NCBI GenBank assembly: GCA_947451425.1
Contig: CANGAC010000001.1
Coordinates: 482-64,481, forward strand
Direction: 5' to 3'
DNA length: 64,000 nt
Origin: Bacteriovoracaceae bacterium
Lineage (GTDB): Bacteria; Bdellovibrionota; Bacteriovoracia; Bacteriovoracales; Bacteriovoracaceae
Part shown: positions 1 to 64,000 of the stretch, piece after piece
Layout of the letters: each line of letters opens with the position of its first letter
Position numbering within the stretch: position 1 is the stretch's first letter
Notes under the pieces: generated by a model
What the model was told of the DNA's origin: nothing
Databases searched by the model: none
What the model saw: the letters and a program-made list of their open reading frames with translations, nothing else
Made by a program: the position numbers and the translations under genes

Positions 1-1
1 T

Positions 2-364
2 AATAAAAAGTATGCCGATTCAAAACGTAGCTTCATGTTGTTGGATGTCGTCTCTGACAAGCTTCCCGAAGTAGACGTAATCTTTATCAGAGACTGCTTC
101 ATTCACCTGGAAAACAGTCTTGTTCTGAAAGCTCTTGAAAATATTGCCAACAGTAATATTTCATATGCAGTCATTACCCATGCCCCAAATACCATGACGA
201 ATATGAATATTGAAACCGGTCAGTTCAGAGACATAAATCTCTGCAAGGCCCCTTTCAATCTTCCGGCTCCGGACATGGTCATCAATGAAGGTTGTGTCGA
301 TCCTTTGCTGGTAGATAAATCTCTGGGTGTTTGGAAAGTTTCCGGGATGCGGAGTAAGTCATGA
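2..364 (+). CDS. Class I SAM-dependent methyltransferase, 5'-truncated by window edge
   Basis: Frame open from base 2; 'DVIFIRDCFIHL' and 'GQFRDINL..PFNLP' resemble methyltransferases found in polysaccharide loci. Confidence 0.65.
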   Translation, partial: NKKYADSKRSFMLLDVVSDKLPEVDVIFIRDCFIHLENSLVLKALENIANSNISYAVITHAPNTMTNMNIETGQFRDINLCKAPFNLPAPDMVINEGCVDPLLVDKSLGVWKVSGMRSKS

Positions 365-969
365 TCGCCGAAACTGCGAAAGTTTATTCAAACGTGAAGC
401 TTGGGAAAAATGTCATCATCGAAGATTTCTGCCTGATCGGTGTTCCTCCACGCGGGACTAAAGACGGGGAGCTTGAAACGATCATTGGTGATAATTCTGT
501 TATCCGTTCTCACACTGTCATCTATGCCGGAAATAAAATCGGGAAAAACTTCCAAACCGGCAATAAGGCCAACATCCGTGAGCTGAATGATATTGCGGAT
601 AATGTTTCCGTAGGTACGCTTTCAGTTGTTGAACATCATGTGACGATTGAAGAAGGCGTACGGATTCACACTCAGGTTTTTATCCCTGAGTTTTCGACAC
701 TCAAAAAGAATGCGTGGGTCGGACCTAATGTGGTTTTCACCAATGCTCCGTATCCGCAATCCAAAAACGTAAAAGACTCTCTCATCGGTCCGACTTTGCA
801 TGAGAACGCAATCGTAGGCGCAAACTCAACTCTTCTGCCCGGTGTTCATATCGGGAAGGATGCAATTGTAGGAGCTGGTTCAGTAGTCACAAAAAATGTT
901 CCAGAGGGAGACGTGGTGGCCGGAAATCCTGCCCGTTTCATGAAAAAGAAATCAGAACTGCCTTATTAA
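361..969 (+). CDS. Hexapeptide-repeat (left-handed beta-helix) N-acyltransferase, sugar-nucleotide pathway
   Basis: LbH repeats, 'VGPNVVFTN', 'GAGSVVTK.VP...VVAGNPAR'; ATGA overlap with upstream gene. Confidence 0.85.
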   Translation: MIAETAKVYSNVKLGKNVIIEDFCLIGVPPRGTKDGELETIIGDNSVIRSHTVIYAGNKIGKNFQTGNKANIRELNDIADNVSVGTLSVVEHHVTIEEGVRIHTQVFIPEFSTLKKNAWVGPNVVFTNAPYPQSKNVKDSLIGPTLHENAIVGANSTLLPGVHIGKDAIVGAGSVVTKNVPEGDVVAGNPARFMKKKSELPY

Positions 970-978
970 GGAAAAACT

Positions 979-2082
979 ATGACGATTCATTTTGTAGACC
1001 TCGATGCTCAATACCAGACGATCAAAGGTGAAGTTCAAGCTGCGATCAACGGGATCCTTGAGAGTAAAGATTTTATTCACGGGAAGTCCGTAGAGAAGTT
1101 CGCGAAAAACTTTGCTGCTGCCCAGGGGTCTAAACACTGTGTGGGAGCTGCAAACGGAACATCGGCCATTACAGTTGCTCTTCGTGCTTTGAATGTTCAG
1201 CCGGGTGATGAAGTGATTACCGTCGCGAACTCATTCTTCGCTACACCAGAAGCCATCGCAGAAGTTTATGCCAAACCAGTATTTGTAGATTGCGATGCCG
1301 ATACATATTCCATCGACATCTCTCAGATTGAAAAGAAGATCACCAATCGCACGAAAGCAATTATTCCGGTTCATCTCTACGGAAACCCTGTTGATATGGA
1401 CGCTCTAATGAAAGTCGCTAACAAACATAACATTCCGGTCATTGAAGACTGTGCTCAGGCACATCTCGCGACCTGGAACGGTAAAGGTGCCGGAACTTTC
1501 GGCGCTGCTGGGACTTTCAGCTTTTATCCCGGGAAAAACCTTGGAGCTTACGGTGATGCCGGTGCCATCACTGTCCAGGATGATAAGCTCCATCAATCAG
1601 TTGCCATGCATGTGAACCATGGCCGTACGAAAAAGTATGAACACGATTTTTGTGCAGGTAACTTCCGCATGGATGGAATCCAGGCCGCAGTTCTTGATGT
1701 GAAACTTAAATATCTAAGTCAGTGGACTGAAAAGAGACGTGAACTTGCCGCTGTCTACGAATCAATTTTAAAACCTGCCGGGTTCAAAACAATTGGCGTT
1801 CGGAAAGAAGCCAAATGCGTTTATCACATCTATCTTCTGGAAGTTTCGAATCGTGATGAAGTCATGAACCACTTTAAAACTCTCGATATTCATTGTGGCG
1901 TTCACTATCCAATTCCCCTTCATCTTCAGCCAGCGCTGAAACACCTTGAGCACAAAAAAGGTGATTTCCCTGTGACTGAGAAGGCCTCAGAGAGAATTCT
2001 TTCTCTTCCTATGTATGCAGAACTTTCGAAAGCTGAAGTAGAGAAGGTTTGCGCTGAGTTGATGAAGGTTGCGAAGAAGTAA
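979..2082 (+). CDS. DegT/DnrJ/EryC1/StrS PLP-dependent aminotransferase
   Basis: 'IEDCAQAH', 'SFYPGKNLGAYGDAG' (PLP lysine), 'VHYPIPLHLQP'; AAGGA RBS. Confidence 0.95.
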   Translation: MTIHFVDLDAQYQTIKGEVQAAINGILESKDFIHGKSVEKFAKNFAAAQGSKHCVGAANGTSAITVALRALNVQPGDEVITVANSFFATPEAIAEVYAKPVFVDCDADTYSIDISQIEKKITNRTKAIIPVHLYGNPVDMDALMKVANKHNIPVIEDCAQAHLATWNGKGAGTFGAAGTFSFYPGKNLGAYGDAGAITVQDDKLHQSVAMHVNHGRTKKYEHDFCAGNFRMDGIQAAVLDVKLKYLSQWTEKRRELAAVYESILKPAGFKTIGVRKEAKCVYHIYLLEVSNRDEVMNHFKTLDIHCGVHYPIPLHLQPALKHLEHKKGDFPVTEKASERILSLPMYAELSKAEVEKVCAELMKVAKK

Positions 2083-3399
2083 TTACTGACCAGCACCAGT
2101 CAAAACAGTCTTGATTGTCTTGATGATGACGAGAACATCTAACCAGATGTTCCGGTTCTTCACGTAGAAGAGATCGTACTGGAGCTTTTCCATAGAATCT
2201 TCTTTCGAAAACCCATAACGGAAAGTTACCTGCGCCCATCCTGTCACACCAGGCTTCACCAGATGTCTCAGACTGTAGTAGGGGATGTGGGGAGCGAGTT
2301 GCCCGGAGATAATCTCGGGTCTTTCAGGACGTGGCCCCACAAGGCTCATTTCGCCTCTGATAATGTTGATCAGCTGAGGAAGTTCATCTAAGCGGGTCTT
2401 TCTCAGAATCATCCCTAATGGAGTAATGCGGGCGTCACCTGGTTTCGCCCACTGTGCGCCACCTTTTTCAGCATCAATTACCATGGAACGAAGTTTATAG
2501 AGAGTAAAAGGCTTGTTGTTGAGACCTGTTCTTGTCTGAGTGAAAAAGATTGGACGCCCGTGAACCAGAAGGAGAATAGGGAAAAGAACGAGCGCTACTG
2601 GGATGAGAGCTACCAGCATGAGGACCGCAACGACCCGATCAATGATACTTTTTAAAACATCATAGCTCCGGGATTCCTGATGACCGCAGTATTCAATGAA
2701 CCAGGACTCATCAATGGCACGAATCGGAATTTTCCCCGAGATACTTTCCGCAAACTTCGCCAGATCGATGATTTCGACTCCCGATCCCAGCATCGCAAAA
2801 ACTTCTTTATAAAGTTCGGAGTTTTTAGTGACGTTTCTTTCGATCGCCACAAGCTCGATACCAGACATTTCAGGAACTGAACTGAGGTCTGATGTATAGG
2901 AGCTTACGATTTTGTATCCAAGATGAGGCTTTCGGTTAATTTCTTCTTCAACCAGAGAAATTGTATCGGGGGAGCCAATGACGATGGTGTTTCTCAGTCT
3001 GCTGGCAGCACCAAAATATTTGAAGAAAAATCTGCGCCAAAAAAACATTAAGGGAAGAGACGCTATCGCGATAAGTACGAGATTGGTCTTAGGAGACACA
3101 CCGACTTTTCCTGGCATCAGATAGATAACGAGAAAAGATACAACTACGGAGAGAAGGGTTCCGCGAATAACGGAAATCGGAAGATTCGCAGGATTGTAAG
3201 TCTTCAAAGTATAGAGACCCTCGATGAAATACATCAGGATCCAGAATGGGAAGAGAAGCGAGAACAGATTAATATGTCGCTCAAGATAAGCGATGGAAGG
3301 ATTTCCGCTCTTTCTGATGAGAACCACGATCCCCATCGCCATGAAGAGAATCAGAGCATCTACCAAAAGGAGAAGGATGGACTTCGCACGGTTCGACAT
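2083..3399 (-). CDS. Polyprenyl-phosphate glycosylphosphotransferase (priming sugar transferase, WcaJ/WbaP family)
   Basis: N-terminal TMs; 'YKLRSM', 'RKTRLDELPQLINIIRGEMSLVGPRPERP', 'KPGVTGWAQV'. Confidence 0.95.
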   Translation of the reverse strand: MSNRAKSILLLLVDALILFMAMGIVVLIRKSGNPSIAYLERHINLFSLLFPFWILMYFIEGLYTLKTYNPANLPISVIRGTLLSVVVSFLVIYLMPGKVGVSPKTNLVLIAIASLPLMFFWRRFFFKYFGAASRLRNTIVIGSPDTISLVEEEINRKPHLGYKIVSSYTSDLSSVPEMSGIELVAIERNVTKNSELYKEVFAMLGSGVEIIDLAKFAESISGKIPIRAIDESWFIEYCGHQESRSYDVLKSIIDRVVAVLMLVALIPVALVLFPILLLVHGRPIFFTQTRTGLNNKPFTLYKLRSMVIDAEKGGAQWAKPGDARITPLGMILRKTRLDELPQLINIIRGEMSLVGPRPERPEIISGQLAPHIPYYSLRHLVKPGVTGWAQVTFRYGFSKEDSMEKLQYDLFYVKNRNIWLDVLVIIKTIKTVLTGAGQ

Positions 3400-3470
3400 T
3401 GCAAAAACTTATCTTCTTTTCCCTATTTCATCTACAGCTAATTAGTAATTCATATAGGTTAGCCACCAGA

Positions 3471-3502
3471 TTGACCCATTTTGGTAGTGTGGTACACTAC
3501 CA
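3471..3502 (+). promoter_or_regulatory. Putative sigma70 promoter with operator palindrome of the BrnT/A-like TA module
   Basis: TTGACC (3471) ... TACACT (3493); perfect inverted repeat TGGTAGTGT-ggt-ACACTACCA (3482-3502) ending at ATG 3502. Confidence 0.6.
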
Positions 3503-3837
3503 TGGAGTTTGGATTGGCGAAGTTCATACCGGATTTTTGGTTACTGGAGTTTTTGAAGAGATCACATCATCTGGAATTGGATTTTTGGAACACTAATAAA
3601 ATCTTTCAAAAGCATGGGATCACCGAAGATCAGGTTGAGTCTTGTTTTGCAGACATCACGATAGTTCCACTGGGACTTCAAACGGAACCCTTGAGTAATG
3701 AGAAGCGATACGGAGTATTGGCCAAAGATAGATCAGGAAAAATTTTATTCATTAGTTTTACTGTGAGGAATGAAAAGATCCGTCCAATCAGTTGTCGAGT
3801 AGCGAATCAAAAAGAGAGGTTTATGTATGGCAGGTAG
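3502..3837 (+). CDS. BrnT-family ribonuclease toxin (type II TA)
   Basis: 'KHGIT..E..F', 'EKRY..L', 'FTVRNEKIRPISCR.AN.KER..Y' match the BrnT/DUF497 pattern; start placed at ATG 3502. Confidence 0.8.
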   Translation: MEFGLAKFIPDFWLLEFLKRSHHLELDFWNTNKIFQKHGITEDQVESCFADITIVPLGLQTEPLSNEKRYGVLAKDRSGKILFISFTVRNEKIRPISCRVANQKERFMYGR

Positions 3838-4066
3838 ATACGTAAAAGAATCTGGACCAGAGTATGATGAGCTTGAATTTGATGAAAAATGGTCTAAGGA
3901 TGCTCAGAAGCGTCTGATGAGAAGAAAGATGCCTACCAGTCTCACACTTCCACCTGAAGTTGTAGATGAGTTAAAAGCAATCGCAGAGAAGAAAGGAATT
4001 CCTTACCAGGTTTTGATGAGAAGTCTTGTCATGGAAGGATTAGAGCGGCTTAAGAAGTCTTCGTAG
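3827..4066 (+). CDS. BrnA/CopG-like ribbon-helix-helix antitoxin
   Basis: 'TSLTLPPEVVDELKAIAEKKGIPYQVLMR' RHH; overlaps the toxin 3' end; GAGG RBS. Confidence 0.8.
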   Translation: MAGRYVKESGPEYDELEFDEKWSKDAQKRLMRRKMPTSLTLPPEVVDELKAIAEKKGIPYQVLMRSLVMEGLERLKKSS

Positions 4067-5219
4067 TTTTCAGATTTGCCACTGAGATGGAATAAAGAAA
4101 GAAAATCATCGACGCATTATTCGCATCGAACGTTACCTCAAATTGACTTCCAACTACAAACGCCACTCCGAATGGGATAATCATCGCCCTAATGAGTCCC
4201 CCCGCCATGAAGCATTCATAGGCCCAGAGAAAAAGCCATCCCAGGAAAAGAAATAAGCCGATGAGCCCTGTACCTGAGGCCACTTCCAGAAAGAGATTAT
4301 GTGAATGGGCATCGTCATAATCTTTTTTATCAAGATCGTAATCGTGCTTGATGCGTTTTAACTGCGAGTGAAAATTCGAAAGTCCCCAACCAAGAACGGG
4401 TCTTTCTTTAATGGCAATCACTGCTGCTTGCCACTGACTTCTTCTGATCTGATCGGAGTTATTACTCTTATTGATGATGAAGCGGGAACTTCCACCAGCG
4501 GTACTGCTACCGAAAAGATAAAATCCTGTCAGAGTCATCACAACGATCGCGGCTGCTCCACCCATTAACAAACCAAGTTTTGGCCGGAAGTAATACATCA
4601 CAAACGGCAAACCGCAGAGAAAGCCCAGAAGTCCACCGCGAGTGTAGGTCACATACATTCCAAGAAAGCCGATCACGAATGCTGGCAGACCCACGCGCCA
4701 ATCAAACCAGGTGGATATTTTCTCTCGATGTAAAAGCGCAGAGAGAACCATCATGAGAATCATCGCTGAGCCGTACCCATATCTCATGGTATCGGTAAAG
4801 CCTTTGACTCTCGGAACTCCGGTCATAAATTGGTAAAGAGCATATAGTCCCGCGATGATAATGCTCGCGAGGAAAACGTTTACGATTATTTTTTTCGCTT
4901 TCTCCGATTCCTCAAACAACCAAACTCTGAAAACGAAAATACCGCCAAGACCATAGAGATAATATTTCAGGCGACCGAAATTCTTAGATGGCTTAGGGAT
5001 GATATCCAGATTCAGGAGAAGGCTGAGAAGAGCAATAGCGGTGAATGCAAGAAGCCACCATGCACTTTTGGGAAGTGCGACGTTCTTATTCTTAATGGCG
5101 AGATAGGAATAATAGCAAAGGGGAATGACAAACAAGACCTGGTACGCGGAAAGGATAGTAACTGAAGTTAAAATCCCTGCTGCGAGAAAGAAGAGGGCGG
5201 CGTTTGTGACTCTGATCAT
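4050..5219 (-). CDS. O-antigen ligase family (WaaL-like) membrane protein
   Basis: Many TMs; 'TYTRGG', 'R..W..A...IKERPVLGWG', 'HSHNLFLEV..GTGLIG'. Confidence 0.9.
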   Translation of the reverse strand: MIRVTNAALFFLAAGILTSVTILSAYQVLFVIPLCYYSYLAIKNKNVALPKSAWWLLAFTAIALLSLLLNLDIIPKPSKNFGRLKYYLYGLGGIFVFRVWLFEESEKAKKIIVNVFLASIIIAGLYALYQFMTGVPRVKGFTDTMRYGYGSAMILMMVLSALLHREKISTWFDWRVGLPAFVIGFLGMYVTYTRGGLLGFLCGLPFVMYYFRPKLGLLMGGAAAIVVMTLTGFYLFGSSTAGGSSRFIINKSNNSDQIRRSQWQAAVIAIKERPVLGWGLSNFHSQLKRIKHDYDLDKKDYDDAHSHNLFLEVASGTGLIGLFLFLGWLFLWAYECFMAGGLIRAMIIPFGVAFVVGSQFEVTFDANNASMIFFLYSISVANLKTTKTS

Positions 5220-5372
5220 GGAATAAAAGTATCAGATTTAGTCTCAGTGGACACGCAATAAATCCTTTGCGTTGAGCCGAATTCCTCAAAAAAACCGTGT
5301 TTTACGTCATTCAGGCCTGCTCCCATTCTTGCTAAGAGCTGTGATAGAATACCTCTAATCCCGGAGGTAATC

Positions 5373-5657
5373 ATGGGGGCCCTCGTGTTCGATAATCAGG
5401 TTTTTGACAGCTGGCTTACGGCTAAGTCTCAGGAGATTTTATCTAAGGTTGATCGTGAAAGAATCACGACTGAAGAAATGTTAGTGTTAATCCTGAAAGC
5501 TCAGACTAACCACTTTCATCACATGGATCTGGAATTTCGGGAAGAATTTAAAAAGATTGATAATCGTTTTGAAAAACTTTATGACTTCATGAAGTGGCAA
5601 GGAGGGATTCTCCTTGCCCTGTTTGCAGGTATCTATATTAAAATATTTCTTGGCTAA
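5373..5657 (+). CDS. Small coiled-coil protein with C-terminal TM (DUF1640/CCDC90-like)
   Basis: GGAGG RBS, TG-a-TAGAAT upstream; 'FREEFKKIDNRFEKL' heptads then a hydrophobic C-terminus. Confidence 0.55.
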   Translation: MGALVFDNQVFDSWLTAKSQEILSKVDRERITTEEMLVLILKAQTNHFHHMDLEFREEFKKIDNRFEKLYDFMKWQGGILLALFAGIYIKIFLG

Positions 5658-6425
5658 CTACTTACACGCCTGGTGAATTTCGTCTTTTTTATCGTCAAAC
5701 TTTCTTGTCGCAAAGTTATAGGTAAAGTTCGAATCCCAGCTCATACAAACGATGGCTCCCGGAATTTCTGTTGCCGGAGAGTCAACGGTCGCTGGAACGT
5801 CATCGATCTTATGCAGGCAAACTTTGAAATTCAAACTCGCATTTCTGGCCGAAACCTTCATCGTTGTATCGTCGATATCCCAACCTGATGGAGTTGGAGC
5901 ATCCTGGATATAGATCTTATTATCCTTGAGGTTAGAAATCTTACCGGCCCATGAACCATATGATTCAGTGACCATCGGATTGGCGTAAACATAATATGAG
6001 TTTCTTGGGATAAAGATCCCGCGAAGATCATCATAACCTGCGTTTGCGTTTGACCAGTAAATAGGATCGCGATCACTTGCAGAATCGAGTTCGAAGCCAA
6101 CGTGCTTGAAAGGTCTCGATCTGTAACCCCAGAACTCGCGGGTACCCATTTTCACAGTACCCTTACTGTCAGTCTCGAAAACGCAGCCTTTGATGTATTG
6201 AATGATGGCATACTTCTTGAGATCGGCCTTGGTGGCACCTTCGATTTCAGCAGTCATCGAATTTCCTGCCATCCGATTCTCATTGAATTTCTGGGTGAAA
6301 AGCTTCATCCCTTTTACTTCGCAATTTCCTGCCGCACATTCAGGGTTTACCCATGACTTAACTGTAGGTACTGCGAATGCAAATGTTGAACTGAGAGCGA
6401 GAGTAACGATGATAAGGTTTTTCAT
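5658..6425 (-). CDS. Secreted hypothetical protein
   Basis: Sec signal 'MKNLIIVTLALSSTFAFA'; six Cys; GAGGGG RBS. Confidence 0.7.
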   Translation of the reverse strand: MKNLIIVTLALSSTFAFAVPTVKSWVNPECAAGNCEVKGMKLFTQKFNENRMAGNSMTAEIEGATKADLKKYAIIQYIKGCVFETDSKGTVKMGTREFWGYRSRPFKHVGFELDSASDRDPIYWSNANAGYDDLRGIFIPRNSYYVYANPMVTESYGSWAGKISNLKDNKIYIQDAPTPSGWDIDDTTMKVSARNASLNFKVCLHKIDDVPATVDSPATEIPGAIVCMSWDSNFTYNFATRKFDDKKDEIHQACK

Positions 6426-6427
6426 AA

Positions 6428-7048
6428 TTAGTTCCCCTCAGCTGGGCAAGAGCCTGGTGTGAGATCAAGCTGGCGATTGTAGATTTTCTGAATGCAATCA
6501 ACATGACACTTCGGCATCGTCTTGCCTTTGTAGCAAACGAGTTTGTCTTCAGTGAGCCCATCGAGCCAGATGTCGTTACAGCCCTGGAGTTTTCCATTGA
6601 TCTTGCTGATCGCAAGGCAGTTAACTTCTTCTTTATCGATCGCCTGAACCACGTGCAACCAGCGCGGTCCTTTGAAATCTTCCGGTTTCAGCGTTCCAGC
6701 ATCGGACTTCGCCTTAATCATCTTCATCTCTTCATCCGCAGGCGGAAGGCTATTACAGTCAGCCGCGTATTCGGCCTGACTCATAATCTTGTAACCGAAT
6801 CTGTATTGAAGATAATTGAAGCTGAGTTTGATTTCTGAGGCCGGTCTTCCGGTGATGTCGGCAATGTAGCCTTCTGTTTCTTTAAATGTGCGTCCGAACC
6901 ACGCGTACTGAGAAACCCCTTCTTCATATCTATTCGTGTCCGTAAGACCACCGACTCTCACGCAAGGTAAGCCCTCTGGCCACGTAACGGATTGAGAGAA
7001 TACGGATAAAGACATTATGGAAAGGGTAATCGCGAGCAGAAATTTCAT
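6428..7048 (-). CDS. Secreted Cys-rich hypothetical protein
   Basis: Signal 'MKFLLAITLSIMSLSVFS'; several Cys; stop 2 nt before the next gene. Confidence 0.7.
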   Translation of the reverse strand: MKFLLAITLSIMSLSVFSQSVTWPEGLPCVRVGGLTDTNRYEEGVSQYAWFGRTFKETEGYIADITGRPASEIKLSFNYLQYRFGYKIMSQAEYAADCNSLPPADEEMKMIKAKSDAGTLKPEDFKGPRWLHVVQAIDKEEVNCLAISKINGKLQGCNDIWLDGLTEDKLVCYKGKTMPKCHVDCIQKIYNRQLDLTPGSCPAEGN

Positions 7049-7123
7049 TAGGTCCCCTTGGAGTAGGAGAATGAAATATCACGGATTGGCCATCGCCTTA
7101 TGAAATGTTGAAAAGATTACACG

Positions 7124-7987
7124 TTAGTAGATGGATTCCCGGCCGAGATTCAGGGAGTAGCTGCATCTATTTCCGGTCACTTCGTCCCTGATATCATAGG
7201 TACCTGTGAAGTTCTTAATTCCGCCAAATTCCTGAAAACTCCCGACGAGGTGAAGAGTCTGGCAACCAACACTATTCATCGTCGTATCCGGCAAAGACCC
7301 GCAGTGACGGACGGTCGTATTGAGATTCTGAGACATGAGAGTACCTAAAAGCGATCCAAAATTATGACGGGGAATTACCCTGAGTGTTCCGCGATACTCA
7401 AAATACAAAGTGAGTTCACCGTTTGTTGCGAGCTCGAGTCTAGTGCCGCCGGAACCAATCAGATTGCAGTTGTTACCCGTATCCATTGCTTCTGCAACAT
7501 TCCCCGCATACAGCCCACAGAATCCCGTGAGCGCACCGAAACCTGTTGAACAATGGGTGGACTCTTGTGCCTGCATTCCGGAGTTTGTGGTGTCTTCGTT
7601 CAAACTCGCAAAAGTCTGAGTTGATTCAAGAGGAATGCCGTTCAGATTCCTGGACACAATGGATGTGGGGACACTGGGACTAATTCCTCGAACGTCACTC
7701 GTTTCAATCAGCAGCGATTTTACTCCGCGATCATTTGGTGAAGGAAACACAATACTGAAAGTTCGTTTTCCATTGATCACATTTCCCGTCACGGCCGCAT
7801 TCGCCGCCAGAACATTATCTGAGTATCTCCCTTCAATCATCGGTCCGTTTTCATTCCAGGCCAGGGTAAAATTCGGGCGAAGAGGGTTCATCGTATTCCC
7901 AAAAAGAGTGAATTCGCCGGTCATCCGGAAGTTCTGGGCGAAAGAATGAGAGGAGAAAATAAGAAGGAAGAGGAGGAAGGCCTTCAT
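7124..7987 (-). CDS. Secreted beta-rich hypothetical protein
   Basis: Start reassigned to 'MKAFLLFLLIFSSHSFA' (ATG 7987); Gly/Thr/Cys-rich beta strands. Confidence 0.65.
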   Translation of the reverse strand: MKAFLLFLLIFSSHSFAQNFRMTGEFTLFGNTMNPLRPNFTLAWNENGPMIEGRYSDNVLAANAAVTGNVINGKRTFSIVFPSPNDRGVKSLLIETSDVRGISPSVPTSIVSRNLNGIPLESTQTFASLNEDTTNSGMQAQESTHCSTGFGALTGFCGLYAGNVAEAMDTGNNCNLIGSGGTRLELATNGELTLYFEYRGTLRVIPRHNFGSLLGTLMSQNLNTTVRHCGSLPDTTMNSVGCQTLHLVGSFQEFGGIKNFTGTYDIRDEVTGNRCSYSLNLGRESIY

Positions 7988-8096
7988 GGGAGCATTTTCC
8001 GCCTCCCGAGAGGGGGTGGAAAGACGCAGAACCATGGACAACCGGCACTAAAAAGCTGAGAATGAACCCACTTTTTTCATTCTTGAAGGGGCGTTT

Positions 8097-9413
8097 ATGA
8101 AGCTTAGCATTATCGGTACAGGATACGTGGGACTTGTGACGGGAACTTGTTTTGCAGAAATGGGATACGACGTCACTTGTATCGACTTAGACGCGGCCAA
8201 AGTTGAAAGAATGAAAAAGGGCGAGTGCCCAATTTTCGAACCTGGACTTGAGCCCCTCATGCAATCCAATTTTGAAGAAAAGCGCCTGAGCTTCTCAACG
8301 AGCTATGACTCCTGCAAAACTGCCGACGCTATTTTCCTCGCAGTCGGAACTCCTTCATCAGACGACGGCCAGGCCGATCTCAAATATGTCTTCGGAGCTT
8401 GTGATTCGATCGCACCTTACCTCAAAGAAGGCGCCATCGTTGTTGTGAAATCCACCGTCCCAGTTGGAACCGGAAACAAAGTTCGCGAACACCTCAAATC
8501 TAAAACCACAAAAAAATTCTACGTCGTAAATAATCCTGAGTTCCTCAAAGAAGGTTCTGCAGTTGAAGATTTCATGAAGCCTGAACGGATCATCATCGGC
8601 TGTCTTGAAGATGCTGCCGGCAAAACAATTGAAGATCTTTATGAGCCATTCAATCGTCAGGTTAAGCGCACGATCCGCATGAGTAACATCTCTGCGGAGA
8701 TGACGAAGTACGCGGCGAACTGTTTCCTCGCGACTAAGATCTCGTTCATGAACGAAGTTGCTCGTCTCTGCGATACAGTGGGCGCGGACGTTGAAGAAGT
8801 TCGTCACGGAATTTCTACCGATTCACGTATCGGTTCTCAGTTCCTTTATCCAGGTCCAGGTTACGGCGGATCTTGCTTCCCGAAAGATGTGAAGGCGCTC
8901 GTCTACACTGCTCGTGAGCACGGCCTTCGCTTCGAGATCGTTGAAGCCGTTGAGTCTGTGAACAAAGAGCAGAAGAAGTATCTTTTCACGAAAGTTCTTA
9001 AGCATTTCAAGAACGACCTCAAAGGCAAAACATTTGTACTCTGGGGAGTTGCTTTCAAAGCAAATACTGATGATATCCGCGAAACTCCAGCTATCGATAC
9101 AGTCCTCGCTCTCCACGAAGCCGGAGCTAAAGTCCGTTTCCACGATCCAGCTGCTGCCGATCACTTTGAGCAATTCATGGTGAAGAAAGGCATCCCTGTT
9201 GATCAGTTCGAGAATAAGTACGACGCCCTTAACGGTGCCGATGGCCTTCTCGTTATGACTGAGTGGAAGCAGTACCGCGCACCTGATTTCGACGAAATCA
9301 AATCACGCCTGAAGACACCTGTGATCTTCGATGGCCGGAATCTTTATAATACGAAGAAGGTTCTGGAGCAGGGGTTTGATTACTATGCGATTGGGAAGGC
9401 GATAAAAGCTTAG
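8097..9413 (+). CDS. ugd: UDP-glucose 6-dehydrogenase
   Basis: 'IIGTGYVG', 'NPEFLKEG', 'GPGYGGSCFPKD', 'FKANTDDIRE'. Confidence 0.97.
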   Translation: MKLSIIGTGYVGLVTGTCFAEMGYDVTCIDLDAAKVERMKKGECPIFEPGLEPLMQSNFEEKRLSFSTSYDSCKTADAIFLAVGTPSSDDGQADLKYVFGACDSIAPYLKEGAIVVVKSTVPVGTGNKVREHLKSKTTKKFYVVNNPEFLKEGSAVEDFMKPERIIIGCLEDAAGKTIEDLYEPFNRQVKRTIRMSNISAEMTKYAANCFLATKISFMNEVARLCDTVGADVEEVRHGISTDSRIGSQFLYPGPGYGGSCFPKDVKALVYTAREHGLRFEIVEAVESVNKEQKKYLFTKVLKHFKNDLKGKTFVLWGVAFKANTDDIRETPAIDTVLALHEAGAKVRFHDPAAADHFEQFMVKKGIPVDQFENKYDALNGADGLLVMTEWKQYRAPDFDEIKSRLKTPVIFDGRNLYNTKKVLEQGFDYYAIGKAIKA

Positions 9414-9496
9414 TTGACACTTTTGGTTAAACTAAATTTTTCAATTCTTTATTAAAAATACATCATCCTCAATAACTTAACTGTTATCCTAAGGTA

Positions 9497-9802
9497 ATGA
9501 TTGTACTGATTGATGATGATAAGTTAATTCGACTTTCGTGGACAATACAAGCCAAGTCCAAAAACTTGCCCATCGCTTGCTTTCAATCAATAAAAGAGTT
9601 TCTTCTTCAAAAAGATTCATTCTCTTTCGACACTCAAATTTATATTGATTCTGACTTGGGTGGTGAAAAGGGAGAAGTTGAGGCTGAATTAATTTTCAAA
9701 CTTGGTTTTATTAACATCACTCTATGTACCGGATTTATTGAATTGGACATTTCTCAATATCCTTGGATTTCAAAAAAAATTTCCAAAAGGCCTCCATTCT
9801 GA
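9497..9802 (+). CDS. Stand-alone response-regulator receiver domain
   Basis: 'IVLIDDD' acidic pocket, 'IYIDSDL' phospho-Asp, 'LCTG', terminal 'SKRPPF'; no output domain. Confidence 0.8.
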   Translation: MIVLIDDDKLIRLSWTIQAKSKNLPIACFQSIKEFLLQKDSFSFDTQIYIDSDLGGEKGEVEAELIFKLGFINITLCTGFIELDISQYPWISKKISKRPPF

Positions 9803-10905
9803 AACTTATAGCATTTTTTATTTTGATATCTAATATCCTCATCTTGAAAGCCTTCTGTGCTACTGGGCAAATTGGGTATGGATCATCAACCTCCTCTCTT
9901 ACGTCAAAGAACCAAGAAAACATTTTCATGGCATTTGAATTTGGACTTATTGAAAGTTTAGGCGAAGAAAGAACTACAAAGATATTAGTTAGAAATCAGG
10001 ATAATTCGGGCTCTAAAATTGGTGCTATTAAAGTTGCGAATGAATTATTAAATCAAAATGTCGCTGCACTTTTTGGGTTCTCTGGAAGTCATGATTCAGT
10101 ATTGGTTGGGAAGTTAGTTTCTGGGAAAAATATTTTAACAATCGTACCAGGGTCAATGCATAACGACTTAGCAAGTTTTGGGGATGCTTTCTATACAACT
10201 GGCCATTCAATGGATTTAGAAGTTCAGAATACAATTGAGTTCATTGATAGAACATTCCCTAAGGCAAGAGGCGCGGTAATAATTAATCGTTATGCAGTTG
10301 CCTCTTCCAGTGCTGAGAAAATATTAATCGAAAAGCATTTAAATAACCCAAGAATAAGTTTGAAATTAATGTATCTCAACAAAGATTTAAATTTAGACGA
10401 AGTAGATCTCAAGTTTCTGAGAGATGGCAAATTTAATTTCTTGTATTTTACGGCTTACCCTGAGGCAATGGTAAACTTTGCTAATCAATTGGAGAAATCG
10501 AATATCGATATTCCCGTTGTGGCAGCGTCGAGTTGGGGACTAGGAGATTCCGATCTTTTAAGAAGATTCATTGTAAATAAAAAATCTCCACTGTATTTCT
10601 CCACGGATTGGATTATTCACAGTAAAGAATCTAAGCATTTTACGAATATTTTCAAGCTTAAATTTGGAAAAGAACCGTCACCAGAAAATGCTCTTGGGTA
10701 TGACCTTGGGAAAATAGTTGGTGAAACAATCAGTAGAGTGGAAGGTAGTATGACTAGAGCTTCTGTTTTAAAGGCGTTCAAAAAAAATCTTTGTTTTGAG
10801 CGCTTGTCTGTTGGGCGTTTATGCTTCATGGAGACAGGTGGTCATTCCAGTATAAAACCCGTATTTTACCAATTCAAAAGTGATAAAAGCCTTCGGATTC
10901 AATGA
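9763..10905 (+). CDS. Periplasmic binding protein, LivK/branched-chain amino acid type (start uncertain)
   Basis: N-terminal hydrophobic stretch; 'A..LL.QNVAALFG..GS', 'F...FGKEP...ALGYD' typical of type I PBP fold. Confidence 0.8.
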   Translation: MDFKKNFQKASILKLIAFFILISNILILKAFCATGQIGYGSSTSSLTSKNQENIFMAFEFGLIESLGEERTTKILVRNQDNSGSKIGAIKVANELLNQNVAALFGFSGSHDSVLVGKLVSGKNILTIVPGSMHNDLASFGDAFYTTGHSMDLEVQNTIEFIDRTFPKARGAVIINRYAVASSSAEKILIEKHLNNPRISLKLMYLNKDLNLDEVDLKFLRDGKFNFLYFTAYPEAMVNFANQLEKSNIDIPVVAASSWGLGDSDLLRRFIVNKKSPLYFSTDWIIHSKESKHFTNIFKLKFGKEPSPENALGYDLGKIVGETISRVEGSMTRASVLKAFKKNLCFERLSVGRLCFMETGGHSSIKPVFYQFKSDKSLRIQ

Positions 10906-12185
10906 GAGTAATGACTAAGGTTAAATACACCCTTTTAAAAAAGCTCTTGTTGATGCAAGTTACTGTTGTTCTTCTCGGAGCAATTGCGATCTCATCAACA
11001 TTTCTTCTGTCTTCATTTATGATTGCGAGAAGCGATCTTGAAAATGAAAAAAAACAGATTGCCTCATATCTATTATTAAGGGCAGATGAGTGGACTGCAT
11101 GGCACCAAGTAGGAATGACGAACTTATTATCTGAAGAGATGAATGAGTTTCAGAATCAAAATAGATTAAAGTCGATCAGATTTGTTTCTTCGCAAGATCC
11201 TGTGTCGAAAAAGCCTAATGAGCAAGATTTAGTTATTCAGATTCTGCCAGATCTTTGGATCCAAGTCGAACTAGAGAAGCAAAATCTTCTTCAGCTATTC
11301 TGGAAACAAAAAAACGTCGTTTATTCAATGTTGATACTTACTTTTTTTTTCTTGTCTGTTTCTTACTTCTCTTTCGTTTATTTAAGGAAGAAAGTTCACC
11401 AACCGATAGTTCAGCTAATTGATTCAATGAAAGGCAACATGAGCGGAGTAAGAGACGTCTCTAAAAGAATTATTGCAACCGACGAAATGAGAGTTTTCGT
11501 AGATGAAATTAGCTCTCTATTTGAAAGAATAAAAACAATGGAAAGAACTTCAGCGTTGGGCGTAATTACTGCACAAGTTACTCATGACTTAATGTCTCCG
11601 ATTTCCTCGCTGGAAGTTTTTCTTGAGAATAGCTCCATTTTGGATGATGAGAAGGAGCTGCTTAGTCTTTCTGTTTCAAGAATTAAAAATATAGCTGCTG
11701 ACTTATTGGAAAGAAATAGGAATGTGAATGGAAGGTTTTCAGGGATTAAAAAGAATATTGATGAACTTATTGTTTTAAAAAACGCTGAGTTCTCAAAGTG
11801 CAACTTTAATATTATTTGTGAAATTGACGGACTTACAGGGGAAGAAGCAATTCCACTTTCTGGTCTTGAGTTCCAGAGGATGGTTTCAAATCTTATTAAT
11901 AATGCATATGAGTCTTATGAGGGGAAAGGCGGAGTGGTGAAGATCAAAATATCCAAAATCGAAAGCAGAATTAATATAAGGATTATAGATTTTGGGAAAG
12001 GTATGGCGAAAGAAATATTAGCCGATATAGGCAACTTTGGAACATCCTTTGGTAAAGCAAAGGGTTCCGGGATCGGTATTTATAGTGCCAAGGAGTTAGT
12101 TAATTCAATTGGAGGGGAGTTGAATATAACTTCAATTAGAGGCGATGGGACTGAAATTTCAATTAGTTTACCTTATCAAATTTAA
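10902..12185 (+). CDS. Membrane sensor histidine kinase
   Basis: Two TMs; H-box 'VTHDLMSP', N-box 'NLINNAYES', G1 'DFGKGM', G2 'GSGIG'; ATGA overlap with PBP gene. Confidence 0.92.
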   Translation: MRVMTKVKYTLLKKLLLMQVTVVLLGAIAISSTFLLSSFMIARSDLENEKKQIASYLLLRADEWTAWHQVGMTNLLSEEMNEFQNQNRLKSIRFVSSQDPVSKKPNEQDLVIQILPDLWIQVELEKQNLLQLFWKQKNVVYSMLILTFFFLSVSYFSFVYLRKKVHQPIVQLIDSMKGNMSGVRDVSKRIIATDEMRVFVDEISSLFERIKTMERTSALGVITAQVTHDLMSPISSLEVFLENSSILDDEKELLSLSVSRIKNIAADLLERNRNVNGRFSGIKKNIDELIVLKNAEFSKCNFNIICEIDGLTGEEAIPLSGLEFQRMVSNLINNAYESYEGKGGVVKIKISKIESRINIRIIDFGKGMAKEILADIGNFGTSFGKAKGSGIGIYSAKELVNSIGGELNITSIRGDGTEISISLPYQI

Positions 12186-13173
12186 CTAATTGATAATATC
12201 CAACGTTCGAATCTACATTCGCAAATTTGAACCCAGCCTGCTCCAAAAGTTTTTGTAATCTCTTAAGAGTGAATTGTGAAGAGTTGTGATTTGCTGCCAT
12301 TAGTAAATTGAAAATGCAGGTAAAGGTCGGCGAAGTTTCACCTTCATCTAATAAGCACTCATGAATATATAATGAACATTTATCTTCAGAGTCTCTATGT
12401 ATATTCATTAAGATTTTTAAACATTCGTCTTCGGGCCAATCATGAAGGATATTACTTAAAAGATAAATATTTCCTTTAGGAATTGAATCAAAAAAGTTGC
12501 CTGGTATTAATGAAATCCTTTCAGTTATAAGAGTCCTTCTGATAATCTCCTTAGTTGTCTCGAGAACCTCAGGTAAATCAAAAACCTCGACAGTAATATG
12601 AGAATTCATATTGCATAATTCAATAGCCCACGCCCCCGATCCCCCTCCAATATCAATTAGTTTCTTATGATTTGATATCGAACTATTTTGAGCATGATAA
12701 TTGGCTGGATAAGCCATCATGGAGTCCATCACATATGTAAAAGCTTTTGCAGTTTCTTTATCTATCGAGCCTGCCTGCCACATGTTGGTAATTACTTGAC
12801 CTCTGTACTCCAAAGCTGCTGTGCCTTTCTGCAATGCTTGCTTAAACCTTTGGAGGATTTCTGGATGCGCCTTCCTTAAAAATTCATTTCCTTGATAATA
12901 ACGGCTTTGTTTTAACAGGAAGTTTTTCGATTTTTCGTTTAAGTAATATATATCTGATTCACATTTCAAAAGATTAAGGCTTTCGAGCGCTTTCAATAAT
13001 GCACTTGAGACATGCCTATTTAAATTCAAAGATAAGGCGAGTAACTCTGACGATGAAGGTTCGTCCTTTAGAAATTCAAATATCCCTAGATCTACCGCAC
13101 ATGAAATTGAGGCAAATTTTGCTGAAGCAATATAATAGTTTTCAAATTCTAGGTAATCTTCCGTGTTTGACAT
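12163..13173 (-). CDS. SAM-dependent small-molecule O-/N-methyltransferase (Methyltransf_2; PhzM/ASMT-like)
   Basis: N-terminal dimerisation domain 'AVDLGIFEFL'; 'LIDIGGGSG', 'FDLPEV', 'GNFF', 'ILHDW'; start placed at ATG 13173. Confidence 0.9.
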   Translation of the reverse strand: MSNTEDYLEFENYYIASAKFASISCAVDLGIFEFLKDEPSSSELLALSLNLNRHVSSALLKALESLNLLKCESDIYYLNEKSKNFLLKQSRYYQGNEFLRKAHPEILQRFKQALQKGTAALEYRGQVITNMWQAGSIDKETAKAFTYVMDSMMAYPANYHAQNSSISNHKKLIDIGGGSGAWAIELCNMNSHITVEVFDLPEVLETTKEIIRRTLITERISLIPGNFFDSIPKGNIYLLSNILHDWPEDECLKILMNIHRDSEDKCSLYIHECLLDEGETSPTFTCIFNLLMAANHNSSQFTLKRLQKLLEQAGFKFANVDSNVGYYQLVKFDKVN

Positions 13174-13217
13174 ACTATTATAATATCCCAACGGGTTAAA
13201 TTTTTGGTTTAAATTTT

Positions 13218-14150
13218 ATGAAAAAATGGATTTCGTCTAGACCTTTTGCATGCTTCATGATTTTTGCAATTCTGATAGCGGCAAGGGATTCTTTCTCACA
13301 GCTTCTTCTTGATCAAAATATAGATCCCTTTTTCATGGTTTTCTGCTTCTTTTCAATAACATCCGTACTGGCGTTTGCTTACGGCAAAATTTTCAAACTA
13401 AAAACTATTCCATTGGCGGAGAATTTCAAAGAGAAGGCTCTCCTAGGGGTAATAACTTGTAGTGCATTTCTATTAACACTTTTTGGAATAAAATTAATTG
13501 GTGCTTCGATTTTTAGTTTGGTTGAGCATTGCTTGATACCTATCTCTACATTTTTCCTAGCCGTTCATTTGTTAAAAGATAATGCAAGTAAATCAATGTA
13601 CGTTGGAATTATCATTTCAGTTGTTAGTGTTTTACTTTTCCTATTCGCCATTAATGATTACGAATTTATTGTTTTTAAAAAGGATTGGATTGCAGGGATT
13701 TTAATTGCTGTACTCTGCTCTTTATTAACTTCTATATCTTCAATATTTCAAAAGAAGTTGCTTTTAAAGAATCATGAGCCCTACCAGGTTTTGCTAGCTC
13801 GCTTTACTTTACCCTCTGCTATGGTATTTGTTTTCCTTTTACTAAAAGGTGTTGAGATTCCTGGATTTGTAAATGTACTGAAGATCGTAATAATCAGTAT
13901 TTTCTTTTTTTCTTTGCCTCTTTTGCTCTTGCTTCAAGGATTTGTCAGATCCTCTATGGCAAGGTTTTCGATTTTTAATATCCTAATTCCTTCATTTACT
14001 TTTCTTTTTAACTCTCTGTTGTTTGATAATGAATTTTCTAAATGGTCGAATCGATGGGTTTTACTTGGAACAGCAGGAATACTTGTTGGTCATGTTATTT
14101 TTGAATGGGAAGGACTTAAGTCATTCTTGAGCAGATCTAAAAGTGGGTAG
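13218..14150 (+). CDS. EamA/DMT-family transporter
   Basis: About 10 TMs in two repeats, 310 aa; 'P..TFFLA..LLKD'. Confidence 0.75.
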   Translation: MKKWISSRPFACFMIFAILIAARDSFSQLLLDQNIDPFFMVFCFFSITSVLAFAYGKIFKLKTIPLAENFKEKALLGVITCSAFLLTLFGIKLIGASIFSLVEHCLIPISTFFLAVHLLKDNASKSMYVGIIISVVSVLLFLFAINDYEFIVFKKDWIAGILIAVLCSLLTSISSIFQKKLLLKNHEPYQVLLARFTLPSAMVFVFLLLKGVEIPGFVNVLKIVIISIFFFSLPLLLLLQGFVRSSMARFSIFNILIPSFTFLFNSLLFDNEFSKWSNRWVLLGTAGILVGHVIFEWEGLKSFLSRSKSG

Positions 14151-14151
14151 C

Positions 14152-14958
14152 ATGAATAATTTAGTTTTTGAGACATCTAGCTTAGAATCTAAAGCTCTCG
14201 AAGCTTTATTCAATGATGAGATCTACGTGTTGGTAGTTAGAAATTACGTTCGAGGTGAGTTGAGTCGAAAATATGGAGAAATTATTTTTTCCTCTGACGA
14301 ACTAGAGAAATATTATTATGAAGTATCAGATTCCGGCGAAAGGAAGAGTCTTTTCTTAGGAGTAAGTCGGTACGGAGTTTCCTTTAGTACAACTTTTGGA
14401 AGACCAGAAAACAGTCCTGAAAAACAAAAATATTATATTTCCGCTCTTCCAAATATAACTCGTATTCGTGAATTATTTGATCCTTACCTGTCTCCCATTG
14501 ATAAGTTGAGATTAGACTTAGATGAACTTTATGTTCATGGTGCGAATATAGCTCAGTTTGAAAACAAGAAAATGTTTTGTGGAATTGCACGAGTTACACA
14601 TTGTGATTTAGATCTTCAAGAAAGAAATCCTCATGTGGACTCTCTTCCCCCTGAATTTTTTCTTCAAAGGCAATTTTCGGCAAATATTTATTTATCTACT
14701 CCACCTGTTGGAGGTGATCTTATCGTTTACCCAATGAAACCTTTATCAGCGCAGGAAGTAGATGACTTTGAAGCAAATCAAAAACTTTGGTCATCAAAAT
14801 TGCCGGAAGGAATCAGAATAAAACCAAATAATGGTGACCTAATACTTATCAATACACGTAGGCCGCACGCAGTCACAAAGTTTACAGATGGTACTCGTGT
14901 TTCTTTACAGACATTTATTGGTGTAAATGAAAACAGACCCTTGCAACTTTGGTGTTAA
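14152..14958 (+). CDS. 2-oxoglutarate/Fe(II)-dependent dioxygenase (hydroxylase type)
   Basis: HxD 'PHVDS', distal His 'RPHAV', Arg 'GTRVS', 'NIYL..P..GGDL', 'GDLILIN'. Confidence 0.85.
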   Translation: MNNLVFETSSLESKALEALFNDEIYVLVVRNYVRGELSRKYGEIIFSSDELEKYYYEVSDSGERKSLFLGVSRYGVSFSTTFGRPENSPEKQKYYISALPNITRIRELFDPYLSPIDKLRLDLDELYVHGANIAQFENKKMFCGIARVTHCDLDLQERNPHVDSLPPEFFLQRQFSANIYLSTPPVGGDLIVYPMKPLSAQEVDDFEANQKLWSSKLPEGIRIKPNNGDLILINTRRPHAVTKFTDGTRVSLQTFIGVNENRPLQLWC

Positions 14959-15020
14959 CACTAAATTTTTAAGGAGCTTATTTTTTTGATCTTATAATGA
15001 AAGATTAGTAGCCTTTTTTT

Positions 15021-16385
15021 ATGAAAATCTTAGTCTTACTTCTGATTACTTCAATTGCATTTGCCCAAAGTCGCCAAGAGCGCGCCACCACCGCCGCTGA
15101 CGCTTTCTTAAATCTCAACTTCTACTACAAGGGTAGAGGGATGTCGGTTTCTCCGGATCTCATCAAGCTCTACGATTCGCTTAATAAAATGGGTCTCAGC
15201 ACGGGTGAACTAGGTCCGCTCTATCAGCGCTGGGGAATGGTTGTTCAGAAGAGCGGTAATGTTCGTGGGCTTTTCAGTGAGCCGTATGAAGGCATGCAGG
15301 TGGGAGTGCTTGGATGTGTTGCTTGTCACGGTGGTAAGGCCGCTGGTCAGTACATCGTGGGTCTCGGAAATAAAAATATCGACGTTGGTCAGATTGGATC
15401 TGATGCAGTTCTGGCCATGAAAATGTGGGGAGCGCTCCCTCACCGGAATCCGAAGTTTAAAGAACTCCATGAGCGCGCTCTGAGCTTTACGAAAGGCCTT
15501 TCGGATCCAAAGATTACGAACCACACTCAAGGCTTAGTTCCTACAAGCTTCATTCGCTCTTGGTTTTATAAAGTTAAGGGTGAACCGATTCCGCAGGATT
15601 TCCTGAAAGGGCTCGTGAAAGTTCCACATCTCTGGGGATACGGCGAGAAAAAGAAATCTGGGTTAACCTGGGGTGGGGAAGGAAATGGAGACCTCGGGGG
15701 CTGGATTCCTGCGATTGAACTCTCTGCGGGTCAATCAGTTGAGAACGTTCGCGAATACTTCGGCGAAAAAGTTAAACACACAGAAGAAATTTTTGAATCC
15801 TTTCTTCCTCCGAAATATCCTTTTGCAGTTGATGCAACGAAAGCGGCAAATGGTGAAAAGATTTTCGTGAAATCCTGTCAGGGCTGTCACGGAACATACA
15901 ATCGCGATTTCGAAGGGCTTCCGATATACGATTCTCCGAAACTCGTTCCATTAAGAGTTGTGAAGACTGATTCAGATCGCCTGGACGCCATGAATGATGA
16001 TCTCATTCAGCACATCGATACCAATCCTCTCAACGAATACATTCAAGTCTGGAAACATGCTGAGCCTGGATATGTAGCACCGAAATTGTGGGGAATTTGG
16101 GCCCGATTCCCGTACCTGCATAACATGTCAGTGCCGACCGTTTACGATCTCCTGAGCGATCCTGCGACTCGTCCTAAGCAGTTCTCAATGAAGAACGCGG
16201 GAGAAAGAGATCGCTTTGATGAAGTAAGACTTGGTCTCACAATCATCAAGAAGGATTCCTGGAAGAGACGTCTTTACGATACGACTCGCAAAGGGAGTTC
16301 GAATCAGGGGCATTACTTCGAGTCGTTTAAAACATTTACTCATGAGAATAAACTCGAGCTTATCGAGTATCTGAAGACGCTTTAA
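15021..16385 (+). CDS. Exported dihaem c-type cytochrome, RoxA/MauG-like
   Basis: Signal peptide; CVACH and CQGCH; 'YVAPKLWGIWARFPYLHNMSVPT'; 'SNQGH', 'LIEYLKTL'. Confidence 0.85.
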   Translation: MKILVLLLITSIAFAQSRQERATTAADAFLNLNFYYKGRGMSVSPDLIKLYDSLNKMGLSTGELGPLYQRWGMVVQKSGNVRGLFSEPYEGMQVGVLGCVACHGGKAAGQYIVGLGNKNIDVGQIGSDAVLAMKMWGALPHRNPKFKELHERALSFTKGLSDPKITNHTQGLVPTSFIRSWFYKVKGEPIPQDFLKGLVKVPHLWGYGEKKKSGLTWGGEGNGDLGGWIPAIELSAGQSVENVREYFGEKVKHTEEIFESFLPPKYPFAVDATKAANGEKIFVKSCQGCHGTYNRDFEGLPIYDSPKLVPLRVVKTDSDRLDAMNDDLIQHIDTNPLNEYIQVWKHAEPGYVAPKLWGIWARFPYLHNMSVPTVYDLLSDPATRPKQFSMKNAGERDRFDEVRLGLTIIKKDSWKRRLYDTTRKGSSNQGHYFESFKTFTHENKLELIEYLKTL

Positions 16386-16696
16386 GCTGCCAAAGCATGC
16401 AATAAGGCAGCGACAGTTGAAAGTTCAGGGTTAAAAGTTTTCTTGGGATCGATTATATCGTATAGAGTTCTACGACCTAAGCCCGATTTTTTTGCGAGAT
16501 TCATCTTATTTACCGTCATAAGATGAACAATTAAAACGTCTCTAAATGATTCTAGATCGTTCATCATTAAGCACTCAACCAGCGCCTGACTAACAATTTT
16601 AATGTCTTTAAAATCAGGATCGGAGAAAGGAATAATTTCCTTCAATAATACTGGTTTTGATTTTTTGAGCTTTTTTGATGTCTTTGTCTTGGCCAT
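16382..16696 (-). CDS. HTH antitoxin (HI1420/HigA-like addiction module antidote)
   Basis: 'LAKKSGLGRRTLY.....NPELSTV..LL.AL'; GGAGG RBS before ATG 16696. Confidence 0.8.
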   Translation of the reverse strand: MAKTKTSKKLKKSKPVLLKEIIPFSDPDFKDIKIVSQALVECLMMNDLESFRDVLIVHLMTVNKMNLAKKSGLGRRTLYDIIDPKKTFNPELSTVAALLHALAA

Positions 16697-16922
16697 TCTT
16701 ATTTCCTCCGAACAAAACAACTATAATTAAATCTTTCCAATGGAATGCATAAACTCTATTTCCATTAAGCCATCGTAATTCAATCAAGCCATCAAAACGC
16801 TTATGGTCTCCAAAGTGAGCAATGGCCATTCGCTGGACTCGAGCGAAGATTATTTTTTGAGTACTTACAGGATGGCTAGAAAGCCATTCATCAAATTCAA
16901 CAGTCCACTGAAGTCTGAAAAC
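16614..16922 (-). CDS. RelE-like toxin (HI1419/DUF891 family); start codon problematic
   Basis: 'T.EFDEWL', 'HFGDHK....LIELR...G.RVY', 'LFGGNK..QDKDIKKA'. Confidence 0.75.
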   Translation of the reverse strand, partial: VFRLQWTVEFDEWLSSHPVSTQKIIFARVQRMAIAHFGDHKRFDGLIELRWLNGNRVYAFHWKDLIIVVLFGGNKNGQDKDIKKAQKIKTSIIEGNYSFLRS

Positions 16923-16928
16923 CTGCTC

Positions 16929-16957
16929 ATTGTACGGTATACCGCTCATTTTTTCAA
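16929..16957 (-). promoter_or_regulatory. sigma70 promoter of the TA operon with operator palindrome
   Basis: TTGAAA-N17-TACAAT on minus strand; palindrome CGGTATACCG (16935-16944) in the spacer. Confidence 0.7.
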
Positions 16958-17042
16958 GCTCCCCAAATGGTGTGACAAGTCTTGGAATAAACGTCCTTAC
17001 CCGGCTAGAATGGCTTATTCGAATCAATTGGGAGCCCATAAG

Positions 17043-18734
17043 ATGTATTTTTCAGTTAGTTTGTCAGTCGTAATGGCCGTTTTCACATTTAGCGCTTTCG
17101 CTGCTACAGACCTCACCACCATCGCAGAAAAATCCGGCTGGAAACAAACCGGTCGCGCAGACGAAACTGAACGCCTCTGTCACGACTTCCAGAAATCCTA
17201 TCCATCACGAGTGAAATGCAAGGCCCTTGGAAAGACTCCCGAAGGACGAACTCTTTATTCAATGATCGTGGGGAAGCTCACTGATCCGGTCGTCTGGGTT
17301 CAGGCAGGAATTCACGCCGGAGAGATCGACGGGAAGGACGCAACGTTCTGGCTTCTGAAAGATATTCTGACAAAGAAAATTCAACCTGATCCACTGGCCG
17401 GGCTTTGCCTCGTCTTCATTCCCATCATGAACCTTGATGGGCACGAACGGTTTGCGAAGTATAATCGCCCAAATCAAGTTGGGCCGGAAGAGATGGGATG
17501 GCGGGTGACATCGCAGAACTATAATCTCAATCGCGATTACGTGAAGGTGGATGCACCTGAGATGAGGATGATCACGACCTGGTGGCGGAAAGTGAATCCG
17601 GTTCTGAGTCTGGATCTTCATGTGACAGATGGAGCTCAGTTTCAGCCGCAGGTTGGACTTGTCGTGCTTCCCACGACTGCTTTTGGGAATTCAAACTTTC
17701 ATAAGGCGGGATCTGCCTTCGAAACTGCACTCGTTGAGAAAATGAAGGCTCGCGGCCAGATGGCCCTGCCATTTTACCCAAGCTTTGAAGAAGAGGATGA
17801 TCCGAAAACAGGATTTTCACGATACGTTTCCAATCCGCGCTTCTCGCAAAGTTACTGGTATCACCAGGACCGCTTAGGAATGCTGGTGGAGTCTCACTCA
17901 TGGAAAGACTACGCCAATCGTGTGAAAACTCATTACGACACCGTTCTGTCGTCCCTGGAGGTTGCGCAGGAGCAATCGAAAGACTGGCGAATGTTCGGCA
18001 AATATAGTGTCAACGGCAGCAAGGTGGCTCTTGAGTTCAAGCACACTGATAAGCACACCATGATCGATTTTCCAGGCTACGAGTACAAGAAGATCAAGTC
18101 TCCTATCTCAGGAGTTGAGGTTATCGAATACGATCCTTCGAAAAAACAGGTTTGGAAAGTTCCGTTCTATGAGGAGCTCTCTCCCTCACTTGTAGTGACG
18201 GCACCGAAAACGGGTTACCTCATCCAGCCTTCGGAAGCGGCGATCATTTTGCCGATCCTGGATGTTCATGGAATCAAATACTCGAAAGCAAAGATCCTTC
18301 CACCGAATCCTCAGGTTTTCCGGGCGACTAAGACAGAGTTCAATCCAAAATCTCTTGAAGGCCACCACACACTAAAAGTGGAAGGGGAGTGGAATGAGGA
18401 GAAAGTGGATTTTCCGGCGGGCATGATTTTCGTTTCCATCAGCCAGCGTTCGCCGAAATTCATCCTTCATCTGTTTGAGCCGAAGGCACAGGACTCATTT
18501 TTGTCATGGGGATTCTTCAACCGATATTTCGAGCAGAAAGAGTACATGGAAAACTATGTCGCTCATCAAGTAGGGCTTGAAATGTTGAAAGACCCAAAAA
18601 TTAAAAAAGAATTTGAAGAAAAGATGAAAGATAAGGCATTCGCTGACAATTCAGAAGAACGGTATAACTTCTTTTATAGAAAACATCCTTCATGGGATGT
18701 GAAGTTTAACCGTTATCCTGTCTATAAGTTTTAA
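17043..18734 (+). CDS. Exported M14 zinc carboxypeptidase
   Basis: Signal peptide from ATG 17043; 'GIHAGE', 'NLNRD', 'DLH' zinc motifs. Confidence 0.9.
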   Translation: MYFSVSLSVVMAVFTFSAFAATDLTTIAEKSGWKQTGRADETERLCHDFQKSYPSRVKCKALGKTPEGRTLYSMIVGKLTDPVVWVQAGIHAGEIDGKDATFWLLKDILTKKIQPDPLAGLCLVFIPIMNLDGHERFAKYNRPNQVGPEEMGWRVTSQNYNLNRDYVKVDAPEMRMITTWWRKVNPVLSLDLHVTDGAQFQPQVGLVVLPTTAFGNSNFHKAGSAFETALVEKMKARGQMALPFYPSFEEEDDPKTGFSRYVSNPRFSQSYWYHQDRLGMLVESHSWKDYANRVKTHYDTVLSSLEVAQEQSKDWRMFGKYSVNGSKVALEFKHTDKHTMIDFPGYEYKKIKSPISGVEVIEYDPSKKQVWKVPFYEELSPSLVVTAPKTGYLIQPSEAAIILPILDVHGIKYSKAKILPPNPQVFRATKTEFNPKSLEGHHTLKVEGEWNEEKVDFPAGMIFVSISQRSPKFILHLFEPKAQDSFLSWGFFNRYFEQKEYMENYVAHQVGLEMLKDPKIKKEFEEKMKDKAFADNSEERYNFFYRKHPSWDVKFNRYPVYKF

Positions 18735-18972
18735 TGACGTGAATCTGGTCGATGAGATGAAGGATAACCGGGACGGCCTCTTCATTCACACCGAGGACAT
18801 CGATCAGGTCTGAAATGAGCTTTAACCGGTGAATGTCTTCATCATCGAGAAGCATTTGCTCCTGATCCATGGGAACAATCCATTCTTCCTCGATGAAGTG
18901 GTTCACTTTCTCAATACTAAGCCCACAAATTTCGCACGCTTCATTGAGCGATACGCGCATCAGTGTTTTCAT
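18706..18972 (-). CDS. cbpM: Chaperone modulator CbpM (MerR-like HTH)
   Basis: 'L..DL...LGVNEEAV.VIL.L.DQI'; directly downstream of the DnaJ-class gene. Confidence 0.8.
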   Translation of the reverse strand: MKTLMRVSLNEACEICGLSIEKVNHFIEEEWIVPMDQEQMLLDDEDIHRLKLISDLIDVLGVNEEAVPVILHLIDQIHVIKTYRQDNG

Positions 18973-19850
18973 ACGACCCTCCGTGGATCATAACCATATT
19001 TCTGGGAGAGATCCTTAAGCGATGCCTGAAGGTCAGGGTTGATCGTTTTCGGCATGACAACTTTGAGGGTTACGATCTGATTCCCGCGACTGTCTCCAGA
19101 GCCCACACCTTTCCCTTTGATCCGAAGCTTGGAACCAGTACTCACTCCTGCGGGAACCTTCAAGAGAACGTTTCCGTCGAGGGTGGGGACGGAGATTTCT
19201 CCGCCGACAGCTGCTTCAAAGAAGCTGATTTCTACTTCTGAGAGGATGTCAGTGCCTGATCTCTTGTAGTGAGAGTCTGGTTTGATTTTGATTTCGATCA
19301 GGACATCGTTTCCGTTTTTTCCCATGCCCTTGAACTTGAGTTTCTTTCCTTCTTCGATACCCGCGGGGATTTTCACCTGGAGGTTTTTTCCGGAAGGGAT
19401 GGTGATGACTTTGTCACCACCGATGGCCGCTTCCTTGAAATCCACTTCCATCTGATATTGCTCTACCTGTGGACCCCGATCGCGCTTTCCGGCCCCTCCG
19501 AAGAATTGGGAGAAAATATCCTCCATATCCGGATCGTTCTCGAAGCTTTGTGAGTACCGACTATGAGGACCCTGCGTGTCCCGATAAAAGCGCTGATTAC
19601 CAGCGTTCTTCATTTGTTCTTCGTACTTGGCCCGCTGCTGATCTTCCGTTTCACCGCGATCGTATTTCCCGCGTTCCTCTGCAGTTCCGATGAGATCAAA
19701 GGCGTGAGATATTTCTTTGAATTTTTTTTCTGAGTCTTTATTCCCCGGATTGATATCCGGATGATACTTCTTCGCGAGTTTTCGATAGGCCTTCTTGATT
19801 TCATCGAGGGTCGCGGTGGTCGCGACCCCCAGCGTTTCGTACGGATTCAT
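18969..19850 (-). CDS. cbpA: DnaJ class B chaperone (CbpA-like)
   Basis: J-domain 'KKYHPD'; C-terminal DnaJ domains; no zinc finger. Confidence 0.85.
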   Translation of the reverse strand: MNPYETLGVATTATLDEIKKAYRKLAKKYHPDINPGNKDSEKKFKEISHAFDLIGTAEERGKYDRGETEDQQRAKYEEQMKNAGNQRFYRDTQGPHSRYSQSFENDPDMEDIFSQFFGGAGKRDRGPQVEQYQMEVDFKEAAIGGDKVITIPSGKNLQVKIPAGIEEGKKLKFKGMGKNGNDVLIEIKIKPDSHYKRSGTDILSEVEISFFEAAVGGEISVPTLDGNVLLKVPAGVSTGSKLRIKGKGVGSGDSRGNQIVTLKVVMPKTINPDLQASLKDLSQKYGYDPRRVV

Positions 19851-20533
19851 TAAGATAGTGCTCTTTTCTCCTGACTGTCATTGCCAGTCCGAAGGTTTGC
19901 TACGTTATCCTTAGCTTGTATCCGGATGCGGTTATGGACGTCTATGACGCCGCTCAGGTTTTCAATACATTCTTCTGCTGACCTTTTCGCGTCACGACTC
20001 TCGACGGTTCCGGAAAGCGTCACTACGCCTTCTTTTACATCGACTTCAATCTCTGAAGCGTCGACGTGGTAATCGCGATAGAGTGCTTCTGAAACATCGT
20101 CCTTGATCCGGTCATCGGATCTCTTCCATCCCTTAGGTCCCTTACCAAAAAATCCTCCGCTCGTGTTACGGTTATAGCGCCCATACTGATTGCGGTCTCT
20201 TTCTGACGTGAAACTCTCATTCCACATTGAACCTTCTGACTTGCGATTGTCATTGAAATAATCCTGTCGCGCATTCTGTCTTGAGCTGAAGTCACGGTCA
20301 TTGTCAGACGCACGTTGAGAAGTAGGACGGTTCCTCTGAGCTTGCATAGGAGGTCCTGGGCGACGGTTTCTGAAATCGCTTTTGCTATTCCATTCCGATC
20401 CCGTGTCACTAAAATCATCGTCATAGAACTGTTGCTCTTCTCCGTATCCTCTGCCGCTGGTGAAGTCGCGGGATTCACTTCCTTCGTTCCTGCCAAAAAT
20501 TCTGTCCATATAATTTCTTCCTCGATTTGCCAT
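19850..20533 (-). CDS. BON-domain protein with long disordered N-terminus
   Basis: 'GKGPKGWKRSDDRIKDDV...VDASEIEVDVKEGVVTLSGTV...GVIDVHNRI'. Confidence 0.88.
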   Translation of the reverse strand: MANRGRNYMDRIFGRNEGSESRDFTSGRGYGEEQQFYDDDFSDTGSEWNSKSDFRNRRPGPPMQAQRNRPTSQRASDNDRDFSSRQNARQDYFNDNRKSEGSMWNESFTSERDRNQYGRYNRNTSGGFFGKGPKGWKRSDDRIKDDVSEALYRDYHVDASEIEVDVKEGVVTLSGTVESRDAKRSAEECIENLSGVIDVHNRIRIQAKDNVANLRTGNDSQEKRALS

Positions 20534-20620
20534 ACTGACTCCTTGGTAAAAACCTGAAGGAATTTTTTCAAAGAAAGTGGCTGAGGTAAATGAAGGGAGG
20601 GTTAAGGAAGACCGAGAATG

Positions 20621-22963
20621 TTACTTAGGTTCGAGAGGAATCGCCGGTTGTTTATTGGTTGTCCGATAAACTGTAGCGAGTTTACAGGCGGATGGATAGT
20701 TCATACAGGCCTTAGTCAGGTAAGGAACTATCTCTTTATTGGCCATGCGTTTATGTTGCATGTTTCGCGCGAGGTGATAGCAGCCAACGTTATCTTTCAA
20801 TTGATTGCACGCACGATCGAAGAAGATCCCGGATTTTTCGATTTGTCCTGATTTTTCTGAAAAGAGACCAGCCTTCGTGCATCCCTGACCCGATTGGAGA
20901 TCGCAGGAAACATCATACAGAAGAATTGCTTTGTCCTGGTCTCCTGATCGATTGAGGAAGTCTCCCGCTTCTAAACAAGCTGTTTTTCCACCAAGGGCAC
21001 AGGCAATTGAATAGTGATTAATACTTTTGTCTGAAGTTCCTTTCATCCGGTAAAGAAACCCAAGGCCCGCATTCACAGGAATACTGGCTGGACGGTCCAC
21101 CAGGATATTCTCCAGGTACGAAATTGCTTCATCCTGATTCTGCTTTTGTTTTTCATACGCAATCAGAGTCATAATGTTTTCCCGCTGATCATTACAGTCT
21201 TTCTGTGCGGGATTCATCTGAAGACATTTTTCCACTGTCTTCAATGATTCATCTAATTTCTTATCTTCTTCCAGAAGTTTTGAATAGTTCAGGAGATCGG
21301 TGGGATAGATCCTGGATGAAGAGAAAAGTGTCTCAAAATCTTTCTTCGCATTTTCCTTGTCACCAGTGTGATGGAGAATGTGAATGCGATAGCGAAGATA
21401 GTTCTGCATGGCGGGAGATTTTGGATCCAGGGTGTTTGCTGCTTCCAGGTACTCGAGGGACTTTTTGTAATCCACATGGAGGTCTTTTACATACTCCAGG
21501 AGGGCAAGTACCTGGGGGTTCTGTTCTTTTGTTTTGAGGTCTTCAGAGATCTTAAGAACACTTGTCTTATCGTCCCGGGCCTTCGCAATTTCCAGTTTCA
21601 AAAGTAAGGAGAGCTTGTGATCCGGATTTTTTTTGGCGGCTTCTTCAGCATACTGAATGGCGTTTCCCAGGATCGTCGGATCGTATTCATCAGGGGAAAT
21701 GACCGCATCACTTAGCGAAACTCTCGCCTTTAGGAGAGCGAAGAGTGGATCATCACGAAGCTCATTTTCTTTCAAAGTCATAAGGTCTTTCACGGCCTGA
21801 ACACGATCCTCATTTCCAAAGACAACGGCATAGAAAGCTTCTTCGAACATTTTATCTTTCGGGAGTGCTAACCATGCCTCAACGTATTCCTTCCGGATCA
21901 AAGACTGCGCCGATAATTCTTCGGCTGATTTGAAGGCATCTTGTTTGTCGATGCGCATGAGATAGAAATCCCCTTCGCGCTTGATGTTCTTTGCAAAAGA
22001 CATCTGCCTGAGGGCCAGAGTACGAGCTTCTGAACGTCGCACTTCTTTTGCTGCTGAAAACAGGAAGCGGATCTTTTCACTGTTCGAAATACTCGCTTCC
22101 TTTTCCTGTGAGAGAAGAAGCATGTTTACCCTGGGCTCAATATAGGCATCCAGAAGTTCGGTGGGGAATTTAATTAGTCCTGAGCCAATTCTCAAATCCT
22201 GCTTATTAAGATTCGATTTCTGTATGCTCCATCTTACTTCGACCGGTTTATTGTTGAATTTGGAATTTAAATTGATTTCCATCGGGTCAACGCCCTTGAA
22301 GGAAACAGATGGATTATTTATTGTCACTTCATCGAGAGTGAGGGTTTTGGCACTGATCCGGAAGTGGTGCTGTTCCCCGGGGATTTCTACAACCATTCCT
22401 GAACTCTTGAAAAGATAGTTCACCATCTTCGCTTCTACATTGGAAATGTTGAGCTTTAAGAAGCCGTCGCGCCCATAAGTTCCATTCAACTCGCCGAAGC
22501 GAAGACTCATGCTCGGGACTTCGTAATTAAACGGGGGAATCGAAATGGATACGTCATCGCTTCCGACAGTGAATTTTACGAGAATGTCTGAAGAGAGAAA
22601 CTCCATGCCCAGGCCGTTATCACCAACTTTTAATTCAATGGCGCCAGAATGCTCTCCAATCCCCAACTCATGAGTGATGCGATAGACGAGAGGTTTATTG
22701 AGATGGGGAAGGTCACCAAACTTAAATGAGTTCGGACGGGGTTGTGAGGTAATTTTTGTTTTTGCGATCAGTTTAAAATTCTCTAAGTCAAAACTCAGAT
22801 CCAGCGGGGCTTCGGCATTGAAGAGCTCGCGATGAACTTCGTGAATCCGTTCATAGGTAGTGTATCCAAAAAATCCCACCACAAGCAGGATGAGCGCCAT
22901 CACGATTGCGCTTCCCGATTGGGCCCCGACTGGGGTCCTGGAGATTTTCCGGTTATTCTTCAT
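20621..22963 (-). CDS. Membrane-anchored TPR/Sel1-repeat protein with pilin-like N-terminus
   Basis: 'QSGSAIVMALILLVVG'; TPR helices; C-terminal Cys-paired Sel1 repeats (ACALGGKTAC, SCDLQSGQGC, ACNQLKDNVGC). Confidence 0.7.
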   Translation of the reverse strand: MKNNRKISRTPVGAQSGSAIVMALILLVVGFFGYTTYERIHEVHRELFNAEAPLDLSFDLENFKLIAKTKITSQPRPNSFKFGDLPHLNKPLVYRITHELGIGEHSGAIELKVGDNGLGMEFLSSDILVKFTVGSDDVSISIPPFNYEVPSMSLRFGELNGTYGRDGFLKLNISNVEAKMVNYLFKSSGMVVEIPGEQHHFRISAKTLTLDEVTINNPSVSFKGVDPMEINLNSKFNNKPVEVRWSIQKSNLNKQDLRIGSGLIKFPTELLDAYIEPRVNMLLLSQEKEASISNSEKIRFLFSAAKEVRRSEARTLALRQMSFAKNIKREGDFYLMRIDKQDAFKSAEELSAQSLIRKEYVEAWLALPKDKMFEEAFYAVVFGNEDRVQAVKDLMTLKENELRDDPLFALLKARVSLSDAVISPDEYDPTILGNAIQYAEEAAKKNPDHKLSLLLKLEIAKARDDKTSVLKISEDLKTKEQNPQVLALLEYVKDLHVDYKKSLEYLEAANTLDPKSPAMQNYLRYRIHILHHTGDKENAKKDFETLFSSSRIYPTDLLNYSKLLEEDKKLDESLKTVEKCLQMNPAQKDCNDQRENIMTLIAYEKQKQNQDEAISYLENILVDRPASIPVNAGLGFLYRMKGTSDKSINHYSIACALGGKTACLEAGDFLNRSGDQDKAILLYDVSCDLQSGQGCTKAGLFSEKSGQIEKSGIFFDRACNQLKDNVGCYHLARNMQHKRMANKEIVPYLTKACMNYPSACKLATVYRTTNKQPAIPLEPK

Positions 22964-23057
22964 AGGGTTCTACTCGACAGGATAAGGGCACCTGATGACT
23001 TAAGATCCTAAAGTTTTCCTGTAGAGGAAGGCGGTGTAAGGCTATGGAATTAGATGC

Positions 23058-23783
23058 CTAGGCGGCCCATTCAAAACGATAAAAGACGTTTTCTTTGTTC
23101 TTGAGGAGGAGATACCACTCTTCCCGGCTCCTTTTGGAGGCTGAGAGCCATTCATCGATGTATTTTTCCCTGAGAAAGATAGGGCACCGATCATGTCCGC
23201 GTTCGGCCACTTCAGGGGGTGGATCGTCTGTGATCAGCGCAAATGAGTAAAAGCCAAGAGTCTTCTCGGGATTTTCCCAATAGTCCCAAAGGCAAGGTGC
23301 CCACATGATCTCCCGATTTTCCGGTAGAAAACTTACGAGCTTTTTTTTCTCGTCATGTTCGACCCATTCAAAAAATCTCACGAAAGGAAAGAGGCCATGT
23401 TGCCTGGTGAAAAGTTTCTGCCAGGTCTGTCTTGTTTCAAGTGAGTCGATACGGGCATTGAAGACATTATACTTTGCCGGAATTTCTTCTTTCGAGTTTG
23501 CTGGGCGGACTCGGTAGCGCATTCTCTTGAAGACACGTTTTCCATTTTCATGAACCATGACCCAGGTGAAGTATCCGGGAAAGATTCTATTGTCTGTGCC
23601 AGGTGTTTTGAAAAAGTTTGAGCGTGGCTTTCTGGGGAGATGAAGGGCTTCTTTCAGAAAATTCAGGTCAGAAGATTTTTTTGTGAGTTCCTGAAAATAA
23701 ATGTCATCTGCAACAGATATTTCTGCCTGAAATCTTTCCATGAGCTTCTGGAGATTCGCCTGGACTTCGGCAGAGTAACACAT
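23058..23783 (-). CDS. SRAP (YedK/HMCES-like) abasic-site processing protein
   Basis: N-terminal 'MC', 'FNAR.DSL', 'FFEW', 'GHDRCP'. Confidence 0.9.
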   Translation of the reverse strand: MCYSAEVQANLQKLMERFQAEISVADDIYFQELTKKSSDLNFLKEALHLPRKPRSNFFKTPGTDNRIFPGYFTWVMVHENGKRVFKRMRYRVRPANSKEEIPAKYNVFNARIDSLETRQTWQKLFTRQHGLFPFVRFFEWVEHDEKKKLVSFLPENREIMWAPCLWDYWENPEKTLGFYSFALITDDPPPEVAERGHDRCPIFLREKYIDEWLSASKRSREEWYLLLKNKENVFYRFEWAA

Positions 23784-24868
23784 CAGAGGATGCCCTCAAG
23801 AATCGTGAGGTTTTTATGATTATCAAACTTCGCCGCAAGAATCCGTTCATTGGCCGTTTGAAAAACATTTCTTTTCTCTGGGTGGGCCAGGAGTTCAAGA
23901 ACGTACTTCTTGAGTTCATGAACTTCAAAAGGTTTTGCCAGATAGCCATTCACCCCGTGCTGGATGATCTCCGGATTGGAGCTGATATCAAAAGCAATAC
24001 AGGGAACTCCATGCTGGATAGTTTCGATGAGAGTGTTCGCAGCGCCTTCGAATTTTGAGGGAAAGACAAAGATATCCAGAGAATTAAAAAAACCAGTCAT
24101 GTCATCCACGTGCCCAAGAAGTTTCACTTCTTTTTCCAGGTTTCGGGATGAAATAAGATTGGTGAGTTCATTTCGAAGTTCTCCTTCACCTGCGATCAGC
24201 ATGCGAAAGGAAACATTTTCTTTTTTTAGTTCGGCTGCCAGATCAATCAGGTATTTCTGGCCTTTCTGATCTGTGAGTCTTCCGGCATTCCCGATGATGA
24301 GTTCATTGCTCTCATGGGGAAAAGTTTTTTCATGATGAGGAGAGGATTTAGCTTCGATGCCGTTATAAATGAGCTTCAATTTGTCTTTCGGGAACCATTC
24401 TTCATTTCTCTCAACGAGACTTCTTCCGATCTCTTCAGAGTTCACGACAACATGAGTGAGAACCTTCCGGAAAAGAAAGCGGTTCAATGCCGTATTCCGC
24501 AGAGGGTGAGGCATTCCTCTTCTATAAATGATCGTCTTAATCCCGGCGAGTTTGGCGGCGAGCCCTGCAAGTTTCAGGTCGGCCGGAAGATTCAGGATAA
24601 TGGCATCAACTTTTTTTGCCTTGAAGAAAGCGGCCATGGTGGCAATCTTAATCGGGTTCAGAAAACTGATGTTATTGACCGAGAATGCGTAGACGAGAAG
24701 TTTTTCCAGTCTGGCTTTTTGATAGAGTTGCGAGCCCTGATTCGTCACAAGAATAGAATGAAATCCTCTGCGATTCATTTCCCTTGCAGTCGTCAGATGC
24801 CACTTTTCCCCACCGCCCCAGGCGCGATTGGTATTAAAAAAACAGATCGTTTTACTAGTTGTGGCCAT
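23783..24868 (-). CDS. Glycosyltransferase family 4
   Basis: 'WGGGE', 'GRLTDQKG', 'DIFVFPSKFEG....IE'. Confidence 0.9.
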   Translation of the reverse strand: MATTSKTICFFNTNRAWGGGEKWHLTTAREMNRRGFHSILVTNQGSQLYQKARLEKLLVYAFSVNNISFLNPIKIATMAAFFKAKKVDAIILNLPADLKLAGLAAKLAGIKTIIYRRGMPHPLRNTALNRFLFRKVLTHVVVNSEEIGRSLVERNEEWFPKDKLKLIYNGIEAKSSPHHEKTFPHESNELIIGNAGRLTDQKGQKYLIDLAAELKKENVSFRMLIAGEGELRNELTNLISSRNLEKEVKLLGHVDDMTGFFNSLDIFVFPSKFEGAANTLIETIQHGVPCIAFDISSNPEIIQHGVNGYLAKPFEVHELKKYVLELLAHPEKRNVFQTANERILAAKFDNHKNLTILEGIL

Positions 24869-24876
24869 AAATTATT

Positions 24877-25365
24877 CTATAGGTTTTGGGGAGTTTTCAC
24901 CAATCTTCTGAAGGTCCAGCCATCATGACGTTCTTCTTCCAGGGTTTCCCATGAATACTGGAGAAATTCAGGAAAGAAGGCATCCGCCGGGCCTTGATAA
25001 TCGATCTCACTCCATAAGAATTCTGAAAGATACGGAAGTGCGAGTTGGTAAATCTCGGCTCCGCCAATGACATAGACTTTATCCGCACCATCACTGGCGG
25101 CAAGTGCCAGGGCTTCTTTTATTGATGTCACCGTCTGCGCCGTGGAAGTTTTGTAGTCCTTATTTCGAGTCAGGATATAGGGAATGGTGTGATCTATATC
25201 CCCATCATGGCTTTCAAAGTTTTTCCGTCCAATGAGCACATGCTGACCGAGGACAGTTTCCTGAAAATGCTCGTACTCCTTTGGAATACTCCAGGGAAGA
25301 TCGTTCTTAAGGCCAATTTCCCGGTTTTTCCCGAGTGCAGCAATAGCTATGAGTTTTACATTCAT
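24877..25365 (-). CDS. folA: Dihydrofolate reductase
   Basis: 'IG..NDLPW', 'IGRKNFES', 'VIGGAEIY', 'DAFFP'. Confidence 0.95.
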   Translation of the reverse strand: MNVKLIAIAALGKNREIGLKNDLPWSIPKEYEHFQETVLGQHVLIGRKNFESHDGDIDHTIPYILTRNKDYKTSTAQTVTSIKEALALAASDGADKVYVIGGAEIYQLALPYLSEFLWSEIDYQGPADAFFPEFLQYSWETLEEERHDGWTFRRLVKTPQNL

Positions 25366-25406
25366 TTGCCCCGATTATAAGATGGTTCCAACCTGAAGGA
25401 TAGAGT

Positions 25407-26384
25407 ATGCGCATTCTGATTACAGGGGGAGCTGGCTACATTGGCTCTCACGTCGTTAAGGCCCTGGGAAAACTCGGTCACGAGATTACCATTGTCGATA
25501 ATCTTTCGACCGGATTCCAGAAAGCTGTGACATTCGGGAAGCTGATCGTGGCCGATCTTTCTGATCGCTCGAAAATGGAAGACATTTTCTCGACCGGTAA
25601 CTTCGAAGCCGTCGTTCATTTTGCCGGCAGTATCGTGGTTCCTGAGAGTGTCGCCGAGCCACTTCGCTACTACCAAAATAACACGATCAATTCTCACTCT
25701 GTGATGACTCTTTGTGAGAAATACCGAGTGAAGAATTTCATTTTTTCTTCCACGGCAGCTGTTTACGGCATGCCGGGTGATGGGGTCTGCCGTGAGGACA
25801 GTGAAAAAAAACCTATCAATCCCTATGGCCAATCCAAGCTCATGACGGAACACATGTTGAGAGACCTCGCATTCTCGAATAAAAATTTTCATTACGTTGC
25901 CCTCAGGTACTTCAACGTTTCAGGTGCTGATCCTGAAGGACAAATTGGACAGTCTTTTCCCAAGGCCACGCATCTCATCAAGGCAGCTTGTGAAGCGGCC
26001 ACGGGAAAGAGAACGCACATGGATCTTTTTGGAACGGACTATCCGACAAAAGATGGGACTTGTGTCCGCGATTACATTCACGTCTCCGATCTGGCTGAAG
26101 CTCATGTGAAGGCCCTTGAGTATCTTGAAAAGGGTGGAGAATCTCAGGCGTTGAACTGCGGTTATGGACACGGCTTCAGTGTGAAAGAAGTCATCTCACG
26201 GGTTAAAGAAATTACAGGTGTGAATTTTAAAGTGAACGAACTCCCGAGACGTCCCGGAGATCCGGCGAGCCTCACTGCTGAGTCTTCAAGACTCATCCAG
26301 CTCACGGGCTGGAAACCGAAGTTTGATGATCTTAATCTCATCATCAAATCTGCCTACGAGTGGGAAAAGAACCGGCCCTACTAA
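25407..26384 (+). CDS. galE: UDP-glucose 4-epimerase
   Basis: 'TGGAGYIGSH', 'FSSTAAVYG', 'PYGQSK', 'DGTCVRDYIHV'. Confidence 0.97.
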   Translation: MRILITGGAGYIGSHVVKALGKLGHEITIVDNLSTGFQKAVTFGKLIVADLSDRSKMEDIFSTGNFEAVVHFAGSIVVPESVAEPLRYYQNNTINSHSVMTLCEKYRVKNFIFSSTAAVYGMPGDGVCREDSEKKPINPYGQSKLMTEHMLRDLAFSNKNFHYVALRYFNVSGADPEGQIGQSFPKATHLIKAACEAATGKRTHMDLFGTDYPTKDGTCVRDYIHVSDLAEAHVKALEYLEKGGESQALNCGYGHGFSVKEVISRVKEITGVNFKVNELPRRPGDPASLTAESSRLIQLTGWKPKFDDLNLIIKSAYEWEKNRPY

Positions 26385-27091
26385 TGAAAAAAAAAGCAGT
26401 CGTCGTACATTCCGGTGGCATGGATTCAAGCTTGTGCCTGGCTCTCGCGGTAAAGGAATTCGGAGCGCAAAACGTTCTTTCAATTTCTTTTGACTACGAC
26501 CAACGCCATTCGGTGGAACTGAAAAGAGCACGTGAGATCTCAAAACATTTCGGTGTTGATCATGCTGAATTGAATCTCAGCTGTCTTTCTCAAATCACCG
26601 AATCAGCTCTCATTGGAAAAGATAAACCTATTGAGCACAAAAAAGGTGAAGCCCCGAATACTCTGGTGCCGGGGAGAAACGGTCTTATGGCGAGACTCTC
26701 AGGAATTCATGCGAACTCCTTGGGGGCACATTTCATTTATATGGGTGTGATGGAACTAGAGGCGGCGAATTCAGGATATCGTGATTGCTCACGCGCCTAT
26801 ATGGATCTGATTCAATCGGCCCTCCGGATGGATTTTTCCGACCCGACTTTTGAGATTCGCACTCCACTCGTAAATATGACGAAGAGAGATTCCATGGAAC
26901 TGGGATTCAATCTGGGAGTTCTCGAGTTTCTCCTTGAGACAACCATCACTTGTTACGAGGGAATTCCTAAAGAAGGTTGTCTCAAATGTCCGTCCTGTAA
27001 ACTCAGGAATGAAGGTCTTTTAATCTACACTCTCGAACATCCTGAAATAGAGTACTCCTACAAAAATAAAATCCTCAATCTGATCGCCTGA
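26384..27091 (+). CDS. queC: 7-cyano-7-deazaguanine synthase
   Basis: 'SGGMDS', 'Y.QRH..E', 'VPGRN', 'GYRDC', 'CY.G....C..CPSC.LR'; TAATG coupling with galE. Confidence 0.95.
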   Translation: MKKKAVVVHSGGMDSSLCLALAVKEFGAQNVLSISFDYDQRHSVELKRAREISKHFGVDHAELNLSCLSQITESALIGKDKPIEHKKGEAPNTLVPGRNGLMARLSGIHANSLGAHFIYMGVMELEAANSGYRDCSRAYMDLIQSALRMDFSDPTFEIRTPLVNMTKRDSMELGFNLGVLEFLLETTITCYEGIPKEGCLKCPSCKLRNEGLLIYTLEHPEIEYSYKNKILNLIA

Positions 27092-27116
27092 GTGGCGTCA
27101 GTGCTATGATCATCTA

Positions 27117-27989
27117 ATGGCAAGTCTCAAGCAGTTTTTCTTCGCACATTTGTATGCGCCATTGTTCTGGGCCGGATTCGTATTACCCGTGATTCTTGCT
27201 GGGCCTCGGGATCCGCGTGAGTCGCCGATGATCTTTTTCCTCCTGGGGGCCATTCTTGTTTCCTTCCTTGCTGAGCGGATCTCTCCCTTTAATGCCGATT
27301 GGAATCGAAACAAGAATGATGGCGTTCGTGATTTTTTTCACGCCGTTGTAAATCATCTGACGATGATCGGCTTCATGACAGCTGTTTACTATCTTTTCGA
27401 CGTCATCAAAATTCCCACTCTGCAAGTCTGGCCCCGAACCTGGCCTTTCTTTGTCCAGGTTATGTTGGCATTGTTAATCGCGGATGCTCTCATGACGTTT
27501 GCTCATTACATCAGCCATCGGAATGAATTTTTGTGGAGGCTTCACTCTGTTCATCACTCAGTGAAACGTGTTTACGCTTTTAATGGGTTGATGAAACATC
27601 CGGTGCATAAATTCTTCGAAGCGTCCTGCGGATTCATTCCTTTGTTTCTTCTCGGCATGCCGGTCTGGTTAGGTTTTTTCACCGGGTACGTAGCAGCGAT
27701 TCATTTCTTCCTATCACACGCTAATGTGAACATGAAAAATCGCTTTCTTTCCAAGTCGCTTGCATTGGCGTCTGTTCATCGTTTCCATCATCTTCAGAAG
27801 CGGAGATCCGCCGTGAACTATGGAATCATGTTTAATTTCTGGGATATGATGCTGGGAACTTTTCATGATGATCCGAAGGCTGTCCTGGTGACAGAAGAAT
27901 TGGGAATCCGCGATTATCCTGATTATCCGGATGACTATCTCTCGCAAATGATTATTCCCTTTCGCGGATGGAGGAGTAAGAGCGAATGA
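27117..27989 (+). CDS. Fatty acid hydroxylase/sterol desaturase family protein (paralog 1)
   Basis: His boxes HYISH, HSVHH, HAN, HRFHH; 'NYG....WD..LGTF'. Confidence 0.9.
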   Translation: MASLKQFFFAHLYAPLFWAGFVLPVILAGPRDPRESPMIFFLLGAILVSFLAERISPFNADWNRNKNDGVRDFFHAVVNHLTMIGFMTAVYYLFDVIKIPTLQVWPRTWPFFVQVMLALLIADALMTFAHYISHRNEFLWRLHSVHHSVKRVYAFNGLMKHPVHKFFEASCGFIPLFLLGMPVWLGFFTGYVAAIHFFLSHANVNMKNRFLSKSLALASVHRFHHLQKRRSAVNYGIMFNFWDMMLGTFHDDPKAVLVTEELGIRDYPDYPDDYLSQMIIPFRGWRSKSE

Positions 27990-28843
27990 GAAAACTCATG
28001 TCTCTATTTTATCTTCCGCTTTTTTGGGCTTTTTTTATCCTGCCTCCGCTCTTTCAAGATCCTACTCTTCCCAAAATTATTCCCATGGGGGTGCTTTGCC
28101 TGATCGCGATTGGCGTCTCGTTCTTAGCAGAGTTTTTCTTTCCCTTTCACCGAGACTGGAATCGGAGTCAAAACGATTTCTTTCGGGATTTTCTTTTAAC
28201 GCTGACGAATCATTTCGTGACAGTGGCGATGGTTGCGGTGTTTTATTTTTTGTTTAAAAAACTGAGAGTTCCCACTCTGGATCTTTGGCCACACAAAATA
28301 CCTGTTTGGACACAACTGATCATCGTCTTTGTAGTAGGCGATGCTCTGATGACATTTGCTCATTACCTAAGCCATAAGAGTGATTTCCTTTGGCGGTTTC
28401 ATTCCGTTCATCATTCAGTTAAACGACTGTATGCCTTCAATGGGCTCATGAGACATCCTTTCCATATGGTTTTTCAGGCTTCGTGGGGGCTACTACCGCT
28501 TCTCTTTCTAGGAATGCCTAATTGGATGATCCTCTTCTCTGGTTATTTTTCTACAATCCACTTTCTTCTGAGCCACTTGAATGTTGATATGAAACTGGGG
28601 ATATTCTCTCGTGTTTTTGCCTTCGCACCGGTGCACCGGCTGCACCATCGGCCTGTTCGGACGAAAGCTGTCAATTACGGAGTTACGCTTTCCATTTGGG
28701 ATGTCATATTCGGGACCTTTGAAAATGAGAAGGCCATTGGAAGTCACGAGCTTGGGATAGGTGACTACGCGAACTATCCCAAGGGATACTTCGGACTCTT
28801 GGTCGTTCCGTTTAAAGGCTGGAAAAAAACTAAGCCTTCTTGA
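27986..28843 (+). CDS. Fatty acid hydroxylase/sterol desaturase family protein (paralog 2)
   Basis: HYLSH, HSVHH, HLN, HRLHH; colinear with paralog 1. Confidence 0.9.
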   Translation: MRKLMSLFYLPLFWAFFILPPLFQDPTLPKIIPMGVLCLIAIGVSFLAEFFFPFHRDWNRSQNDFFRDFLLTLTNHFVTVAMVAVFYFLFKKLRVPTLDLWPHKIPVWTQLIIVFVVGDALMTFAHYLSHKSDFLWRFHSVHHSVKRLYAFNGLMRHPFHMVFQASWGLLPLLFLGMPNWMILFSGYFSTIHFLLSHLNVDMKLGIFSRVFAFAPVHRLHHRPVRTKAVNYGVTLSIWDVIFGTFENEKAIGSHELGIGDYANYPKGYFGLLVVPFKGWKKTKPS

Positions 28844-29312
28844 GGGTGACGACGTCTTTCCACGTCGCAAGAGTGAGCTTCTTTAGCTCCAGGCCATTCT
28901 CTTTCGTGGAACTTTCATCAGCAAGATAGTCCTCAAGATCAAGGACAGAGTCTTCGAGTTCTTCCACGAGTTCAGCCGTATCGTTATCATCTGAAGCACC
29001 AGAAACAGCGTAACCGGTCAGGAAATAATCAAGGCGTCCGAGAGCATCCTGGAGAAATTTCTTGAGATCAGAACTCTCTTCAAGAAGCGCATCCATTTCT
29101 TTGTGAACGTTCGCCTTCACATGGTCATGAAGGGCCTTCATGTCTTTTTCCCAGATTTTATAATCTTCGATTTCTGCTTCCATGAGCACTTCTTCCATCG
29201 CTGTTTTAAAAGGAACCGGCTTGTCTGCCACAAAAGTTCCGAGATAGAACGCACGGATCTGGCCTTCTGTAATAGAGGCGTCTGTAGTCGCGAGAAGTGT
29301 GGAGAGGGCCAT
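28830..29312 (-). CDS. Acidic helical hypothetical protein (possibly UPF0149/YecA-like)
   Basis: 'IRAFYLG', 'YFLTGY'; Asp/Glu-rich; family assignment tentative. Confidence 0.55.
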   Translation of the reverse strand: MALSTLLATTDASITEGQIRAFYLGTFVADKPVPFKTAMEEVLMEAEIEDYKIWEKDMKALHDHVKANVHKEMDALLEESSDLKKFLQDALGRLDYFLTGYAVSGASDDNDTAELVEELEDSVLDLEDYLADESSTKENGLELKKLTLATWKDVVTLKKA

Positions 29313-29496
29313 GATTTTCTACCTGTTGAGCGGGAATTATTGAGTAAATATTACCCTTATCCGCAGTTTTTTTACATCAAGATTAGTAGTGAATGCATAC
29401 TGGGGCGCATGAAAAATACTGCCAGCATCCTGAATATCGTTTTCTGGGGAACCAAAATCGGTTTGTTCTGCTATTTTTTCCGGGATGTTATCAGCT

Positions 29497-30285
29497 TTAT
29501 TTTTTAAACGGATCTTCGAGCTTCTCGCCATTCTGGAGTCTCCAGATCTTCACGGCCCGGATGAAGACATTGTAGGCCGCCAACGCCGAAACCACGAAAC
29601 CATGAGTCCCGTCTAAAATTCCCAGCCGCCATAAATAGTGCCTGATAAATCGTCCGAAGGGCCTGAAAACGAGATAGGGAAGTCCTATCACACGACCTGT
29701 TTTCTGAAATTTCTCAAACCGGTCCTGGGCACCCCAGGTGGTGTAGCGATCGGCTTTCTTCAAATACGAAGTCACATCTTTGTAGGTGTAATGGATGAGC
29801 TTCTCTTTGAGAATAGAGATGCTGCCCTTAGTTTCAATTTCTGCGTGAACGTGTTTGTTCTGATAACGGCATTCGTCTTTTTTGAAAAGGCGAATGACTT
29901 TGTCCGATTGCCATCCTGAGTAATTTATTCTTTTTCCCATGAAGTGATTACGGCGATAGATCCAGAAGGCTGAATGAGTCGTGCCGTTTTTCACAGTGGC
30001 CTTGATTTCTTCCACCAATTCTGGAGTCGGTCTTTCGTCAGCGTCGAGGAGAAAAATCCAGGGATGAGTGGCCTGAGGGATCGTCCAGTTTTTCTGGGCC
30101 GCTGAATGCTCGTATTCATGCTGGAGAAGCTTCGCCTGTGGGAAACTCCGGACAATCTCAACCGTCTTATCAGTGGAGAAGGAATCAACGACAATGATTT
30201 CGTCGCACCAGAGAACGGACTCAATTGCCGCCCTGATATTTGATTCCTCATTGAAGGTCGGAATGATGGCAGTTATCTTATCCAT
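29497..30285 (-). CDS. Glycosyltransferase family 2 (LPS core glucosyltransferase, WaaE/KdtX-like)
   Basis: Start at 'MDKITAIIPTFNEE'; 'VVDSFSTD', 'LDADER', 'G.LDG.HG'. Confidence 0.92.
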   Translation of the reverse strand: MDKITAIIPTFNEESNIRAAIESVLWCDEIIVVDSFSTDKTVEIVRSFPQAKLLQHEYEHSAAQKNWTIPQATHPWIFLLDADERPTPELVEEIKATVKNGTTHSAFWIYRRNHFMGKRINYSGWQSDKVIRLFKKDECRYQNKHVHAEIETKGSISILKEKLIHYTYKDVTSYLKKADRYTTWGAQDRFEKFQKTGRVIGLPYLVFRPFGRFIRHYLWRLGILDGTHGFVVSALAAYNVFIRAVKIWRLQNGEKLEDPFKK

Positions 30286-30306
30286 AGGGTAAAATAACCT
30301 TATCGT

Positions 30307-31344
30307 ATGAATGACGCCTCGTCTAAAAATATTCTCATAATCCAGACCGCTTTCATTGGCGACACCATCCTTGCGAGCCAATTTGCTGCCGCGGTCAAGG
30401 CCCGTTTTCCTGACTCTAAGATCCATTTCTTCCTCAGAAAAGGCAATGAATCGGTGATACAGGGCCTTCCTACAATTGAGAAAGTCTGGGTCTGGGACAA
30501 GGCCGGCGGAAAGACCAGGAACCTCATGAGGCTCATCTCTGAGCTTCGTCAGATAAAATTTGATTACGTCTTCAACCTTCACCGGCATTTCAATTCGGGT
30601 CTTGTAACAAGTCTCATGAAATCCAAAGTGAAGGCAGGTTTCCGGCAGAATCCGATGAGTGGATTTTACACGCACAAAGTTGATCATCTGATTCCGCACA
30701 AATCTTCAGTGAACGAAAAGAATACCTGGCATGAAGTGCAGAGAAATCTCCAGCTCCTTCAGCTCGTTGATCCCGGTTATAAAATTTCTGAGAACATGAA
30801 AGACTATCGTCCCGAGCTTGCGCTTCTTCCGAAACATTTTGAAAAAACGGCGAAATACAAAACGGAAGAATATTTTGTTGTGGCCCCCGCTTCTGTCTGG
30901 TTCACCAAGGCGTGGAGTGAAAGTAAGTATCGCGAACTCACCCAGGAACTGGTGAAAAAAGGGAAGGTTCTTTTCATTGGTGCTGCCGGAGACAAGGAAC
31001 TTTGCGACCGGATTCGGAGTGGTTTTCCCAATACGGAGAATCTTTGCGGAGAGCTTAATCTTCTTGATTCCGCTGCCCTCATGAAGGATGCCCACCGGGT
31101 CTTTGTCAATGATTCGGCTCCTCTTCACCTTGCAAGTTGCGTGAATGCCCGTACTACCGCGATTTTCTGTTCCACAGTTCCCGCCTATGGATATATTCCC
31201 CTGGCCCTTGATTCTGTGGTGGTAGATGTGGGAGATTCCCTCTCCTGCAGGCCATGTGGACTTCACGGGTATAAAGCATGTCCGCTAGGACATTTTAAGT
31301 GCTCGCTCGATATCGATGTGACCCGGGTCCTACAAACAATCTGA
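30307..31344 (+). CDS. Glycosyltransferase family 9 (heptosyltransferase-like)
   Basis: 'IQTAFIGD', 'TKAW', 'NDSAPLHLA', 'CRPCG.HG..CP..HF.C'. Confidence 0.92.
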   Translation: MNDASSKNILIIQTAFIGDTILASQFAAAVKARFPDSKIHFFLRKGNESVIQGLPTIEKVWVWDKAGGKTRNLMRLISELRQIKFDYVFNLHRHFNSGLVTSLMKSKVKAGFRQNPMSGFYTHKVDHLIPHKSSVNEKNTWHEVQRNLQLLQLVDPGYKISENMKDYRPELALLPKHFEKTAKYKTEEYFVVAPASVWFTKAWSESKYRELTQELVKKGKVLFIGAAGDKELCDRIRSGFPNTENLCGELNLLDSAALMKDAHRVFVNDSAPLHLASCVNARTTAIFCSTVPAYGYIPLALDSVVVDVGDSLSCRPCGLHGYKACPLGHFKCSLDIDVTRVLQTI

Positions 31345-31353
31345 GGTTTTTTT

Positions 31354-31767
31354 ATGAAATACGCTCTTCTTCTCGCCTTTCTCTCACTTCCCGTGTTCGC
31401 AGCTCCGGTGAAGCTTAATTTTACCCAGACGATGGGAAAAACGGGCAAAGTCTATTTCGCTGTTTTCAATTCTTCATCGCAGTTTCCGAAAGGGAAGCCT
31501 GTCACTTCCGGATCCGTTTCTGTCGCCGGTGAACGTGAAGCTTCTTTTTTAGTAGATCTTCCTGCGGGGGATTACGCTGTATCTATTTTCCTGGATGAGA
31601 ATAATAACGGGAAACTGGACCAGAATTTTATCGGAATTCCTACAGAACGATTCGGCTTTTCAAATAATCCTCGTATCCTGACCGGGGCTCCGTCATACAA
31701 TGACTGCCTCATCAGAGTTCTGGATCAGGAAAATGATTTCACGATCCGCCTGATTAAACTTTTCTAG
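31354..31767 (+). CDS. DUF2141 family exported protein
   Basis: 'G.YAV....DEN.NGKLD.NFIGIPTE.FGFSNN'. Confidence 0.88.
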   Translation: MKYALLLAFLSLPVFAAPVKLNFTQTMGKTGKVYFAVFNSSSQFPKGKPVTSGSVSVAGEREASFLVDLPAGDYAVSIFLDENNNGKLDQNFIGIPTERFGFSNNPRILTGAPSYNDCLIRVLDQENDFTIRLIKLF

Positions 31768-32773
31768 ATCGAAGAAATTCAGCGAGAACTTCCTCCGGAC
31801 CTCTGAGGAGGATTTTCTCACCCTGGCGGTTGATATCTCTCAGGTAAATGGGGTCGTAGTAATCTTTGAGAAGAGAAGTGATCCATCCTGAGTGATTTGA
31901 TAGCTCTTCCACACTGGAAAAAGCTTCTTTCATTTCGGCCTTGATCCTTTCGTAGTTCACACCACCAAGACTCTTTTTAATCTTCTCCAGGGAAGAAAGA
32001 AAGAAAACTTCGCGCGATCCTTTTACGTATAGTTCAAAAATATTCTCCACTCTTTTTTCAAGAGGGACTTCCAGAACGACCATAGGAGAGTTTCTCATGT
32101 GGTGAAAAAACCTGCGGGGCACTGCAATTTTCCCCAGAGTCGCACTCTCATCCTCGACGACGAATTTCTGGTTTTCAAACTTCATGAGTTCGAGTGCGAA
32201 ATTATTTTCAAAAGTTATCTGGGACGGTTGAGGTCCAAGATTTCCGAAAGCGGAACCGCGGTGATTCGCAAGTTTCTCTATATCAATGTTCTCAAAGCGT
32301 TGGATGAAGTCGGTTTTTCTGGAACCAGTGGGGCCTCCGATTCTTATCAGATCAGGTAAAGGAGCTTCATCGAGCCACGACAGAAAAAAACGGCGGAGTC
32401 TCTTGTACCCACCCTGAATGGGTTTTTTATTCATCCCGATCCATTCACAGGTAATCTGAGAACGAAGCCCCCCGCGGAAGCAAAAGACTTCAGTCTCAGG
32501 ATTTTCGCGTATGTATTTTCTCCACAACTCAATTCTTTCTTCTTTGATCGCACCACTGACGAGTTCATGTCCAAGCTTGATCGCGGCTGCCTGTCCATGT
32601 TCCTTGTAGCAAGTCCCGATCAGGACCCGTTCTTCGTCATTCATGATCGGAAGATTCTGCGAAAAGGGAATAGAGCCTTCCAGAAATTCTCCCGGAGAGC
32701 GCACATCAATGAGCGGAGTTCTTTTCAGGAAGATGTTTCTGAGCTCGGGATCATTCCACAGAGACATGAACAT
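31754..32773 (-). CDS. mnmH: tRNA 2-selenouridine synthase
   Basis: Rhodanese 'IDVRSP.EF', 'CFRGGLRS', 'GGYK'; P-loop 'GPTGSRKT'; 'ANHRGSAFG'. Confidence 0.95.
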   Translation of the reverse strand: MFMSLWNDPELRNIFLKRTPLIDVRSPGEFLEGSIPFSQNLPIMNDEERVLIGTCYKEHGQAAAIKLGHELVSGAIKEERIELWRKYIRENPETEVFCFRGGLRSQITCEWIGMNKKPIQGGYKRLRRFFLSWLDEAPLPDLIRIGGPTGSRKTDFIQRFENIDIEKLANHRGSAFGNLGPQPSQITFENNFALELMKFENQKFVVEDESATLGKIAVPRRFFHHMRNSPMVVLEVPLEKRVENIFELYVKGSREVFFLSSLEKIKKSLGGVNYERIKAEMKEAFSSVEELSNHSGWITSLLKDYYDPIYLRDINRQGEKILLRGPEEVLAEFLRSRKV

Positions 32774-33788
32774 CCTGTTTCATCGCAACTGTTCCAATAA
32801 TGGAGGTGCCCGGAAATTTCTCTGAAAGTCGCTTAATAATATCATTGGCAAAAGCCGGAGAGACAGAAAGAAGTAGTCCTCCGCTTGTTTGCGGATCAAA
32901 CAGAACCTGTTTCTCAAGTTCTGTGATTCCCTCATTCCATTTCATGGAAGCGCGGGTGTATTCCTCGTTACTCTTATGGGCCTTCGTCAGCCATCCTTTT
33001 TCCAGAGAGCTCATCGTTCCCTTGAAAAGAGGAAGGGAAGAATAATTCAAAATAATTGTTTTATCTGAGGCCTTCGCTAACTGGTAGCCGTGTCCTGCAA
33101 GGCCAAACCCCGTAATGTCTGTTGCCGCATGGATCGATGAGATTTCATCGAGAGTTAAGAGGTCTATGGCATTATTAAGGCGTTTCATCGACTCAATAGC
33201 TTCGCGGGCGAAGTCTTCCGCTATTTCCTGTTTTTTAATTCCGGCACAGATCGTCCCTGTTCCCAATGGTTTTGTGAGAATCAGCACATCTCCGACTTTC
33301 GCTCCGGCATTTGTCCAGACCGATTCATTTTCCACGAGACCTGTGACGGAGAGTCCGAATTTCAATGTGTCGTCATCAATACTATGGCCACCAACGAGTG
33401 AAGCTTTGGCTTCGGCAATAACCGAAGAAGCACCCTGAAGAACCTGCTGAATCGTTGCTGGCTCCATTGTCGCAAGCGGGGCTGCGAGAATGGCCATGCA
33501 GGTTTTCGGCGTTCCACCCATGGCGTAGACATCACTTAAAGAATTCGCCGCAGCTACGGCACCAAAGTCATAGGGATCATCAACAATCGGAGTAAAAAAA
33601 TCTAATGTTTGAACCAGAGAATGGGTTTCACTGATTTTAAAGATGGCCGCATCATCGAAACTGGCCCCATCAACAGTGACGCCTTCAATAAGAGGAGGGA
33701 AAGTCACTCCTGCCAGGATTTCCCGAAGCATGACCGCCGGAACTTTGGCAGCACAGCCGCCTTTCTTAACTGTCTGGGTGAGTTTCAT
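32751..33788 (-). CDS. selD: Selenophosphate synthetase (Cys form)
   Basis: 'GGCAAK', 'DFFTPIVDDPYDFG', 'SDVYAMGG', 'TDITGFGL', 'DPQTSGGLL'. Confidence 0.97.
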   Translation of the reverse strand: MKLTQTVKKGGCAAKVPAVMLREILAGVTFPPLIEGVTVDGASFDDAAIFKISETHSLVQTLDFFTPIVDDPYDFGAVAAANSLSDVYAMGGTPKTCMAILAAPLATMEPATIQQVLQGASSVIAEAKASLVGGHSIDDDTLKFGLSVTGLVENESVWTNAGAKVGDVLILTKPLGTGTICAGIKKQEIAEDFAREAIESMKRLNNAIDLLTLDEISSIHAATDITGFGLAGHGYQLAKASDKTIILNYSSLPLFKGTMSSLEKGWLTKAHKSNEEYTRASMKWNEGITELEKQVLFDPQTSGGLLLSVSPAFANDIIKRLSEKFPGTSIIGTVAMKQDVHVSVE

Positions 33789-34865
33789 TTATTTTCTCAC
33801 AAGCTTGCCGATTTTTCCTTCATCGGTAGAAAACCACATATTTCCATCTGGACCAGTGCGGACATTCCTGAAGCGCCAGTCGAGATCCTTAATCAGTTCT
33901 TCCTGCTTCACCACTTTCTTTCCGTCCATTACCAGACGTCTCAGGTGCTGCTCCCCCAGACAAGCGAGAAAGATATTATTCTTCCATTCCGGGAATGTTG
34001 TTCCTTCATAGAAGGTAATGGCCGATGGAGAGATGGAAGGAACCCAATAAACGATCGGCTGTTCCGTTCCGGCCTTAGTCCCGTCAGCAATTTTTGGCCC
34101 GTGATATTCTCTTCCGTAAGTTGCAATCGGCCAGCCGTAGTTTTTCTTTCTTTCCACGACGTTGATTTCATCACCACCGCGCGGACCGAACTCAGCTTCC
34201 CAGAGTTCATCTGTCCCTGGTTTCATCACTAGTCCCTGAGGATTTCTGTGACCGTAACTCCAGATTTCAGGTTTAGCACCAGGTGCTCCTTCGAATGGAT
34301 TATCTTTCGGAACTGTTCCGTCTTCATTAATTCGAAGAACTTTCCCCTGGTGATAAGTAATGTCCTGAGCTTTTTCCTGCTGCCCTCTCTCACCAATCGA
34401 AACGAAGATGTGTCCCTTTCCGTCAAAGACGATGCGGGATCCATAGTGATGATCATGGGAATTTGGCTTCCAGGCGGTGAAAAGTTTTTTCACATTCTGA
34501 AGTGAATCACCCACGACATCCGCTTTCGCGAGAGCTGTGGTCGATCTTTCTTTTTCCACAGGTTCAGAATAAGTGAAATAAATGGATCCATCTTTATGAA
34601 CCCGGACATCCAGAAGGCCGCCTTGTCCCGCTGAATGGACAGCTGGCACATTCTTGAGAAGGGTCACTGCTTTTGTTTTGGGATCAAAGATTCCCATCTT
34701 TCCCCCGCGCTCAGTGAAGATCATTCTTCCATCTGAGAAGAAATCAAATCCCCAGATCACGTCATCCCGGGAGACAACAGTTTCCACATCGAATTTTACA
34801 TTCTCTGATTGATAGAACTTGGCTTCAGCCGAAAGTGCGATGAGAAGGAAAAAAAGAATCTTCAT
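33789..34865 (-). CDS. PQQ-dependent aldose sugar dehydrogenase (YliI/Asd family)
   Basis: Signal from ATG 34865; 'GQGGLLD', 'HYGSRI', 'SYGHRNPQG', 'GPRGGDE', 'NYGWP'. Confidence 0.92.
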   Translation of the reverse strand: MKILFFLLIALSAEAKFYQSENVKFDVETVVSRDDVIWGFDFFSDGRMIFTERGGKMGIFDPKTKAVTLLKNVPAVHSAGQGGLLDVRVHKDGSIYFTYSEPVEKERSTTALAKADVVGDSLQNVKKLFTAWKPNSHDHHYGSRIVFDGKGHIFVSIGERGQQEKAQDITYHQGKVLRINEDGTVPKDNPFEGAPGAKPEIWSYGHRNPQGLVMKPGTDELWEAEFGPRGGDEINVVERKKNYGWPIATYGREYHGPKIADGTKAGTEQPIVYWVPSISPSAITFYEGTTFPEWKNNIFLACLGEQHLRRLVMDGKKVVKQEELIKDLDWRFRNVRTGPDGNMWFSTDEGKIGKLVRK

Positions 34866-34872
34866 ATATACC

Positions 34873-35646
34873 TCAGATAATCTTGATAAAATTTTTGTCC
34901 GGCATGCGAATGCGCGGCCCATACACTCCCTTAGGAGATCTTTTGCCCGCGCTGATGACCATCACCACTTCATCTCCGCAGGAGAGTTCAAGAATCTTTC
35001 CTACCCGTGCAGAATCGAATCCTTCCATCGGACATGAATCGTAACCAAAGGCAGAAAACCCCAGCATGATATTTTCGCACGCAAGAGCTGTACTTTTCAC
35101 GGCCCAGACTCTCATGTCAGCAACGCTTGCTGGTCCTCGTGGCATCGGTTTAAATAGTCCTGTGATATTGAGGGCAAGTTTTTTGAAAGGACCAAGAATT
35201 CCGAAAGGGCCGACTGAATAGGCCAGAGGCACGATCTTGTTGTAATAATCTTTCGCGGCTTGCGGGACATTAGGAGTGTCATTCAGTTGTTTTAACATAT
35301 CCTGGCTGACTTTTTTCCAGGTCTTTCTTTTCGCCACGGCCACAATCAGTTCCTGGGCGGTACTCGCGGCAGGCTGAGACATAAGCGCCTCTACCATCAA
35401 AGTTTTTTTATCCGCGCTTTTCACCCAATAAAATTCCCATGGCTGAAGGTTCGAAGAATTGGGAGCAAGTAGTCCCCAGTGGAGAACTTTTTCTACAACT
35501 TCCTGAGGGATTTTTTCGTCAGTGTAATAACGAACGGAGCGGCGGTTCAGGATAATCTTATCAAGTTCAACCGGGGAGACCGGCTGGATTTTTTCCTCGT
35601 GCTGGTAAGTGGCCATGTCTTCAATCAGGTTCTTGAAATCGGCCAT
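34873..35646 (-). CDS. Nitroreductase family protein
   Basis: 'RRSVR.Y', 'APNSSNLQPW', 'DSCPMEGFD'. Confidence 0.92.
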   Translation of the reverse strand: MADFKNLIEDMATYQHEEKIQPVSPVELDKIILNRRSVRYYTDEKIPQEVVEKVLHWGLLAPNSSNLQPWEFYWVKSADKKTLMVEALMSQPAASTAQELIVAVAKRKTWKKVSQDMLKQLNDTPNVPQAAKDYYNKIVPLAYSVGPFGILGPFKKLALNITGLFKPMPRGPASVADMRVWAVKSTALACENIMLGFSAFGYDSCPMEGFDSARVGKILELSCGDEVVMVISAGKRSPKGVYGPRIRMPDKNFIKII

Positions 35647-35656
35647 GTCTTATCCT

Positions 35657-38600
35657 TTAGCTTAAGAGGTGCTGGAAATCGTCCATTGTGAGTTTTCCGC
35701 TGAAGTAATCGTCATCATCTTCGGCCATGAGGTCACGGAAGAGTTCGCGCTTACTTTGCTGGAGGACGAGAACTTTTTCTTCAACTGATTCTTTAATAAT
35801 CGGACGGTATACAGTGAGCTTATTTTCCTGACCGATACGGTGGGCACGGTCGATCGCCTGTCTTTCTACCGCAGGATTCCACCATGGATCCATGAGGAAA
35901 ATGTAGCTGGCTGCCGTAAGGTTCAAACCGAATCCCCCGGCCTTAAGCGAGATGAGGAAGATTTGAGCATCGCCGTTCTGGAATAGCTCAACCTGCTCGC
36001 CTCTTTTCTTGATCGTCTGGGAACCGTCAATCCGTGCGTACTTCCATCCAGCAACCTGAATCTTATTCTGAATGAGATCGAGATAGGTCGTGAACTGCGA
36101 GAAGATGAGGGTCTTGTGACCTTCTTCCACCAGCTGCTCAAGGTTCTCCATGAGGAAATCGATTTTCGTCGAGTGGAGTGCTGGTTGTTTCTGCCAAAGA
36201 CAAAGCTGACGGAGTTCCAGAAGAGATTTCAGAACTTCGCCGTAACGTTTGGCTCCAGGAGCAATGATATTGGAACGAACGGCGTTGAGTTTCTGCTTAT
36301 AAAATTCTTTTTCTTCCGGTGCAAAATCAAGGAACACATGGTTTTCGATTTTCTCAGGAAGCTCTTTCAGTACCTGGTCTTTCGTTCTTCTCAGGATGAA
36401 AGGCTTCACTGTCCGGCGGGCAAGAAGCCTGTTCTTATTCTTGGACGATGATCTTACGAGTCCGAGGTCTCCCCACACACCTGGAACACAAAGGTCCATG
36501 ATGTTGTAAAACTCGGAGAGATCATTTTCAACCGGCGTACCAGTTAAGCAGATGCGGAACTTGGCCTTGAGTTGTCTGGCGGCATTTGCTCCCAGAGACC
36601 TGATATTTTTCAGGTGCTGGACTTCATCAAAGATCAGGATATCAAATTCGTCTTCTCCCAATGTGGAGAAGGATTCTTTTTTCATAAGACCGTACGACGT
36701 AAGTACAACCTGTGCGTCGGTTTTGTACTCCCGCTCATCTCCATAATAAATGGAGTAGGTGAGGTCAGAGAATTTTTCAAGTTCATTGCGCCAGTTATAA
36801 AGGATGGAGACCGGACAGATAATGAGAACTTTTTTGACCTTATCCTTCAGCGTCTGGAGGAGCATGATCGTCTGGAGTGTCTTACCGAGACCCATATCAT
36901 CAGCGAGACAGGCCCCGAAGCGGTGCTCATAGAGGAAACGCAGCCAGTTGTAACCGGCCACCTGGTACGGGCGAGCGATTTCAGCATAACGTTCGTGAAC
37001 GTCATACTGGGGCATGTCTTTCATCGTCATGATCTTATCGCAGAACTCTTCTTCTTCTGAAGTCAGAGCTCCTTCAATTCCCAGGCGCTTAAGTTCGAAG
37101 AGTTCAAAAATTCTCGAGCGCTGAAGGAAGAGTCCGAAGCGGGATGTACCTTTGCCGCCTTCTTTCTTTTCACCTTCAAACTTCGTGTATCTTTTCATGA
37201 AGCGAAGGAGATCTTTCTGCTCGTCAGAAAGCAGGACCAGACCCTTGTTTGAGAGGAGGAAATTATCCGTCATCTCAGCGTTCTTGATTACCTCGAGATC
37301 GTCATCGCTCACGATCAGATCCAGCTGAAACCAATCGAGCTTTTCGCGGTTTCTTTCAAACCGGATCGTACTCTTCCAGGTTCTCACCTGTTGCTGGTCA
37401 TAGAAGATCGGAATATTAAGCGGAGTCAGAGACATGTAGAAAGGAGCGATCCCCTCGAGGAGATTGTTCTTCGGTATCTGGAAGATAATTTTGCGGTCAT
37501 CTTTTATATAAAAAGAAGTCTTGAAACCAATTTCCCCGAAGCTATCGAGGAATGACAGGAAGACTTTCTTAAAGACCTTAGTCTTCAGAATGAAAATCTT
37601 CTTAAAGGCCGGGTCAAAGAACGGAAGCTCTTCTTCTTTCATGATGAGAGTAATCCACTCATTCATGATTTGTTTTTTCGAATTGCTGTGAAGATACTTT
37701 TTATGGAGGACGGTATCCCGGTCAAAGTCTTCAATGAGTGTCTTAAAAAACAGCATGGCATCGTTTCTGGTGCGGAAGCTTGAAGAGTAACCATGGTCAC
37801 TCACAAAAAGCAGAAACGGCGAAGGCATCGGAACAAGTTTCTGATCAACTGTGAAAAGCTCGAGTTCAAGATTCAGAAAACTTTTCCGCGGAGATGGATT
37901 AATGGAGAATCTGTACTCCATGTCTTCCACCGGGAAAGTTTCCCAGCTATCACCTTCAACCAGAAGCTCAGCGAAACCTTTCTCTTTCATCGGGAGAAAA
38001 AGACGGATGAAATCCTGGATATCACCTACGACATCCGTGAGCTTGAGCTTCGAAACTAATTCACGCATCTCACTTGGAAGATCAAGGGCCTCTCCCGTTT
38101 TCCAGTTAAAGAGATAGAGGATATCGAAAAGAGAAACCTCTTTTACTTCTTCCCCGTCGCGCCAGCTGAAAATGTAGGTGTATTTGCCTTCAATATAGAT
38201 CGCGTCTTTGTATTCTTCGAGAATGGTCGCTGGAACGAGATTGACGATCAGTTTCCCGTGCCACTTCGTCGGAGCAGGGAATGTCGCGACTTTTCTGCTC
38301 ACAAGTGTGTACTGAAGAGAACTGAATGTTGAATTAGTCCTGGCACCGGTGAGAAGGGGAGCAGTTTTGACGAGAGATCCATATCTTTCGACATGGACTC
38401 CTTCCTGATTGAGCAGAGAAAGAGGAACAGACATGCCGCCAGGTTTTAGACTCTGCTTGTCCTGCATATCACTGAACTTGATCAGGAGACTTGCAGTATG
38501 GTGACAAGGCTTCTCAGCACTCCAGAGATTACACGAACACTGAGTCGTGAGAATGTCTGTGGCGTTTTTGTAGCTCACCTTGGATTCATAGTTTGTATTA

Positions 38601-38773
38601 TTTTCCGCGATGATCCCGGAAATAATAAAATATGTATCGAGAGAACCTTTCATGAAAGAAAGTGAAACGCGTCCTTGCTCCACCATCCGGCGAGCGAGAA
38701 AAGTCACTTCTTGTGTGAAGGCCTTATTGAGAATGTCCTCAGCTCTATTCGTATATTCCACGGTGCCTTTCAT
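35657..38773 (-). CDS. SWIM zinc finger + SNF2 family helicase/ATPase
   Basis: 'CSC......PCHH' SWIM; 'LADDMGLGKT', 'DEVQ', 'TGTPVEN', 'DPWWNPAVE.QA.DRAHRIGQ'. Confidence 0.95.
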   Translation of the reverse strand: MKGTVEYTNRAEDILNKAFTQEVTFLARRMVEQGRVSLSFMKGSLDTYFIISGIIAENNTNYESKVSYKNATDILTTQCSCNLWSAEKPCHHTASLLIKFSDMQDKQSLKPGGMSVPLSLLNQEGVHVERYGSLVKTAPLLTGARTNSTFSSLQYTLVSRKVATFPAPTKWHGKLIVNLVPATILEEYKDAIYIEGKYTYIFSWRDGEEVKEVSLFDILYLFNWKTGEALDLPSEMRELVSKLKLTDVVGDIQDFIRLFLPMKEKGFAELLVEGDSWETFPVEDMEYRFSINPSPRKSFLNLELELFTVDQKLVPMPSPFLLFVSDHGYSSSFRTRNDAMLFFKTLIEDFDRDTVLHKKYLHSNSKKQIMNEWITLIMKEEELPFFDPAFKKIFILKTKVFKKVFLSFLDSFGEIGFKTSFYIKDDRKIIFQIPKNNLLEGIAPFYMSLTPLNIPIFYDQQQVRTWKSTIRFERNREKLDWFQLDLIVSDDDLEVIKNAEMTDNFLLSNKGLVLLSDEQKDLLRFMKRYTKFEGEKKEGGKGTSRFGLFLQRSRIFELFELKRLGIEGALTSEEEEFCDKIMTMKDMPQYDVHERYAEIARPYQVAGYNWLRFLYEHRFGACLADDMGLGKTLQTIMLLQTLKDKVKKVLIICPVSILYNWRNELEKFSDLTYSIYYGDEREYKTDAQVVLTSYGLMKKESFSTLGEDEFDILIFDEVQHLKNIRSLGANAARQLKAKFRICLTGTPVENDLSEFYNIMDLCVPGVWGDLGLVRSSSKNKNRLLARRTVKPFILRRTKDQVLKELPEKIENHVFLDFAPEEKEFYKQKLNAVRSNIIAPGAKRYGEVLKSLLELRQLCLWQKQPALHSTKIDFLMENLEQLVEEGHKTLIFSQFTTYLDLIQNKIQVAGWKYARIDGSQTIKKRGEQVELFQNGDAQIFLISLKAGGFGLNLTAASYIFLMDPWWNPAVERQAIDRAHRIGQENKLTVYRPIIKESVEEKVLVLQQSKRELFRDLMAEDDDDYFSGKLTMDDFQHLLS

Positions 38774-38929
38774 TCGTGAGGAAAAGAGTAGTATAGGCGA
38801 AAAAGCACTCTTTGAAACTTGATTCGCCTTTTTTGCGAAGTGATTGACTCGCCGCTCTCGAAAGCATTTCGTTGATTAATCGGACTTAAACTCTAAAATG
38901 GAATTCTAAACTTATTTATTGGGAGTTCT

Positions 38930-39781
38930 ATGAAGAGATTACTCGTTCTGGCCTTAGTTGCAGGAGCCTCATCGGCGTATGCTGATACGTCCCGTTCGCT
39001 TTACGATCTTATGTACCTTCCCAAGGCGGGAACGGTTTACGGAATCTCCACGGCAAACCTTCTTAAGGGCCGGATCATGGACAGAAGTGGCGCCAACGCA
39101 TTCAAAATTGATCTCGATGGTTATACTTTTGAACAAAGTGCTGGTTACTCCCTAACTGACGCGTTTTCTCTCACAGCTAAAATCGGCTACAACACCATTC
39201 ATCTTGATAACGGCGGTTCGGATACAAACGGAATAACGGATCCAAATTTCCAGGGACGCTTCCGGATGATTGATACTGAGTTCCGTCTGGATATTCTTGC
39301 TTCTGCCACAGTTTCACTTGGAGATTCTAAAGAGAAAGGAAATGGGGACACCGATGCGAAAAACGGTGGGCACGATGTCTCTGCCGGAGTTCAGCTAGGA
39401 CATAAATTTGCTGACTGGCAGTGGTCAACAACCGCATTGCTGACCCATTATTTTGAAGCAACTACAGACGTGAGTGGTTCTGGTAAAACGAAAGACGATG
39501 CTCACAATGGCTTGTCTCTCCTGGCAGATGCGCTCTTTAGAGTCGACACCGCGGCTAACCTCAAAATTATGACCGGCGCAATTCTTACTGAGCGCTATGA
39601 AGATAACCAGAGTGGCTCGACACCAAGTTCTAACCGCTACTTAGTGGGCTGGGAATACCAGTATCTCGTGAGTAACGACATCCTAGTCCGCGGAGGCCTT
39701 ACGTATTCCGTGATCAAAGCCAATCACATCGATCAGAACGATCTCTTTACGTTCTCTGCCGGCGCAAATTACCAGTTCTAA
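38930..39781 (+). CDS. Outer-membrane beta-barrel protein
   Basis: Signal peptide; alternating strands; C-terminal 'GANYQF'. Confidence 0.75.
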   Translation: MKRLLVLALVAGASSAYADTSRSLYDLMYLPKAGTVYGISTANLLKGRIMDRSGANAFKIDLDGYTFEQSAGYSLTDAFSLTAKIGYNTIHLDNGGSDTNGITDPNFQGRFRMIDTEFRLDILASATVSLGDSKEKGNGDTDAKNGGHDVSAGVQLGHKFADWQWSTTALLTHYFEATTDVSGSGKTKDDAHNGLSLLADALFRVDTAANLKIMTGAILTERYEDNQSGSTPSSNRYLVGWEYQYLVSNDILVRGGLTYSVIKANHIDQNDLFTFSAGANYQF

Positions 39782-39785
39782 TCCC

Positions 39786-39814
39786 AGAGGGCCGCTTTGA
39801 GCGGCCCTCTTTTT
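39786..39814 (+). terminator. Intrinsic terminator
   Basis: AGAGGGCCGCT-ttg-AGCGGCCCTCT followed by TTTT. Confidence 0.85.
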
Positions 39815-40468
39815 ATGAACATGTGCCCATGGGATTTTCTCCCGAATCAGAACTATCTCTACTGTGAACGCATTCTCTGCGGGTGGGTCGAGCAGCCCGC
39901 CAATACCTGGTCCAACATCGGTTACCTGATGGCGGCGATTCTTGTTCTCCGCTCACTCAAACCAAAGACCGAAAAGATATTTTTCTTCTGGGCGTCTTTC
40001 ATCCTTTTTCTGGGATCGACATTTTTCCATATGTCGGGCACTCATCTCGGAAAACTTCTGGATGTGGGAGCGATGCTGATTCTCTCAATGGGAATCTGTG
40101 CTCTTTCTCTTCAGCGCTGGTTTGCCTGGGATAAACGGAAGACTTATATCACTTATGCTCTTGGGCTCGGAGTTTCCCTTCTTTTTCTCTTCGTCATGGG
40201 ATTCGGAAACATTCCTTTCGGGATTGAGATTCTCATCTCGGCTATTCTGGAATTCCTGATGATTAAAAAGAATCGAGGCTTTCTTGAGAAGAAAACGTTA
40301 TGCCTTGCGATTGGAATAGAATTTTTGGCAGCGGTCTTCTTGGTGCTGGATCTGACGAAAACCTGGTGCGATCCGGATAATCATTTCATCAATGGCCACG
40401 CCGTCTGGCATCTTCTTTCGGCTGGGGCGATTTATACGCTTTATCTCTCCAGAAAATCAGAGGCCTAG
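39815..40468 (+). CDS. Ceramidase-like (CREST superfamily) 7-TM protein
   Basis: 'YCE......QPANTWSN', 'GS.FFH', 'LD', 'HAVWH'. Confidence 0.8.
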   Translation: MNMCPWDFLPNQNYLYCERILCGWVEQPANTWSNIGYLMAAILVLRSLKPKTEKIFFFWASFILFLGSTFFHMSGTHLGKLLDVGAMLILSMGICALSLQRWFAWDKRKTYITYALGLGVSLLFLFVMGFGNIPFGIEILISAILEFLMIKKNRGFLEKKTLCLAIGIEFLAAVFLVLDLTKTWCDPDNHFINGHAVWHLLSAGAIYTLYLSRKSEA

Positions 40469-41356
40469 CTTATCCATTTCTTTTTTCTCGTAATCAGCAT
40501 CCTCACCGGGATAACGGAGAGTCTTATCTTTAGCTGCGTGTGCGAGCATCCAGAGGACACTTTCTCCATGAGGAAGAACATCAGGGATCTGTGAATAGAG
40601 AGGATCCGCAAACGCCTCAGAAGCTCTGATCACATTCCACTTTTTGTCTTTATACATCTGAATCAGATCATCCAGAAAAAGAGCGTTCAGAAGATTGTGA
40701 TGAATGAGAACGGTATGCTTCACCGGGGCTTTCCAGTATTTCTTTCCCATCTCATCGTAGAAAACGGACTTCTTCCACATGTGATTCAGATAATAATCCC
40801 GATAAGGCTTAAGATCCGTCTTCGGATTTTTCTTCAAAGCATCTTCAAGTCGTGAAGAAACGTACCAGTCAGAAGCATCGATCGTGACGTAGCCATTTTT
40901 GTAACCGAGATTTTTCAGGTAGGCCTGGATGGAATCCCTCTGTTCTTTTGTTTTTCCGCCTTTAAGAAATGGGAAGCGGAAGAGGGGAGCAAAGGCCGGA
41001 GAGTCCTTGATCATGTCGTGGCAGAACTTCAAGTCCTTAGAGAAGATTTCAAAGCCTTTCCCGTCATAGAAATAGTGAGAGAGGGTGTGGTTGCCGATGA
41101 GATGTCCGGCCTTTTCCCAGTACGGAATGCGGGCCTTGCTTTCGGGAATACTGAGATATTTGCAGCAGAGAAAGAGAGCGGCCTGCACTTTATGCTTTTC
41201 AAGTGCCCGGAGAACTCCTTCATCTCTTTGCGTGCGGTTAAGCAATGGCTCGGTGTGGAGATCAAAATCATCAATCGTGATCGCAACTTCAGCGGCAAAA
41301 AGTGAAGTAGCAAAAAAAAGGGCCACCGAAGTGGCCCTCAAGAAATTAGTTATCAA
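40457..41356 (-). CDS. Exported polysaccharide deacetylase (CE4/NodB); start probably TTG 41356 or 41341
   Basis: 'AITIDD', 'GNHTLSH', 'FRFPFL', 'LIHHN'. Confidence 0.85.
41312..41338 (-). terminator. Intrinsic terminator of rpoD
   Basis: AGGGCCAC-TTCG-GTGGCCCT plus T-tract, 7 nt after the rpoD stop. Confidence 0.9.
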
Positions 41357-43085
41357 GGTACGATTTGAGAAGTTTCGCGCGCGAAGGATGGCGGAGCTTC
41401 CGAAGAGCTTTCGCCTCGATCTGACGGATTCGTTCACGGGTAACGAAGAAGTCCTGACCAACCTCTTCGAGAGTGTGGTCGGATTTCTCGCCGATACCGA
41501 AACGCATACGGAGAACTTTCTCTTCTCTTGGAGTGAGTGTTGAAAGGACAGAGCGAGTCTGTTCAGAGAGAGTCACACTCATCACAGCATCAGCTGGAGA
41601 GATGATTTTCTTGTCTTCAATGAAGTCACCGAGTGACGAATCTTCTTCTTCTCCGATCGGAGTTTCAAGAGAGATTGGCTCTTTAGAGATCTTGAAAACT
41701 TTCTTCACTTTATCGACAGAGAGTTCCATCTTCTCAGCAATCTCTTCCGGAGTTGGTTCGCGACCAAGTTCCTGGATGAGCTGACGAGATGTACGAGCGA
41801 GCTTGTTGATAGTTTCGATCATGTGAACCGGAATTCGGATCGTACGACCCTGATCCGCGATGGCACGTGTGATCGCCTGACGAATCCACCAGGTAGCGTA
41901 TGTGGAGAATTTATAACCACGACGATACTCGAATTTATCAACGGCCTTCATGAGACCGATGTTCCCTTCCTGAATGAGATCGAGGAACTGGAGACCGCGG
42001 TTGGTGTATTTCTTAGAGATCGATACAACGAGACGTAAGTTCGCTTCCACGAGCTGAGACTTCGCTTTATCGGCTTTCTCTTCACCTGTTACGATGATGT
42101 TATAAACCGAATAGATATCTTCGAAGGCCATACCGGCGTCGATGGCAAGACGGCGAAGCTTACGAAGGATGTCTTCCTGCGTACGGATCATCTGCTCGAT
42201 TTTTGCGTCTGTAGTGAAGAGGTTACGGGCAAGCTCGCGCTTGTACGCATCGTCTTCCATCAGACGGTCATACATGACTTTGTATGAAGCATCGTCAGTG
42301 ACTTCGAGGAATTTATAAATCCGTTCCTGCTGCTCATAGAGTTCGCGGAACTGGAGGTAATAAGATTTCACTGGTTCAGTGAAAGAGTTGATGATCTTAC
42401 GGTTGAAGGTAAGGTCAACGAGTTCATTACTCACTTTATTCATGAGCGTCTGTTCAAACTCTTCCATCTTTTTGAGTGTTCCGTCTTCATTCACGATTTT
42501 GGAAAGAAGGTCGCGGACGTGCTCAACAACCGCGAAGATTCTGTCGCGGGTATCGTGAATGTCTTTTTCCGGAGACTCGTCATCGAGACCACGGACGAGA
42601 TCTTTCACGTACTCGTTCTGCTCTTCGGCTTGAACGATTTTGTTTTTCAGCTTGAGGATTTCTTCGAGTGCGTGCTTGGACTTCAGGCATGAAGTGACGA
42701 TCTCTTTTTCCCCTTCCTCAATTTCCTTGGCGATTTTTACTTCGCCTTCACGTGTGAGGAGGGCAACAGAACCCATTTTCTTAAGATAAAGTTTAACTGG
42801 ATCGGAAGACGATGCGCGAAGTTCAGCTTCCTCGTCGTGAGACATAGGATCTTCTGCGACTTCCGTGGAGGCTTTTTCGCCTTCCTCTTCGTCGACTTCA
42901 GCCGTCTTAACCTGAATGCGGGCTTCTTCGATCTTCTCCATGATCATGTCGATGGAGTGTGGATCTACAATGTTCGCAGGAATGGCGTCGTTGATCTCTT
43001 CCGGGGAGAGATACTGTTGATCTTTCCCTTTCATGACCAAACGGGAAAACTCCCGCGAATTTAAAAAGGCAACAACGACTGACAT
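41346..43085 (-). CDS. rpoD: Primary RNA polymerase sigma factor sigma70
   Basis: 'DPVKLYL', 'ANLRLVVSI', '[16 protein letters not shown]', 'TLEEVG...[10 protein letters not shown]'. Confidence 0.99.
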
Positions 43086-43095
43086 AGTATCTCCC

Positions 43096-44970
43096 TTAGG
43101 GCGAATCCTTGAGGCTGAGGATTTCTTTATCTAGCTTTGAAATCTCGCTCAGGATTAAATCAATTTCAGTTTGAGACGGTTCGGATTTCTGGCGCTCCAC
43201 TAAAATCTTTCGTCTCGTTTTTAACAGGTCCATCTGCAAAGCCTTCTTGTAATCTTTCAGAAGGCGCTCAACGACTTTTTCATTTAGTCGATTCCCGTGA
43301 CTCGAAAGTGCATCGGTTCCCAGATCAACGATTTCTTTTGAGTAGTCTCCGTAAAGAATCTGATCCCTTACGAAAGCGACATATTCAGAATCATCGATTT
43401 CTCGATAAATTTTAACGAGCCATTGAACTAGCTTTTTTACCTCATCCTGGCCGATTAAGGCAAGAATTTCATTCTCATTCAGATGCGTCAAGAACTCGGG
43501 ATGACAGAGGATTTCGCGAAGGAAGAGTCTTTCACTTTTCGTCATGGGCACTGGTTCTTGACTCTTGTTCTGGAGATGCAAATTTCGGGCCTCGGCTTCC
43601 GTTTCCAGCAGAATTTCTTTCTCCTCGAGAGGAACGGCTTTCGGTTGAAGAGCCAGAGTTCTTTCTTTACTGCGACTTAAGTGTGTCTTGTAATCCGAAA
43701 GAATTGTTTCAGAATCCGAGCGAAGTCCCAGTCTCTTGGCAGCTTCGACGATTCTTTCTGTGGCAGAGAGGTGCTCTTTCAAAGGCGATACCAATTCGAA
43801 TACGCGCTGCAGAGCATTTAACTTCACTTCTGTGTTCTCCGGAATTTTTTCCGGAATCACTTCATCAATAAGCGTGTTGAGGAGGATGGGAGCCGTCTCC
43901 ATCCTCTCCATGAGTGCCAGGCGCCCGTGAGCGAGGAGGAATTCGTCCGGATCTTTTGCGGGAGCAAATGAGAGGAGTTTCGGCAGAACTCCGATTGCCA
44001 TGAAGTCAGCGTTGTATTTTTGCATGGCCTTTTTTCCGGCGAGATCATTATCCATTCCGAAGAAAATATTCTTGGTCATGTTGGTGAGAAGTCGAACGGA
44101 CTGATCGGAGAGTGTCGTTCCCATGGTTGCGATGGTCTCGGTGAAACCATACTGATGCATCATGATCACATCCATATTCCCTTCAACGAGAATGGCGCGG
44201 TCATTATTTCTGATCGCGGTCTTCGCGAAATAAAAACCAAAAAGGATGGATTTTTTATCAAAAGCAAAAGACTCGCTGGAGTTGAAATATTTCTGTTTCT
44301 GGTCGGCGTGTACGGCCCGGCCGGTATAGCCGCGGATCTGGCCTGAGTGATCGTGAATCGGAAACATTACCCGGTCGCGGAAGAAGTCGTAATAACTGTT
44401 TCTGTCTTCGTTGTGACGGACGATGCCGATTTCCATCGCCGTTTTCCGGGCGAAATCGCCGTCAGCGCCGGGGATACTGTCCAGATAGTGGTAGAGAGCA
44501 TTGTTTCCGGGAGCGAATCCCAGATGCCATTTATCGACGGATTCCTGCGTGAGTTTTCGTTTCTCCAGGAATTCTGTGAACTCTTTTGGTGCGGCCGATG
44601 CCACTTTTTCATAGAGCTTTAGCGAGGCATTAAGAACCCGGATCGCCATTTCGACTTTGGGATTTTTTTTCGTTTCTTTCTGGAGTTCATCGAAGGGAAG
44701 TCCCAGGATCTGGGCGCATTCCCTAAGGGCCTCGACGAATTCGATTTTCTTATAATCCATGACGAAACGGATATGGTCACCACCGGCACCGCAGGCAAAG
44801 CACTTAAACATGCCCTTGGAATCGGTGACGGTCATGCTGGGTTTGGAATCGGCGTGGAATGGGCAGAGGCCCACGAGAGAAGAGCCACTGCGTTTCAGCG
44901 GCATGAAATTACTGATCACCAAAGAAATCGGCGATTCCTTAATTCGATCCTTGAGGTCACCGTATGCCAA
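43096..44970 (-). CDS. dnaG: DNA primase
   Basis: CHC2 zinc finger 'CPFH...CFAC'; TOPRIM 'VEGNMD', 'DND.AG'; upstream of rpoD. Confidence 0.97.
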
Positions 44971-44972
44971 TT

Positions 44973-45692
44973 TTAACCCTTCAGGTTTTTCAGGACGATG
45001 GATTTGATGAGGGTACCCTGACTCAGGAATATCTTTTCAAACTTCGTCGTGAATTGCGAGAGGAAATGTTCCGGGAATTCCGAGCGCAGGTCACGGGATT
45101 GCATGAGCACTTCAAATCTTTTTTCTTCTTTGAGTTCGTTGAGCATCCATTCGAAATAAGCGTCGTGGTCTGTTTTCACAAAGAGCGTTCCGCCGGGCTT
45201 CAGGACCTTGTGACAGGCATCTAGGAACGGTTTCTGGAACAGGCGCTTTTTATTATGACGCTTTTTTGGCCACGGATCCGGGAAAAAATAAAAAACCGAC
45301 TGAACTTCACTCTCATCAAACATGAACTGAAGTCTTTCTCCGCGGGCGCGGAGGTACCGGAAATTTTTATGCTCGAGCTTATCGAGCTTCTGGGCGAGTG
45401 AAAAAGAGCGCTTGAAACGGTGATCAAGCCCGATGAAATTGATCCCGGGATTTTTCTGGCAGTAATCGAGCATGAAATCGCCGTAACCGGTTCCGATTTC
45501 CACTTCGAGAGGCCGGGAGTTGCCAAACTGCTCGTTCCACTTACCGACGTTTGTTTCTGCCAGTTCATCCCGGAGGACAAAGGAATCGAAGACGCCAAGT
45601 TTGTCGTGATAGGGATTGGTATGTGTGTACTTAAAATCTTTCTGATAACAGAAGTTATCTTCCATCTTTTTAGCGGGTCTTTCTGTGGTCAT
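44973..45692 (-). CDS. trmB: tRNA (guanine-N7)-methyltransferase
   Basis: 'EIGTGYG', 'FPDPWPKKRH.K.RL', 'KTD', 'TKFEK'. Confidence 0.95.
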   Translation of the reverse strand: MTTERPAKKMEDNFCYQKDFKYTHTNPYHDKLGVFDSFVLRDELAETNVGKWNEQFGNSRPLEVEIGTGYGDFMLDYCQKNPGINFIGLDHRFKRSFSLAQKLDKLEHKNFRYLRARGERLQFMFDESEVQSVFYFFPDPWPKKRHNKKRLFQKPFLDACHKVLKPGGTLFVKTDHDAYFEWMLNELKEEKRFEVLMQSRDLRSEFPEHFLSQFTTKFEKIFLSQGTLIKSIVLKNLKG

Positions 45693-45730
45693 AAGAGTGG
45701 GGAAATTAGCAGATTAATCGTGGTGCGTAA

Positions 45731-45760
45731 ATAAGAAAGCCCCTCTGTTTCCAGAGGGGC
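45731..45760 (-). terminator. Intrinsic terminator of flagellin gene
   Basis: GCCCCTCTG-gaaa-CAGAGGGGC followed by TTTCTTAT on the minus strand. Confidence 0.8.
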
Positions 45761-45785
45761 CGTCGTCATTTCAGAACTTTGAACA

Positions 45786-46619
45786 TTAGCCAATCAATTT
45801 CAGAGCTTGCTGACCACTTGCGTTTGCCTGAGCGAGTACCGAAGTACCTGCCGCAGTGATGATCTGGTTACGGGCCTGCTTAGCAGTTTCTTCAGCATAA
45901 TCCACATCGCGGATTCGGCTGTTAGCTGCACTCATGTTCTCAGAGAAAACCTGGAGGTTTGTCACTGTAGAAGTGAGTCGGTTCTGAGTAGCACCAAGAA
46001 CCGCGCGCTGGCCGGAAACTTTCTCAATTGCACCGTCGAGAGCAGCGAGAGAATCCTGAGCACTTTCTTTCGAAGAAACGTCTGCACTTTCAATCCCGAT
46101 CGATTCGAGACTTGCATTCAAAGATGAGGCGTTGAAAGAGATCCTGTCTTCGAATTCGTCGTTCCCTGAGCCAACCTGGTAGTCATACTTCTCTCCGCTT
46201 CCGTCGAGAAGTTTCTTGCCGTTAAACTCAGTCACTTTCGAGATACGATCCATTTCCGACTTCAGCTGTTGATACTCAAGGTTCGACATTTGTCTCTCTG
46301 TATCACCGACAGTATCAGATGCTGATTGCATTGCCAGTTCGCGGAGACGAGTAAGAATGTTACTGGTCTCGTTCAAACCACCTTCTGCAACCTGGATCAT
46401 CGAGATACCATCATTAGCGTTTCGGGTAGCCTGCTGAGTAGAACGAATCTCGGCTTTCAATTTCTCCGAGATCGCGAGCCCAGCTGCATCGTCTGCCGCT
46501 TTTGTGATCCTTTGACCAGAACTCAGCTTCGCAAAGCTAGATTCTGTTTCTCTGTTTACTTTTCCAAGCGATGTTTGCGCCTGAAGTGAAGCAACGTTCG
46601 TGTTAATTCTAAAACCCAT
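45786..46619 (-). CDS. fliC: Flagellin (short, 277 aa)
   Basis: 'RINTNV', 'LSSG.RI..AADDAAGLAIS', 'SRIRDVDYA.E', 'LAQAN'. Confidence 0.97.
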   Translation of the reverse strand: MGFRINTNVASLQAQTSLGKVNRETESSFAKLSSGQRITKAADDAAGLAISEKLKAEIRSTQQATRNANDGISMIQVAEGGLNETSNILTRLRELAMQSASDTVGDTERQMSNLEYQQLKSEMDRISKVTEFNGKKLLDGSGEKYDYQVGSGNDEFEDRISFNASSLNASLESIGIESADVSSKESAQDSLAALDGAIEKVSGQRAVLGATQNRLTSTVTNLQVFSENMSAANSRIRDVDYAEETAKQARNQIITAAGTSVLAQANASGQQALKLIG

Positions 46620-46747
46620 AGACTATCCTCCGGTTAATACCATTACTACCTCCTTGGCAGCGACGGGGTGTTCAATTCCCATCTGAGGCATCAATGCCTC
46701 TTTTGATTTTTTTGCTCCAACACTGTGTTGGTGCTTGTTGACCTAGC

Positions 46748-46774
46748 GTTTCGGTTCGATTTCTTGAGTCTTGA
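46748..46774 (-). promoter_or_regulatory. sigma28 (FliA)-like promoter of flagellin
   Basis: TCAA-N15-ACCGAAAC versus consensus TAAA-N15-GCCGATAA; GGA motifs in the 5' UTR are candidate CsrA sites. Confidence 0.6.
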
Positions 46775-46950
46775 GGAAAATTTTTCCGCTATTTTCATTC
46801 GGAAAAATATCATTTTGAAGTGCGTGATTTATGAAGAGAGACCAAGTGTATCAGTCGGGTATTTCGGATTGTTTTGGTGGGTTTTACAAGACGCTCGAGG
46901 GAATCTTTTGTAAAATCACTCGTAAATTCTGTTTCAACAAGAGAGAAAAA

Positions 46951-48063
46951 ATGAAAGTTCCTTTTATCGATATCCTTCGTTACGAAAATGGATTTTATGA
47001 AACTGTCTGCGCGAAAGCTGGTGAGCTTCTCAAGAACGGTCACTTCGTCGGCGGGCCGGTTGTCGGTCAATTTGAAACAGCCCTGAAAGATTACACAAAG
47101 ACTCCCTTCGCTCTCGGTTGTGCGAACGGAACTGATGCCATTCAGCTCGCTCTTCGAGCCGCTGGTGTGGAAAAAAATGACAAGGTTCTTCTTCCGGATA
47201 TGACTTTCTGGGCGACGTTCGAATCCATCGTGAACGTGGGAGCTGTTCCTTACGTCATCGATGTTTCTAAAGAAACGCTTCACCTCACTCTTGCTTCAGT
47301 GAAAGAGGGAGTTGAGAAGTTCAAGCCTAAAGCGCTCCTCTTAGTTCACCTCTACGGCTGGGCCTGTCCGGAAACTCTCGAGATCAGAAAATACTGTAAA
47401 GAGCAGAACGTTCTTCTCATCGAAGACTGTGCTCAGGCGATCGGAACAAAAATCAAAGGCGAAAGTCTTCTCGCAGGTGCTTTTGTTTCAACGACAAGTT
47501 TTTACCCGGCGAAAGTTCTTGGTGCGAGTGGGGATGCTGGAGCTGTTTTCACGACTGATCAGAAAATTGCTGATACAACGAAAATTCTTCTTAATCACGG
47601 ACGCACTGGTCACTATGATCACGGAATGATTGGCTGGAATTCCCGTCTTGGTGCCTATGAAGCGATGTTCATGCTCGAATCCCTCAAGCACCTCGACGCA
47701 AAACTCGCGAGTCGTCGCCACGCTTGCGAAGAATACAGAAAGAAAATTAAAAATCCTCTTATCCAAATGATCGGGCCTTCAGCAGATGTCTGGGAAAATG
47801 GGTATCTCTCGGTTGCCCTCATGACTCCGGAATCGAGACCTGCATTCATGGAATATCTCAAGAAGCACGAAATCGGATTCGGAAACGTTTATCCTGGGGC
47901 GATGAGTATGCAACCAGGAGCAACTGCTCATCTCGGGGGAAAAATTTCTCACGGTCATGCGGACTGGATCGCAAAATCAGTGATCAATTTTCCTGCCTTT
48001 GCCTATATCAAACAGGAAGAAATTGATTTCGTGATCAACACGATCAACGCTTATAAACCGTAA
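46951..48063 (+). CDS. DegT/DnrJ/EryC1/StrS aminotransferase
   Basis: Start 'MKVPFID'; 'IEDCAQA', 'SFYPAKVLGASGDAG', 'GWNSRL'. Confidence 0.93.
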   Translation: MKVPFIDILRYENGFYETVCAKAGELLKNGHFVGGPVVGQFETALKDYTKTPFALGCANGTDAIQLALRAAGVEKNDKVLLPDMTFWATFESIVNVGAVPYVIDVSKETLHLTLASVKEGVEKFKPKALLLVHLYGWACPETLEIRKYCKEQNVLLIEDCAQAIGTKIKGESLLAGAFVSTTSFYPAKVLGASGDAGAVFTTDQKIADTTKILLNHGRTGHYDHGMIGWNSRLGAYEAMFMLESLKHLDAKLASRRHACEEYRKKIKNPLIQMIGPSADVWENGYLSVALMTPESRPAFMEYLKKHEIGFGNVYPGAMSMQPGATAHLGGKISHGHADWIAKSVINFPAFAYIKQEEIDFVINTINAYKP

Positions 48064-48069
48064 TTCGTT

Positions 48070-48246
48070 TTATTTTTTCTTGAGCCAGCTTTCCAGAACG
48101 AGAGCGGCTTTCTTACAATCTTCCGGATTTTTTTGAATTCTTTCATTGAGGCGCTTTATGAGCGCCTCAATGATCTGTTTGTCACGGAGGTTAGTCTCCT
48201 GGTCTTTCTCTGAGTACAGCTTAGAGTAAAGTTTCGGAGCGCCCAT
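48070..48246 (-). CDS. 58-aa small protein absent from the ORF track; C-terminus resembles FliF C-terminal motif
   Basis: Manual translation MGAPKLYSKLYSEKDQETNLRDKQIIEALIKRLNERIQKNPEDCKKAALVLESWLKKK; ATG 2 nt after the upstream gene's stop. Confidence 0.6.
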   Translation of the reverse strand: MGAPKLYSKLYSEKDQETNLRDKQIIEALIKRLNERIQKNPEDCKKAALVLESWLKKK

Positions 48247-48248
48247 AA

Positions 48249-48482
48249 TTAAGCAACTGAAGCTTCAGGAGAGCGTTTCTTGTGAGACGCTACCTTAGTC
48301 ATGTGCTCTTCGATGATCTCAAAGAGTTCGAGTTTTGTGGTTTTAGGATCCATGCCTGCTGGCATCACGGAATAAACAACTTCATTGTTCACTTCGGAGA
48401 AAATGAACCATGTGTTTCCGATCTTCTGGAAGAGAACATCTTTAACATTGTTTTGAACTGTATTGGTGTTTGCTTTTGTCAT
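48249..48482 (-). CDS. Small hypothetical protein (77 aa)
   Basis: GGAGG RBS; sigma28-like promoter upstream. Confidence 0.7.
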   Translation of the reverse strand: MTKANTNTVQNNVKDVLFQKIGNTWFIFSEVNNEVVYSVMPAGMDPKTTKLELFEIIEEHMTKVASHKKRSPEASVA

Positions 48483-48540
48483 AAACCCTCCGTGGTTTTT
48501 TTAGCGTAATCACTTCCTGTGATTCGTGCTGATGAATATC

Positions 48541-48567
48541 TTTTCGGGAGGGATCGTCGAAAGTTTA
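48541..48567 (-). promoter_or_regulatory. sigma28-like promoter
   Basis: TAAA-N15-CCCGAAAA; leader contains hairpin AATCAC-AGGAA-GTGATT (CsrA-type). Confidence 0.65.
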
Positions 48568-48595
48568 GACAGATTTTAGGGGAGGCAAATTGTGC

Positions 48596-49690
48596 CTAAT
48601 AAGCGGATTGAATACCGATGAAGCCGCCGACATTATAAACGAATCCTGTGCGGAAGGAGTCAGAGCCATTCCTTTTCCAGATTCCGTCGATGTGGGCCCC
48701 ATCCTGGGCCTTATAAGTGGAGGGAGCTTCGACCTCGAACGATGTTCCGAGAACGAAATCGACTTCAGGAAAGATCTCTTTACGGTGATACTGGACTCCT
48801 ATTCTCGGAGAAAAGGTATAGGAACGGTAGGCCCGGTTATCAGCGTCGCCTGCTGTGTTTCTCTGGGTAATGCTGAGAGAGTTGAGAAGGTAGACATTCA
48901 CCCCGGCGAAAACATTCACCCGGTCCTTTACCCCTTTGAAAGCATCGTAAGTTGCATAAGGCCCCAGACCAAAACGATAATTTTCTTCCGTTGAGCTGCT
49001 TCCGCCAATAAACGTGTACTGGTTTTTATAGTGCCGGAGGTTGAAGGAGGCGCCAATGTAAAACCGGTCATTTTTCCGGTTAGAGTTTTCCCTCATCATT
49101 GTTACCGAGAAATCCAGTGGGCTTTGATAGCCCTTGGTCTTCGCTTGTCTCAGGTAAGGGTAACTTTCGGAATACGGCTGAAGAATTCCGAAGAGGAAAA
49201 TTCCCCGGAATCCTCTTTGATTCGGCTGGGGATAATTTTTGGGAAGAGGCTCTTCGAGACGATAATCTGTTTCATCACCGCGGTAAGGAGTCTGTGTAAA
49301 TTCTCTGGTGTCATTGAAGTAAACGTAGATGTGTTCTTTTTTGATAAAGGCCCGTTTTCCTCTGCGATCCAGGACGGCGATGAAATCATCCTGAAGAGTA
49401 AACGTATCGTCTTCATTTCCCCGAAACATTGGATCTTCATTCCACTCAGGAGTTTTCCGGAGCTTGCTTCTCGCCCGGGCAAGCTTCTTTGCTTCAGGGG
49501 CCAGATGATTATATTTATCGGTGTTATTAACAGACGGATGGATCGTGATGATGTCTCCTTTCCGCTTGTACTGTACAACTTTGGAGGTTTCATCCGGGGA
49601 TCGGAAATAGGGAGCTTCCAGAACCACAACTACTGCTTCCAGCGCCAGGGCTTCTCCGATCAGCAGGAAAAAGATCAGAATGAACTTCAT
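48596..49690 (-). CDS. Exported protein, probable C-terminal beta-barrel
   Basis: Signal peptide; aromatic alternating strands; ends 'GIQSAY'. Confidence 0.6.
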   Translation of the reverse strand: MKFILIFFLLIGEALALEAVVVVLEAPYFRSPDETSKVVQYKRKGDIITIHPSVNNTDKYNHLAPEAKKLARARSKLRKTPEWNEDPMFRGNEDDTFTLQDDFIAVLDRRGKRAFIKKEHIYVYFNDTREFTQTPYRGDETDYRLEEPLPKNYPQPNQRGFRGIFLFGILQPYSESYPYLRQAKTKGYQSPLDFSVTMMRENSNRKNDRFYIGASFNLRHYKNQYTFIGGSSSTEENYRFGLGPYATYDAFKGVKDRVNVFAGVNVYLLNSLSITQRNTAGDADNRAYRSYTFSPRIGVQYHRKEIFPEVDFVLGTSFEVEAPSTYKAQDGAHIDGIWKRNGSDSFRTGFVYNVGGFIGIQSAY

Positions 49691-50700
49691 TGGAACACCT
49701 GCGAAACAAAAAGCCCAAAGCTCTGATTGGTTTGATTATTGGCGCGCACACTTATAATTTCAGGCTGGTCTTTCATGTTGAGCCACTGGATCTGGTGGAA
49801 TGCTCCGAGAACAAATTGTCCCCAGCGGTTATCAAAGGGGTGTTCAAAAGTGGACATCACATCCGTGGAGTTAAATTTAAAGGCCACGTTACCGTTCACT
49901 GTTTCGCCACGGAGTTTAGCAAACGGACTCACTCTGATCTGAGTCGTGATTCTCCAGAATGTTTCAAAAAGATTGAAGTCGGACGTCCTGAACTGAGGGC
50001 CAATCGACATGGCCTCATAAAAAATCAGACCTCCACCGGTCAGGTGATAGGAAGATCTTTCATAGTGAACTGAGCCGCCAACTTTAAAAGGAAGATCCCA
50101 TTTCGTGAAAAGATGAAACGCATATTGATTCGTTGAACCGGTGCGCGCTTTGGGATCATTGAATAAATCGCGCATGTAGCGCGACTGAACAAATCCTGCG
50201 TACACGGCGCCTTCGGGAACAAGTTTTAATTTCTTATCGTATTCGGAGCGAACCATTGTTTTTGCTGTGAAGAAACGAGAGGGAGGTTCGTAGAGTGAAA
50301 TCTCTTCAGTTATGGGCTCGACGTATTTGTCGCTTGCCTTGTAAGTCATACTACCGTCTTTATTCTCAAAATAGCGAAATCCCAGTTCATCTTCGAGCTG
50401 AAACACCCTGAGGTACATGTCTTTACTCACTCGCATGGCTTTGTTGTCAGAGATTCTGTAAATAACTGTTCCTGCTTTAATGAAAGCTTCTTTAGCTCCG
50501 CTCTCAAGAATCTCCTGGAGCGGAATGATCCTAACTGGCGGACGAAAATCCCGGTTCTTTTTTTCGTATTCTACATTTCTGTAAGCATCGCGGGGAATGT
50601 CATTGTCGGGAAGAATATCTTCAAGATTCTGAATGGCCGAAAGATCGAGTTCTTCCTGAGCAAAGGCAAAAAAGGGGAGAAGAAAAAGAAAGATCCACAT
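49687..50700 (-). CDS. Exported protein, probable C-terminal beta-barrel
   Basis: Signal 'MWIFLFLLPFFAFA'; beta-rich C-terminal half; ATGA coupling. Confidence 0.6.
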   Translation of the reverse strand: MWIFLFLLPFFAFAQEELDLSAIQNLEDILPDNDIPRDAYRNVEYEKKNRDFRPPVRIIPLQEILESGAKEAFIKAGTVIYRISDNKAMRVSKDMYLRVFQLEDELGFRYFENKDGSMTYKASDKYVEPITEEISLYEPPSRFFTAKTMVRSEYDKKLKLVPEGAVYAGFVQSRYMRDLFNDPKARTGSTNQYAFHLFTKWDLPFKVGGSVHYERSSYHLTGGGLIFYEAMSIGPQFRTSDFNLFETFWRITTQIRVSPFAKLRGETVNGNVAFKFNSTDVMSTFEHPFDNRWGQFVLGAFHQIQWLNMKDQPEIISVRANNQTNQSFGLFVSQVFQ

Positions 50701-51140
50701 CAGGTGAAATCCTTCATCATTATTTCTCTCGCCTTGAGAAGCGCTTCAAAATTTCCTTCGTGCTCAACACTATTCCTGTTCGGTTCACCGACCCAGACAT
50801 AGTCCTGGTGCTCATGGGGATCAATGGTGACATCAAAAGTGCGGTCTAAAACCAGAAGATAGGATTTTTCGTGAACGTCTCTTTTTCTTCCGTCGATAAA
50901 TTTATGGGAAAGTTTCAGATCCATGAAATTGACGATCCATTCCGGTCGAAGGCTTGTCTCTTCCAGCGCTTCCCGGATTGCTCCGTCTTCGTAGGATTCA
51001 CCCGGATCAATTTTCCCGGTTACGTTTTGCCAGAATTCGCCGCGACGGACATTCGTTTGAAGGAGAAGATAGGCCAGAGATTGACTTTTTGCGTCGAGCG
51101 CAGCGATCACGACTTGGGCTTTCCGAGTTTTTTTGGCCAT
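50700..51140 (-). CDS. NUDIX hydrolase (NudB-like)
   Basis: 'FWQNVTG.IDPGE....GAIREALEET', 'EH..Y.W'. Confidence 0.85.
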   Translation of the reverse strand: MAKKTRKAQVVIAALDAKSQSLAYLLLQTNVRRGEFWQNVTGKIDPGESYEDGAIREALEETSLRPEWIVNFMDLKLSHKFIDGRKRDVHEKSYLLVLDRTFDVTIDPHEHQDYVWVGEPNRNSVEHEGNFEALLKAREIMMKDFT

Positions 51141-51272
51141 GATTTATTATCAAGGACGGTCGGGAATTTGTCCAAAAACACTTCCAGTTTTTAAAGGCTT
51201 TGCGAAGTGTCACCGACAAAATTCGTCAACTTATAAATTGCGTCATAATTCGCGATTTGATATGAATGACCC

Positions 51273-51959
51273 ATGACAGACATCAACGGAATCCTCTTCA
51301 ACATAGCCCAGTCGCTACCGGGTTTTCTTTTAGCGATTGTGGCCCATGAAGCGGCCCATGCCTGGATGGCCAATTACTTTGGCGATCCGACGGCCAAGAA
51401 CGAAGGGCGCCTGACCCTGAATCCCGCTGCCCATTACGATCCCTTTGGAACGATTCTTTTTCCTCTTCTGGCCGCCGCCACGAATTTTGCGATGATCGGT
51501 TGGGCCCGTCCGGTTCCGGTTGAATCAAGGAATTTTAAGAAAGTCCGGCAGGGCATTTTCTGGGTGAGTTTTGCGGGGCCTCTTACCAATCTCATTATCG
51601 GAACTCTTTCGGCACTTCTACTCGCTATCATTGCCACAAAAGTTTCTGCGGATTGGGGATTTTATACAATCTCTCTTCGCATGCTCCGCTATTCGGTCTT
51701 CATCAATTTCATTCTCGCTTTCTTCAATCTGATTCCGCTTCCGCCACTTGATGGTTCAAAAATGGTGTCTTCCTTCCTCAAGGGAAATGCTTTACGGAGC
51801 TACGAAAATTTCGCCCAGTACACTCCTATGATTTTTATTGGAATTATGGCGCTGAGTTTTATGGGCGTGCATACGCTGAGTTACCTGCTTCAACCGGCGA
51901 GTGACCTCGCAAATTATGTGATGTTCGGCTTCGTCGGACTCTTTGGTGGCATGGGATGA
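51273..51959 (+). CDS. Site-2 protease (M50) family
   Basis: 'HEAAH', 'AGP.TN', 'FNLIPLPPLDG'. Confidence 0.95.
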   Translation: MTDINGILFNIAQSLPGFLLAIVAHEAAHAWMANYFGDPTAKNEGRLTLNPAAHYDPFGTILFPLLAAATNFAMIGWARPVPVESRNFKKVRQGIFWVSFAGPLTNLIIGTLSALLLAIIATKVSADWGFYTISLRMLRYSVFINFILAFFNLIPLPPLDGSKMVSSFLKGNALRSYENFAQYTPMIFIGIMALSFMGVHTLSYLLQPASDLANYVMFGFVGLFGGMG

Positions 51960-52028
51960 AAGATTTAGTGAGTTTGCGGATGACCTCATATTTGAGATTG
52001 TTTCCCTCTACCATCATAGAGGTCCTGC

Positions 52029-52865
52029 ATGACTGAAAATGAAATCCTGGTAAAGGTCGACCGGTTTGACGGTCCCTTGGCCCTTCTTCTCCATCTTGTT
52101 CAGAAAGAGGAGATGCGTATCCAGGAGCTTGAGCTCAATACGATTACGAATCAGTATCTCGATTACCTGCAGAAGATGCAGGATCTGAATTTTGATCTCG
52201 CCGGTGAATACCTCTTCATGGCGGCGACTCTTCTTTATCTGAAATCCCAGACCGTGGCCGATGAATCCCAGGATCAGAATCTGATCAAGATCACTGCTGG
52301 CGAAATGGGTCTTGAAATCCAGACTCGTGGCGAGCTTATCAAGCGGCTTGAGGAACTCGAGCGCTTTCAGCGCCTGGGCCAGCGTCTCTGGGGGCTTAAT
52401 AAAAAGGGTCACGAAATCTTCGTGAAGCCAAAAGTTGATCGTAAGGCCATTGAGAATTCCATTCTGACACCGATCGATCTCCAGCAGCTCACAGAAACCA
52501 TGATGGATCTCATCCGTCGCGAGAAAAAGAAATACGCTGTTGTTAAGCGCGACCGTCTTTCGATCAAAGAAAAACTCATCCGCCTGAAGTCGATGCTGAA
52601 GCAGGGTGAGACAACTCAGTTTGATAAGCTTCTCGACGAAAACGACACGAGTATCATCGACAAGGTCATTACGTTCATTTCTCTTCTTGAGCTTGCACGC
52701 CTGAAGAAACTGGAAATTTATCAGAACGAAGACCTGGGAAATATTTATATTGATGTGAAAGAGAGTCTTGAGACTTTCGATCCGGAAAGCGCCAACGGTT
52801 TTGAACCAGAATCTGAGCAGACTGCAGCTCCAGCGGCCACGCCGCCGGATGCTGTCATCCAATAA
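52029..52865 (+). CDS. scpA: Segregation and condensation protein A
   Basis: 'FDGPL.LLL.L', 'AGEYL.MAATL..LKS', 'F.SLLEL'. Confidence 0.93.
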   Translation: MTENEILVKVDRFDGPLALLLHLVQKEEMRIQELELNTITNQYLDYLQKMQDLNFDLAGEYLFMAATLLYLKSQTVADESQDQNLIKITAGEMGLEIQTRGELIKRLEELERFQRLGQRLWGLNKKGHEIFVKPKVDRKAIENSILTPIDLQQLTETMMDLIRREKKKYAVVKRDRLSIKEKLIRLKSMLKQGETTQFDKLLDENDTSIIDKVITFISLLELARLKKLEIYQNEDLGNIYIDVKESLETFDPESANGFEPESEQTAAPAATPPDAVIQ

Positions 52866-52874
52866 GGAACTGAC

Positions 52875-54227
52875 ATGGATACGACTGACATCAACTACGA
52901 ATGGGATCTCGCTCTTGAAGACGCGGCCATTACTGAAATAGCGGAAGTAGAAGCGGAGACTCCTCCGGAGTTCGCTCTTGATGTTGCGTTCTTCGACGAG
53001 AAGTCGCAGGAAGATATGCTGTGGCAGGCACGCACCGGCCTCAATGTTGATACTCTTTGTGGCGCCATTGAAACCATTATTTTCATGTCGGACCGTCCGA
53101 TCTCAATCCAGAAAATTAAGGCCCAGATCGACACCGAACTTCCTCTCCGTGTGATTCACGAATCCCTCACAAAACTTCAGGCGGGTTACGAAGAGAAGTT
53201 TCACGGGATTCGTCTCGTGGAAGTGGCGGAAGGGTATCAATTCCGTACCAAAGCGACTTATTCGAAATTCGTTCAGAATCTTTTCAAGATCAACTCGCTT
53301 GTTCTCACTCCGACAGCTCTCGAAGTTCTCGCGATCATTGCGTACAAGCAGCCGGTCTCGAAAAACGACGTGGAAAAAATCCGCGGAGTGGATTCCTCAC
53401 ACATTATCCGCGCCCTCATGGACAAGCGCCTGGTTCAGATCACCGGTCGCTCGGAAGAACTGGGTCGTCCTTCTCTGTTCGGAACAACTTCTGAGTTCCT
53501 CGAAGTTTTCAACCTCGCTGACATCAACGCCCTTCCACCAGAGTATGAACTCGAGGAAATGGCGACGAAAAATACTATTGGTACAATTGCTGACATTAAG
53601 TCTGTTGTGTTCCGTGGTGAGAATAACAACCGCTTCACCGTTGATGAATTTGAAGAGCTCGATAAGCTTTCTGAGAACATCCAGCACATCCCATCGGATA
53701 CCATCTTCACTGCTCTCCTGAAATCAGAAGAGAAGAGAAAGACTGATGGAGAAACAATCGTTCGTAAGTCGGCTTTCGATATCCTCGAAGATTTCGTGAA
53801 TAAAGAAGCTTCTCTTCGCCAGAATCAACTCGCTACCGCTTCCAATACTCTCATGAATGTCGTGGAGGCCCGTTCGGTAGATATCTCGCTTGAAGGTGTC
53901 ATCTTCAATGCTCCGGTGATTGATGAAGAGTTCGAAGCTCTCCGCGCGCAGGACATGGCGGAAATCGATGCTCAGGAAGAGAAAATGAAGGCACAGGCCT
54001 TTGCTTTTGAAGCTGAGTCTCTCGAAGCTGCTCTTGATAAAGTCTTTGCCGACATGGTTGCCGGTGAAAAACTTGAAGAAGGAGAGATGGAATTTGCGGT
54101 GGATGGTGAAGAGGAAAACCTCGACGCTTCTATCGGAGAGGCGATTGAAAAAGCTCGGGATCTCGATATCGATCTGGCATTTCTGAATGAGACTTCAGAG
54201 GCCGATCACACCGATTCCGAAGCCTAA
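52875..54227 (+). CDS. scpB: Segregation and condensation protein B with acidic extensions
   Basis: 'EVAEGYQFRT', 'ALEVLAIIAYKQPV', 'IRGVDS', 'GRP.LFGTT.EFL..F'. Confidence 0.93.
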   Translation: MDTTDINYEWDLALEDAAITEIAEVEAETPPEFALDVAFFDEKSQEDMLWQARTGLNVDTLCGAIETIIFMSDRPISIQKIKAQIDTELPLRVIHESLTKLQAGYEEKFHGIRLVEVAEGYQFRTKATYSKFVQNLFKINSLVLTPTALEVLAIIAYKQPVSKNDVEKIRGVDSSHIIRALMDKRLVQITGRSEELGRPSLFGTTSEFLEVFNLADINALPPEYELEEMATKNTIGTIADIKSVVFRGENNNRFTVDEFEELDKLSENIQHIPSDTIFTALLKSEEKRKTDGETIVRKSAFDILEDFVNKEASLRQNQLATASNTLMNVVEARSVDISLEGVIFNAPVIDEEFEALRAQDMAEIDAQEEKMKAQAFAFEAESLEAALDKVFADMVAGEKLEEGEMEFAVDGEEENLDASIGEAIEKARDLDIDLAFLNETSEADHTDSEA

Positions 54228-54239
54228 GCTCTTAATTTC

Positions 54240-54275
54240 CCTGCGCTTGACCAAGCGCAGGCTCGAGAGTAAAAC
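54240..54275 (+). promoter_or_regulatory. Putative sigma70 promoter of rluB with palindrome over -35
   Basis: TTGACC-N17-TAAAAC; CCTGCGCTTG-ac-CAAGCGCAGG. Confidence 0.5.
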
Positions 54276-54320
54276 TGGCTTTCAAATAATAACTGCCGTG
54301 ATGGTAGATGGAGGTACACA

Positions 54321-55364
54321 ATGACTGATTCAGTCAATAATCAAGAAATTCAAGTTCGTCTTCAGAAAGTTATCGCTGACTGCGGGATCACTTCACGCCG
54401 TAAGGCCGAAGGACTCATCCTCGATGGTCGCGTCACAGTGAATGGAAGAACGGTCACTGAACTCGGAACGAAAGTGAATCCTCATACGGATATCATCCAG
54501 GTGGATGAGCGCACGATCGAACTCGCTTCCGTTGATAAGATCTATCTCGTGATGAACAAGCCACGCGCTTACATGACGACTCTTTCCGATCCTGAAGGAC
54601 GTCCGACAGTGATGGAACTCATCTATGGTGTGAAGCAGAGAATTTTCCCTGTAGGTCGCCTGGATTATCTTTCAGAAGGTCTTCTTATCCTGACGAACGA
54701 TGGTGATCTTGCCAACATGATCATGCACCCACGTTATGAAGTCGAAAAAGTTTATGAAGTAAAAGTCTTCGGTCACGTGAATGAAGCGATTCTTGCGCGC
54801 ATCCGTCGTGGTGTGATGACTGAAGACGGACTCATGAAACCGAAATCTGTCCGCGTGATCGAGCAGCTTCCGAATAAAACATGGCTCGAATTCCGCCTGA
54901 ATGAAGGGAAGAACAGAGAGATCAGAAAGATTTGTGATGCGGTTGATTTGACCGTTGATAAACTTCGTCGTGTTGCGATCGAGGGACTGAACATCCAGTC
55001 ACTTCCGGTGGGACAGTACATGTTCACAACGAGAAAAGAACTCCTCAAGGCCCTTGGTCTCAATGACCACGGCGAGAAAGTCCAGGATCGTAAGTTTGTT
55101 TCTATGAAGAAGACATTAAACGTGACGAAAGTCGCGAAGATCGTTTCGAAAACTGCGCGTCCTGCGGATGACAAGAGATTCCAGAGTTTCCGTAAGGAAA
55201 GCTATTACGAGACTGTGAGATCCATCAAGGAAACCCAGATGAGAACAGCTGAAGAAGAAGCGACCAAAGTTGCAGAAGCAGAAGCTCAGGATACGGCGAT
55301 CAGATTTGCACGGACGATGAAACGTCCGGCAAAACAACGGACTCGTTATGGAAATAAAGGTTAA
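54321..55364 (+). CDS. rluB: rRNA pseudouridine synthase (RluB/RsuA family)
   Basis: S4 'RLQK.IA..G..SRRKAE'; 'GRLDYLSEGLL..TNDG'; follows scpAB. Confidence 0.9.
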   Translation: MTDSVNNQEIQVRLQKVIADCGITSRRKAEGLILDGRVTVNGRTVTELGTKVNPHTDIIQVDERTIELASVDKIYLVMNKPRAYMTTLSDPEGRPTVMELIYGVKQRIFPVGRLDYLSEGLLILTNDGDLANMIMHPRYEVEKVYEVKVFGHVNEAILARIRRGVMTEDGLMKPKSVRVIEQLPNKTWLEFRLNEGKNREIRKICDAVDLTVDKLRRVAIEGLNIQSLPVGQYMFTTRKELLKALGLNDHGEKVQDRKFVSMKKTLNVTKVAKIVSKTARPADDKRFQSFRKESYYETVRSIKETQMRTAEEEATKVAEAEAQDTAIRFARTMKRPAKQRTRYGNKG

Positions 55365-56448
55365 GAAAGGACGAATTCTCGTCTACCGCGTTTACGACAT
55401 TGGTTCAGAGATTGATCTTGATAAGGTTGAGGCACTCTTTGAGGATAAAAAACTCAAGGAGCGCTTCAAGCTCGAGAGAAAAAATAAATCCCTCATCATT
55501 TCCCGTACCCCTGTTTCGATTCAGCTCGGAACAATTGAACTTAATTTCGACGATAAAAAAATTACCGCTGACCTCACCGCGAAAGTCTGGCATTTCGGAA
55601 CAGTCTCACTTTGTTTTCAGATACCGATTCTTCCTGGTACGTCATGGCCTGAGCTGGTAGAGACAGCGGCGTGGCTGGAAAACGATGGAGAGATTAATCA
55701 TCTCGCCCAGAGCAAGGCAAAAGAATTTCAAAACGACATCCGGAGTGCCATCGCCACTGTGACTGACTGGACATGGAATGAAGATTACGTGATCTATTTC
55801 ATCCAGGAATTTGATGGACTCGACTGTCCCGTGGCGCAGCTGATTGAGAAGGTCGACGTCCCGGCACTGATTCTTGCTGAAGCCAGAGAACATCTGTCCG
55901 ACTCCATGAAGAAGAACATTCTCGATAATCGATTTCAGTACTCGCGTGATGACCTCGTTGTCGTGGACTGGAACTCGGCCCTGGTGGTTGAGCCCAACGG
56001 ATCGATGGACGTACCTTTGGTCATCGAATTTTCCTTAAACCAGCTTCTCGAAATGAGGGTCTACGATGACATTCTCGATCAACGGCTGAACACGCTTTAC
56101 AATGAAGTCGTGGGAAAGAAAAAGGGCCTTTTTAATAATAAATATTCGGCCCTCGCCGAAGAGGCCGGCCAGATCTATCTGGAAATTTCTGAGATCGTGG
56201 AGAATGTGGAAAACTCCTTCAAGACTGTGGGGGATTTCTATCTCGCAACAATCTTCAGGGCGTCGTCGCAAAGATTCAGATTTGATGACTGGAAGAGAAG
56301 TATTGATGAGAAACTGGGTAACCTTGCTGAAGTATCCAAACTTCTTCACTCGGAGGTTAACGAGTCAAGAAACCAGATGATGGAAATCATCGTCATTCTT
56401 CTGATTGCCGTTGAGGTCATCCCGCTCATTCTCGATCATATCTTTTAG
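55348..56448 (+). CDS. RMD1/DUF155-like protein with C-terminal TM
   Basis: 'QLLE.R.YD..LD', 'GDFYLA.I', terminal 'MEIIVILLIAVE'. Confidence 0.6.
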   Translation: MEIKVKKGRILVYRVYDIGSEIDLDKVEALFEDKKLKERFKLERKNKSLIISRTPVSIQLGTIELNFDDKKITADLTAKVWHFGTVSLCFQIPILPGTSWPELVETAAWLENDGEINHLAQSKAKEFQNDIRSAIATVTDWTWNEDYVIYFIQEFDGLDCPVAQLIEKVDVPALILAEAREHLSDSMKKNILDNRFQYSRDDLVVVDWNSALVVEPNGSMDVPLVIEFSLNQLLEMRVYDDILDQRLNTLYNEVVGKKKGLFNNKYSALAEEAGQIYLEISEIVENVENSFKTVGDFYLATIFRASSQRFRFDDWKRSIDEKLGNLAEVSKLLHSEVNESRNQMMEIIVILLIAVEVIPLILDHIF

Positions 56449-56494
56449 CCTTCCGCATTGTGTTTTCTTTCTGATCTTCTCTTAGAATCTCCCT

Positions 56495-59400
56495 ATGAAA
56501 AAAATCTTAAAATCGCTCCTCGGGCTTGCCCTCGTTTTCCTCTTTATTAGTCTTTCCCCTTCCATGGCCAGTAAACCAACCGCCAAAGAAGAAGTGGATG
56601 CTCTCATCAATGAGCAAAAATATTCAGAAGCCCTGAAGAAGGTTCAGGCAAACATCGAAGAATTAAAATCCGGAAAAAAAGACCGTGAGTGGGCGAGGCT
56701 CATCGTCCAGGAGGCGATGCTGAAGATCGGCCTTCACGGATATGAAACTTCGGTCAAAGAACTTCGTGCCAGAGAGTGGCCAGCTGAAGCAGTTGCGCAC
56801 GCAATGGTGAGCATTGCTTATTCAAGATCTCTCCAGCTTTATCACCAGGCCTATTCCTGGGAAATCAGAAAGCGCGAGAAAATGTCCGGCCAGAAAGAGT
56901 TCAATCTGAAAACTCTGACGTCCGAAGAAATTTATCAAGAAGCTTACGCAGGTTTTGAGAAGGCCTGGAAAATCAGAGATGAATTGGGAAGTGTAAAAAA
57001 AGACGCTCTCCCGGAAATTATCAGCCCGAACAATTATCCCTCAGAAGTCCGTGGCACTCTTCGTGATACGTTAAGTTACCTCATCGCGGGATTTCTCGCT
57101 GATACTTCGGGATGGTCTCCAGAGGATTCCGGTCGAACATATACTCTCGATGCAGGAGCGCTTCTCGAAAAAGAGGCTAAGTTTCCCATCAGTGATCCGA
57201 AATTCCATCCTGTGCAAAAGATCGCTTACATCCTGAGGGATCTTGAGTCATGGCATTCAAATAAAGGCGAAAGACAGGCCGCTCTGGAAGCGAAACTCGA
57301 ACTCATCCGGGTTCTTTCAACGCAATTGACTTCCGTCTCAGCAAAGAAAAAGATCCAGTCTACCCTTGAGTCACTAGCAAAAAAACAGATGACCAATCCC
57401 TGGGTCTCTATGGTTTTCGCCACACTCGGTGAAATTCTCCGGAGTGATGGACAAGAAAAAATTGCTCTCGGTTGGGCGACAAAAGGTGCTCAGGCATTTG
57501 CAACTTCTCCGGGAGCTGCCCGTTGCCGGGATCTGATTCATGAGATTGAAAGACCGGCTTTGTCCATTGAAGGCATGAATATCGATGGCCATGGGAAGCA
57601 GTCTGTTGGACTCAATTACAAAAATCTGAAGAAGGTCTATTTCCGCAGTCACAAAATTGATTTCAGGAATTTTATCCGCACCACAAAGGACTATTCATTA
57701 CGACCAGGCTGGAGAGAGCTTGAACCTTTTCTGAAAGAAGTGCCGACTTATAAGTGGGATAATTCTCTTCTTGAGACAACTGATTACAAGCAACACGTCT
57801 CCTACGTAACTCCACCAGCACATAAACCCGGCCTCTACGCCATTATGGTTTCCAACGAGGAGAGTTTCAGCTCCGGGGTCATCATGGGCATAGAAATGTT
57901 CGTGAGTGACTATGTCTTCCAGGTGAGTCGCAATTATGAGAAGCAGGAATTTACTGTTCAGGTTCTAAGTGGGGCAAAAGGTGAGCCGATTAAAGACGCG
58001 GTTGTCTCCCTTTATAGTGCGGATTATCGCAATGGGCACAAGCTTCTGACTGATGAAAAAACAAATACAGATGGGAAGGCTCGTTTCATTGCCCGGTCTA
58101 TCATCAACACGTCTAATTCGTTCTTCTTTGTTGTCGAAAAAGACGGTCAGGTCATCGGATCGAAAGGTCCTGATTCGATGTATGCGCAGGGAACTGATAA
58201 CAGCACGACTTCAGAATCCTTCATCTACACTGACCGGAGCATCTACCGTCCGGAGCAGAAGATTTTGTGGAAGATTGTAGCGTACCGCGGTTCGAGATCA
58301 GAAAAAGAATTCAAGGTTGATGCCGCTCAGGTCGTGACGGTCGAGCTTCTTGATGCCAATTACGAAGTCGTCCAGAAAGCAACGGTGAAAACAAACAAGT
58401 TCGGTTCAGCTTCTGGTGAATTCCTTGTGCCGAAGGGTAAGCTCCTCGGAAACTGGACCATGCGAAGCACTCACGGCGGTGGGACATCAATCAAAATTGA
58501 AGAATACAAGCGGCCAACATTTTTGGTTGAGTTCGATGAAAAAGGCGGGGACTTCAGGCTGAATAAAGACGCCGTGGTGAAAGGTAAAGCGAAATATTAT
58601 TTCGGCATGCCGGTGACTGGAGGAAATGCCCGCTGGACTGTCAAACGTCAGGCGATCCTTCCGTGGTGGTGTTTCTGGGGAAGATGGAATTGGGGTAACG
58701 TTCAGAACAGTGAAGTGATTGCCGCCGGGTCTTCACCGATTAAAGACGACGGATCTTTTGAGATTAAATTCAGGCCGGTAGCGAATGAAGACGTCGAAGA
58801 TGTGAAAGGGATTAACTACAACTACCAGGTGAAAGCCGACGTCACAGATGAGGGCGGAGAAACGAGATCTACGGAACTCTCTAACACCATCGGATTCAGT
58901 GCCGTCACAGCTTCTTTTCTCATGAATGAGAATTTCTTCCTCGCAGGAAAAAAAGCTGAACTCATTGTGACGAGAACTGACCTCAGCGGGAGACCGCTTG
59001 CTGGTAAGGGCACGTGGAAACTCGTTAAGCTTCAATTGCCGAAAACAACTGTTCCCCCATCGGAACTCCCGGCACCGAAAGAACTTACAAACATTAAGGG
59101 AGACAAACTTGTCTTTCCTGACGATCTGAAAAAATCACGCTGGTCACCTGACTACCGACCGGAATTTGCCATCCGGGAATGGAAATCCGGGGAAGAAGTG
59201 ACGAAGGGAAGTCTTTCTCACGGTGAAAATGGAAAAGGGAATGTTTCCCTTCCGGCACTGAAAGAAGGGGCTTACCGGCTGGTTTATGAAACGAAAGACA
59301 GCTTTAACACTCCCTTTGAGGGCCAGAAAGATTTCCTCGTCGTAGGAGATAAAACGATTTTCCCATTACCCGGGTTATTCCTTCTTGAGCGTTCAAGTGT

Positions 59401-62400
59401 CGAGGTTGGTGAGAAGGCGAGAATCTTTGCCGCCAGCGGATTCCCCTCACAGCGGATGATGCTTGAGACATTTAAAAACGGAAAATCATTTGCTCAGAAA
59501 GTTCTCCGTATGGGGAAAGATGCGACCCTCATAGAAATTCCCGTTACCGAGTCTGATCGGGGAGGAATAAGTTTCACTCTTTCACTCGTGAACGATTATC
59601 AGGACGTCCGGTTCACGGAGAATCTCATGGTTCCGTGGAGTAACAAGTTGGTGGATGTAGAGTTTTCCACCTTCCGCGACAAGATCCGGCCCGCAGGCAA
59701 AGAAACCTGGGCAATCACTCTGAAAGGTAAGAATGGCCGGAAAATCGAACCGGAAACCTTCGAGCTTCTCGCCTATATGTACGACAAGAGCCTCGAGAGT
59801 TTTGGCCCTCACCAGCCACCCATACCAGTGGGGATTTTTCCTTCTACAACCGGAGCGAACTTCGCGGACTCTGAGCTTGGCGCGGGAACTCTGATCTATA
59901 CGAATCACTCTTATTTTCCTTATCAGCATGAGTACACAGGTTTTGTTTCCGACAGCGTGATCTATTATCCGCGCTATGGAATCGGCGGGCCGGGAAGAAG
60001 AAGTCGCGGCGACGGTATTGGCAGTGGAGGCATGATGATGAAGGCCAAGGGCAGTGCCGTCATGGAAGATGCTGCTTTTTCTTCGATGGCGGAAGGGGCC
60101 ATGGACATGGCTTCACCAAGTGCCGCTGCACCTAGGGAATTGGCCAAAAAAGCCAGCCTCTCAAATGAATCGAAGCAGGCCGAACCGGCACCTGCAGCCG
60201 TTGAAATGCGGACGAATTTCTCGGAAACGGCTTTCTGGAAGCCGCATCTCGTCCCCGGAAAAAACGGCACTGTGACTCTTGAATTTACTGTTCCTGACTC
60301 TGTGACCACCTGGCAAGTCTGGGCCCACGCCATTTCGAGGGACCTTCAGAGTGGGAGCACGGTCAAAGAAACAAAAACTATTAAAGAGCTTCTGGTGCGA
60401 CCTTATCTTCCGCGGTTCTTCCGCGAAGGTGATGAAGCAGAACTTCGCATCGTGATCAGTAACTCTTCTGAAAAGATCCTTGAAGGGAAAGCGACTTTTG
60501 AAATTCTGGATGATGAAGGGAAAAAATCTCTAAACAAAGAATTCGCATTGTCTGACGAGGAGCTGTCTTTTTCGGTGAAGCCTGGAAGCAGTACGAATGT
60601 CTCCGTGAAAGTGAAAGTTCCCGCAGGTCCCAAAGGAATTACGATCAAGGCGATTGCCCGTTCTGGAAATATTTCAGACGGAGAAATCAGACCCATTCCG
60701 GTCCTTCCGGGAAGAATGCATCTGGCCGAGTCGAAGTTTGTGACTTTAATCAACAAAGATTCTGCTGAACTGAGTTTCCCGGGATTAAAGAATCCGAGTG
60801 ATCCGACTCTTATCAATGATCTGTTTGTGGTAACCGTCGATGCGCAACTTTTCTATTCGGTACTCACTTCACTTCCTTATCTCGTGAATTATCCGTATCA
60901 GTGCACCGAACAGATGATGAATAGTTTTGTTTCAAGCGGCATTATCACGTCAGTCTTTGATCAGTTCCCGGAAGTTGCAAAGATGGCGAAAGATCTTTCT
61001 GCACGGAAAACCAGGCTTGAAAGCTGGAATGATAATGATCCGAATCGGAAGCTTGCTCTGGAAGAATCTCCCTGGCTCAATCTCGCGCGCGGTAATGATA
61101 CTAATGAAGATACGGAACTCATTAACGTCCTCCATCCGGACATTGCGAAGAACACGAGGAATAAATACCTCCAGCTACTTCAGAATTCCCAAACGGGAAG
61201 CGGTGGATTTCCGTGGTTTCCGGGCGGGCCCCCATCTCCCTGGGTGACAACTTATCTTCTTTACGGATTTTCCAAGGCGATTGAGTTCAAAGTGGATGTG
61301 CCGAAGCCGATGATCGTTAAAGCGTGGCAGTATCTTCATCAGCATTATGTGAATGAGATCGTAGGAGAGCTCATGGCCCATGATGTGGGATGGGAAATTG
61401 TGACATTCCTGAATTACGTCATCTCAAATTACCCGGACGCTAGCTGGACCGGGAATGTGTTCACGGAGAGTGAAAAGAAAACCATGCTCGACTTCAGCAT
61501 GAAGCACTGGAAAGAGCATTCTCCTTATCTCAAGTCATACCTCTCCCTCACTCTTCACCGGGCTAAACGCACGAAAGATGCTGTTCTCGTCTGGGAATCA
61601 GTGATGGACTCTGCGAAAACATCTAAAGACGAAGGAACGCACTGGGCGCAGGAAGACCGCTCATGGCTTTGGTACAACGATACGATTGAAACGCATGCTC
61701 TGGCCCTTCGTACCGGATCGGAGCTGGGAACAAAAAGAGAAAGTCTTGATGGCATGGTCCACTGGTTGTTCCTTAATAAGAAGCTGAATCATTGGAAATC
61801 TACCCGTGCAACTTCCGAGGTCATTTACTCGCTCACTCAGTATCTTAAGAAAACCAAGCAGCTTGGCATTCACGAGAAAGTTTCTGTTTCCATGAATGGC
61901 GAGACGACAAATTTTGATTTTGATCCGGGTAAGTATACCGGGAAGAAAAATCAGATTGTTGTTAATGGCGAGAAGGTTTCATCAAAACTCGTTCCTGTTA
62001 CAGTGAGTAAATCAACTGACGGTCTCGCCTTCGCTTCGGCCACCTGGCATTATTCTACGGAAAAATTACCGAAAGATGCCGTAGGAGATTTCTTCAAAGT
62101 TTCCCGGAAATATTTCAAAAGAGTGGGCGAGAAGTCGGGCATGAAACTCATTCCGCTGGGTGATGATGATAAAGTGGAAGTTGGGGATGAGGTAGAAGTT
62201 CAGATTTCTCTTTCATCAAAACATGCGGCCGAGTATGTCCACCTGAGAGACCCCAGAGCGGCAGGGTTTGAACCAGTCGATCCGGTTTCTCAGCATAAGT
62301 ACGATCTCGGAATTTACTGGTACGAAGAGATCCGGGATAGCGGGACGAATTTCTTCTTCGAAAGTCTCCCTCACGGGCAATACACTTTCCGCTACCGGAT

Positions 62401-62518
62401 CCGCGCTGCGATTGCCGGGAAATTCCGGGCAGGACCGGCCACTATCCAGCCTCTTTACGCTCCGGAATTCGTTGGCTTCTCTGAAGGCCACGAAATCTCG
62501 ATTAAACAGCAGAAATAA
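56495..62518 (+). CDS. Bacterial alpha-2-macroglobulin family protein
   Basis: MG2 'TDRSIYRP', 'R.NF.ETAFW', thioester 'YPYQCTEQ', C-terminal 'Q..YAPEF'. Confidence 0.95.
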   Translation: MKKILKSLLGLALVFLFISLSPSMASKPTAKEEVDALINEQKYSEALKKVQANIEELKSGKKDREWARLIVQEAMLKIGLHGYETSVKELRAREWPAEAVAHAMVSIAYSRSLQLYHQAYSWEIRKREKMSGQKEFNLKTLTSEEIYQEAYAGFEKAWKIRDELGSVKKDALPEIISPNNYPSEVRGTLRDTLSYLIAGFLADTSGWSPEDSGRTYTLDAGALLEKEAKFPISDPKFHPVQKIAYILRDLESWHSNKGERQAALEAKLELIRVLSTQLTSVSAKKKIQSTLESLAKKQMTNPWVSMVFATLGEILRSDGQEKIALGWATKGAQAFATSPGAARCRDLIHEIERPALSIEGMNIDGHGKQSVGLNYKNLKKVYFRSHKIDFRNFIRTTKDYSLRPGWRELEPFLKEVPTYKWDNSLLETTDYKQHVSYVTPPAHKPGLYAIMVSNEESFSSGVIMGIEMFVSDYVFQVSRNYEKQEFTVQVLSGAKGEPIKDAVVSLYSADYRNGHKLLTDEKTNTDGKARFIARSIINTSNSFFFVVEKDGQVIGSKGPDSMYAQGTDNSTTSESFIYTDRSIYRPEQKILWKIVAYRGSRSEKEFKVDAAQVVTVELLDANYEVVQKATVKTNKFGSASGEFLVPKGKLLGNWTMRSTHGGGTSIKIEEYKRPTFLVEFDEKGGDFRLNKDAVVKGKAKYYFGMPVTGGNARWTVKRQAILPWWCFWGRWNWGNVQNSEVIAAGSSPIKDDGSFEIKFRPVANEDVEDVKGINYNYQVKADVTDEGGETRSTELSNTIGFSAVTASFLMNENFFLAGKKAELIVTRTDLSGRPLAGKGTWKLVKLQLPKTTVPPSELPAPKELTNIKGDKLVFPDDLKKSRWSPDYRPEFAIREWKSGEEVTKGSLSHGENGKGNVSLPALKEGAYRLVYETKDSFNTPFEGQKDFLVVGDKTIFPLPGLFLLERSSVEVGEKARIFAASGFPSQRMMLETFKNGKSFAQKVLRMGKDATLIEIPVTESDRGGISFTLSLVNDYQDVRFTENLMVPWSNKLVDVEFSTFRDKIRPAGKETWAITLKGKNGRKIEPETFELLAYMYDKSLESFGPHQPPIPVGIFPSTTGANFADSELGAGTLIYTNHSYFPYQHEYTGFVSDSVIYYPRYGIGGPGRRSRGDGIGSGGMMMKAKGSAVMEDAAFSSMAEGAMDMASPSAAAPRELAKKASLSNESKQAEPAPAAVEMRTNFSETAFWKPHLVPGKNGTVTLEFTVPDSVTTWQVWAHAISRDLQSGSTVKETKTIKELLVRPYLPRFFREGDEAELRIVISNSSEKILEGKATFEILDDEGKKSLNKEFALSDEELSFSVKPGSSTNVSVKVKVPAGPKGITIKAIARSGNISDGEIRPIPVLPGRMHLAESKFVTLINKDSAELSFPGLKNPSDPTLINDLFVVTVDAQLFYSVLTSLPYLVNYPYQCTEQMMNSFVSSGIITSVFDQFPEVAKMAKDLSARKTRLESWNDNDPNRKLALEESPWLNLARGNDTNEDTELINVLHPDIAKNTRNKYLQLLQNSQTGSGGFPWFPGGPPSPWVTTYLLYGFSKAIEFKVDVPKPMIVKAWQYLHQHYVNEIVGELMAHDVGWEIVTFLNYVISNYPDASWTGNVFTESEKKTMLDFSMKHWKEHSPYLKSYLSLTLHRAKRTKDAVLVWESVMDSAKTSKDEGTHWAQEDRSWLWYNDTIETHALALRTGSELGTKRESLDGMVHWLFLNKKLNHWKSTRATSEVIYSLTQYLKKTKQLGIHEKVSVSMNGETTNFDFDPGKYTGKKNQIVVNGEKVSSKLVPVTVSKSTDGLAFASATWHYSTEKLPKDAVGDFFKVSRKYFKRVGEKSGMKLIPLGDDDKVEVGDEVEVQISLSSKHAAEYVHLRDPRAAGFEPVDPVSQHKYDLGIYWYEEIRDSGTNFFFESLPHGQYTFRYRIRAAIAGKFRAGPATIQPLYAPEFVGFSEGHEISIKQQK

Positions 62519-62589
62519 CGGTTTCGGGGGACATGGAATTATTACCATGTTCCCCATCCTTACCCGGACCTGGCGTAGGATCATCTCCT

Positions 62590-63261
62590 ATGAGACGGAT
62601 CCTTTTTATCATCATATTTCTCCTGCCTGCTATGGCTTCGGCTGTTCCGATGAAACTTACCGATCTCGTCGAAGTCTGCACGATTCCTCTTCCGGTTTTC
62701 CAACGCCAGAGAATGAACCAACTTCTCCTGGGAACGAAGCATATCTATATCCGCGTAAATGGAAAAACTTTCGGAACTCCCTTCACAGCAAAGCACACTT
62801 ATTTCGGGGGTGATGCCTATCTTTATTCAGAAGATATCTACGCCAGAGATGAAGAAAATCTGAAGCAGGAAAAGTGCTTTAAAGTTCTTCATCCGGAAAC
62901 GATGAATGGAAATGAGTTCGCAAAGAAAGTGGAATGCATATCCGAGAAGATGACGAATCCCTTGAAGAGTTCACACTCTGATCTTACGCGCAGCTGGTAC
63001 CCCGTTTTTGATTACCACGGACTCAATAACAATTGCGGTTCCATGGCAGACTACCTCGTGAGCTGTGGCGGTGGTCAGGTCAGAAAGCTCATCAATTATT
63101 CTGTGGGAAACAAGGTTCCCCTGTCGAAAAAAGCTAAAATTGTCACGATGGGAGAAGAAGAGAAAGTGGATGTTTCCAGCTACGGGGAAATTTGCGAGAA
63201 GGCGCTTCTGGAATGCGAAGAACCTTCTGCGGAAAGTTTAGTTGTCGATGTTGTGGAGTGA
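62590..63261 (+). CDS. Exported protein, possible permuted papain-like thiol hydrolase
   Basis: Signal from ATG 62590; His in 'KHIYI' precedes Cys in 'YHGLNNNCGS'. Confidence 0.5.
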   Translation: MRRILFIIIFLLPAMASAVPMKLTDLVEVCTIPLPVFQRQRMNQLLLGTKHIYIRVNGKTFGTPFTAKHTYFGGDAYLYSEDIYARDEENLKQEKCFKVLHPETMNGNEFAKKVECISEKMTNPLKSSHSDLTRSWYPVFDYHGLNNNCGSMADYLVSCGGGQVRKLINYSVGNKVPLSKKAKIVTMGEEEKVDVSSYGEICEKALLECEEPSAESLVVDVVE

Positions 63262-63546
63262 TTGACCATCGAGAGATTCATTCAGGTTATCAATTGAATA
63301 CTCTACAGCCTGCTCACCATAATTAATTTTACGATTGGCCTCAGCAAATTGTGAATGCTTCACAAGCTCAGCAACTTTTTTGAAGAGCTCTGAACTCGAA
63401 TCAAAAAATTCTGCTTCCTCATCAGCACTCACGACACTCGTCAGAAGTGCGGTGATATTTTTAATCAGGCGGACCTGAGTAGGATTCATCTCCTCAACGT
63501 TGAGTTTAATGAGAAGTTCCTGCTCTTTTTTACCTAAGTGATGCAT
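63238..63546 (-). CDS. Helical hypothetical protein (102 aa)
   Basis: AGGAG RBS; sigma28-like promoter upstream. Confidence 0.65.
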   Translation of the reverse strand: MHHLGKKEQELLIKLNVEEMNPTQVRLIKNITALLTSVVSADEEAEFFDSSSELFKKVAELVKHSQFAEANRKINYGEQAVEYSIDNLNESLDGQSLHNIDN

Positions 63547-63579
63547 GCTGATGCTCCTGTGATTTCTCTCACCCCTTAT

Positions 63580-63606
63580 TTATCGGGCCTTTTCTCTTAA
63601 AATTTA
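63580..63606 (-). promoter_or_regulatory. sigma28-like promoter
   Basis: TAAA-N15-CCCGATAA, one mismatch to the FliA consensus. Confidence 0.7.
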
Positions 63607-63643
63607 GCTATTTATGCTGGACTAAAACTTTCCAGCTTTAAGC

Positions 63644-63672
63644 TTTACAAAGGGGTGGGAGAGGCGTATAAA
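63644..63672 (+). promoter_or_regulatory. sigma70 promoter of the tRNA gene
   Basis: TTTACA-N17-TATAAA. Confidence 0.6.
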
Positions 63673-63706
63673 TGCCTTAATTTAAAAGAGTTTCTCTCTT
63701 TTCAGG

Positions 63707-63783
<77 letters not shown>

Positions 63784-63814
63784 AATTCACAACGGCGCAA
63801 GCCTATAAATATTT

Positions 63815-63838
63815 AGGACTCTTTGGAGTCCTTTTTTT
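63815..63838 (+). terminator. Intrinsic terminator after tRNA
   Basis: AGGACTC-tttg-GAGTCCT plus T-tract. Confidence 0.85.
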
Positions 63839-64000
63839 ATTGGTTCGAGGAAATCCTCTCGTTTTTTCGTCATGAGCGGGGATTTGGCGGGGTAGAGCTC
63901 TTCTAGAGAAACAAGGTCACTCATCCGACAATACTCTCATTCGTCGGAACACTGCTGTCTGTAAGAAAAGCTGAAGATTTGCCGCCATATGCGAGCTTGA

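Follow-up and report, generated by a model that had tools for sequence, protein, structure and literature searches.

A candidate self-made signal circuit in an AT-rich island and its receptor family with interchangeable enzyme cassettes in Bdellovibrionota

An island of six genes in the window (the whole 64,000-nucleotide stretch of Bacteriovoracaceae DNA that was analysed) is best read as a circuit for a signal which the bacterium makes, exports and senses itself, probably a hydroxylated and methylated derivative of an aromatic amino acid; a probability of about 0.6 is assigned to this reading. The substrate of the oxygenase and the methyltransferase would be a small metabolite, most likely an aromatic amino acid or the corresponding amine or N-acyl derivative, which after hydroxylation and methylation would be exported by the EamA transporter as a methoxy-aromatic compound. 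The binding protein would then capture the exported product, that is, the cassette's own product would be its ligand, and the loaded protein would likely dock on the periplasmic domain of the kinase and alter phosphorylation of the receiver. A quorum-type signal is likely, with density dependence and output presumed. Observed directly are the set of genes, a composition foreign to the genome, preserved catalytic motifs and a phylum-wide pairing of the binding protein with a kinase beside interchangeable cassettes. The receptor family with its cassettes likely represents a so far undescribed kind of chemical signalling between cells of predatory bacteria, the predatory lifestyle of the host being presumed from its phylum. 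No published account of this receptor/cassette family was found in the openly accessible literature searched, which likewise gave no description of a self-made signal in Bdellovibrionota.

Table 1. Features of the island (positions and strand in the window)
Feature	Position	Strand	Remarks
AT-rich island, 34.7% GC	9414..15020		inserted at the ugd–cytochrome c cargo hotspot
REC, single-domain receiver	9497..9802	+	D6-D8/D51/T78/K97 intact; no output domain
SBP, periplasmic LivK-fold binding protein	9763..10905	+	PF13458; predicted receptor
HK, 2-TM histidine kinase	10902..12185	+	PF02518/HATPase_c; H228 invariant
MT, SAM-dependent Methyltransf_2 methyltransferase	12163..13191	-	PF00891+PF08100
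EamA/DMT-family transporter, predicted exporter	13218..14150	+	PF00892
WelO5-fold 2OG-Fe(II) oxygenase, predicted hydroxylase	14143..14958	+	PF13640

The island fills a cargo interval with sharp borders, the stop of ugd at 9413 on one side and the start of a cytochrome c gene at 15021 on the other. As the earlier note had described, it consists of six tightly packed open reading frames (overlaps of 40, 4, 23 and 8 nt), in which a sensing operon converges on a biosynthetic module through the 23-nt overlap. The AT-rich character claimed there holds as well: the island has 34.7% GC against 48.4% for the genome, and among 1780 segments of 5.5 kb it is the only one at or below 35.2% GC, the most AT-rich of all. 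The sensor half and the biosynthetic half share this low GC (33.5-35.9%), and horizontal acquisition of the island is likely. Contigs of run X1 span both junctions (8739-12217 and 12386-18500), this run not being independent because it is possibly the source sample; run X2, from a separate study, contains short identical pieces within the island and in both flanks. An assembly artefact is unlikely as the origin of the island, since the X1 contigs bridge the junctions and the X2 pieces are identical. The same interval holds many unrelated cargoes in relatives within the genus, including a CBASS defence system in one of them, and because other cargo fills it no clean empty site was met among the relatives examined. 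The Pfam matches of the six genes are those in Table 1, the receiver having none. Open reading frames and the Pfam scan confirmed that no ABC permease or ATPase, NRPS/PKS or LuxI/LuxR is encoded by the six genes. A role in phage defence was considered and rejected, as PADLOC returned just generic 2OG and methyltransferase matches, none of them meaningful for the six genes; no relatives of the oxygenase were found in viral contigs.

The methyltransferase carries the motifs DIGGGSG at 180 and LHDW at 249. In database gene calls it begins at an inner ATG (13173, 336 aa), as does the oxygenase (14152, 268 aa), and these are the likely starts. The oxygenase carries H164-x-D166...H242 as well as R252, and it has the WelO5 fold: the closest solved structures are WelO5/AmbO5 (Z 23.2, rmsd 2.9 over 245 residues), with SadA at Z 17.4 and rmsd 3.4 over 220 residues. 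According to excerpts of PMC8407142, the halogenases WelO5/AmbO5 and the hydroxylase SadA act on free small molecules. With these solved relatives the oxygenase shares just 16-17% identity, too little for reading its substrate from theirs. H164-x-D166 is kept by all 23 homologues that were aligned, and its Asp stands where WelO5 has Gly166, which predicts hydroxylation and not chlorination; the halogenase reading, for which the iron motif would be H-x-G/A with space for chloride, was rejected because of this residue. The oxygenase is thus a predicted hydroxylase, and EamA is predicted to be an exporter. Members of the oxygenase family also occur without the sensor (4 matches in a 401-genome sample of the phylum, none near a family binding protein).

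The binding protein is a member of a narrow subfamily of Bdellovibrionota proteins. It has an N-terminal hydrophobic stretch (residues 10-28) and the type I LivK fold of HAAT (Liv) binding proteins, matching 3td9 in Foldseek with a TM score of 0.77 at 17% identity. The Ser and Tyr ligand positions of LivJ/LivK are retained as S109 and Y232, and M132 and S256/S257 align with a Thr and an Asp of the genome's own LivK, at about 22% identity and in an approximate register. Thr and an acidic residue at these positions we take to bind the alpha-amino group, roles known from LivJ, and their loss argues against the sensing of a plain amino acid. The receiver is a stand-alone counterpart of the receiver domain at the C-terminus of related hybrid kinases, with 46% identity to that of one of them; as the island has no DNA-binding domain, the partner on which the receiver acts has to be encoded outside the island. 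Between the transmembrane segments of the kinase (residues 23-41 and 143-161) lies a family-specific periplasmic domain of about 100 aa (nt 11025-11327), which has no sequence match in Pfam or PDB.

The same domain is present in the cluster kinase at all 28 other family loci (24 genomes), at 26 of them immediately downstream of the binding protein. Its profile was built with 26 of the 28 loci; the two kinases left out (L022 and L048) score 89 and 67 bits against it, and all other proteins of the loci examined score 8 bits or less. In a set of 96 genomes from a single class, three have the domain, all of them in the profile, and precisely these three have the binding protein. Excerpts of PMC11113362 state that, of 11 characterised pairs of binding protein and kinase, 10 are encoded by adjacent genes, and also that adjacency does not universally mean a functional link. 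Modelling of the complex, proposed by the earlier note, gave the pair a score of 0.51 against 0.00 for the best control, with at least 96% of contacts agreeing between runs and a partner pLDDT of at least 72, but the score falls in a range (<=0.60) that both mismatches also reach. The mark was attained by 116 of 157 solved pairs and 2 of 215 mismatched pairs; since at 0.60 or below it was attained by few solved pairs (18/157) but by both mismatched ones, the model speaks faintly for docking of the binding protein on the kinase periplasmic domain.

The 28 loci were read in Bdellovibrionota. Narrow-alignment pattern scans yielded one locus each in GTDB contigs and JGI metagenomes, the latter (1.3 kb, without context) not being counted among the 28. 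Beside the sensor, 20 loci carry a co-directional enzyme cassette; these cassettes are of six kinds other than that of the window. The commonest (9/20) has a ThiH/HydG-like radical SAM enzyme and/or an ATP-grasp protein. Four loci carry a cupin and an unknown protein with or without a PLP enzyme, two carry an aromatic amino-acid hydroxylase with Methyltransf_2 and LysE (a third, L085, has the methyltransferase only), two a TPP enzyme, one a threonine dehydratase-like enzyme, and one an FAD halogenase-like enzyme with EamA and Methyltransf_2. An EamA, LysE or MFS exporter accompanies ten of the 20 cassettes; seven have none, and three just a 7-8-TM protein without family assignment. The remaining eight loci are solo sensors without an enzyme cassette, two of them cut by contig ends. 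Elsewhere cassette and sensor form one co-directional run, unlike the convergent halves in the window. The earlier note had overlooked that the island belongs to a broader family in which cassettes are interchangeable and some sensors stand without one. Its expectation that the homologs co-occur was borne out for a cassette beside the sensor and, by way of equal-sized contigs, for a three-gene set, but the exact six-gene set was not met in a second genome among the loci read. Contig sizes coincide in metagenomes for close homologues of three genes (those for the oxygenase, the binding protein and the methyltransferase), at 27,839 and 8,613 bp, and for those of the oxygenase and binding protein also at 6,405/6,697 bp, an indirect indication that the three-gene combination may recur in other metagenomes.

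In the receptor tree the clade of the window is sister (97/97, starred) to the receptors of the hydroxylase, Methyltransf_2 and LysE cassette. The hydroxylase and exporter of that cassette are unrelated to the oxygenase and EamA of the window, and the methyltransferases share only 25-29% identity over about 170 aa; the two enzyme sets are analogous, not homologous. In both genomes the hydroxylase of that cassette is additional to a longer one encoded elsewhere. Predicted pocket motifs largely split alike (GSHD, A-x-A-S and WG versus TSHEA, VFS and WT). Cassette type can be placed on the receptor tree with 6 changes, compared with 8-12 in 1000 shuffles (21 rows, with L085 grouped with the hydroxylase set and kin sharing labels), an agreement which is also expected from linked transfer alone. 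The kinase tree is mostly unresolved and does not recover the grouping of the window with the LysE cassette.

Taken jointly, these data allow a wider reading, which is held tentatively and at somewhat less than even odds: a polymorphic quorum-sensing family in which one chassis (LivK-fold binding protein, kinase and receiver) would serve at least seven interchangeable autoinducer mini-pathways, with horizontally spread dialects and eavesdropping solos. As parts of the same claim, the mini-pathways would make different amino-acid-derived autoinducers and the dialects would be strain-specific; on two occasions sister receptors would have come to be matched with a set of hydroxylase, methyltransferase and exporter that was put together independently, the methoxy-aromatic signals being identical or alike; and parallel modules of peptide-binding proteins with YcaO or DUF4135 enzymes would bring peptide signals into the scheme as well.

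The product could instead be an antimetabolite or other bioactive exported against prey or competitors, with the sensor responding to something else, be it a precursor or a molecule from prey or host, and regulating only the cassette or cell behaviour. This is considered unlikely. The solo sensors would fit it, as would the sigma-54 activators found upstream in L085 and L011, the CBASS system at the same site in a relative, and the layout of small enzyme clusters with EamA, LysE or MFS, which is usual for amino-acid antimetabolites; MrsABC, the 3-methylarginine cluster, is an example, with just a weak match here (TIGR04543, E 4e-7, far under its cut-off). A generic cue, however, leaves the match of receptor clade and pocket motif with cassette chemistry unexplained, most of all for the two sister groups of receptors with their non-homologous sets of hydroxylase and methyltransferase, and the binding-protein family is without the Thr and Asp of the amino-binding positions in the genome's LivK. 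Detoxification seems improbable to a further degree: a compound from outside, such as an aromatic metabolite of prey, would be sensed, inactivated by the oxygenase and methyltransferase, and pumped out by EamA. Hydroxylation, methylation and efflux are compatible with this, and prey signals can inhibit Bdellovibrio predation according to excerpts of PMC8461301, but the enzymes of the commonest cassette, an ATP-grasp ligase and a ThiH/HydG-like radical SAM enzyme, build molecules, and the island has no transcription factor to induce it.

Very little weight is given to the halves being unrelated hotspot cargo, or to the binding protein serving an ABC transporter encoded elsewhere, and at the family level both are largely refuted. 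The variety of cargo at the interval and the convergence of the halves, which are not one operon, would speak for the former; yet the halves are alike in their low GC and overlap, their homologues meet on the equal-sized contigs, and cassette and sensor run together in other genomes. Moreover, none of 68 scanned open reading frames (94 in total) near the 13 other kinases of the genome is a binding protein or EamA/LysE/MFS, at a cut-off of E <= 1e-12 that weak EamA matches could escape. As to a transporter partner, an objection the earlier note raised against itself, Liv permeases are present in the genome, but they have their own LivK directly upstream, and two of five carriers tested (G017, 100% complete, and G377) have the family protein and no PF02653 permease. 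No linked BPD_transp_2 permeases or ATPases occur in the island or the scanned neighbour genes, and the dedicated kinase at 28 of 28 loci upholds the note's pairing of the binding protein with a kinase; the transporter role was rejected.

The earlier note had regarded the circuit as of an unrecognised type and had missed a precedent for its architecture in ScrABC of Vibrio parahaemolyticus, the S-signal system, where, from excerpts of the sources (bioRxiv 10.1101/2024.04.02.587679; PMC8050422), an enzyme-made signal is presented by a binding protein to its receptor. The window and the 20 cassette loci likewise combine genes for an enzyme, a periplasmic binding protein and a membrane receptor. 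As far as those excerpts go, ScrA is an aminotransferase synthase, ScrB an SBP_bac_3 protein and ScrC a GGDEF/EAL protein, whereas the window has PF00891 and PF13640 enzymes, PF13458 and a HATPase_c kinase; it also has a receiver and a dedicated exporter, and the synthase cassette of its family varies (seven kinds). The best reading is that the circuit may work like ScrABC while lying outside it. Use of a binding protein as the ligand-binding subunit of a kinase is shared with LuxP/LuxQ (AI-2), TorT/TorS, XylFII/LytS and ChvE/VirA, and BasB of Halobacterium, which serves a chemoreceptor, is a PF13458 protein as well (PMC8050422, in excerpts). LuxP is a Peripla_BP_4 protein and LuxQ has a dCache-like PF09308 domain, in contrast to PF13458 and the domain of about 100 aa here; neither Peripla_BP_4 nor PF09308 matched the window proteins or 27 kinase periplasmic domains. 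The luxS gene is unlinked to luxPQ, unlike the Bdellovibrionota cassettes, which are linked to the sensor and interchangeable. LivJ/LivK of HAAT ABC transporters share the fold of the window protein, which has a kinase partner and no permease.

If confirmed, the family would yield autoinducers of several new chemical types and a sensor domain new among kinases, and it could help to explain timing or coordination of predator attack. Each locus brings its own small pathway and a probably matched soluble receptor, expressible in E. coli to fish out the product, and co-evolution of receptor and signal becomes testable by cross-binding. Even if the products were antimetabolites, the cassettes would be mini-pathways yet to be mined, among them a natural counterpart of WelO5 with predicted hydroxylase activity and the uncharacterised pair of ThiH/HydG-like radical SAM and ATP-grasp enzymes.

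A promoter scan of the island stayed at chance level (21 sites versus 18.4 +/- 4.2 in shuffled sequence), without a signal of autoinduction, and the same scan found no terminators. Atlas look-alikes of the kinase periplasmic domain (GAPES4, GAPES3, CHASE8 and sCache, 0.90-0.93) are leads only. A candidate 18-nt imperfect repeat, 83% alike, lies near both ends of the island (9424-9441 and 14953-14970) and may be due to chance.

The six AT-rich genes at 9414-15020, encoding a free receiver (REC), a binding protein and a histidine kinase (plus strand), a methyltransferase (minus strand), and an EamA transporter and an oxygenase (plus strand), correspond in content to what the earlier note described. 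They can be regarded as a real feature, a sensor chassis of phylum-wide distribution with swappable mini-pathways. GC content of the island is 34.7% against 48.4% for the genome, and it ranks as the most AT-rich among 1780 genome windows of 5.5 kb. Its borders are sharp: the ugd stop lies on the left, and on the right a di-heme cytochrome c gene begins. Both junctions are spanned by metagenome contigs from a possible source run, and identical short island-internal pieces are also present in the data of a second study. Since 36 same-genus genomes held no close match to the oxygenase (one distant, 31% identity), the binding-protein subfamily (hereafter the family) occurs in just 4 of the other 236 host-family genomes, and cargo between ugd and the cytochrome gene, a hotspot, varies among relatives (a lone glycosyltransferase, a CBASS pair, YcaO with a peptide-binding protein, or other modules of binding protein and hybrid kinase), the island seems to be a recent arrival. 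The only tRNA gene of the window lies far from it, thus the insertion is not tRNA-anchored.

The binding protein has a confidently predicted structure (pLDDT 94) with the LivK fold, and its family is a subfamily of its own with 76 representatives at E <= 1e-30; matches scoring below this cut-off are mostly ordinary LivK proteins or fragments. It was detected in 15/401 genomes of the phylum sample and in five classes (5/127, 5/38, 1/20, 2/14 and 7/301 genomes in overlapping samples). Besides that of the window, 28 loci out of 24 genomes were examined, and a 2-TM kinase with a homologous periplasmic domain of ~100 aa (motif W-x-x-W-x-x-L-G-L) is present in the same cluster at all 28, directly downstream at 26. 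This domain gave no match to Pfam and PDB sequences, was not found in other kinases among the sequences collected, and in 96 genomes of one class occurs only in the three carrying the binding protein. The phospho-His H228 is invariant. Many family kinases have a C-terminal receiver, and the window REC, 46% identical to one of them, keeps all catalytic residues. Modelling of the periplasmic complex, suggested in the earlier note, scored 0.51, with 0.00 reached by the best among three controls; this result is mildly consistent with binding between the two proteins. In the database proteins P0091 and P0147 the binding protein follows an MFS-like membrane protein in one chain (792 aa) or is half-fused to a hybrid kinase (666 aa); these fusions may be assembly or gene-calling artefacts. 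The binding-protein gene is split by a probable insertion sequence at L048 and appears truncated or frameshifted at L049, and sensing has possibly been lost there while the enzymes stay.

The proposed union of sensing and biosynthetic halves is upheld by 20/28 loci, at which enzyme genes directly adjoin those of the sensor and are co-directional with them; the scan covered a selection of neighbours (60 proteins, mostly from 125 candidates, and some further ones). EamA, LysE or MFS exporters are encoded in 10 of these cassettes and an unassigned 7-8-TM protein in 3, leaving 7 with none. The commonest pairs an ATP-grasp ligase with an uncharacterised, conserved radical SAM family (mutual identity 31-53%; ThiH/HydG matches weak, far under cut-off), which always adjoins the ligase. 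Recurrence of the window's own combination is indicated indirectly: contigs of 27,839 bp carry the closest homologues of the oxygenase (74%), the binding protein (73%) and the methyltransferase (65%), contigs of 8,613 bp a second such trio, and contigs of 6,405/6,697 bp an oxygenase/binding-protein pair.

Features found at the hotspot, beside family sensors, in the window and elsewhere
Feature	Position or loci	Context
ATP-grasp ligase cassette	9 loci	7 of these with ThiH/HydG-like radical SAM enzyme
Radical SAM family	L010:12591-13946; L037, L038, L044, L049, L079, L081	
Aromatic amino-acid hydroxylase + Methyltransf_2 + LysE	2 loci	homologous methyltransferase alone in 1 more
Cupin protein + unassigned protein	4 loci	usually with PLP enzyme
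TPP enzyme cassette	2 loci	
FAD halogenase-like enzyme + EamA + Methyltransf_2	1 locus	
Threonine-dehydratase-like gene	1 locus	between binding protein and kinase genes
Split or apparently truncated/frameshifted binding-protein genes	L048:7993-10330 (G460); L049:2557-3516 (G613)	
DUF4135 protein + SBP_bac_5 + hybrid kinase + MFS	L011:13616-19653 (G205)	right beside family locus
Sensor-less oxygenase homologue	L149:5664-8565 (G375)	beside PLP decarboxylase
Sensor-less oxygenase homologue	L150:6915-8255 (G279)	GNAT-fused
Sensor-less oxygenase homologue	L091:4926-7222	beside aminotransferase; Yersinia record
Two-gene CBASS (SMODS cyclase + Cap15 2TM effector)	L120:10370-11868 (G218)	between ugd and cytochrome c gene
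YcaO + SBP_bac_5 binding protein	L121:1693-3357 (G029); L124:3407-6864 (G216)	beside cytochrome c gene
AT-rich kinase modules	L118:391-6451 (G021); L127:1-3325 (G020); L119:1583-5767 (G214); L129:149-685 (G220)	at hotspot
Similar AT-rich GGTTAAA/TGTTAAC...TAAATTTTT stretches	window 9424-9441; 13195-13216; 14953-14970	upstream of REC; between divergent genes; right end of island
Di-heme cytochrome c gene	window 15021-16385	
tRNA-Met	window 63707-63783	

In fold, the oxygenase matches WelO5 (Z 23.2), followed by SadA (Z 17.4). Because Asp replaces Gly166 of WelO5, it falls outside the WelO5-type halogenases and should hydroxylate a free small molecule. The company of its sensor-less homologues (GNAT, PLP decarboxylase, aminotransferase) points to amines or amino acids as substrates. 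The methyltransferase possesses the SAM motif and LHDW typical of phenolic O-methyltransferases, its best PDB match being, generically, hydroxyindole O-methyltransferase, and several sister cassettes use aromatic-amino-acid chemistry; taken together, these features make a methoxy-aromatic amino acid or amine the putative product. In the family, Ser and Tyr of the LivK pocket are kept and Thr and Asp replaced, so the ligand, given the roles of these residues in LivJ, is probably no plain amino acid.

We consider it rather probable (about 0.6) that the product is exported, accumulates and binds the binding protein, that the kinase would thereby be switched, and that the receiver would hand the signal to a partner encoded outside the island. 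The strongest sign that receptor matches product, still a hint, comes from the binding-protein tree, where the window's clade and the receptors beside the cassettes with hydroxylase, methyltransferase and LysE are sister groups (97/97): both kinds of cassette encode 'hydroxylate, methylate, export', although hydroxylases and exporters are unrelated and methyltransferases only distantly related. Predicted pocket motifs largely split like the tree (L035 and L085 deviate partly), and the kinase tree did not resolve this grouping. Cassette type changes 6 times on the tree versus 8-12 in shuffles, which would also be expected from linked transfer alone. Counting against export and sensing of an own product are cassettes without exporters and solo sensors (8/28 loci, two cut by contig ends); the solo sensors L042, L043, L045, L046 and L022 form a well-supported clade, and three genomes of this clade have a second, cassette-linked copy as well. 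This reading is also weakened because adjacent binding-protein and kinase genes do not necessarily interact, as stated in PMC11113362.

That the product is an antimetabolite and the sensor reads a different cue is a less favoured possibility, and a detoxification unit is improbable. Unrelated cargo or a transporter role is the least credible: in a control scan of 68 ORFs near 13 further kinases of the genome, no binding protein or EamA/LysE/MFS appeared at E <= 1e-12. The earlier note had allowed for an ABC transporter encoded elsewhere; such service is unlikely since the Liv operon of the genome carries its own LivK and two of five carrier genomes tested (one 100% complete) are without such a permease. 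The binding protein falls outside the Liv-transporter type, and the island does not belong to LuxPQ. In its manner of working it resembles Vibrio ScrABC, as described in bioRxiv 10.1101/2024.04.02.587679 and PMC8050422, but differs in all three protein families. No description of the sensor family was found in the open literature, supplements aside, and 'quorum' and 'histidine kinase' are absent from the accessible portions of two Bdellovibrionota genomics papers (PMC8067016, PMC11656739).

Other cargo at the hotspot is varied. The relative whose ugd is closest carries the CBASS system. YcaO modules, one of which (L124) also has a possible kinase gene, are possibly a peptide-signal counterpart of the make-and-sense layout. 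The kinase modules comprise gamma-glutamylcyclotransferase, SDR, HAD, ABC_sub_bind protein and hybrid kinase; hydrolase, kinase and SBP_bac_5; or more kinase-receiver genes with the REC family of the window. A peptide product is suggested for the L011 module because DUF4135 is the N-terminal part of LanM enzymes. The di-heme cytochrome c protein has RoxA-like and peroxidase-like matches under cut-off, and its gene is conserved in 23/50 other genomes of the genus. The similar AT-rich stretches may be operators, attachment remnants or chance. Judged by eye, small ORFs at 16382-17039 and 3481-3837 resemble RelE/HigBA- and BrnT-type toxin-antitoxin genes.
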